Positions 1-32,000 are shown, counted from the stretch's first letter. The stretch: 32,000 bases of DNA from Candidatus Saccharimonadota bacterium (GCA_049511795.1 JBEKXS010000001.1:180001-212000), one strand, 5' to 3'. A program made the numbers and translations. Notes: generated by a model from the letters alone, not told the origin.

Positions 1-276
1 ATACCAATGAAAGGCTTGGTTTCTAGTGTTTCAATCGGAAAACTTGACAAGACTCTTGTTGTTGACTTGATAAAAGATGAAGAAGACTGGGAAGAAGGAG
101 AAGGCGCAACAGACATCCCAATAACATTAACTAGCGATGGAAAAATAACGCACATGCAGCTTGATGGAAAGATAACAGGAAAAGAATTGAAGGAAGCGCT
201 ACAGCTTGCAAAGAAGGCAAACAAGGAAGTTTATGAAGTTCAGAAAAAAGCATTGAAGGAGAGCATAAAATTTTAA
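1..276 (+). CDS. rrp41: Exosome complex exonuclease Rrp41 (RNase PH-like), C-terminal fragment; the 5-prime end lies outside the window
   Basis: Frame 1 is open from base 1. The C-terminal sequence is RNase PH-like (VVDLIKDEED..ATDIPITL..MQLDGKIT..EALQLA). It sits directly upstream of an Rrp42-like gene, the conserved archaeal exosome order. Confidence 0.65.
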   Translation: MPMKGLVSSVSIGKLDKTLVVDLIKDEEDWEEGEGATDIPITLTSDGKITHMQLDGKITGKELKEALQLAKKANKEVYEVQKKALKESIKF

Positions 277-289
277 ATTAAAATAAAAA

Positions 290-1090
290 ATGGAAACATC
301 AAAAATAACAGGCGATAGAATAAGAAAATATTTGGGCGAAGGAAAAAGATTTGATTCAAGAAAGCCAGACGAATTCAGAGAGATTTCAATAGAAACAGGA
401 GTTTCAAAAAAAGCAGAAGGTTCTGCTAAAGTGAAAATAGGAAAAACAGAAGTCATTGTCGGAGTAAAACTTGATGTTATGGAACCTTATACTGACTCAC
501 CTGACAAGGGAAATTTGACTGTAAGCGCTGAATTAACACCAATGAGTTCTGAAAGATTTGAAAGCGGACCTCCAAAATTCCCTGCTGTTGAACTTGGAAG
601 ATTGACAGACAGGACAATAAGAGAAAGCAAATTCATTGAAATGGAAAAATTGTGCATAAAAGAAGGGGAAAAAGTCTGGGGAATTTATGTTGACATATAC
701 ACACTAAATGACGACGGAAACCTTATTGATGCTGCAGAAATAGCAGCTGTTGCTGCGCTAAAAACAGCAAAAATGCCAAAATATGACAAAGAAACAGGAA
801 AAGTTCTTTTCGGCGAATGGACAGATGAAAAAGTTCCTGTTAAGAAAGAGCCACCAATAACAATAACAGCACATAAAATAGGAAACTCATGGCTTGTTGA
901 TCCAACACAGGAAGAGGAAGATGTATCTGAAGCAAGAGTAACAATTGGAGCAACAGCTGAAGGAGTTATTTCATCTCTTCAGAAGGGAGAATCAAAGGAA
1001 ATCAGTATTGAAGAATTCGGGGAAGTTATAGACATGACTGAAAAAGTCAGAAAGAAAGTTTTTTCAACAGTGGAGAAGTTGTTAAAGTAA
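290..1090 (+). CDS. rrp42: Exosome complex component Rrp42 (inactive RNase PH-like subunit)
   Basis: 266-aa ORF with RNase PH-fold features (R.DGR..DE.R.I.IETGV..KAEGSA.V.IG.T.V..GVK; LIDAA.IAAVAALK). It follows rrp41 with a 13-nt gap. Confidence 0.75.
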   Translation: METSKITGDRIRKYLGEGKRFDSRKPDEFREISIETGVSKKAEGSAKVKIGKTEVIVGVKLDVMEPYTDSPDKGNLTVSAELTPMSSERFESGPPKFPAVELGRLTDRTIRESKFIEMEKLCIKEGEKVWGIYVDIYTLNDDGNLIDAAEIAAVAALKTAKMPKYDKETGKVLFGEWTDEKVPVKKEPPITITAHKIGNSWLVDPTQEEEDVSEARVTIGATAEGVISSLQKGESKEISIEEFGEVIDMTEKVRKKVFSTVEKLLK

Positions 1091-1091
1091 G

Positions 1092-1322
1092 ATGACATCG
1101 CTAGAAATATCTTTGGTTGAGCCGGGATTATTTGGTAGAGAAGATTTAGTTGAAAAAAGATATGTAGAAATAAAGTTAAATGAAGCAGAAACACCAAAAG
1201 GGTGGAGAAGCTGGGCAAGAAAATTATATGACAGCAAGTATAGTAAAGCAATACTGGAATATTTTAAGGGAATAAAACAAAAAACAGGTTTTAAAAGAAT
1301 AGTTCAGACGTTTTACGATTAA
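1092..1322 (+). CDS. Hypothetical small protein (76 aa)
   Basis: ORF starts 1 nt after the rrp42 stop and ends 1 nt before rpoK, so it is tightly packed in an operon. No recognisable motif and no Cys, so it is not RpoN, RpoP or L37ae. Confidence 0.3.
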   Translation: MTSLEISLVEPGLFGREDLVEKRYVEIKLNEAETPKGWRSWARKLYDSKYSKAILEYFKGIKQKTGFKRIVQTFYD

Positions 1323-1323
1323 A

Positions 1324-1716
1324 ATGCAAGAAGAAAAAACACCGGAGAAATTCACAAAATATGAAATTGCAAGAATTTTGGGAGCAAGAGCCCTGCAGAT
1401 TGCAATGAATGCACCTTTGCTGATAAAGCTTAGCAAGGAAGACCTTGAAAAAATAAAATATGATCCTATAAAAATTGCAGAGATAGAATTGGAATCAAAT
1501 GTTCTGCCTATTTCTGTAAAGAAGCCTTTCCCAGGGAAGAAAGAAGATGTTTTGAGAAGACCAAAAGAACAGAAAGTTACTGACGAAAAAGTCGAGGAAA
1601 AAGAGGCTGCAGAAGAGGGAGAAATCGCAAACGAAGGAGAAATAATGACTCTTGTAAACCCAGAAGAAGAAGCAGAAGAGGAAGCTCCTGAGGAAGAAGG
1701 AGGAGCAGAAGAGTAA
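1324..1716 (+). CDS. rpoK: DNA-directed RNA polymerase subunit K (Rpo6/omega-like) with a long acidic C-terminal tail
   Basis: The core FTKYEIARILGARALQIAMNAPLL...DPIKIAEIELESNVLPISVKK matches the Rpo6/RpoK signature. The position before enolase and uS2 is the canonical archaeal order. The last roughly 60 aa are E/K-rich low complexity. Confidence 0.8.
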   Translation: MQEEKTPEKFTKYEIARILGARALQIAMNAPLLIKLSKEDLEKIKYDPIKIAEIELESNVLPISVKKPFPGKKEDVLRRPKEQKVTDEKVEEKEAAEEGEIANEGEIMTLVNPEEEAEEEAPEEEGGAEE

Positions 1717-1717
1717 A

Positions 1718-1918
1718 ATGGCAAAGAAAAAATTAAAGTTTTTTATGCTTACATATGATTTTGTTACCATACTTGAGGTAATTGGAGCGCTTTACATATT
1801 TTTTTATCTTGCGCAAATAATTAGGGGTTCTCCTCTAGTAATTGGGTTAATTTTTATACTCATAGCTTTTGTTATAAGATTTTTTGATTATAATCTTAGA
1901 AATTATAAATTCTCTTAA
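1718..1918 (+). CDS. Small membrane protein (66 aa, two predicted TM helices)
   Basis: Starts 1 nt after the rpoK stop. Two hydrophobic stretches follow a basic N-terminus (MAKKKLKFF). Confidence 0.35.
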   Translation: MAKKKLKFFMLTYDFVTILEVIGALYIFFYLAQIIRGSPLVIGLIFILIAFVIRFFDYNLRNYKFS

Positions 1919-1954
1919 AGAAAATATTATAAAGCAAAAACTCTATTTTCTTTT

Positions 1955-3118
1955 ATGGTCGTGATAAAAAAAGTTTCTGCAAAAGCAATTTTTGATTCTA
2001 GGAGAGAGAAAACAATTTTTGTTACAATTGAGACAAGCGCTGGCATTTTTTCTGCAAGTGCACCTAATGGGAAATCAACAGGAAAGTATGAAAAAAAGCC
2101 CTACAAGAAAGATATTCAGGGGGACATAAAAACTCTGAAACAATTCAGCAGCTATTTTTCAGATGAGCAGATAGAAAAATTCGATGATTTAAGAAGAGTT
2201 GAGGATACTATTGAAAGGCATGTAGGGGCAAACACTTCTTTTGCTTTGGAATCAGCTGTTTTGAAAGCATTAGCGAGCGAAAAAAAGAAACAAGTATGGC
2301 AGTTGATAAATCCCAATGCAAAAAAATTACCAAGGCTTGTTGGAAATTGCATTGGTGGAGGATTGCATTCAAAAACACCTCAAGATGCAAAAAAGCCTGA
2401 TTTCCAGGAATTTCTACTTATTCCAAAGACAAAAACAGTTGAAGAAGCATGGGAAACAAACAAAAAAATAAAAAAATCACTGCAAAATGAATTAAAAAAA
2501 GAAGATGAAAATTTTAAGGGAAAAAAGAATGATGAAGATGCTTGGCAAACAAGTTTAAATGAAAAAGAAGTGCTTGAAATTCTTAAAAATTCTAGAGTAG
2601 ATGCAGGAATAGATGTCGCTGCATCGACTTTCTACAAAATAAAGAAATATCTTTACAAGAATCCTATGTTAAGCAGAGATAAGGAAGAGCAATTTTCTTA
2701 CATTTCAAATCTTATTAAGAATTTCTCATTACTATATGTGGAAGACCCATTTAATGAAGAGGATTTTGATTCCTTCGCTTTATTATTAAAAAAACATCCA
2801 GAAACTCTGATTGTTGGAGATGATTTAACAGTTACAGATGAAAAAAGATTTGGAAAAGCAATTGAAAATAAAAGCATAAATGCAATAATTGTGAAACCAA
2901 ACCAGTGCGGCTCATTAATTGAAGTGAAAAACATATGCGAGATGGCAAAAAAACAAGGAATAAAGACTGTTTTCTCACACAGAAGCGGGGAAACAACAGA
3001 AAGCATTCTTGCCGACCTTGCTTTCGGCTTCCAAGCAGACTTCTTCAAGTGCGGAATAACTGGAAAAGAAAGAGAAGCAAAGATAAAGCGTCTTATAGAA
3101 ATTGAGAAAAAATTATGA
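1955..3118 (+). CDS. eno: Enolase (phosphopyruvate hydratase), short divergent form (387 aa)
   Basis: Enolase signatures are present: DSR..KT, GKSTG, YVEDPF, IVGDDLTVT, VKPNQCGSLIE, SHRSGETTES, REAKIKRLIEIE. It lies between rpoK and rps2 as in most archaea. Confidence 0.85.
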   Translation: MVVIKKVSAKAIFDSRREKTIFVTIETSAGIFSASAPNGKSTGKYEKKPYKKDIQGDIKTLKQFSSYFSDEQIEKFDDLRRVEDTIERHVGANTSFALESAVLKALASEKKKQVWQLINPNAKKLPRLVGNCIGGGLHSKTPQDAKKPDFQEFLLIPKTKTVEEAWETNKKIKKSLQNELKKEDENFKGKKNDEDAWQTSLNEKEVLEILKNSRVDAGIDVAASTFYKIKKYLYKNPMLSRDKEEQFSYISNLIKNFSLLYVEDPFNEEDFDSFALLLKKHPETLIVGDDLTVTDEKRFGKAIENKSINAIIVKPNQCGSLIEVKNICEMAKKQGIKTVFSHRSGETTESILADLAFGFQADFFKCGITGKEREAKIKRLIEIEKKL

Positions 3119-3165
3119 CGTGAGTAGCATAACTTTTTTAAAACCCCAAAAACTAACTAACACCT

Positions 3166-3693
3166 ATGAAAATACTTATAATCGGTGCAAGCCCTAGAAA
3201 AAATTCATACACAAATATACTTGCAGATTTTACCTACAAATATGCAAAAGAAAAAAATCTAGATGTTGATTTGCTTAATCTATCAGAGACTCCATTGGAT
3301 TATTTCAGAGGTTATGGGGAGACGTACAGTAAATTTACAGCAGACACAATAAGCGCGATAAAAGATAATTACCAGCTTTTGATTTTGGCTACTCCTGTTT
3401 ACGATTCTGCGTACAGCGCTGCATTGAAAAACATTTTTGAGCATTCAAACTACAAGGAGCTCAAGGGAAAAACAGCAGGATTCATAATAATGGCAAGCGG
3501 AAAGATAAGTTCGCTTTTAGTTCAGGGTCAGCTTGTTTCTCTTATGAATTATTTTGGAATTTACTCAAATCCAAAAGCTGTTCATGCAACAATGGAAGAT
3601 TTTGAAGGAATGGAATTAAAAAGTGAAGTCATACAGGAAAGAATAAAAGAACTTATTGATTCCACTGCTGAAATGGCTGAAAAATTGTCTTAA
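3166..3693 (+). CDS. NADPH-dependent FMN reductase-like flavoprotein (flavodoxin fold)
   Basis: MKILIIGASPRKNSYT at the N-terminus and LILATPVYDSAYSAALKNIFEH match the NAD(P)H-dependent FMN reductase pattern. Confidence 0.6.
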   Translation: MKILIIGASPRKNSYTNILADFTYKYAKEKNLDVDLLNLSETPLDYFRGYGETYSKFTADTISAIKDNYQLLILATPVYDSAYSAALKNIFEHSNYKELKGKTAGFIIMASGKISSLLVQGQLVSLMNYFGIYSNPKAVHATMEDFEGMELKSEVIQERIKELIDSTAEMAEKLS

Positions 3694-3917
3694 GTACATC
3701 TCTTAGGTTTTCTCTTAACAATTATTTCAACTTTTCCTTTGTATTCTTTTGTCAATCCCGGCAGTAGATGAGATAAAAATTGCTCAGAAGTCATTCTCCT
3801 TACAATACCTCTAGTGCTTTTCTGTGTCCAACCGAATTTATCTTTTTTATAGACCTGTTTTTTACCGCTTTTCATTACAAAATAAATAACACATTCATCA
3901 TTTTTCATGATTAACAT
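3690..3917 (-). CDS. Hypothetical basic protein (75 aa)
   Basis: ORF only. It overlaps the flavoprotein gene end by 4 nt (convergent). No recognisable motif. Confidence 0.3.
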   Translation of the reverse strand: MLIMKNDECVIYFVMKSGKKQVYKKDKFGWTQKSTRGIVRRMTSEQFLSHLLPGLTKEYKGKVEIIVKRKPKRCT

Positions 3918-3984
3918 AAAAGCTGGATGATTTTATATTTTTCCTATTGAAAACCTTTAAAAACTAAATTCTCTGTGAATTTCT

Positions 3985-4854
3985 ATGCCAAAGAAAAAAA
4001 AGGAAACTAAGGAAGAAAATAAAGAAGTTTCTGAAGAAATGAAAAAAAAAGCTGAGGCAGAATCAACTACAGAAGAGAAAAGCCTTGAGGAAAAGAAGAA
4101 AGAGCTTTTGGCAAAGGCAAAAAAACTCAAGGAAAAGCTTGTCGGAGAAGAAATAAGCAGTGAAGAGCTCAAGGAAAAAGTCAAACTCAAGAAAAGAGAA
4201 GAAATGCTTGTTCCTCTTGAAGAATATGTAAAATCAGGAATTTATCTTGGAACAAGAGTTGTTACACCAAACATGAGACCTTTTGTTTACAGGAGAAGGG
4301 CAGATGGATTGGCAATATTCAACACAGACACAATTGATGAAAAATTAAAGGAGGGAATTGAATACCTTGGAAAATTTGCTCCGGAAGATGTCATTGTCAT
4401 ATGCAAAAGGCAGGCTGGATGGAAAGCTGTTGAAATGTTTTCTGAAGTAACAGGAATAAGAGTTTTCACAAAAAAATATCCTGCAGGAATTTTGACAAAC
4501 AACCGTCTTCCTAACTTTTTCGAAAATGAGCTTACAGTAATAACAGACCAATGGGTTGACAAGAACGCGCTTAATGATACATTGATAGTTCACAAGAAAG
4601 TCCTGATGATTTGCGACACAAACAATTTTTCCCATGGATCTGATAAAATAATAATCGGGAACAACAAAAGTCCAAAAAGCATTGGATTGATATTCTATCT
4701 TTTAGCAAGAGGATACTGCAAGGCAAGAGGAATTGAAAAAAACATTCCTGACTTGGAATTTTGGGAAGGCGAAGAAGAAAAGAAAGAAAGCAGCTTTGAC
4801 AAAAGAAGGGAAAAGCCGATTCTTGCAGATGCTGGCGCGCAGTTTGGTGTTTAA
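3985..4854 (+). CDS. rps2: 30S ribosomal protein uS2 with a roughly 70-aa K/E-rich N-terminal extension
   Basis: The core LVPLEEYVKSGIYLGTRVVTPNMRPFVYRRRADGLAIFN...KKYPAGILTN matches archaeal S2. A TATA-like ctttaaaaac lies about 25 nt upstream. It follows enolase in the conserved order. Confidence 0.85.
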   Translation: MPKKKKETKEENKEVSEEMKKKAEAESTTEEKSLEEKKKELLAKAKKLKEKLVGEEISSEELKEKVKLKKREEMLVPLEEYVKSGIYLGTRVVTPNMRPFVYRRRADGLAIFNTDTIDEKLKEGIEYLGKFAPEDVIVICKRQAGWKAVEMFSEVTGIRVFTKKYPAGILTNNRLPNFFENELTVITDQWVDKNALNDTLIVHKKVLMICDTNNFSHGSDKIIIGNNKSPKSIGLIFYLLARGYCKARGIEKNIPDLEFWEGEEEKKESSFDKRREKPILADAGAQFGV

Positions 4855-4901
4855 AATATCTTAGTTCTAGAGTTCATAAGGTTTAAATAAGTCTATTTTA
4901 T

Positions 4902-5153
4902 TTGAAAATTATGGAAAGAAAATATAGTAAAAGTAGAGTAGCAAAAAAAGTGGGTGACTTAGTTGATAACCTCATACATGACCGAAAAGCAGTATTAGTT
5001 GAAGCGCATGGGTATATGGAAGTTTACTCAATTAAATCTCCAGAAATTGCGGTTGTTGCAAGAACAGGTACTGATGGGACTGAAGTTGCAACATCTTATA
5101 CTGCAATAGGCAGAAAAGAAGACATTGGAGAATTTGAAAAATTGTTAGCTTAA
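4902..5153 (+). CDS. Hypothetical protein (83 aa)
   Basis: ORF with non-repetitive, protein-like composition and a TATA-like gtttaaataa upstream. No motif recognised. Confidence 0.35.
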   Translation: MKIMERKYSKSRVAKKVGDLVDNLIHDRKAVLVEAHGYMEVYSIKSPEIAVVARTGTDGTEVATSYTAIGRKEDIGEFEKLLA

Positions 5154-5716
5154 CTTTTTCTCTTCTTTACAAAATATCTTATCAAATAGATTACAACAGC
5201 AAGCAAAGCCAATAAAAGAGTTAAGTTTGTTACAGTGCTTATCAAATTATTTATGACTTCACCTAAGAAGTATCCTATTACTGAATGAACGACTGCGTAC
5301 AAAAATTCTCCTACAAGGACAGCTGTGATGAATTTTTTCCTGTCAATTTCCTCAAAGCCGGCAACATAGCTTACAACAGCGCAAAGTGCAAAGAAAAGCC
5401 ATCTTGTCCAGAATACTATTGAGAATTCGTGCTTTTTCAATAATTTTCTTGCCTTTTTCTCATTATCCCTGAAGAAGCTGAAACGCCTTAATTTTGACCT
5501 GAATCTTTCTGAGAAAAACTTTGCTAGTTCATAAGCAGCAATGTCTCCAACGCTGGCTGCAACAAAAACCACAATTGTAAAAATAAGAAGAGAAGAAAAA
5601 TTAGTTATTGAAGAAGCAAAGGCAATTAGCGTGAGGCTTCCTCCTGGAAAACCAAAAGAGCCTGCAACCTGCAATAAAAAAATGGTTATTAATCCAAGAA
5701 CAGATATTCCGGTCAT
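5150..5716 (-). CDS. DedA/VTT-family (SNARE-associated) membrane protein
   Basis: Multi-TM protein with G.PGG near the N-terminus and a GD.AAYELAKFF..RF segment typical of DedA/VTT domains. Confidence 0.55.
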   Translation of the reverse strand: MTGISVLGLITIFLLQVAGSFGFPGGSLTLIAFASSITNFSSLLIFTIVVFVAASVGDIAAYELAKFFSERFRSKLRRFSFFRDNEKKARKLLKKHEFSIVFWTRWLFFALCAVVSYVAGFEEIDRKKFITAVLVGEFLYAVVHSVIGYFLGEVINNLISTVTNLTLLLALLAVVIYLIRYFVKKRKS

Positions 5717-6051
5717 TTGATAAGATTGTTCAACTCCATTAAGATTTGATTACAATTTTTGTTGTAAACAATGCAGTATCTGTTGAGCGAAATATGGTTG
5801 TTTATTGAGCTTGTGTTTCCTATTGCTGAATAAATTTGGTTGTATGTCAAATTGAAATTATGATTTATTTCCTTAAGAGTCATCCATGACTGGATTGTTA
5901 TGTTCTGCTGGCTGAAATAATTGTGCCTTTGCTGCCATGCTGAATAACTTCTGTATGTACTTGCAGCTAAAAGTAAAATTGAAATAATCAATGCTATTAT
6001 CAAAATTATGTAAATTAAAATATGTTTTTTCTTTTTGTTTTTTCTTGGCAT
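5713..6051 (-). CDS. Membrane-anchored hypothetical protein (112 aa)
   Basis: Basic N-terminus (MPRKNKKKKH), then one TM helix and an N/Q/S-rich extracytoplasmic part. It overlaps the downstream DedA gene by 4 nt. Confidence 0.4.
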   Translation of the reverse strand: MPRKNKKKKHILIYIILIIALIISILLLAASTYRSYSAWQQRHNYFSQQNITIQSWMTLKEINHNFNLTYNQIYSAIGNTSSINNHISLNRYCIVYNKNCNQILMELNNLIK

Positions 6052-6057
6052 TTTATT

Positions 6058-6504
6058 TTAAAGCTTAAACCAAAGCCACCCATTTTTTACATAGCCTGTT
6101 TTTATCAAAACATACCAGCCTTTTAGTTTTTTTCCGTGAAGGTTGAATTCTATTTTTTTCTCATCCTGAAATTTTATTTCATAAGTTCCTTTGTCCCAGA
6201 TTTCAACTTTTCCTGCACCGTAATTTCCCTCTGGGATTGTTCCGTGAAATTTTGCATATTCAATAGGGTGGTCTTCAACGTGAATAGAAAGTCTTTTTAC
6301 CCCTTTTTCAATTGGAGGTTCTTTTGGAACAGCCCATGAAGCAAGAACACCGTTCATTTCAAGCCTCAAATCATAGTGATGATTTCTTGTATAATGGCTA
6401 TGAACAACGAATATCAGCTTTTTGCCTTTTGTTTTTTTTACTTTTCCTTCTGGCTCAGGCGTTTCAGAGAATTTTCTTTTTTGTTTGTATTTCGTTAGGG
6501 GCAT
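6058..6504 (-). CDS. Stand-alone DNA ligase D 3-prime-phosphoesterase (LigD PE) domain protein
   Basis: FVVHSHYTRNHHYDLRLEMNGVLASWAVPKEPP...HVEDHPIEYAKFHGTIPEGNYGAGKVEIWDKGTYE...HGKKLKGWYVLIKT is the LigD_N/PE domain signature (H.H..HYDLRLE). Confidence 0.7.
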   Translation of the reverse strand: MPLTKYKQKRKFSETPEPEGKVKKTKGKKLIFVVHSHYTRNHHYDLRLEMNGVLASWAVPKEPPIEKGVKRLSIHVEDHPIEYAKFHGTIPEGNYGAGKVEIWDKGTYEIKFQDEKKIEFNLHGKKLKGWYVLIKTGYVKNGWLWFKL

Positions 6505-6534
6505 AATTCGACTAAGAAATCAGGATATAAATAA

Positions 6535-6768
6535 TTATTTCTTCTTCTCTGGTATTTCATTCTTTGTTCCGCATTCGTGACAGAACTTCTGTCTTTCATC
6601 AAGAGTTGTGCCGCATGTTTTGCATTTTAGCGTTATTGGTCTTAATTCCTTTGTTGTCGGGCTTTTGTAACCTGGCCTTCCGGAAACAACTTTCGAGAAA
6701 ATATTCATAAATTGGTCTGAACGCTGCAAGTCATCCTGTATCTTCTGCCTGTCGTAAATTTCTCCCAT
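6535..6768 (-). CDS. Zinc-ribbon protein (77 aa)
   Basis: C-terminal CKTCGT-x10-CHECGT double CxxC ribbon. Confidence 0.5.
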   Translation of the reverse strand: MGEIYDRQKIQDDLQRSDQFMNIFSKVVSGRPGYKSPTTKELRPITLKCKTCGTTLDERQKFCHECGTKNEIPEKKK

Positions 6769-6860
6769 TGGAAAGACAGAAGAAAATATTATTTAAAAAT
6801 ATTTTGTAGTATATTTTTCAGTATAAAAATAATTAAAAAGAAAGGATTTTTTCGGGAACT

Positions 6861-7187
6861 ATGGATGAAGCATCAGCAGATATCATAAGCGACGGAAGAA
6901 AATTTGTGCTTGATCAATTGGGACTGGGGGAAGAACAGCTAAGGTTAATTGGAAAATTAGTCTGGCTAAAAACAGATGAAAAAGTAGATTTTATGCATTA
7001 TCATCCAAATCAGCGACAGTTTTATGTAAAATTTAAAGAATTTATTTCTATTCAGGATCTTGAAAGATTATTAGATAGATATGAAGTTCCAAAAAAACAT
7101 TCTAGAGCTACTTCTGCAGAAGCATTGTTAAAACCATTTGGACCAGATGGTATTGAAGTTTTATTTGCACCGGTAAAATATTCCTAA
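6861..7187 (+). CDS. Hypothetical protein (108 aa)
   Basis: ORF with globular-like composition and AT-rich promoter-like sequence upstream. No motif recognised. Confidence 0.4.
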   Translation: MDEASADIISDGRKFVLDQLGLGEEQLRLIGKLVWLKTDEKVDFMHYHPNQRQFYVKFKEFISIQDLERLLDRYEVPKKHSRATSAEALLKPFGPDGIEVLFAPVKYS

Positions 7188-7215
7188 ACCTAATTTACTC
7201 ATTTCTCCTCGAAAC

Positions 7216-7225
7216 ATTTATAAAT
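7216..7225 (+). promoter_or_regulatory. Candidate rRNA operon TATA box (atttataaat)
   Basis: TATA-like element about 25-30 nt upstream of the first leader segment (7254) that pairs with the 16S trailer. Confidence 0.4.
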
Positions 7226-7253
7226 GAAAAAAGTTGTAAATTCTTGTTAACTA

Positions 7254-7336
7254 AGATGAGTGCCTTAAAAATGTGCATACTAACGCTTACATTTCAGTTT
7301 GAGTCAGCCTGCATTAAGGTATGAAGTATGTAGAAG
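7254..7336 (+). other. 16S processing-stem 5-prime strand, split into two segments (7254-7262 and 7326-7336) around an internal hairpin
   Basis: agatgagtg and gtatgtagaag are exact complements of the contiguous trailer sequence cttctacatacactcatct (9061-9079). The intervening 63 nt has ccttaa/ttaagg closing pairs. Confidence 0.55.
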
Positions 7337-7536
7337 CAGTCATTTAGTTGTAATTTCTTTATAGATTCATTAAATTTGAGACAAGCCAATAGTAAGGATG
7401 CGTTTATCGACGGTAAATCAAAATAACTTTCGAGTGAACGCGAATGTGTGAAGTGTTCGTTTCTTACCAAATAAAATAATAACGAACGCGTAATAGATTT
7501 TTTGTTGTTTATCAATAAAAAAATATGATATTATTA

Positions 7537-8981
7537 AATCCAGTTGATCCTGCTGGCGGCTGCGGCTCTCTGGTTTGCACTTAGACATGCAAGTTATTTC
7601 ACTTAGCAATAGGTGGAAAGCGAACTGCTCAGTAACACGTAGCTAACCTGCCCTTAAGTCGATGATAACCTCGGGAAACTGAGACTAAAAATCGATAGAA
7701 GACATACCCTGGAAAGATTTGTCTTTGAAATTAGTGCTTAAGGATGGGGCTGCGGCGGATTAGGTAGTTGGCGGGGTAATAGCCCACCAAGCCTTTGATC
7801 CGTAAGGGCTCTTAGCGGAGAGGCCCTGAGAGGGAATCTGAGACACTATTCCCAGCCCTACGGGGTGCAGCAGTTAGGAATCATTTGCAATGCGCGAAAG
7901 CGTGACAATTTGAACCAGAGTGCTTTTCATTTGAAAAGCTTTTGCCAAATGTAAAAAGTTTGGCGAATAAGGACTGGGTAAGACGGGTGCCAGCCGCCGC
8001 GGTAATACCCGCGGTCCAAGTCGCAGCCATCTTTATTGGGTCTAAAACATCCGTAGCTTGCCTGATAAGTTCCTTGTGAAATCTTATCTCTTAAGGATAA
8101 GGCGTGCAAGGAGTACTGCCAGGCTAGAGACCGGAAGACGTAGGAAGTACGTTCGAAGTAGCGGTAAAATGCGTTAATCTCGAGCGGACTCACAACAGCG
8201 AAGGCATCCTACGAGGACGGTTCTGACTGTAAGGGATGAAGGCTAGGGGCGCAAAGTGGATTAGATACCCATGTAGTCCTAGCAGTAAACACTGCACACT
8301 AAACATTAGTACCTCCTCGAGAGGTATTGGTGCTGTAGAGAAGTCGAAGAGTGTGCTACCTGGGAAGTATAGCCGCAAGGCCGAAACTTAAAGGAATTGG
8401 CGGGGAGACACTACAACGGGTGACGCGTGCGGTTCAATTAGATTCTACACCGTGAACCTCACCAGGACCGACAGCAGAATGAAGGTCAGTCTAAAGGGCT
8501 TACCTGACACGCTGAGAGGAGTTGCATGGCCGACGTCAGCCTGTGTCGTGAGATGACCTGTTAAATCAGGTAACAGGCAAGACCCACATGTATATTTACT
8601 ATGCGTACAATATACAGATCGCCTTGGTAACATGGATGAAAGTGTGGGCTACGTTAGGTGAGTACAGCCTGAATGCCCTGGGCGACACGCGCGCGTCAAT
8701 GGTGGACACAGTGGGATGCAACTCCGAAAGGAGAAGCTAACCTCATAAAATCCATCTCAGTCCAGATTGAGGCTTGCAATTCAGCCTCATGACGCTGGAA
8801 TCCGTAGTAATCGTTCGTTAGCAGCAAACGGTGAATACGTCACTGTCTCTTGCACACACTGCCCGTCAAACCAACCAAGTTATGCTATGGTGAAACGATT
8901 TTTCGGAGAACCTTAGTATGGTGAGGTAGGTTAAGTCGTCACAAGGTATCTGTAGGGGAACCTGCAGATGGATCACCTCCT
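7537..8981 (+). rRNA. 16S (SSU) rRNA, archaeal, about 1445 nt
   Basis: 5-prime aatccagttgatcctgctggcgg; gtgccagccgccgcggtaatacc (515 region); ggattagataccc; aaaggaattggcgggg; 3-prime ggatcacctcct anti-SD. Ends are approximate to within a few nt. Confidence 0.95.
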
Positions 8982-9060
8982 AAATATTTTTGTAAAAAAA
9001 TATTTAACAAAACAAAGGCGGTTTCAAAGCAAGAAAATATATTTAATTTACAGCGAGATT

Positions 9061-9079
9061 CTTCTACATACACTCATCT
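9061..9079 (+). other. 16S processing-stem 3-prime strand
   Basis: Complementary to 7326-7336 and 7254-7262 (see the 5-prime strand feature). Confidence 0.55.
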
Positions 9080-9125
9080 AGTTTCGGAAAAGTTTTAAAA
9101 AACTACTTCGGCTCATGAAGTGCAA

Positions 9126-9197
9126 GGGCCTGTAGTCCAATGGTTAGAATACCTCGTTTGCACCGAGGAGTTCCGGGTTCGATTCCCGGCAGGTCCA
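9126..9197 (+). tRNA. tRNA-Ala (anticodon UGC) in the 16S-23S spacer
   Basis: The cloverleaf folds by hand: acceptor GGGCCUG/CAGGUCC, anticodon stem CCUCG/CGAGG with loop UUUGCAC, T-arm CCGGG-UUCGAUU-CCCGG. CCA is not encoded. This is the classic archaeal spacer tRNA. Confidence 0.9.
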
Positions 9198-9287
9198 TTC
9201 GATTAATTCGAACTGCTTTCTGAAACAGATTAGTTAACAAAAACAAAACATGAATTCCAATAAAAAAATTGGAAGGATAGAAACAAA

Positions 9288-9494
9288 ATGGGACTAATAG
9301 ATAAATTACTTGGAAGAGAAGGAAAGGCAAAAGTAGTAATTGTAACAAGTAAAGGACGAGATGTTAGATATGTTGACATGTCTAGATATGGAAGTAGTTA
9401 CCAATTACTTAAAGCTGAAATAGAAAGCAATCCTGATTCGAGAAAAATAAGTGTAAGATACCAAGGACAAACATTAGAAGTAGATTCCCATTAA
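9288..9494 (+). CDS. Hypothetical 68-aa ORF inside the tRNA-Ala/23S transcribed spacer
   Basis: ATG preceded by ggaagga. The composition is non-repetitive and mixed-charge (MGLIDKLLGREGKAKVVIVTSKGRDVRYVDMSRYG...). Coding status is unproven. Confidence 0.3.
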   Translation: MGLIDKLLGREGKAKVVIVTSKGRDVRYVDMSRYGSSYQLLKAEIESNPDSRKISVRYQGQTLEVDSH

Positions 9495-9573
9495 TCACGA
9501 ATCATATTCACTTTATGTGAAATGTGGTGAGCGACGAAAATCGCTTATCATTTTGAGTCATATTGACGATGAA

Positions 9574-9588
9574 ATAAGCAAGAAAGGT
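9574..9588 (+). other. 23S processing-stem 5-prime strand
   Basis: ataagcaagaaaggt is the exact reverse complement of 12540-12554 (acctttcttgcttat). Confidence 0.55.
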
Positions 9589-9619
9589 TTTCCTGATTTG
9601 ATTTAGAAGGAAAGAAAGA

Positions 9620-12440
<2,821 letters not shown>

Positions 12441-12539
12441 ATTGATTTTTTATTATGTAAATAAAATTGCAATCTTAAGAAGTCAATACAATTTTATGTC
12501 CAAAACAATTTCATTTCCCGATTTATTGATTCAGGTTTC

Positions 12540-12554
12540 ACCTTTCTTGCTTAT
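12540..12554 (+). other. 23S processing-stem 3-prime strand
   Basis: 15-nt perfect complement of 9574-9588. It lies about 100 nt past the mature 23S end. Confidence 0.5.
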
Positions 12555-12575
12555 TGAGGATTTTATGATTTTTTT
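12542..12575 (+). repeat. Direct repeat copy 1 (ctttcttgcttattgag-ga-ttttatgattttttt); includes an oligo-T run, a candidate terminator
   Basis: Repeated 70 nt downstream with 17 + 15 identical nt. It ends in a T7-8 run, the archaeal termination signal type. Confidence 0.7.
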
Positions 12576-12611
12576 TCTAGAAAAAGTTCTTATAATGTAT
12601 ATTGTGCGAAG

Positions 12612-12644
12612 CTTTCTTGCTTATTGAGCTTTTATGATTTTTTT
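12612..12644 (+). repeat. Direct repeat copy 2 (ctttcttgcttattgag-c-ttttatgattttttt)
   Basis: See copy 1. It differs only at the central GA/C and in the base preceding the repeat. Confidence 0.7.
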
Positions 12645-12661
12645 GGTTTCTTGTTAGAATT

Positions 12662-13519
12662 TTAAGAGAGTATACTTTCTCCTAATCTCTTTTTTGATAA
12701 TTCATTTATTAGATTTTTCAGAGAATTATAAAAATTCATTGTTAGAAAATAATAATTCTGATAAAATTCAATTATCTCTCCAGAGTATATCTCTTGGTTT
12801 AAGAAATCTAAATCTCTATAGTTTGTTTTAATTCTATACCAATAAAAAAATTCAAAAAGACTAATTTCACTGTTTTTAAAAAATCCTTCTTTCTTTTTTC
12901 TATCTATTTTTGTTTGAAAATGTTTTAATCCAGTGTATCTGCAGAAATCCTCAAATTTATATTTACACAGTTTTTTTAAAATACTATTAATGCGTGTTTG
13001 TTCATCAACAGATAATCTTAGTGTATCTCCTGATTTTGATATAAAATTGATTGCCTCTTCGCAACTTTCAACCATGTTAAAGCCAGCTTTACTAAATAAG
13101 ATGTCCTTATTTTTTAACATATTTCTAAAATTACTTATAGTTTTATGATGTGGAAAGTTAAGATTATTTTCATCGTTATTAAATAAAGCGCATGTAACCA
13201 ATAACAAATTAAAAATTAGATAATATGATTTAACTGGAATCCACATTGAACAAACTTTTGCGAAGTCTTTTTCTTTTAAGGCTTTTTTATACTCTTCTTC
13301 TAAACTTTCCTTAATAATTTTAATTAGATTAATTTTCTTAGCCAATGCCTTTTTAGAAAAATTAGATTTTGTAACAATATCTTTATTTAATTTAGCTGTT
13401 AGCTCTTCAGATAAATCTTTCATAAATGTAACATAATTTAGATGTGTTCTAAAATCTGGGGGTGTTGAAGGAGAAACCACTAAAGTCCAACCATCTTCAT
13501 TTTCAGGTATATCTACCAT
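12662..13519 (-). CDS. Uncharacterised 285-aa protein, predicted mostly alpha-helical; divergent partner of the nuclease-like ORF
   Basis: Long ORF in an AT-rich island, 61 nt head-to-head with 13581-14321. Features include a hydrophobic helix (SYYLIFNLLLVTCALF) and an aromatic/Arg-rich C-terminal segment (FEFFYWYRIKTNYRDLDF). No family is confidently recognised. Confidence 0.5.
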   Translation of the reverse strand: MVDIPENEDGWTLVVSPSTPPDFRTHLNYVTFMKDLSEELTAKLNKDIVTKSNFSKKALAKKINLIKIIKESLEEEYKKALKEKDFAKVCSMWIPVKSYYLIFNLLLVTCALFNNDENNLNFPHHKTISNFRNMLKNKDILFSKAGFNMVESCEEAINFISKSGDTLRLSVDEQTRINSILKKLCKYKFEDFCRYTGLKHFQTKIDRKKKEGFFKNSEISLFEFFYWYRIKTNYRDLDFLNQEIYSGEIIEFYQNYYFLTMNFYNSLKNLINELSKKRLGESILS

Positions 13520-13580
13520 AGAATTTAATGATTATAAACAGTTTAATAAGATTTTTATACTGATTGGAAGTCAAGAATTT

Positions 13581-14321
13581 ATGGATTTTAGAGAAGAGCA
13601 ATATGAAGAGTATAGGTATATTATAGCAAATTTAGATTATACTACAGATAAGATTTTACTAGATAGTGTTGAAAAAAAAGGCAAAGAAGATGCAGAAAAA
13701 CAGAACAAGAGTGATCCTTCTGGAGAGATTAGAGAAAAAGAGAAAATATTATACAATAATATTGCGGGAGTTTTAGCGGAAGAAATTGTCAAAGAGTATC
13801 TAAAAAAGCTTATAACAGATTATAAATTAAGTTCTAAAATAATTCCCACCCCTTTCGTGAACCATAAAACTCATCGGGATATAAAAATTGAAGTTAAAGG
13901 AGTAGAAAAAACAATAGAAGTAAGGTCTTCTTTTCAGATAAGCCCCAGATTAACAATAAAAGGTATTCTTACATGGGCTTTTAGACTTCTTGGAAGATAT
14001 ACCACTAAATACAAACCCAAAGAAGAAGAAAAAGATTTTTACATAACTGTGTTACATAGATACCGAAATGAAGAGATAATGAATAAAATAAAAAACAAAA
14101 TTGAAGCATATATAATTGGAGGAGCATCAAAAGAAATTTTCAATAAGATAGGCGAAGATGATAATAGTGGACTAAAGCAAGGAGAAGCATGTTATAGAGT
14201 AATTCGTCCAATAATTTCTGCTCCAAAAGATAGTATAGGTATTTTTAAAGAAATTTTAGAATTGGAAGATGAGTCTAAAAAAGTTTTAGTTAAGATGATA
14301 AAGCAAAAAACTCTTTTTTAA
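13581..14321 (+). CDS. Putative type II restriction endonuclease (PD-(D/E)xK-like core), 246 aa
   Basis: It overlaps the methyltransferase gene by 4 nt tail-to-tail. The helix AGVLAEEIVKEYL is followed by HRDIKIEVKGVEKTIEVRSS (E67/E68, D100, E104-V-K106 or E113-V-R115), which resembles a nuclease core. The function is inferred. Confidence 0.4.
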   Translation: MDFREEQYEEYRYIIANLDYTTDKILLDSVEKKGKEDAEKQNKSDPSGEIREKEKILYNNIAGVLAEEIVKEYLKKLITDYKLSSKIIPTPFVNHKTHRDIKIEVKGVEKTIEVRSSFQISPRLTIKGILTWAFRLLGRYTTKYKPKEEEKDFYITVLHRYRNEEIMNKIKNKIEAYIIGGASKEIFNKIGEDDNSGLKQGEACYRVIRPIISAPKDSIGIFKEILELEDESKKVLVKMIKQKTLF

Positions 14322-15310
14322 TTAACCATAACCATCCCCAATCTTTCAGAAAATAAATTATTATCTTTTATTATTTTTATCTCTCCAACTCTTTTTTTCA
14401 CTAATTCACAAGCACTTAATGATAAGTCCATCCCAATAAATCTTCTACCTTTCTTAAATGCTGAAGCTATTGTTGTACCGCAACCACAAAATGGATCAAG
14501 GACAATGTCCCCTTTCTTTGAAGACATCTCAATTATTCTATCTAATAATTTTTCATTCTTTTCTGTTGGGTATCCAAACTTAAACGAATATGCAGTAATG
14601 TCATCCCAACAATTATCTAAAATGGTTCGAGAACTCTTTGGAATTAAATATTCTGGCTTTCCAGTTTTAGAATTTGGTCTTAAAATTCCTTCTTTTATTG
14701 ATTTCATAGCCCTTTCTTTAGACCATCTCCAATGATTACCTTTTTTAGGTCTAAATCCAAATAATTCATAATCCATTCCTTTACGAGTTTCAGGTGCTTC
14801 AAAACTATGCCACCTTTCCGGCTTTTCTTCATCTTTTTTTGGAGAATTAATTAAATGTTTTTCTGATTTAGCATAAAAAAGGATTACATCATAACCTACA
14901 TTTAATTTTCTTACCATTTCTCTTTCATTAACATTTTTTTTAATCCTTTTTACAGATATTTCATTTCTAAAATTATCATAACCAAAAACATTATCTAAAA
15001 TAATTTTAATATAATGGCTAGCATGCCAATCACAATGGAGATATAAAGCACCATCTTTTTTTAGAACCCTGTATAATTCAATAACTCTTTCTTTTATAAA
15101 TTGGATATAATCTTGCAAATTTTCCCAGTTATTATCTGAAAATTCGTGCTTATTTCCTTCTTCTTTAAATCCTTTAGAATAATTTTTTCTGGTAAAAAAT
15201 GGGGGGTCTAAATAAATTAATTTTATGGAATCAGAGGGTATTGATTTAAGAGCATCTAGATTATCTCCATGATAGATAATACCCGAAGCAAGTTCCTCCT
15301 CTCTTTTCAC
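14318..15310 (-). CDS. Beta-class DNA methyltransferase (N6-adenine or N4-cytosine, N6_N4_Mtase family)
   Basis: Motif IV DPPF (LIYLDPPFF) near the N-terminus. The AdoMet motif I VLDPFCGCGTTIASA...GRRFIGMDL is near the C-terminus, a permuted order typical of the beta group. Confidence 0.9.
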   Translation of the reverse strand: MKREEELASGIIYHGDNLDALKSIPSDSIKLIYLDPPFFTRKNYSKGFKEEGNKHEFSDNNWENLQDYIQFIKERVIELYRVLKKDGALYLHCDWHASHYIKIILDNVFGYDNFRNEISVKRIKKNVNEREMVRKLNVGYDVILFYAKSEKHLINSPKKDEEKPERWHSFEAPETRKGMDYELFGFRPKKGNHWRWSKERAMKSIKEGILRPNSKTGKPEYLIPKSSRTILDNCWDDITAYSFKFGYPTEKNEKLLDRIIEMSSKKGDIVLDPFCGCGTTIASAFKKGRRFIGMDLSLSACELVKKRVGEIKIIKDNNLFSERLGMVMVN

Positions 15311-15442
15311 ATTATTAATATAATCTTGTTCTTTAAAATTCTTTCTTCTTATCTCAACCCCTCATACGTTTTCCCATTAAGAATTATTTAAGACTTACTT
15401 TTCACACAGAAAATTCTTCTTTAAACATTTTTTATTCAATAT

Positions 15443-15616
15443 CTAATCTTCCATTTTTAGAAGAACAATTGCTAAAATTAACATTAGTAACGGAAGAGTA
15501 AAAGCCAAAACTTTATTTTGACTGGCAGGCAGTATAAGGGGACTTAACTGAATGGTCGCTAGAACAATCGCAAATTCTGCTATTCCCTTACTTATGGCTT
15601 TATTCCATTTTACCAT
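15443..15616 (-). CDS. Possible 57-aa two-TM protein upstream of the methyltransferase (below the ORF-track cutoff)
   Basis: Hand translation gives MVKWNKAISKGIAEFAIVLATIQLSPLILPASQNKVLAFTLPLLMLILAIVLLKMED. It is on the same strand as the methylase. Support is only ORF shape and hydrophobicity. Confidence 0.25.
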   Translation of the reverse strand: MVKWNKAISKGIAEFAIVLATIQLSPLILPASQNKVLAFTLPLLMLILAIVLLKMED

Positions 15617-15691
15617 ATTTAATTTGAACTAAATAACTTCTTAATTCTTTCTGTAGAAAACTATAAAAATTGAATAATTGTTTGGTTTATT

Positions 15692-16570
15692 ATGGGTTTT
15701 TGGGATAAAGTAAAGGAAGTTGGAAAAACAGCTAGCAATGAAATTTCTTCATTTATTAATAATGTCCAAAAAAGAAACGCTAAATGGAAAGGATATAAAG
15801 AATTAAAATTGAAAATTGTTGGAAATTCTTCTTTAAGTGAATTAAAAGAAATCTGTCGTGAATATGGGATTAAAGAACCAAAATTATATTGGGTGGATTT
15901 TTATAGTGGAAAAAAGGAGACATTAGGAAATCCAAGAGATCTATTTCTTAATCAAATAATTAGGAAAATGCCTTTAGACAAGTTAATTGATTATGGACGA
16001 AAGAAAAGAATACCTGTAAATGAAATAATCAATGAAAAGAAGAAAATTGATGAAGAATTTGGACAAACTACAGAAAAGGGCATAAAAGAAGGAGATTTTG
16101 AATTAGAAATGGGAAAACAAGAAGAATCTGAAGATGAGTTTGAGTTGGTATTAAAGAGCATAGAAGGTTTTAATCCCGGAAATGTAAGAGATGAAAAAGA
16201 TTTAGAAATCCAATTAAAACAGTGGCTTATAGCAAAATTAGGAAGTTATAATATAGAAACCCAGTATAAAACAGAGAAAGGGGACCTTGATATAATGATT
16301 AACAAAAAATATGGAATAGAATTAAAACTTATAGAAAATAGGAAAACTCTAGAAAATTTATATGGTCAGGTTCTTAAATATATAAAAGTATTAGGAAAAG
16401 ATAATTTGGCAGTTATCCTCCTCGTAGCTGAGTATATTCATAACAATGACATAGAAGAAGCTATAAAAGATTATGAAAATCTTGGTGCAAGAGTCTATAT
16501 TTTAGAAAAAGGTAGGATAAAAAGAAATAGACCTATTACCAAAACTGCAACGATTTCTTGGCATAGATAA
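15692..16570 (+). CDS. Orphan nuclease: two HeH/SAP(Rho_N)-like motifs, an acidic linker and a C-terminal RecB/Cas4-style PD-(D/E)xK domain
   Basis: SLSELKEICREYGIK and LDKLIDYGRKKRI resemble HeH motifs. The C-terminus has E168/E172, GDLD200I, GIE210-L-K212 and GQ226VLKY230 (QxxxY), the restriction-endonuclease-fold motif order. Confidence 0.55.
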   Translation: MGFWDKVKEVGKTASNEISSFINNVQKRNAKWKGYKELKLKIVGNSSLSELKEICREYGIKEPKLYWVDFYSGKKETLGNPRDLFLNQIIRKMPLDKLIDYGRKKRIPVNEIINEKKKIDEEFGQTTEKGIKEGDFELEMGKQEESEDEFELVLKSIEGFNPGNVRDEKDLEIQLKQWLIAKLGSYNIETQYKTEKGDLDIMINKKYGIELKLIENRKTLENLYGQVLKYIKVLGKDNLAVILLVAEYIHNNDIEEAIKDYENLGARVYILEKGRIKRNRPITKTATISWHR

Positions 16571-16655
16571 ATTCTTAAGAATAAGATATTTTTTCTCCTT
16601 TTACCAATCTAAAAAGGTTCGTACAACACAGATTATAAGAACTTTTTCTTCAATT

Positions 16656-17486
16656 TTACTGCCTTATCTTCCCCTGTTGCCAATCCTTCAGAACTTGCTT
16701 TGCTGTTCTCATGTCATCTATTTCTCCATGCTTCTTCAGGAAGCGAAGCTTTTTTCCTAATTCTTCCAGAAGAATTTCGGAATCGCCACTTGCTTCAATA
16801 CCATAATGCTTTTCAAGAATTCCTGGATATTCTGCCATTATTCTATGAACAGCCAGCTGCGGGTCTCTTGCCCTGTCCCATGTTATTGCTCCTATCTGCG
16901 CATGCTTTGCCATTAATTCCCTGTTTGAATATGGCTTTTCATCAAGAGGAATTATTCCTGGCGTGTCAATAAGATAAATGCCTGAAGATATTTTCAGTTT
17001 CTGTATTCCGCGGGTGAAACCTGCCTCGCTGGAAGTCCTGGAAACATTTCTTCCGACAAGGAGATTGATAAGCGAGCTTTTTCCTGTGTTTGGATATCCT
17101 ATAATTCCTACGTCAACTTTCTCTGAATCTATTTTCTTTGCCTCTTTCTTTATCAAGTCCATGAGAACTCTCTGGCCATGCCTTTGGGTTGCAGAGAAAA
17201 AAACCATCGGCCTCATTCCTGAAAGCTCAACATTCTTTTCTATTTCCCTTGGATTGACAAGGTCTGCCTTGTTGAAAACATAGACCAATGGCTTTCCAAG
17301 CTTCTTCACTTTTTCCTCAATTTTCTGGTTTCTTGTCTTCTCTACAAATCTTGAATCCAAAATTTCCAGAATTATGTCTGCATTTTTTATGACAAGGTCT
17401 ATTATCTCAGCAACATGAATCCTGTGCTGGCTTGTGTGCATGCTTTTTCCACGCATAGGCTTTGCCTTGCCAAAACTGCTTTTCAT
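16656..17486 (-). CDS. Circularly permuted GTPase (YlqF/RbgA/YawG-type ribosome-biogenesis GTPase)
   Basis: The G4 motif NKADL precedes G1 GYPNTGKSSLIN and G3 DTPG, the permuted order diagnostic of this family. Confidence 0.8.
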   Translation of the reverse strand: MKSSFGKAKPMRGKSMHTSQHRIHVAEIIDLVIKNADIILEILDSRFVEKTRNQKIEEKVKKLGKPLVYVFNKADLVNPREIEKNVELSGMRPMVFFSATQRHGQRVLMDLIKKEAKKIDSEKVDVGIIGYPNTGKSSLINLLVGRNVSRTSSEAGFTRGIQKLKISSGIYLIDTPGIIPLDEKPYSNRELMAKHAQIGAITWDRARDPQLAVHRIMAEYPGILEKHYGIEASGDSEILLEELGKKLRFLKKHGEIDDMRTAKQVLKDWQQGKIRQ

Positions 17487-17550
17487 GATTGTTCAGAGAG
17501 AAGAAGATATTTAATAGTTTCCTAATTCACTGCAATAATCTTATAAAATT

Positions 17551-17850
17551 TTAGGATTTTTTGCTGAGAATATATTTAATTGAAGGGCTTATCTGTTTGT
17601 CTGTACGATGAATGCAACCTATCCAGCAGCAAGGCCTGCGCATTCCTTCTTTAAGCTCTGAGACAACTCTCTTTACATGCTCGTCCCTTGTTTTCTGCTG
17701 CTTGACATATGTTGTCCAGCAAATCCATTCATTGCGCGCCAAAGGCGTGAGGTCTTCCCATTTTTCCAGCGCTTTATTGTCTGAAAGTAGGGCTTTTTTT
17801 AGGTCTTCAGGCAATTTGTGGACAGTGCCTGATGATATTTTTTTTGCCAT
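17551..17850 (-). CDS. YdeI/OmpD-associated family protein (99 aa from the internal start)
   Basis: LPEDLKKAL..N..A...WEDLTPLARNEWICWTTYVKQQKTRDEHVKR matches the YdeI-type domain. The start MAKKISS at 17850 is preferred over 17931, which would overlap the upstream gene. Confidence 0.6.
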   Translation of the reverse strand: MAKKISSGTVHKLPEDLKKALLSDNKALEKWEDLTPLARNEWICWTTYVKQQKTRDEHVKRVVSELKEGMRRPCCWIGCIHRTDKQISPSIKYILSKKS

Positions 17851-17906
17851 GTTATTTATTATAAAGTTAGGGAAATGAAAAAGTGTCAAAATATTTAAAC
17901 GTTTCT

Positions 17907-18224
17907 TTAAGCTCTGTTCTCCAGGCCGCATTTTTTTCTATAATTTATTACAGGCCTAACTCTTGTGGCATATTCTTTAAGGACAGTTTCCCATTCGATA
18001 TCATTTCCTCCAATATTGGCAAAACTAATGTGAAGCAATACTCTTTTTCTGGCATTGCCATTTATTCCGTCATATCTTTCAACAAAAGAATAAGATTTTG
18101 ACTTGCCATATTCTATAAATTCAGTCAGCATAGATGCATCGCTTCCTTCAATATGGTCATACTTTCCATCTTTTATCATTACAGCCAGATGAATACCGCC
18201 TGAAAAACGAGGATGTATTTCCAT
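17907..18224 (-). CDS. Hypothetical 105-aa protein; the N-terminus resembles the ATP-grasp E-x-N-P-R-F-x-G-G motif
   Basis: ORF starts 8 nt after the upstream membrane ORF. MEIHPRFSGGIHL resembles the C-terminal catalytic motif of ATP-grasp enzymes, but no N-terminal ATP-grasp part is present. Confidence 0.3.
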   Translation of the reverse strand: MEIHPRFSGGIHLAVMIKDGKYDHIEGSDASMLTEFIEYGKSKSYSFVERYDGINGNARKRVLLHISFANIGGNDIEWETVLKEYATRVRPVINYRKKCGLENRA

Positions 18225-18232
18225 TTTATTTT

Positions 18233-18445
18233 TTATCCGCTTATATTTCCAATTGCGTTCTCGAATCCATCATTTACAGTTTTCTGAATATACGGCTGGA
18301 CATAATGGGGAATTATAAAAAATATTGTAACAAGAACAATTATTGTAAGAATTCCTGCAAAAATAATTACAACAAGAGACCAATCTACTTCCCTATTAGC
18401 ATAATAAGAAAGTCCTGCAACTTCATTTATTGGTGTTGATGCCAT
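18233..18445 (-). CDS. Small membrane protein (70 aa, one TM helix)
   Basis: Central hydrophobic helix WSLVVIIFAGILTIIVLVTIFFII. It starts 1 nt after the RHH gene ends. Confidence 0.4.
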   Translation of the reverse strand: MASTPINEVAGLSYYANREVDWSLVVIIFAGILTIIVLVTIFFIIPHYVQPYIQKTVNDGFENAIGNISG

Positions 18446-18446
18446 T

Positions 18447-18653
18447 TTAAATATAGCTTGGAACAGGCCTTGGCTCCTGCTCTTTTCTTGGCTCTGATTT
18501 AACTGGCTTTGGCTCTTTTTCCCCTAATTCCTTGAGCTTGTCCCTTATTGCTTCTCTGATAAACTCTGTCTTTGTCGTGTAATTATGCTTTTTCATGACT
18601 TTCTCTATTTCCTGGAGAAAGGCTTTTTCGAGCTTTAAGCTGATGGTTTCCAT
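18447..18653 (-). CDS. Ribbon-helix-helix (CopG/Arc/MetJ-type) DNA-binding protein
   Basis: METISLKLEKAFLQEIEKVMKKHNYTTKTEFIREAIRDKL is a typical RHH beta-alpha-alpha pattern. An alternative upstream start exists at 18674. Confidence 0.65.
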   Translation of the reverse strand: METISLKLEKAFLQEIEKVMKKHNYTTKTEFIREAIRDKLKELGEKEPKPVKSEPRKEQEPRPVPSYI

Positions 18654-18739
18654 GTTAATTCGCAGTAATATCAAGTAATACTAAGTAATATTTAAATGTA
18701 ACGCTATGAGGGTAGAGAATCCTGTTTTAAGATAAGATT

Positions 18740-18937
18740 TTACAAGGGATATGAATTGATTTTTCCTTGATAAATTCTTCTTTTACCATTGCTACAAACC
18801 CTAGAAACATAAGACTTAAGTCTAGAAAGTAGTGGTTGTAACTCAATTATTTCTCTATCAAGTTCTTCCAACCTTGTATCTCTGCTAGCTACTCCAGCTA
18901 AATCTTCTCCTTCAACTGAAAAATCATCTAATGTCAT
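18740..18937 (-). CDS. Hypothetical protein (65 aa)
   Basis: ORF only. Confidence 0.2.
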   Translation of the reverse strand: MTLDDFSVEGEDLAGVASRDTRLEELDREIIELQPLLSRLKSYVSRVCSNGKRRIYQGKINSYPL

Positions 18938-19024
18938 GGAAAGGGCAGAAAATGAGTGTTTATAAAAACTTCTATTAAAAACAACACAATAATCCTTTAA
19001 TACCAGAACAGCCCATTAAATTTC

Positions 19025-19342
19025 ATGAGAAAAGAACACAAGCACCATGTTATCATCATTTCTGTGATGATGCTCATAATTCTGGCGGTTTTTGTTTTTG
19101 TCATCCTGAACATGTCTTCTGGATTCACACCTGGAATAACAACTTATGTACCTCCTGTACAAACACAAGAAAAATTAATACCAAATATCCAGACAACATC
19201 TGCAAATCAACAAATTGCAAATAATTCTTCAACAAACATAGAAATAGATGTTTTAATCGGGTTTCTTATACTTCTTGCACTTCTTTTCATATGGTATCTT
19301 GCAATCCATATAGCAAAAGAATTGAGAGGGCACAATCCTTAA
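19025..19342 (+). CDS. Membrane protein (105 aa, N- and C-terminal TM helices)
   Basis: Two hydrophobic helices flank a T/Q/N-rich segment. Confidence 0.4.
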   Translation: MRKEHKHHVIIISVMMLIILAVFVFVILNMSSGFTPGITTYVPPVQTQEKLIPNIQTTSANQQIANNSSTNIEIDVLIGFLILLALLFIWYLAIHIAKELRGHNP

Positions 19343-19366
19343 ATATTATCTTTCTTTAAATTATTC

Positions 19367-19558
19367 ATGCCAAAAAGAAATATAACTATAATTGAGAATA
19401 AGTACAGGGCAGCCGGAGGAGGAGCATATTTCCTTGGATTCATCGGGGCCTTGATCTATTACCTCCAAACAGCAACGGGATTCGGGAACGTTGTTCTTGC
19501 AATCCTAAAGGCAATTGTCTGGCCAGCTTTCCTTGTATATCATTTGCTTGGATTGTAA
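19367..19558 (+). CDS. Small conserved-looking membrane protein (63 aa)
   Basis: The GGGAYFLGFIGALIYYLQ...LKAIVWPAFLVYHLLG pattern recalls a widespread two-TM small-protein family. The family is not named with confidence. Confidence 0.45.
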   Translation: MPKRNITIIENKYRAAGGGAYFLGFIGALIYYLQTATGFGNVVLAILKAIVWPAFLVYHLLGL

Positions 19559-19629
19559 GAATTAATAAATTGCAAATCAAAATCTAAAGCAGATTGCTAA
19601 CAATAAAAGCTAAAATATTTTTAAAAAAT

Positions 19630-19818
19630 TTACTTCTTTTTCCTTTTCATTAAAACCAGGTTAAAAATAATGGCAAGGACAGCGATTCCTGCAATCTCAT
19701 AGTTGTACAACAAAACGCTGTTTTGTGCAACATTTTTCAGGTTCATAATCATGTTTATCACGCTGTAAACCAAACCGCCTACCCAAAACCAGATTCCAGC
19801 TTTGTATGGATCTTTCAT
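19630..19818 (-). CDS. Small membrane protein (62 aa)
   Basis: Two hydrophobic helices and a basic C-terminus (MKRKKK). Confidence 0.4.
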   Translation of the reverse strand: MKDPYKAGIWFWVGGLVYSVINMIMNLKNVAQNSVLLYNYEIAGIAVLAIIFNLVLMKRKKK

Positions 19819-19917
19819 GAATTATTAAATAAAAAAGAGATTAAAAATCTAACTACTCAAAAAGCACAAAACATATTACCATAAAACTTAAATCAAGCAC
19901 TATTCATTAAAAATAGT

Positions 19918-20451
19918 ATGAAATTGATTCTTGTAAGGCATGGAGAAACAGAAGAAAATGCCCTAGGAATTATTCAAGGTTGGTCTGTTCATGGAAAGCT
20001 TTCTAAAAAAGGGGTTAATCAAGCAAAAAAGATTTCTGAAAAACTAAAAGAAACAAAAATTGATGTTATAATTACAAGCGACCTAAAAAGAGCTATAGAC
20101 ACTGCTAAAATTATTGCGGTATATCATCCAAAATCAGAATTTGTATCAACAAAAGAGCTAAGGGAAAGGAACTGGGGAGAATTTGAAGGGAAGAAAGAAT
20201 CTGATTTGGACTGGAATAAAATAGGGCATAGACATCTGGATGGTTTTGAAAAACCTAAAAACGGCGAGAGTATTGATGAATTAAACAATAGAATTAGGAA
20301 TTTTCTTCAAAATATAAAAAAGAGATACCCAAATAATAATGTTCTTGTTGTAAGCCATGACACTTTCATAAGAAACTTAATAAGAATAATCAAAGAGACT
20401 CCTAATTTTAAGGGCATAAGAAATGAGGAGATTTACAAGATTAATATTTAG
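19918..20451 (+). CDS. Histidine phosphatase family protein (phosphoglycerate mutase-like)
   Basis: LVRHGETEEN (RHG motif), SDLKRAIDTA, and VVSHDTFIRNL (second His). Confidence 0.8.
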   Translation: MKLILVRHGETEENALGIIQGWSVHGKLSKKGVNQAKKISEKLKETKIDVIITSDLKRAIDTAKIIAVYHPKSEFVSTKELRERNWGEFEGKKESDLDWNKIGHRHLDGFEKPKNGESIDELNNRIRNFLQNIKKRYPNNNVLVVSHDTFIRNLIRIIKETPNFKGIRNEEIYKINI

Positions 20452-20473
20452 CAATTATATTTCTGTAAAAAAC

Positions 20474-20980
20474 TTACTCAAACAAAGCAAAGTAAATCAC
20501 GCCGGGAATCTGGAAAAGGAAAACTCCCAAATGGTATATTGAGTTTCTTGTCAAATTAAACAGCCACGGCACACTGTACGAAGGCCCTAAGCCCTGAAGC
20601 ATTAAAACAACAGAAACAAGCATTAAAAATAACCCAAGGAAAATCCATATTCCAACAAATGTATTCAGTATCTTGTGGGAAGATTTGTCAAAAGTGCTTC
20701 TCATAATAAAAGTTACCAGTGCAAAAATCATTACTATAAAACTTAAGACAAACGGAATCCATGCAGGAATGTTTAACCCATTAAAAAAATTTCCTGTACT
20801 TCCCAACCCTTCTATTGAGATCAAATTGAACATGTCGTTGAACAAATACCATGAAAAGAGATAAAAGAGTATAAGAAGGACCTCAAACCTTTCTGGCTGC
20901 TTCCATTTTATGCTGGCAACTTCTTTTCTAAAAGGATTCTTCTTCACTTTTGCAACATCATTATCATCTTCCTCTTCCAT
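20474..20980 (-). CDS. Integral membrane protein (168 aa, about 4 TM helices)
   Basis: Acidic N-terminus followed by several long hydrophobic helices. Confidence 0.5.
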   Translation of the reverse strand: MEEEDDNDVAKVKKNPFRKEVASIKWKQPERFEVLLILFYLFSWYLFNDMFNLISIEGLGSTGNFFNGLNIPAWIPFVLSFIVMIFALVTFIMRSTFDKSSHKILNTFVGIWIFLGLFLMLVSVVLMLQGLGPSYSVPWLFNLTRNSIYHLGVFLFQIPGVIYFALFE

Positions 20981-21165
20981 TATTTATACATGCAAACCTT
21001 GTTTAAAATACTAACTAAAATCCACTCCCATAACACTTAAAAACCCTTATTTCCAAGTAATTTTGTAATGTCAGAAGTAGGGAGATTCGGTTCGTTAATA
21101 TTTCGGTCGGTTGAACTAGTTCTAAGACAGACAAATAACATGAGTGTAAGGAGGACAAAAATACA

Positions 21166-21495
21166 ATGAAAGTTTACGTAGGAAACTTGCCTTTTAGTGT
21201 AGACGACGAAAAGCTTAGAGAAATGTTCGCTAAATTCGGAGATGTTGAAGAAGCTACAATAATCAAGGACAAGTATTCAGGAAGATCAAAAGGATTCGGT
21301 TTCGTTACTTTTACAGATGACGCTGCTGCAAAGAAAGCAATTGAAGAAATGAATGAGAAAGATGTTGAAGGCAGAGCATTGAAAGTTAATGAAGCAAGGC
21401 CAATGGAAGACAGGCCGCCTAGAAGAGATTTCGGTGGAAGAGGCGGAGGAAGAGAAGGCGGAAGAAGTTTTGGTGGTCCTAGAAGAAGGTTTTAG
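21166..21495 (+). CDS. RRM-domain RNA-binding protein with an RGG-rich tail
   Basis: RNP-2 VYVGNL and RNP-1 KGFGFVTF are present, with a C-terminal RRDFGGRGGGREGGRSFGGPRRRF tail. A strong SD ggagg lies 11 nt upstream of the ATG. Confidence 0.85.
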   Translation: MKVYVGNLPFSVDDEKLREMFAKFGDVEEATIIKDKYSGRSKGFGFVTFTDDAAAKKAIEEMNEKDVEGRALKVNEARPMEDRPPRRDFGGRGGGREGGRSFGGPRRRF

Positions 21496-21653
21496 GCATT
21501 AAAACAGCCTTAAAAAATATATTTTTTATTTTTATTTTTTAAAATATCTTTTCGATTGCATAGTATTCTGTTATATATTTTACAACATATATTTTGCAGT
21601 ATATAGTTTGACTTCTGCAAAAGCTTAAATAATTCCAGAATGGATTATTTGTT

Positions 21654-21851
21654 ATGGGAAATGAATTAAAATTTAAGATAAGCGACTTCAGGCCTGTAAC
21701 AGGATACGCAGATTACGTGAAAAGAAATGCCGGAAATATTGATTCAGAATCTTCATATAATTCTAAAGAAATGTTTTTATTGAGTTATAATCTTTCATTA
21801 TTAGCAGCGGGGGTAGTTATAATAACTGGCTTGGAGAAAATTCTTCAATAG
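21654..21851 (+). CDS. Hypothetical protein with a C-terminal TM helix (65 aa)
   Basis: ORF only. Confidence 0.25.
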   Translation: MGNELKFKISDFRPVTGYADYVKRNAGNIDSESSYNSKEMFLLSYNLSLLAAGVVIITGLEKILQ

Positions 21852-21914
21852 TTATAAAATAATTCTGAAAAGAATTAGAAGATAAAAAATAAAAAAGTTA
21901 AAATAAAAGATATT

Positions 21915-22106
21915 TTACATCTTTGACATTGCGTAAATCATCCACAATGTACTCAAACCTACAAGAGCATAGATTACGCTTGTTAAAATGCCTGTACCGA
22001 AGATTGCTTCTACAAGATTGAAGCTGAAGAAGCCGATTAATCCCCAGTTAATTCCACCTATTACAACAAGTATAGTTGTAATCCAGCCCATAGCACCCAT
22101 TTTCAT
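21915..22106 (-). CDS. DUF378-like small membrane protein
   Basis: ILVVIGGINWGLIGFF.FNLV..IFG......IYALVGLS matches the DUF378 pattern. Confidence 0.6.
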   Translation of the reverse strand: MKMGAMGWITTILVVIGGINWGLIGFFSFNLVEAIFGTGILTSVIYALVGLSTLWMIYAMSKM

Positions 22107-22183
22107 TTTATACCTCCTCTTTTCATTTAGTTATGAACTTAAAACAGATTGTTTATTCAGGGTAACCGTCTATAAAAACCTAA

Positions 22184-22423
22184 CTAATTCTCGCAAATAA
22201 TATTTCTAAGCACTGCCTCAAGCCTAGAACCATCTATTGATCTTAATTTAATATAATGGGCAAAAGAAGGATTTCTCCTTAAATAATTTGGGAGAATTAT
22301 GTAACTGATTTTATATTTGTGAAGATTTTTAATTTTTTCAGTAAGTTCTCTAACTTTTTCCCTTTCTTTATTTGTTTCATCTATTGAATGCTGAATCCAG
22401 GCATATTCTGGGTAATTTTCCAT
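22184..22423 (-). CDS. Hypothetical protein (79 aa)
   Basis: ORF only. Confidence 0.3.
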   Translation of the reverse strand: MENYPEYAWIQHSIDETNKEREKVRELTEKIKNLHKYKISYIILPNYLRRNPSFAHYIKLRSIDGSRLEAVLRNIICEN

Positions 22424-22471
22424 GCAAATTTAGATGCAAAAACCATTATTAAAGATTATTATTCACAAGGC

Positions 22472-22479
22472 TTAAATAT
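22472..22479 (+). promoter_or_regulatory. Candidate TATA box for RNase P RNA (ttaaatat)
   Basis: Located about 25 nt upstream of the predicted P1 5-prime end at 22500. Confidence 0.35.
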
Positions 22480-22499
22480 GCCAGAATTGTTAATTTTTT

Positions 22500-22778
22500 G
22501 TAAGTCGGGAAGTTAACTTTCGGGATTCAGCTCTTAACTGGGCAGATGTCGAAAAATATCGATATCGAATTCTGAGGAAGGTCCGGCCACCATATAACGT
22601 TGCCTTTTGAAAAAAAGGTTCTCGCGAGGGAAAGCTCCAGAACAGAAACGATCCTATTAAGTTAGGCTGAAACGGCTGACTCAACAGGTGCAACCTCTTT
22701 GAGGGCTTAGTCGAATGTTAACACAAACTGTCTGCCTCACGGCGGAGTTTGACAGAAGCTGGCCTATTCCTGACTTAC
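22500..22778 (+). ncRNA. rnpB: RNase P RNA (archaeal, compact, about 279 nt)
   Basis: The P1 helix gtaagtcgggaa (22500-22511) pairs with ttcctgacttac (22767-22778). The CR-I-like gaggaaggtccggccacca, cagaacagaaac, aggctgaaacgg and CR-V-like gacagaagctggcctat blocks occur in the expected order. A T5 run follows. Confidence 0.7.
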
Positions 22779-22841
22779 TTTTTCTTATTTATTATCAGAA
22801 AGTCTTTTAAAACAAATATAGCTATTGTAATCAGAATATTT

Positions 22842-22913
22842 GGGCAGGTAGCTCAGTGGGAGAGCACATGACTGAAGCTCATGGCGTCGGGGGTTCGATT
22901 CCCTCTCTGCCCA
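22842..22913 (+). tRNA. tRNA-Phe (anticodon GAA)
   Basis: Hand-folded cloverleaf: acceptor GGGCAGG/UCUGCCC, D-arm GCUC/GAGC, anticodon stem CAUGA/UCAUG with loop CUGAAGC, T-arm GGGGG-UUCGAUU-CCCUC. CCA is not encoded. Confidence 0.9.
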
Positions 22914-22981
22914 TTTATACAACAACATTTATAAAATTAAAACAGCTAGTATAAAAATAAAGGTTATTAAAAAGAGGAAAA

Positions 22982-23236
22982 ATGGCTGAAGAAAAATTTG
23001 ACAAGGCTTCTGTTGCATATACTCTTGGAGTTTTAAGCATAGTTTTCGCATTCACATCTTCATTAACAGGAGTAATTGTCTCAATTATTGGGATATTCCA
23101 AAGTAAGGGATTAAAAAAAGCAAGGAGATTAAATATAATAGGCCTTGTTTTATCAATTATAATGTTCATATTCAACCTGATTGCAGGATTTTATCTTGCA
23201 AACTCAGGATTAACAACGGGAACATTCCCATTTTAA
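22982..23236 (+). CDS. Small membrane protein (84 aa), DUF4190-like
   Basis: Two TM helices with the GVLSIVFAF...G.IVSIIGI pattern. It is followed 1 nt later by the pilin-like gene. Confidence 0.4.
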   Translation: MAEEKFDKASVAYTLGVLSIVFAFTSSLTGVIVSIIGIFQSKGLKKARRLNIIGLVLSIIMFIFNLIAGFYLANSGLTTGTFPF

Positions 23237-23237
23237 A

Positions 23238-23795
23238 ATGGATAACATAGGAAGTTTCAAAAAAGGCTCAATGGAAATGTCTGTAGGGACAATGGTAACT
23301 ATAGTTCTTCTCATGGTTGTTCTTGTCCTTGGAATTTTTTTCATACAGAGAATTTTTTCAAGCGGAACAAATGCAATAGATTCAATTGATAGCCAGGTTC
23401 AAAGCCAGATACAGCAGCTTTTTGCTCAGCAAGGGACAACTGTTGCAATCTATCCTACTTCAAGAAGAGTTACATTAAATCAAGGAGACAATACTAAAGG
23501 AATTGCATTTGCTATAAAAAATCAGAACACACAGGTAACAACATTCTCATATGACATAACTGCAACAGATGTTTCAAACTGTCCTGGTGTAACAAAGGAT
23601 TTAGCAAACAGTTATGTAATTGGAAGCCAGGGTCAAGCAACAAATCTTGGTTCAGGAGCTATTTTCGGTCCGAATCTTGTTACGTTCATAATTCCAAAGA
23701 CAATGCCTTTATGCACAATGGAATACAGGCTTGATGTAACAAATCCAGATAGCAGTTCTTATGCAAGCCAAAACTTCTTCGTGACAATACAGTAA
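23238..23795 (+). CDS. Putative archaeal type IV pilin-like protein (class III signal peptide)
   Basis: The N-terminus FKKG/SMEMSVGTMVTIVLLMVVLVLGIFF has a basic stretch, Gly, then a hydrophobic helix, like prepilin-peptidase substrates. The rest is a T/S/Q/N-rich extracellular-type domain. Confidence 0.45.
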   Translation: MDNIGSFKKGSMEMSVGTMVTIVLLMVVLVLGIFFIQRIFSSGTNAIDSIDSQVQSQIQQLFAQQGTTVAIYPTSRRVTLNQGDNTKGIAFAIKNQNTQVTTFSYDITATDVSNCPGVTKDLANSYVIGSQGQATNLGSGAIFGPNLVTFIIPKTMPLCTMEYRLDVTNPDSSSYASQNFFVTIQ

Positions 23796-23833
23796 ACCTT
23801 AACTTTTATTAATCACTTTCTCTTTTATCTATC

Positions 23834-25162
23834 ATGTTGAAAGTATATAACACTTTAACAAGAAAAAAAGAAGTCTTCAAACCAATAAAAGGTAAGCAAG
23901 TGAATATTTTCGTCTGCGGGCCCACTGTTTACAATTACATTCATGCAGGAAACGCGAAAACATATGCTCAGTTTGACATGATTGTTAAATATCTCAGATT
24001 CAAAGGTTTCAAAGTATTCTATTTACAAAACATAACAGATATTGATGACAGGATAATAAAAAAATCCCAGGAAACAGGAGAGAAATGGGACAGTATAAGC
24101 AAAAAATATGAAAAATTCTACAAGGAAGATATGGAAAATCTTGGAGTTGATTCTGTGAACAAATATGCAAGCGCAACAAATTACATACCAGAAATAATTT
24201 CGCAGGTGAAAAGATTGATAGAAAAAGGTTATGCTTACAAAATTTCTGACGGCTGGTATTTTGATTTGAAAAAAGACAAAGATTACGGGAAGCTCGCGCG
24301 CAAAACATCGCTGGATGCAGAGGATGCTGTTTCAAGAATTGATGAAAGTAAGGAAAAAAGAAACTCTGGAGATTTTTGCCTGTGGAAATTTTCAAAGCCG
24401 GGGGAACCTATCTGGAAATCAAAAGAATTAGGCGACGGAAGACCAGGGTGGCATATAGAAGACACTGCAATAACTGAAAAAGAGTTCGGGCCACAATATG
24501 ACATACATGGTGGAGGAATGGATTTAATTTTTCCTCATCATGAAGCAGAAATTGCGCAAATGGAATCTATTTCTGGGGAAAAACCTTTAGTAAGATATTG
24601 GTTTCACACAGGATTTCTCAACATATCAAAAGAAAAAATGTCAAAATCAAAAGGAAATTTCAAAACACTCAGAGAGTTGCTGGAAATTTATGGCAAAAAC
24701 ACGTTGAGATATTTTTTTGCCTCGACAAATTACAGAAAACCAATTGATTTCTCAGAAGAAACTCTTGAAAATGCAAAAAATGCTGTTGAAAGGCTCAGGA
24801 ATATTGCTTCTGAATTAAAGGATGACGGAAAAACCAACAAAAAATATCTTGAAGAATTTGAAAATGAAGTTGATAACGAGCTTAATTTCCCAAATGGGCT
24901 TGCAGTCATGTGGAAAATGCTAAGAGATGAAAAAGCAGATGGAAAACTGAAAACAATTAATGAAATGAACAAAGTTTTCTGTTTTAATTTGGAAAAAGAG
25001 CATGTAAAAATCAATGATGAAATTAAAAAACTGATTATTGAAAGGGAAAAACTGAGAAAAAGTAAAAAATGGGCAGAAGCTGATAAAATTAGAGAAAAAA
25101 TTAATAAACTAGGTTTTGTATTGGAAGATACTGATAAAGGAGTTATCGCAAAAAAGAGGTAA
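23834..25162 (+). CDS. cysS: Cysteine--tRNA ligase
   Basis: CGPTVYNYIHAGNAKTY (HIGH-type motif), GWHIEDTA, HGGGMDLIFPHHEAEIAQ and KMSKSKGN. Confidence 0.9.
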   Translation: MLKVYNTLTRKKEVFKPIKGKQVNIFVCGPTVYNYIHAGNAKTYAQFDMIVKYLRFKGFKVFYLQNITDIDDRIIKKSQETGEKWDSISKKYEKFYKEDMENLGVDSVNKYASATNYIPEIISQVKRLIEKGYAYKISDGWYFDLKKDKDYGKLARKTSLDAEDAVSRIDESKEKRNSGDFCLWKFSKPGEPIWKSKELGDGRPGWHIEDTAITEKEFGPQYDIHGGGMDLIFPHHEAEIAQMESISGEKPLVRYWFHTGFLNISKEKMSKSKGNFKTLRELLEIYGKNTLRYFFASTNYRKPIDFSEETLENAKNAVERLRNIASELKDDGKTNKKYLEEFENEVDNELNFPNGLAVMWKMLRDEKADGKLKTINEMNKVFCFNLEKEHVKINDEIKKLIIEREKLRKSKKWAEADKIREKINKLGFVLEDTDKGVIAKKR

Positions 25163-25169
25163 AAGAGAA

Positions 25170-26471
25170 ATGGCTGGAAAAAAAGTTGAGTGGTATCATG
25201 ATTTTATTGATTTAAAGTACAAACCAAAAAAAAGTGATATAAAGGTTCTATTTTATTTTGAGCCTGCAAAAGGCATAACAAAAGATGATGCTATAGGAAG
25301 AATTGCTTCGGAAAGCAGCACTGGAACATGGACAACTTTATTCAAACTTCCTCCAAGAATGAAGGCGTTGATGGCAACTGCTTATAAAATTGAAGGAAAT
25401 TATGTTCATGTAGCTTATCCAATTGGTTTATGGGAAAAAGGAAACATGCCACAGCTTCTTTCAGGAATAGCAGGAAATATTTTTGGAATGAGGGCATTGC
25501 AAAATCTAAAGTTAATTGATGCTTCTTTGCCTTTGGAATATGTTAAAAGTTTTAGGGGCCCTAATTTGGGAATCCAAGGATTAAGAAAATATTTTCATGT
25601 TTACAATCGTCCTCTGACGGGCGCTGTACCAAAACCAAAAATCGGTTTCACAGCAGAAGAGCATGCAAAGATTGGCTATGAGACATGGATGGGTGGATTT
25701 GATTGTGTTAAAGATGATGAAAATTTAACAAGCACAAGTTTCAACAATTTCTACAAAAGAGTTTCATTAATGTCAAAATTAAGAGACAAAGCTGAAAAAG
25801 AAACAGGCGAAATCAAGGATGCTTTTATTAACATAACTTCAGAAACAAAAGAAATGGAAAAACGTGCAAAGTTTTTGCATGACCACGGATTCAAATATGC
25901 AATGATTGATGTTGTAACATGCGGAACAGCTGCTGTACAGACATTGAGAGAAACACTTGGTGATTTAGGAATGGCAATACATGCACACAGGGCAATGCAT
26001 TCTGCATTTGACAGAAATCCAAAGCACGGAATGTCAATGGAGTTCCTTGCAAAAATAATGAGGACAATTGGCGTTGACCAGATGCATTCTGGAACAGCAA
26101 TAGGAAAATTAATTGGAAGCAGAGAGGAAGTTTTGTCTGTTGCGAACATTCTTAGAGAAAAAAATGTTAAGTCTTACAAGAAAGTTCTATTAGAACAGGA
26201 TTGGGGAAATACAAAGCCAGCATTTCCTGTGACTTCAGGAGGACTGCATCCAGGCATAGTTCCAAATGTTATGGATATTTACGGGATAAATTCTGTTATC
26301 CTTGTTTCAGGCGGAATTCACGGACATCCAAGAGGAACAAGAGCAGGTGCAATAGCTACTATGCAGGCAATAGAAGCGACACAAAAGAAAATTTCCCTTG
26401 AAGAATATGCAAAGACACACAGAGAGCTTAGGGAGGCCTTAGAAAAATGGGGACGAATGAGGCCAGAGTAA
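25170..26471 (+). CDS. rbcL: Ribulose-1,5-bisphosphate carboxylase large subunit, form III-like (433 aa)
   Basis: ESSTGTWT, PKPKIGF, GGFDCVKDDENL (carbamylated Lys motif), HAHRAMH, DQMHSG, GKLIG, SGGLHPG and SGGIHGHPRGTRAGA. The start at 25170 (MAGKKVEWY) has gaggt 9 nt upstream. The track start at 25116 would overlap cysS. Confidence 0.9.
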   Translation: MAGKKVEWYHDFIDLKYKPKKSDIKVLFYFEPAKGITKDDAIGRIASESSTGTWTTLFKLPPRMKALMATAYKIEGNYVHVAYPIGLWEKGNMPQLLSGIAGNIFGMRALQNLKLIDASLPLEYVKSFRGPNLGIQGLRKYFHVYNRPLTGAVPKPKIGFTAEEHAKIGYETWMGGFDCVKDDENLTSTSFNNFYKRVSLMSKLRDKAEKETGEIKDAFINITSETKEMEKRAKFLHDHGFKYAMIDVVTCGTAAVQTLRETLGDLGMAIHAHRAMHSAFDRNPKHGMSMEFLAKIMRTIGVDQMHSGTAIGKLIGSREEVLSVANILREKNVKSYKKVLLEQDWGNTKPAFPVTSGGLHPGIVPNVMDIYGINSVILVSGGIHGHPRGTRAGAIATMQAIEATQKKISLEEYAKTHRELREALEKWGRMRPE

Positions 26472-26488
26472 AAAATTCTTAAAATAAA

Positions 26489-26935
26489 ATGCCAAAATAC
26501 AGAAAAGCTGTTTTTGCTTTGCCTTATGCAAAAACGAAAGATGGAATTGAATACATTCTTCTTAAAAGAAGGCTTCATTGGATTGGATGGGAATTTACTA
26601 AGGGTGGAATAGAAAAAGGAGAGACAAAAGAGCAGACAGCAAGGCGAGAGTTAATGGAAGAAACAGGAAGAAAGGCAATAAAAATTAAAAAATTTAATTA
26701 TTCTGGAAAATATAGATATAACAAAAAATTTCCAACGAGGATTGGAATGGTTGGACAGACTTTCACTCTTTTTGCAGCAGAAGTAAAAAAAGGACTTGTA
26801 ACAATCTCGAGAAAAGAACATTCAAGGCACAAGTGGGTTTCTTATTCTCAGGCAATGAAGATGCTGAAGTTTGCAGACCAAAGAAAATCCTTAAGAATTG
26901 TGAATTCCTGGTTAATGCATGGCAGAAAAAATTAA
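26489..26935 (+). CDS. NUDIX hydrolase
   Basis: The Nudix box GGIEKGETKEQTARRELMEETG fits GX5EX7REUXEEXGU. Confidence 0.8.
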   Translation: MPKYRKAVFALPYAKTKDGIEYILLKRRLHWIGWEFTKGGIEKGETKEQTARRELMEETGRKAIKIKKFNYSGKYRYNKKFPTRIGMVGQTFTLFAAEVKKGLVTISRKEHSRHKWVSYSQAMKMLKFADQRKSLRIVNSWLMHGRKN

Positions 26936-27296
26936 GTTCAGGGAAATAAAACTTGTTTCAGGTTCTGAATTTATTCTTGGTAGGGATGAAAAAAGCAACG
27001 ATGAATTAATGAAGAAGTACAAAGGAAAAGAAAATATAATTCTACATACAAGAGCTCCTGGAAGCCCTTTCTGCGTCATAAAAACTAAAATATTTGATGG
27101 TGATGTAAATGCTGCAGCTGTTCTTTGCGCAAGATACAGCCAGGACTGGAGAAACAACAAGAAAAATGTTGCAGTAAATGTTTTCACAGGAAAAGATATT
27201 TCAAAAGAAAAAGGAATGAAAGCAGGAACATGGAATGTAAAAAAATTCACGACAATAATAGTTAAAAAGGAAGAAATTTTGAAAGTTCTGAAATGA
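26919..27296 (+). CDS. Stand-alone NFACT-R (DUF814) domain protein
   Basis: FILGRDEKSNDELMKKYKGKENIILHTRAPGSPFCVIK matches the DUF814 pattern (GRn..eNdeL..ky....d.wlH....GS..vi). Confidence 0.6.
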   Translation: MAEKIKFREIKLVSGSEFILGRDEKSNDELMKKYKGKENIILHTRAPGSPFCVIKTKIFDGDVNAAAVLCARYSQDWRNNKKNVAVNVFTGKDISKEKGMKAGTWNVKKFTTIIVKKEEILKVLK

Positions 27297-27826
27297 TAAA
27301 AGTTGGTGTTATTGGGACTCATGGAACAGGAAAAACTGTTATTTGCCATGAATTAGTTTCTGAATTAGGAAAATTAAGTATTCCTGTGGATTATGTAGGC
27401 GAAACTGCAAGAGAAGTTCCTAATGGATTGGTTATAAATGAAGGAACAACAAGAGAGACACAAGAATGGATTTTACATACTCAGATTGCTAAAGAGTTAG
27501 CGGCAAAAAGAGAGGCTGTTGTTATATGTGATAGAGCAACAATTGATAATTATGCATATCTTCAACGCCAATCTGGAGGAAATCTTATTTATGATGCAAT
27601 GATTAGGCATCACTTACCAAGTTACTCTTTGTTGTTAAAAGTTCCAATAAAACCAGAATACCTTACTGCAGATGGTGTTAGATCAATTAACCGGTTTTTT
27701 CAGGCAGAGATAGATAGCATTCTTGAAAAAACATTAACTGAATGGAATGTCCCTTTTACTCATTATACTACTAAAGAAGATGCAATAGATAGAATAATGA
27801 ATCTTCTTGAAGAGCAAAAAAAATGA
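27293..27826 (+). CDS. P-loop NTPase or kinase, AAA_28/NadR-kinase-like
   Basis: Walker A VIGTHGTGKT at the N-terminus. The small size, the VICDR (Walker B-like) motif and the overall layout resemble NadR-type ribosylnicotinamide-kinase-like ATPases. The substrate is unknown. Confidence 0.55.
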   Translation: MIKVGVIGTHGTGKTVICHELVSELGKLSIPVDYVGETAREVPNGLVINEGTTRETQEWILHTQIAKELAAKREAVVICDRATIDNYAYLQRQSGGNLIYDAMIRHHLPSYSLLLKVPIKPEYLTADGVRSINRFFQAEIDSILEKTLTEWNVPFTHYTTKEDAIDRIMNLLEEQKK

Positions 27827-28065
27827 CAACAAGCCACACACAACTGGGAAAAAATGGAGTAACGGAAAATTTCATCGAAACAATGAAAGATCATTTCAAG
27901 AACCATGACAATGTAAAGGTTTCTGTGCTGAAAAGCGCAGGGCACAGTAAGGAAGCCAATGAAAAATACAAGAATGAGATTCTTGAGAAAATGGGCGACC
28001 ATTATACAGCTAAAACAATGGGATTCACGATATTTGTAAAGAAATGGAGAAAGAAAGCAAGGTAA
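27823..28065 (+). CDS. YhbY/CRM-domain RNA-binding protein
   Basis: LGKNGVTENFIETMKDHFKNHDNVKVSVLK matches the CRS1-YhbY signature (iGKnGlt..v..ei...l..he.vKVkvl). Confidence 0.65.
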   Translation: MTTSHTQLGKNGVTENFIETMKDHFKNHDNVKVSVLKSAGHSKEANEKYKNEILEKMGDHYTAKTMGFTIFVKKWRKKAR

Positions 28066-28067
28066 AG

Positions 28068-28075
28068 TTTATAAA
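28068..28075 (+). promoter_or_regulatory. Candidate TATA box of the eS19 operon (tttataaa)
   Basis: Lies 3 nt after the yhbY-like stop and about 25-30 nt upstream of two leader hairpins (28101-28134). Confidence 0.35.
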
Positions 28076-28143
28076 CGAAAATCTGCCTTTAGTTTGGACT
28101 AACAGCCCAAGGCTGTTCTAATTCCGAAAGGAATGTCAATAAG

Positions 28144-28575
28144 ATGGAAAAAAACTCAGTTTACGAGATGAATCCTGGAGAATATAATTTAAAATTAGCA
28201 GAAGCTTTGAAAAAAATTCCTGAATTCAAAACGCCTGAATGGGTTGGATTTGTTAAGTCCAGTCCTTCAAAAGAAAGGCCTATTGATGAGCCTGATTTTT
28301 GGTACAAAAGAGCTGCAAGTGTTCTCAGGCAAATTTACAGAAACAAAACAATAGGTGTAAACAGGCTTAGAACAAGATATGGAAGCAAAAAGAACAGGGG
28401 AATGAAGCCAGAAAGATTCATGAAAGCTGGCGGAAAAATAATCCGTGTAATTCTTCAGCAATCTGACACTGCTGGTTTTACAGAAATAGTCAAAAAAATA
28501 AAAGGAGTAAGGGAGAAAAAGCCGGGAAGGCAGCTTACTGAAAAAGGAAGAAAGTTTTTGGAGGCAATACAATGA
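28144..28575 (+). CDS. rps19e: 30S ribosomal protein eS19
   Basis: LAEALKK...FK.PEWVGFVKSSPSKERP..EPDFWY.RAASVLRQIY...GV..LR..YG matches S19e. Confidence 0.85.
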   Translation: MEKNSVYEMNPGEYNLKLAEALKKIPEFKTPEWVGFVKSSPSKERPIDEPDFWYKRAASVLRQIYRNKTIGVNRLRTRYGSKKNRGMKPERFMKAGGKIIRVILQQSDTAGFTEIVKKIKGVREKKPGRQLTEKGRKFLEAIQ

Positions 28576-28760
28576 AAGACCTAGTCACATTAATGAAAGA
28601 TGAAAGTGCATCACTCAAAATGGGAGTGGCCATGGAATCTGATGAAGAGTGTGAAGACTGCCCTGAAGAATACTCTGCTACGGGAGTTTCTCATTATAGT
28701 CTAATGGTTGCATCTGGTCAATATGCTCAAAAAAGAGTAGAGATGGGGGAAGCTAAATAA
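28572..28760 (+). CDS. Hypothetical acidic 62-aa protein, translationally coupled to eS19
   Basis: ATGA start/stop overlap with rps19e. It ends 1 nt before rpl39e. It contains ECEDCPEE. No family recognised. Confidence 0.35.
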   Translation: MKDLVTLMKDESASLKMGVAMESDEECEDCPEEYSATGVSHYSLMVASGQYAQKRVEMGEAK

Positions 28761-28761
28761 A

Positions 28762-28965
28762 ATGGGAATAAAAAATCCTAGAAAAAAAGCAACACTTGCA
28801 AAGAAAGGAAGGCAGACAAAGTGGGCGCCTGTATGGGCTGTACTAAACAAATATGGACTGGGAAAAAGAGTGCATCCATCTGCAATGACAAGATACAGAA
28901 GATCATGGAGAAGAACAAAATTGCACATTAAACCAAGAAAACAGAGAAAATATCACTTTGGATAA
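28762..28965 (+). CDS. rpl39e: 50S ribosomal protein eL39 with a short basic C-terminal extension
   Basis: KKATLAKKGRQTKWAPVWAVLNK......HPSAMTRYRRSWRRTKL matches L39e (KK.rLAKa.kQn..vP.W...kt....hP..R.WRRtKL). Confidence 0.8.
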   Translation: MGIKNPRKKATLAKKGRQTKWAPVWAVLNKYGLGKRVHPSAMTRYRRSWRRTKLHIKPRKQRKYHFG

Positions 28966-28972
28966 ATAGAAA

Positions 28973-29632
28973 ATGGCAGAAGAAGAAACAAAAAAACAGG
29001 AAAAAATCGAAGAAAAGAAAGAAATGAAAATGGAAGAGAAGAAAACAGAAGCAAAAGTGGAAACAAAGTCAGAGAAAAAAGAAGAGAAAGCTGAAAAAAG
29101 GCAAGAAAAAGAATTCATAATACCATTAAGAAAAACATTCAGAAACACTGTCATATACAAAAGAACTCCAAAGGCAATCAGAACAATAAAGGAATTTCTT
29201 TTGAGACACATGAAATTCTATGATGGAAACTTGAACAGCGTAAAAATTGACAGATATCTGAATGAATTTATCTGGGCAAGAAGCATAAGGAATCCTCCTG
29301 CAAAAGTCAAGATTAAGGCTTTTGTCGACGGTGATTTCATAAGGGCAGAGCTTGCAGAATTCCCTGAAAGCTTGAAATTCAAGAAGCAAAGGATGGAAAA
29401 TAGGGAAAAGAAAGCAGAGACAGAAAAAGGAAAGAAGAAAGAGTCTGAAAAAACAGAGGAAGTCAAGGAAAAAACAGAAGAAGAAAAGAAGGAAGAGAAA
29501 GAAAAGAAATCAGCTGTTGTCGAGGCTGGAAAACAAATGGAAAAAACAACTGCAAAACAGGCAAAGCATCAAGTAAAGGGAGCGCCAAAGCAGCAGAAAA
29601 CACAGCCAAGGAGAATGGCATTGCAGAAGTAA
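28973..29632 (+). CDS. rpl31e: 50S ribosomal protein eL31 with K/E-rich N- and C-terminal extensions
   Basis: The core EFIIPLRKTFRNTVIYKRTPKAIRTIKEFLLRHMK......VKIDRYLNEFIWARSIRNPPAKVKIKA matches L31e. It follows eL39 in the conserved order. Confidence 0.8.
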   Translation: MAEEETKKQEKIEEKKEMKMEEKKTEAKVETKSEKKEEKAEKRQEKEFIIPLRKTFRNTVIYKRTPKAIRTIKEFLLRHMKFYDGNLNSVKIDRYLNEFIWARSIRNPPAKVKIKAFVDGDFIRAELAEFPESLKFKKQRMENREKKAETEKGKKKESEKTEEVKEKTEEEKKEEKEKKSAVVEAGKQMEKTTAKQAKHQVKGAPKQQKTQPRRMALQK

Positions 29633-29663
29633 AGTTTTATTAATTTCTAAATCAATTTATTTT

Positions 29664-29960
29664 ATGGAAAAAAAGGAAATTATTGAAGGTATTTTGTATA
29701 TGCTGCAGGGCGCAACTTCAAAATTTGATGGTAGGGGGTATAAATATTTACAAATTTTAGATTTTCTTAAAGCTAACAATGTTATTGTTAATAATTTAAG
29801 GGAAATTATAAAAGAAATTGAAGATAAGGGACTTATAGAAGAAAGGCACTTTGGAAAAGAGCATGATGATAGAGTTGATTATTCTATAGAACAAAAAGGA
29901 ATTGACTTAATAAAAAATAAGAGAAACGAATTGAGAAATAAATGGAAATTGCAGTATTAA
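29664..29960 (+). CDS. Hypothetical protein, possibly winged-helix (98 aa)
   Basis: ORF only, with a weak wHTH-like layout (YLQILDFLKANN...IKEIEDKGLIEE). Not verified. Confidence 0.3.
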   Translation: MEKKEIIEGILYMLQGATSKFDGRGYKYLQILDFLKANNVIVNNLREIIKEIEDKGLIEERHFGKEHDDRVDYSIEQKGIDLIKNKRNELRNKWKLQY

Positions 29961-29964
29961 GCTT

Positions 29965-30567
29965 TTATTTCAAAACCTTTCCTGTTTCTAGATACCAAAG
30001 ATAAAGGTCAAGTTCTCCAAGATTTGTATTTGTTTTTTTAGCAAGTTTGGACAAAATCTGCTCAATTTCAAGATATTTTTTTGGTGTTATTGTTTTCGGT
30101 TTCTCTATCATCTTGTTTTTCACTAAAAAATCAACAATATGGAAATCTACTATTGCATAATTATTGAAACCAATGTTTCTTAAGAAATGACTTGCTTCTT
30201 TCATGCCAAGCCCTTTTATGTTTTTTACAAGTTCTTCTCTTATATTTGAATCATTTATATTTAGTTTCTTGAAATTTTCTCTTGCCTGAAAAATATATTT
30301 TGACCGGACTGTATGAAACCTGTAAACTTCTTTCAATTTTTTCTGGATTTCTGCCTCATTTCCTGTAAAAAGCGTATCTCCAAGATAATTTATTGTTTTT
30401 ATCCCAAGTTCTGCGCTTGTGCCTGCTGTAAGTATGCAAAAAGCAAGTTCTCTGAAAAGGGAGTTGAAATCTCTCGGAATTGCTGAGAACTCATACATTC
30501 TTTTATTGACTTCTTTGCCTACATTGCTTTTTCTAAGCTGAGAAATTAAGTATGTTGTATTCTGCAT
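29965..30567 (-). CDS. HhH-GPD N-glycosylase/DNA lyase, archaeal Ogg2-like (8-oxoguanine glycosylase)
   Basis: About 200 aa, with IKGLGMKEASHFLRNIGF (HhH plus catalytic Lys) followed by AIVDFHI (Asp), as in Ogg2-type enzymes. Confidence 0.65.
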   Translation of the reverse strand: MQNTTYLISQLRKSNVGKEVNKRMYEFSAIPRDFNSLFRELAFCILTAGTSAELGIKTINYLGDTLFTGNEAEIQKKLKEVYRFHTVRSKYIFQARENFKKLNINDSNIREELVKNIKGLGMKEASHFLRNIGFNNYAIVDFHIVDFLVKNKMIEKPKTITPKKYLEIEQILSKLAKKTNTNLGELDLYLWYLETGKVLK

Positions 30568-30568
30568 T

Positions 30569-31186
30569 TTATTTTATCTTTTTTATTTTTTTAATAAGAG
30601 CATCTTTCTGTTTTCTGCTTGTGTGTGTTTTCCCAAAGCGAACAAGAGTTGAATTAACATGCCTCCAGTGTTTTTGTGGAAACAGGTTTTTTAAGTCTTG
30701 CTCTATTTTTTCAGGCTTTTTGTTTTTCGTCCAGCCGACTTTCTGAGAGATGTATGAAACATGAGTGTCAACACCGATTGAATCCTGGCCTATTTCAGAC
30801 AAAAATACATTTGCTGTCTTCCTTCCAACACCTGGAAGTTCAATAAGCTTTTCAAAATCATGTGGAACTTGGCTTTTATGATAAGAAACAAGCGCTTTAG
30901 CGCAGTTTATTATATTTTTTGATTTATTTCTGTAAAAATTTACTGGCTTGATTATTTTCTGGACACTTTGAATAGGAGCTTTTGCCAAACTGTTTGGATT
31001 TGGATATTTTTTGAACAATTTTTCGGCTACAGGAATTGTTACTTCATCCCTTGTCCTTGCTGACATAATTGTAGAAATGAGGATTTCATAATCACTCTTC
31101 CACGATTCTGCAGCAAGGCGTATTTCTCCGCCTTTTTTCCTGAAAGCATGAAGTTGTTTTAATGCTGTTTTCTGGTCCATTTTCAA
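30569..31186 (-). CDS. nth: Endonuclease III (Nth)-like HhH-GPD glycosylase lacking the C-terminal 4Fe-4S Cys cluster
   Basis: LISTIMSARTRDE, LPGVGRKTANVFL (catalytic Lys) and GVDTHV (Asp) are present. The C-terminus (LVRFGKTHTSRKQKD...) has no Cys residues. Confidence 0.8.
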   Translation of the reverse strand: MKMDQKTALKQLHAFRKKGGEIRLAAESWKSDYEILISTIMSARTRDEVTIPVAEKLFKKYPNPNSLAKAPIQSVQKIIKPVNFYRNKSKNIINCAKALVSYHKSQVPHDFEKLIELPGVGRKTANVFLSEIGQDSIGVDTHVSYISQKVGWTKNKKPEKIEQDLKNLFPQKHWRHVNSTLVRFGKTHTSRKQKDALIKKIKKIK

Positions 31187-31219
31187 TAGAATTTTAAATG
31201 GCTTGAATTTTTATAGTTT

Positions 31220-32000
31220 ATGAGTGTTAATAAAATTAAAATTGACCTTGAAAAAATAAAGGAAAAGAAGACAACAAAAGAACTGCTTGAATTCGGCATA
31301 ATAAATGTTGACAAGCCATCTGGACCAACAAGCTTTGATGTTTCTGAATTTGTCATGAAAGCACTTGGATTGAGAAAGACAAGTCATTTTGGAACACTTG
31401 ATCCAAAAGTTACAGGTGTTCTTCCTGTTGCATTGAACAGGGCATGCAAACTAACTGGTTTTTTCTTAGGAGAAGACAAAGAATATGTCGGCATTATGAG
31501 AATACATAAAGATATTTCTTTAGAAGAGTTAAAAAAAGCAATTAAAGAAAAGTTTTTGGGAAAAATAACCCAGCTTCCTCCTGTAAAATCAAGAGTGGCA
31601 CGTGTTTTCCGTGAAAGAGAAATAAAGAAATTCGAAATTTTGGAAAAAGACGGACAAAATTATCTTTTTCACGTTGAATGCCAAGGAGGAACATACATAA
31701 GAAAACTCGTCGATGATTTGGGAAAAGAACTTGGAGTAGGGGCGCATATGCTTGAGCTGAGAAGAATGAGAGCAGGAATTTTCAAGGAAGAAAAAAGCTA
31801 CACTCTTTACGAAATTGAAGAAGCTGCAAAAGACGAGAAAAAATTAAGGGAAATGATAATTCCTGGAGAAATTGTAAGCGAGCTGTATCCTGTTGTTCAG
31901 ATAAAAAAAGATGAAATGGAAAAAATACTTAGGGGACAACCGATTTATCAAGAAAATTTAACTGAAAAAAGCAATTTTAATAAAGGAACTAAAATAAGTG
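31220..32000 (+). CDS. cbf5: tRNA/rRNA pseudouridine synthase Cbf5 (TruB family), N-terminal part; the 3-prime end lies outside the window
   Basis: Hand translation is open from the ATG at 31220 to the window end. INVDKPSGPTSFDV and HFGTLDPKVTGVLPVAL (catalytic Asp motif) are present. Confidence 0.85.
   Translation, partial: MSVNKIKIDLEKIKEKKTTKELLEFGIINVDKPSGPTSFDVSEFVMKALGLRKTSHFGTLDPKVTGVLPVALNRACKLTGFFLGEDKEYVGIMRIHKDISLEELKKAIKEKFLGKITQLPPVKSRVARVFREREIKKFEILEKDGQNYLFHVECQGGTYIRKLVDDLGKELGVGAHMLELRRMRAGIFKEEKSYTLYEIEEAAKDEKKLREMIIPGEIVSELYPVVQIKKDEMEKILRGQPIYQENLTEKSNFNKGTKIS

Follow-up and report, generated by a model that had tools for sequence, protein, structure and literature searches.

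A probable mosaic of a candidate type II restriction-modification pair, a restriction-modification-linked protein family and a predicted solitary nuclease next to the rRNA genes in a Pacearchaeota genome

The window, namely, the whole stretch of 32,000 nucleotides that was analysed, comes from the genome of a Pacearchaeota (DPANN), in which an AT-rich stretch lies beside the rRNA operon. Five ORFs, named here ORF-A, ORF-B, ORF-M, the mini ORF and ORF-E, are all present between the 23S rRNA gene and a GTPase gene, as given in a preliminary description of this DNA (Table 1), and the 4-nt tail-to-tail overlap reported there for ORF-B and ORF-M was found (14318-14321). ORFs A, B, M and E have GC contents of 0.25-0.30 and GC3 values of 0.18-0.19, compared with means of 0.352 ± 0.029 and 0.291 ± 0.059, respectively, for the 26 comparison ORFs in the rest of the window, and the island that had been judged AT-rich by eye is thus compositionally atypical. 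The accompanying claim of a richness in Asn, Lys and Ile holds in its direction, but the excess is marginal (0.28 vs. 0.24 ± 0.055).

Table 1. Coordinates, in the window, of the AT-rich stretch and its neighbours
Feature	Coordinates	Strand	Size	Remark
23S rRNA	9627-12451			left neighbour of the five-ORF stretch
Spacer, 23S 3' end to ORF-A stop	12452-12661			left edge of the ~3.2-kb indel relative to L011
ORF-A	12662-13519	-	285 aa	
ORF-A/ORF-B intergenic region	13520-13580		61 nt	divergent
ORF-B	13581-14321	+	246 aa	
ORF-M	14318-15310	-	330 aa	
Mini ORF	15443-15616	-	57 aa	
ORF-E	15692-16570	+	292 aa	
MMR_HSR1 GTPase	16656-17486			right neighbour of the five-ORF stretch

Comparison by blastn with a related genome (L011) revealed that the 23S homology stops at position 12439 and resumes at position 15645. 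The distance from the 23S gene to ORF-E is about 95 nt in L011, which lacks ORFs A, B and M, versus 3205 nt in the window. Relative to L011, an indel of ~3.2 kb spans ~12.45 to ~15.64 kb, with a junction whose alignment is ambiguous within the AT-rich spacer. Since ORF-E adjoins the 23S gene in a relative lacking ORFs A, B and M, we infer that these three genes represent a ~3.2-kb insertion between 23S and ORF-E, a direction that is drawn from one comparator genome. Neither a target-site duplication nor a recombinase was found at the indel; in the spacer between 23S and ORF-A, a 33-nt direct repeat is present in two copies (12542-12574 and 12612-12644).

ORF-M was the one gene that had been assigned with confidence, as a methylase, and this assignment is borne out by a full-length profile match and by the order of the motifs. 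The protein matches PF01555 (N6_N4_Mtase) over profile positions 1-221 of 221 (1.9e-40, 139.6 bits, for a gathering cut-off of 26.7 bits). Motif IV (DPPF, residues 35-38) is N-terminal to motif I (FCGCG, residues 274-278), and this order, DPPF ... FCGCGTT, is that of the beta class, shared with type II beta-class N6-adenine methylases. Furthermore, ORF-M is matched by the PADLOC MTase_II model (2.5e-54), has CcrM as its closest relative in the PDB (2.2e-21), and is annotated by NCBI as 'site-specific DNA-methyltransferase'. On these sequence features, we assign it as a beta-class N6/N4 DNA methyltransferase. Because motif IV is DPPF and the best matches are adenine methylases (CcrM, MboIIA, DpnA), N6-adenine is probably its target base.

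With regard to ORF-B, the nuclease-like E..D..ExK/R core proposed earlier is conserved across 22 aligned family members as E..D..ExR: E67, E113 and R115 are invariant and D100 nearly so, and in the segment D100 ... E113-V-R115 the third catalytic position is occupied by Arg, where Lys is canonical. The AF2 model (pLDDT 88) displays the core order alpha-beta-beta-beta-alpha-beta. Its weak Foldseek matches are mostly PD-(D/E)xK nucleases, namely, Hjc, I-Ssp6803I (prob 0.94) and R.SwaI, none of them significant (best E 0.03, TM-scores ≤0.45). The family has no match in the Pfam copy searched, NCBIfam, PADLOC, PHROGs or the PDB, REBASE lying outside this search. An adenine methylase adjoins the ORF-B relative in 44 of 58 related metagenomic loci. 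These methylases fall into three families, with 14 loci in an N6_N4 cluster, 10 in an EcoRI-type cluster and 20 in two other clusters that, to judge from Pfam counts, would be of the D12 class; a Pfam census of 92 neighbours of the ORF-B family returned D12 20 times, N6_N4 13 times and the EcoRI type 10 times. The convergent arrangement of B and M, with its 4-nt overlap, recurs in L001 and L004, and distant ORF-B relatives follow N-6 methylases on plasmids of M. jannaschii and T. barophilus.

The conserved core, together with this adjacency to methylases and the recurrent convergent layout, supports the type II restriction-modification (R-M) pair that had been suggested. We take ORF-B as a candidate restriction endonuclease of type II whose PD-(D/E)xK-like core is an E-D-ExR variant, and the same evidence supports ORF-M as its cognate methylase. 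As for cleavage and methylation specificity, which we infer, ORF-M would mark host DNA and ORF-B would cut unmethylated incoming DNA at the same site. The pair resembles type II (IIP-like) systems composed of a PF01555 methylase (CcrM, M.MboIIA, M.RsrI) and a PD-(D/E)xK endonuclease in its convergent overlapping genes, and resembles type II R-M systems in being an AT-rich, mobile cassette. ORF-B would share with type II PD-(D/E)xK endonucleases the core topology predicted by its model and the acidic residues at the putative catalytic positions, and it shares with them a family-wide link to methylases. In contrast to known type II endonucleases, it carries E-x-R instead of E-x-K and has no Pfam, PADLOC or PDB relative, and, unlike R-M systems with a controller, no C protein is recognisable by the pair. 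The atypical ExR core and the non-significant structural matches would also be compatible with an ORF-B that is not the cognate enzyme of ORF-M (a type IV enzyme, a repair protein or a heterodimer subunit), leaving ORF-M as an orphan methylase, and distant ORF-B-like proteins do adjoin genes that already supply a different nuclease, namely, AlwI-family endonucleases or GmrSD. However, relatives with at least 44% identity are consistently convergent and overlapping with an N6_N4 methylase, with no other nuclease nearby, and the methylase adjacency across the 58 loci also speaks against this reading, which we deem improbable. A type II R-M pair is in itself routine, and what matters here is an endonuclease family that is new to the libraries searched and could yield a new specificity.

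ORF-E, in which a PD-(D/E)xK domain had been recognised, is matched by phrog_28707 'nuclease' (3.5e-14) and has 397 representative relatives. Among 150 relatives, at least 90% retain E168, D200, E210 and K212, and the claimed domain is upheld by this E…D…ExK core (E210-L-K212) and by profile similarity, the relatives matching DpnII-MboI (4.3e-06), PDDEXK_3 (3e-05), PDDEXK_9, MTES_1575 and SAP. The ORF-E profile also matches the SAP domain of Ku70 (1jjr, E=0.0019). ORF-E is accordingly placed with PHROG 28707 and the solitary SAP plus PD-(D/E)xK nucleases, having in common with them the D…ExK core and, at the N-terminus, a SAP-like pair of helices. We regard it as a predicted solitary nuclease in which a SAP-like motif at the N-terminus is followed by a PD-(D/E)xK domain at the C-terminus; it has no curated family in the Pfam copy searched and no conserved gene partner.

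Homologues of ORF-E with 56-69% identity are found in loci without any methylase, between enolase and rpS2 in L012 and L013 and, in L011, immediately downstream of 23S. Because the homologue in L011 occupies this place without the other genes, ORF-E is separate from the R-M cassette and its link with it is incidental. It is true that ORF-E diverges from ORF-M at a distance of 381 nt and that its relatives match the restriction endonuclease families DpnII-MboI and MTES_1575, as might suit a second restriction endonuclease protected by ORF-M, or even the true partner of ORF-M. Nevertheless, a classical methylation-sensitive restriction endonuclease could not survive in the methylase-free loci, and such a role is thus implausible, to a degree that leaves it very little weight. 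ORF-E is itself an accessory rather than a core gene, since its GC3 is as low as that of the cassette and its homologue in L011 is AT-rich relative to its own neighbours.

The mini ORF, which codes for a hydrophobic product, had been counted as a possible part of a defence module. It is absent from a collection of 15 billion proteins in which the neighbouring proteins are present, has no tblastn match in 104 loci, and is called by no gene caller in any assembly of the same population; its region yields neither an Rfam match nor a folding signal. Unrelated small ORFs occupy the equivalent place in L001 and L004. The mini ORF is most likely spurious, at best a lineage-specific gene, and with neither a homologue nor a gene call its membership of a defence module is not supported.

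The preliminary description had allowed either for one composite defence module or for separate systems, and the second part of this proposal is the one that stands, as ORF-A, the B+M pair and ORF-E move independently. Five contiguous ORFs with a common low GC and GC3, three of which (A, B and M) reappear as a group in one other locus, L004, could be taken for a single co-functioning module. However, in almost every related locus the component families are found apart from one another: B and M are found without ORF-A or ORF-E in L001, an ORF-A relative lies beside an ORF-B relative in just one of the 58 ORF-B loci, the ORF-A family accompanies many other R-M types and also occurs alone, ORF-E is present without A, B and M in L011-L013, and the mini ORF is found nowhere else. 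The composite module is largely refuted by this lack of co-occurrence, and we consider it scarcely credible; contiguity and common AT-richness do not imply a functional module. Our main reading, to which we give a probability of roughly 0.7, sees the AT-rich stretch as a mosaic composed of a type II R-M system (B+M), a member of the ORF-A family and the solitary nuclease ORF-E, with a spurious mini ORF. A search of PADLOC-DB v2 (E≤1), which had been advised for the island, matched the methylase ORF-M alone and returned no family for ORFs A, B and E or the mini ORF.

ORF-A had been called an orphan, which is wrong, as at least 159 relatives were found in DPANN archaea, Patescibacteria (the Candidate Phyla Radiation) and other MAGs. 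The family harbours the signature motif EFFYWYRIKxNYRDLxFL and the invariant residues H26, K62, E76, W93, K97, H124, R229, K231, N233, D236 and R278, and the AF2 model of ORF-A is all-alpha (pLDDT 90, pTM 0.87). It corresponds to no Pfam, NCBIfam, PADLOC or PHROG family; its profile has 0 matches among PDB sequences and its fold none in the PDB or BFVD. No catalytic fold or motif was recognisable in the fold and PDB profile searches, and no DNA-binding or HTH signature in Pfam searches. Of 29 genome loci, at least 15 have R-M genes at most two genes away from the ORF-A relative, whereas roughly half have none within that distance, and in a Pfam census of 98 neighbours of the family all top families are R-M families. 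The arrangements include Mod-A-Res with 4-nt gaps or overlaps in L007 and L009 (type III-like), HsdS-A-(x)-HsdR in L026, L028, L029 and L030 (type I), and association with a type ISP enzyme in L021, so that family members accompany type I, ISP, II and III systems but also occur by themselves. The Mod-A-Res operon has a GC content of 0.24-0.32 within a genome of 0.46-0.53. The family is horizontally mobile among DPANN, Patescibacteria and other lineages, and its members are repeatedly found within R-M operons of all types or next to them, often in translational coupling.

A guard-gene ('R-M guardian') principle has been described for genes that lie within hsd operons of type I systems (PMC12707154), and guilt-by-embedding candidates (PDC/HEC) are discussed in PMC12988326. 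By analogy with PrrC/RloC and with the PADLOC 'guilt-by-embedding' candidates, ORF-A may be an R-M-linked second-line defence or guard protein. More precisely, we can tentatively propose, as a possibility that is less likely than not, a new, structurally unassigned family of R-M-coupled immune effectors or guards, which would sense failure or inhibition of the restriction enzyme and trigger a second-line response, following a PrrC-like logic with a different chemistry. ORF-A relatives occupy a position like that of PrrC/RloC, flanked by hsdS and hsdR or by mod and res in one transcription unit, and are patchily distributed through horizontal transfer like PrrC/RloC and other R-M guardians. In contrast to PrrC/RloC, ORF-A has no ABC-ATPase, P-loop or AAA domain (Pfam, NCBIfam), no anticodon-nuclease motif and no sequence or fold similarity, and members of its family also accompany type II, ISP and III systems or stand alone. 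A PrrC/RloC domain architecture was rejected, since the embedding is shared but the 285-aa all-alpha model lacks the ATPase and nuclease domains. The PDC/HEC candidates are likewise single genes whose sole clue is recurrent embedding in defence operons, and are likewise frequent in small-genome symbiotic lineages; unlike them, ORF-A matches 0 of 5027 PADLOC-DB v2 models, even at E≤1. R-M-associated HEPN proteins (Abi2/AbiD-F, DUF4145, MAE_18760-like) are also all-alpha, of ~200-300 aa and R-M-linked. However, the conserved stretch of ORF-A is R229-I-K-x-N-Y-R-D, with no conserved Rx4-6H, and a HEPN identity was rejected: no conserved His lies 4-6 residues from any invariant Arg, no HEPN Pfam match was found among 36 members, and there was no significant fold match, Foldseek giving an insignificant E of 2.6 (prob 0.10) for a MAE_18760-like protein.

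The translational coupling of ORF-A relatives between Mod and Res or HsdS and HsdR may alternatively mean that ORF-A is integral to R-M as an accessory subunit or a regulator, acting for instance in assembly, restriction alleviation or expression timing, rather than a guard or effector. The divergent pairing of ORF-A with ORF-B, noticed earlier and found here to span a shared 61-nt control region conserved in L004, would agree with such a role. Against it, the partners belong to mechanistically unrelated R-M types (I, ISP, II and III), about half of the loci have no R-M neighbours, B and M form a unit without ORF-A in L001, and ORF-A has no DNA-binding or HTH signature; we regard a subunit or regulator as unlikely. 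Given the loci without nearby R-M genes, ORF-A could also be autonomous, merely sharing islands with R-M systems. Returning to the guard or second-line role, ORF-A belongs to a large conserved family, found in R-M operons across Patescibacteria and DPANN, with a confidently predicted fold that has no PDB or BFVD match, and would be a concrete, testable candidate for guilt-by-embedding discovery. To our knowledge, few defence systems are recognised in DPANN and Patescibacteria, and a new R-M-linked gene would therefore help to explain how they cope with viruses. If this role is true, ORF-A would represent a compact single-gene add-on widely used by these ultra-small symbiotic lineages.

Within the region shared by ORF-A and ORF-B, the sequence AGATTTTTATA (13549-13559), ~22 nt upstream of the ORF-B start, is conserved when aligned with the homologous spacer of L004, and is likely an archaeal TATA box serving a near-leaderless ORF-B mRNA.

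The region between the 23S rRNA gene and the MMR_HSR1 GTPase gene in this metagenome-assembled genome of a Candidatus Pacearchaeota (DPANN) is a mosaic accessory island made up of a predicted type II restriction-modification (R-M) pair, an R-M-associated gene and a solitary putative nuclease, and not a single composite system. The observation on which the preliminary description was built has been borne out, but its interpretation only in part: the R-M pair stood, whereas the single composite defence module did not, since ORF-E homologues occur apart from the cassette formed by ORF-A, ORF-B and ORF-M at three comparison loci (L011, L012 and L013), and ORF-A homologues are found with R-M systems of other types or alone. 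All five ORFs were found between the two flanking genes, exactly as described. The four long ones have a GC content of 0.25-0.30 and a GC3 of 0.18-0.19, compared with means of 0.352±0.029 and 0.291±0.059 for the 26 other ORFs of the window, so that the reported AT-richness, about 2 SD lower than the flanks, is real; the accompanying excess of Asn, Lys and Ile is present but marginal (0.28 vs 0.24±0.055). Scans for sigma-70 promoters and terminators, which yielded 24 sites vs 23 expected, were uninformative in archaeal DNA of such AT-richness. The search of window positions 1-32000 revealed no 5S rRNA gene after the 23S gene; the RNase P RNA and tRNA-Phe genes lie about 10 kb away.

Positions of the features in the window and in comparison loci
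Feature	Sequence	Position	Remark
16S rRNA gene	window	7537-8981	Rfam
tRNA-Ala gene	window	9126-9197	Rfam
23S rRNA gene	window	9627-12451	Rfam
C/D-box snoRNA match	window	12510-12595	sub-threshold, E 0.34
33-nt direct repeats	window	12542-12574, 12612-12644	70 nt apart
ORF-A	window	12662-13519 (-)	285 aa; ABSG05_01260
Putative TATA box	window	13549-13559	AGATTTTTATA
ORF-B	window	13581-14321 (+)	246 aa; 01265
ORF-M	window	14318-15310 (-)	330 aa; annotated 'site-specific DNA-methyltransferase'
57-aa ORF	window	15443-15616 (-)	
ORF-E	window	15692-16570 (+)	292 aa; 01275
MMR_HSR1 GTPase gene	window	16656-17486	flank opposite the 23S gene
RNase P RNA	window	22522-22778	
tRNA-Phe	window	22841-22914	
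23S insertion	L011	928-1650	equivalent to window 12161
LAGLIDADG_1 ORF	L011	1106-1393	
PDDEXK_1 protein gene	L011	7294-7947	
PDDEXK_1 protein gene	L005	4272-4922	
TIR_2 protein gene	L009	8078-9394	438 aa
AAA_15+TOPRIM protein gene	L030	8852-10531	OLD family
Locus with the helicase/methylase cluster	L107	112561-122586	plasmid pMETHO01

ORF-M matches the Pfam family N6_N4_Mtase (PF01555) over its full length (1.9e-40), and its motif IV (DPPF) lies N-terminal to motif I (FCGCG), an order that places it, as had been claimed, among the beta-class N6/N4 methyltransferases. PADLOC, run as a check, recognised it through type II methylase models (2.5e-54) and matched neither ORF-A nor ORF-B. The best solved relative of ORF-M is CcrM (2.2e-21); the DPPF motif and the adenine-methylase relatives favour N6-adenine as its target.

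With regard to ORF-B, neither Pfam nor NCBIfam gave a match, and a relationship in sequence to solved restriction endonucleases was rejected, as searches of PDB sequences with the single sequence or a profile were empty. The protein has 23 homologues in a 5.8-billion cluster set, and the family alignment shows E67, E113, R115 and K151-D152 to be invariant and D100 nearly so. In the confident AlphaFold model (pLDDT 88, pTM 0.86), the first core helix carries E67, beta2 carries D100 and beta3 E113-x-R115, a predicted order of elements which is that of the PD-(D/E)xK arrangement with Arg replacing Lys. Foldseek found no significant match of this model in the PDB; the top matches, below significance, are nearly all PD-(D/E)xK nucleases, including a phage Hjc-type resolvase, I-Ssp6803I (probability 0.94), R.SwaI, SPARDA and MGME1.

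The decisive evidence on ORF-B is its genomic context. The same convergent pair with ORF-M, overlapping by 4 nt and sharing 73-78% nucleotide identity, is present at L001 and L004, adjoined in both by IS elements, and at L002 two EcoRI-type methylase genes lie downstream of a homologue 47% identical to ORF-B. A metagenome scan returned 60 loci, 58 of them with a callable neighbour, and at 44 of these 58 an immediate neighbour fell into one of four methylase clusters: an N6_N4 cluster (14 loci), an EcoRI-type cluster (10) and two putative D12-class clusters, the D12 class being our own assignment (20). A Pfam census of 92 neighbours of the family counted 20 D12, 13 N6_N4 and 10 EcoRI-type proteins, and distant relatives lie downstream of large N-6 methylases on M. 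jannaschii and T. barophilus plasmids. The switching of an endonuclease-fold family between unrelated methylase families is a classic signature of restriction endonucleases, and such pairing, together with the recurrence of the convergent arrangement, supports the proposal that ORF-B and ORF-M form a type II R-M pair.

The sequence AGATTTTTATA, located about 22 nt ahead of the ORF-B start codon and kept in the homologous spacer of L004, is likely to be an archaeal TATA box, whose position would imply a leaderless transcript. Distant B-like proteins (30-35% identity) are encoded at five metagenome loci (L062, L072, L076, L078 and L080) between a putative D12-class methylase and a putative AlwI-family endonuclease of about 530 aa, both labels deriving from Pfam counts and cluster sizes. 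This position suggests that the B-like proteins may act as the small catalytic subunit in heterodimeric type IIS enzymes; they did not resemble the solved small subunit of BspD6I. On the M. hollandica plasmid pMETHO01, a helicase/DUF4391/B-like/methylase/DEAD-helicase cluster shows that the B superfamily has also been recruited into larger ATP-dependent restriction-like systems.

At L011, which encodes a protein 69% identical to ORF-E, the ORF-E upstream region lies within about 95 nt of the 3' end of the 23S gene, whereas in the window these anchors (12439 and 15645) are separated by 3205 nt, so that ORF-A, ORF-B, ORF-M and the 57-aa ORF together represent an indel of about 3.2 kb. Its composition and the mobility of ORF-B and ORF-M elsewhere make an insertion the simplest reading. 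A search around the cassette for terminal repeats or target-site duplications gave nothing convincing; all it turned up was a local direct repeat of 33 nt to the left of ORF-A. The two copies, which lie in the stretch from the 23S end to the ORF-A stop, have in common an exact 17-mer, CTTTCTTGCTTATTGAG (chance expectation 0.01 matches); none of the 104 fetched loci contains the repeat, its region gives no folding signal, and the C/D-box match overlaps it. The related Pacearchaeota 23S gene of L011 harbours an insertion of about 720 nt, with a LAGLIDADG_1 homing-endonuclease ORF, that is missing from the window 23S gene.

The hydrophobic 57-aa ORF, put forward as a possible gene of the defence module, is probably spurious. 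No pipeline called it, a collection of 15 billion proteins that includes its same-contig neighbours lacks it, and tblastn gave no match to it in any of the 104 loci. Its region has no Rfam match and folding z-scores of -0.5 and -1.5, and both a conserved gene and a structured RNA were discarded. At L001 and L004, the corresponding place upstream of the methylase is occupied by small, unrelated ORFs that resemble neither the 57-aa ORF nor each other.

ORF-E is predicted to be a nuclease combining a SAP-like motif with a PD-(D/E)xK domain, the latter as initially proposed. It is matched by phrog_28707 'nuclease' (3.5e-14) and has six close relatives; a profile search extended the family to 397 representative clusters, and E168, D200, E210 and K212 are nearly invariant across 150 of them. 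A few relatives reach Pfam families of the restriction endonuclease fold (DpnII-MboI, MTES_1575, PDDEXK_3/9 and Tox-REase-9), a few also match true SAP domains, and the N-terminal part of the family profile matches the Ku70 SAP domain. No methylase is present at L011, L012 or L013, the last two carrying the homologue between enolase and rpS2, which is incompatible with a classical methylation-sensitive restriction enzyme. Since it is AT-rich relative to its neighbours at L011 and its location shifts among relatives, ORF-E is accessory too, but a unit separate from the cassette. Close relatives were not found on viral contigs.

The ORF-A family is the sole element of the island with real discovery potential. 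Homologous clusters of ORF-A, which is far from being an orphan, number at least 159 and originate from Pace-, Woese- and Aenigmarchaeota, many Patescibacteria, Brocadiia, Clostridia and proteobacterial MAGs. Conservation within the family is strong, with the signature EFFYWYRIKxNYRDLxFL and invariant H26, K62, E76, W93, K97, H124, R229, K231, N233, D236 and R278. No match was obtained in Pfam, with the single sequence or with 36 members scanned one by one, in NCBIfam or in PHROGs, and a search of PDB sequences with the family profile was empty even with the cut-off set at E≤10. The predicted structure is confidently all-alpha (pLDDT 90, pTM 0.87), and Foldseek found no meaningful match in PDB or BFVD. 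A HEPN/Abi identity was rejected in view of these Pfam and fold results and of the missing Rx4-6H motif.

In a Patescibacteria genome and a second Pacearchaeota genome (L007/L009), the ORF-A homologue lies between genes for an N6_N4 Mod-like methylase (561-568 aa) and a ResIII/SWI2_SNF2 protein (725-742 aa), with 4-nt spacing or 4-nt overlap. The Mod/ORF-A/Res operon is much more AT-rich than its host (GC 0.24-0.32 vs 0.46-0.53), as expected of a horizontally transferred defence cassette. Elsewhere, the homologue comes immediately after hsdS, overlaps it or lies ahead of hsdR (L026, L028, L029 and L030), or is found downstream of a type ISP enzyme (L021) or an N6_Mtase gene (L039). Only R-M families (N6_N4_Mtase, Methylase_S, ResIII, SWI2_SNF2, N6_Mtase, DEAD, Type_ISP_C, Eco57I, T1RH-like_C, HSDR_N and D12) head a Pfam census of the 98 genes lying within ±2 positions at 29 genome loci, and in at least 15 of the 29 an R-M gene lies no more than two genes away. 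The remaining loci are stand-alone, in varied and partly mobile contexts that include a VirB4/TraG-like ATPase and a serine recombinase. All-vs-all BLAST of 108 neighbours revealed no shared partner besides R-M subunits, and a recurrent small partner, such as the L005 PD-(D/E)xK protein, was rejected on this basis. The latter, a PDDEXK_1 (Cas4-like) protein of about 216 aa common to two Pacearchaeota-type contigs (L005 and L011), is encoded immediately upstream of the ORF-A homologue at L005 and is not a conserved partner elsewhere. Carriage of the family by viruses or plasmids was likewise discarded, with no match on IMG/VR viral contigs or PLSDB plasmids.

We interpret ORF-A as an R-M-linked accessory gene, for which the closest functional analogy would be the guard/abortive-infection class exemplified by PrrC, which sits inside the EcoprrI hsd locus (PMC12707154); the 'guilt-by-embedding' candidates of PADLOC (PMC12988326) offer a second one. 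PrrC and RloC possess an ATPase domain, whereas ORF-A has none and is therefore not a member of their group. Further defence-type genes accompany R-M operons containing the ORF-A family: a TIR_2 protein is encoded after the methylase/ORF-A/ResIII operon of L009, and an OLD-family AAA_15+TOPRIM protein within the type I operon of L030 that holds the homologue.
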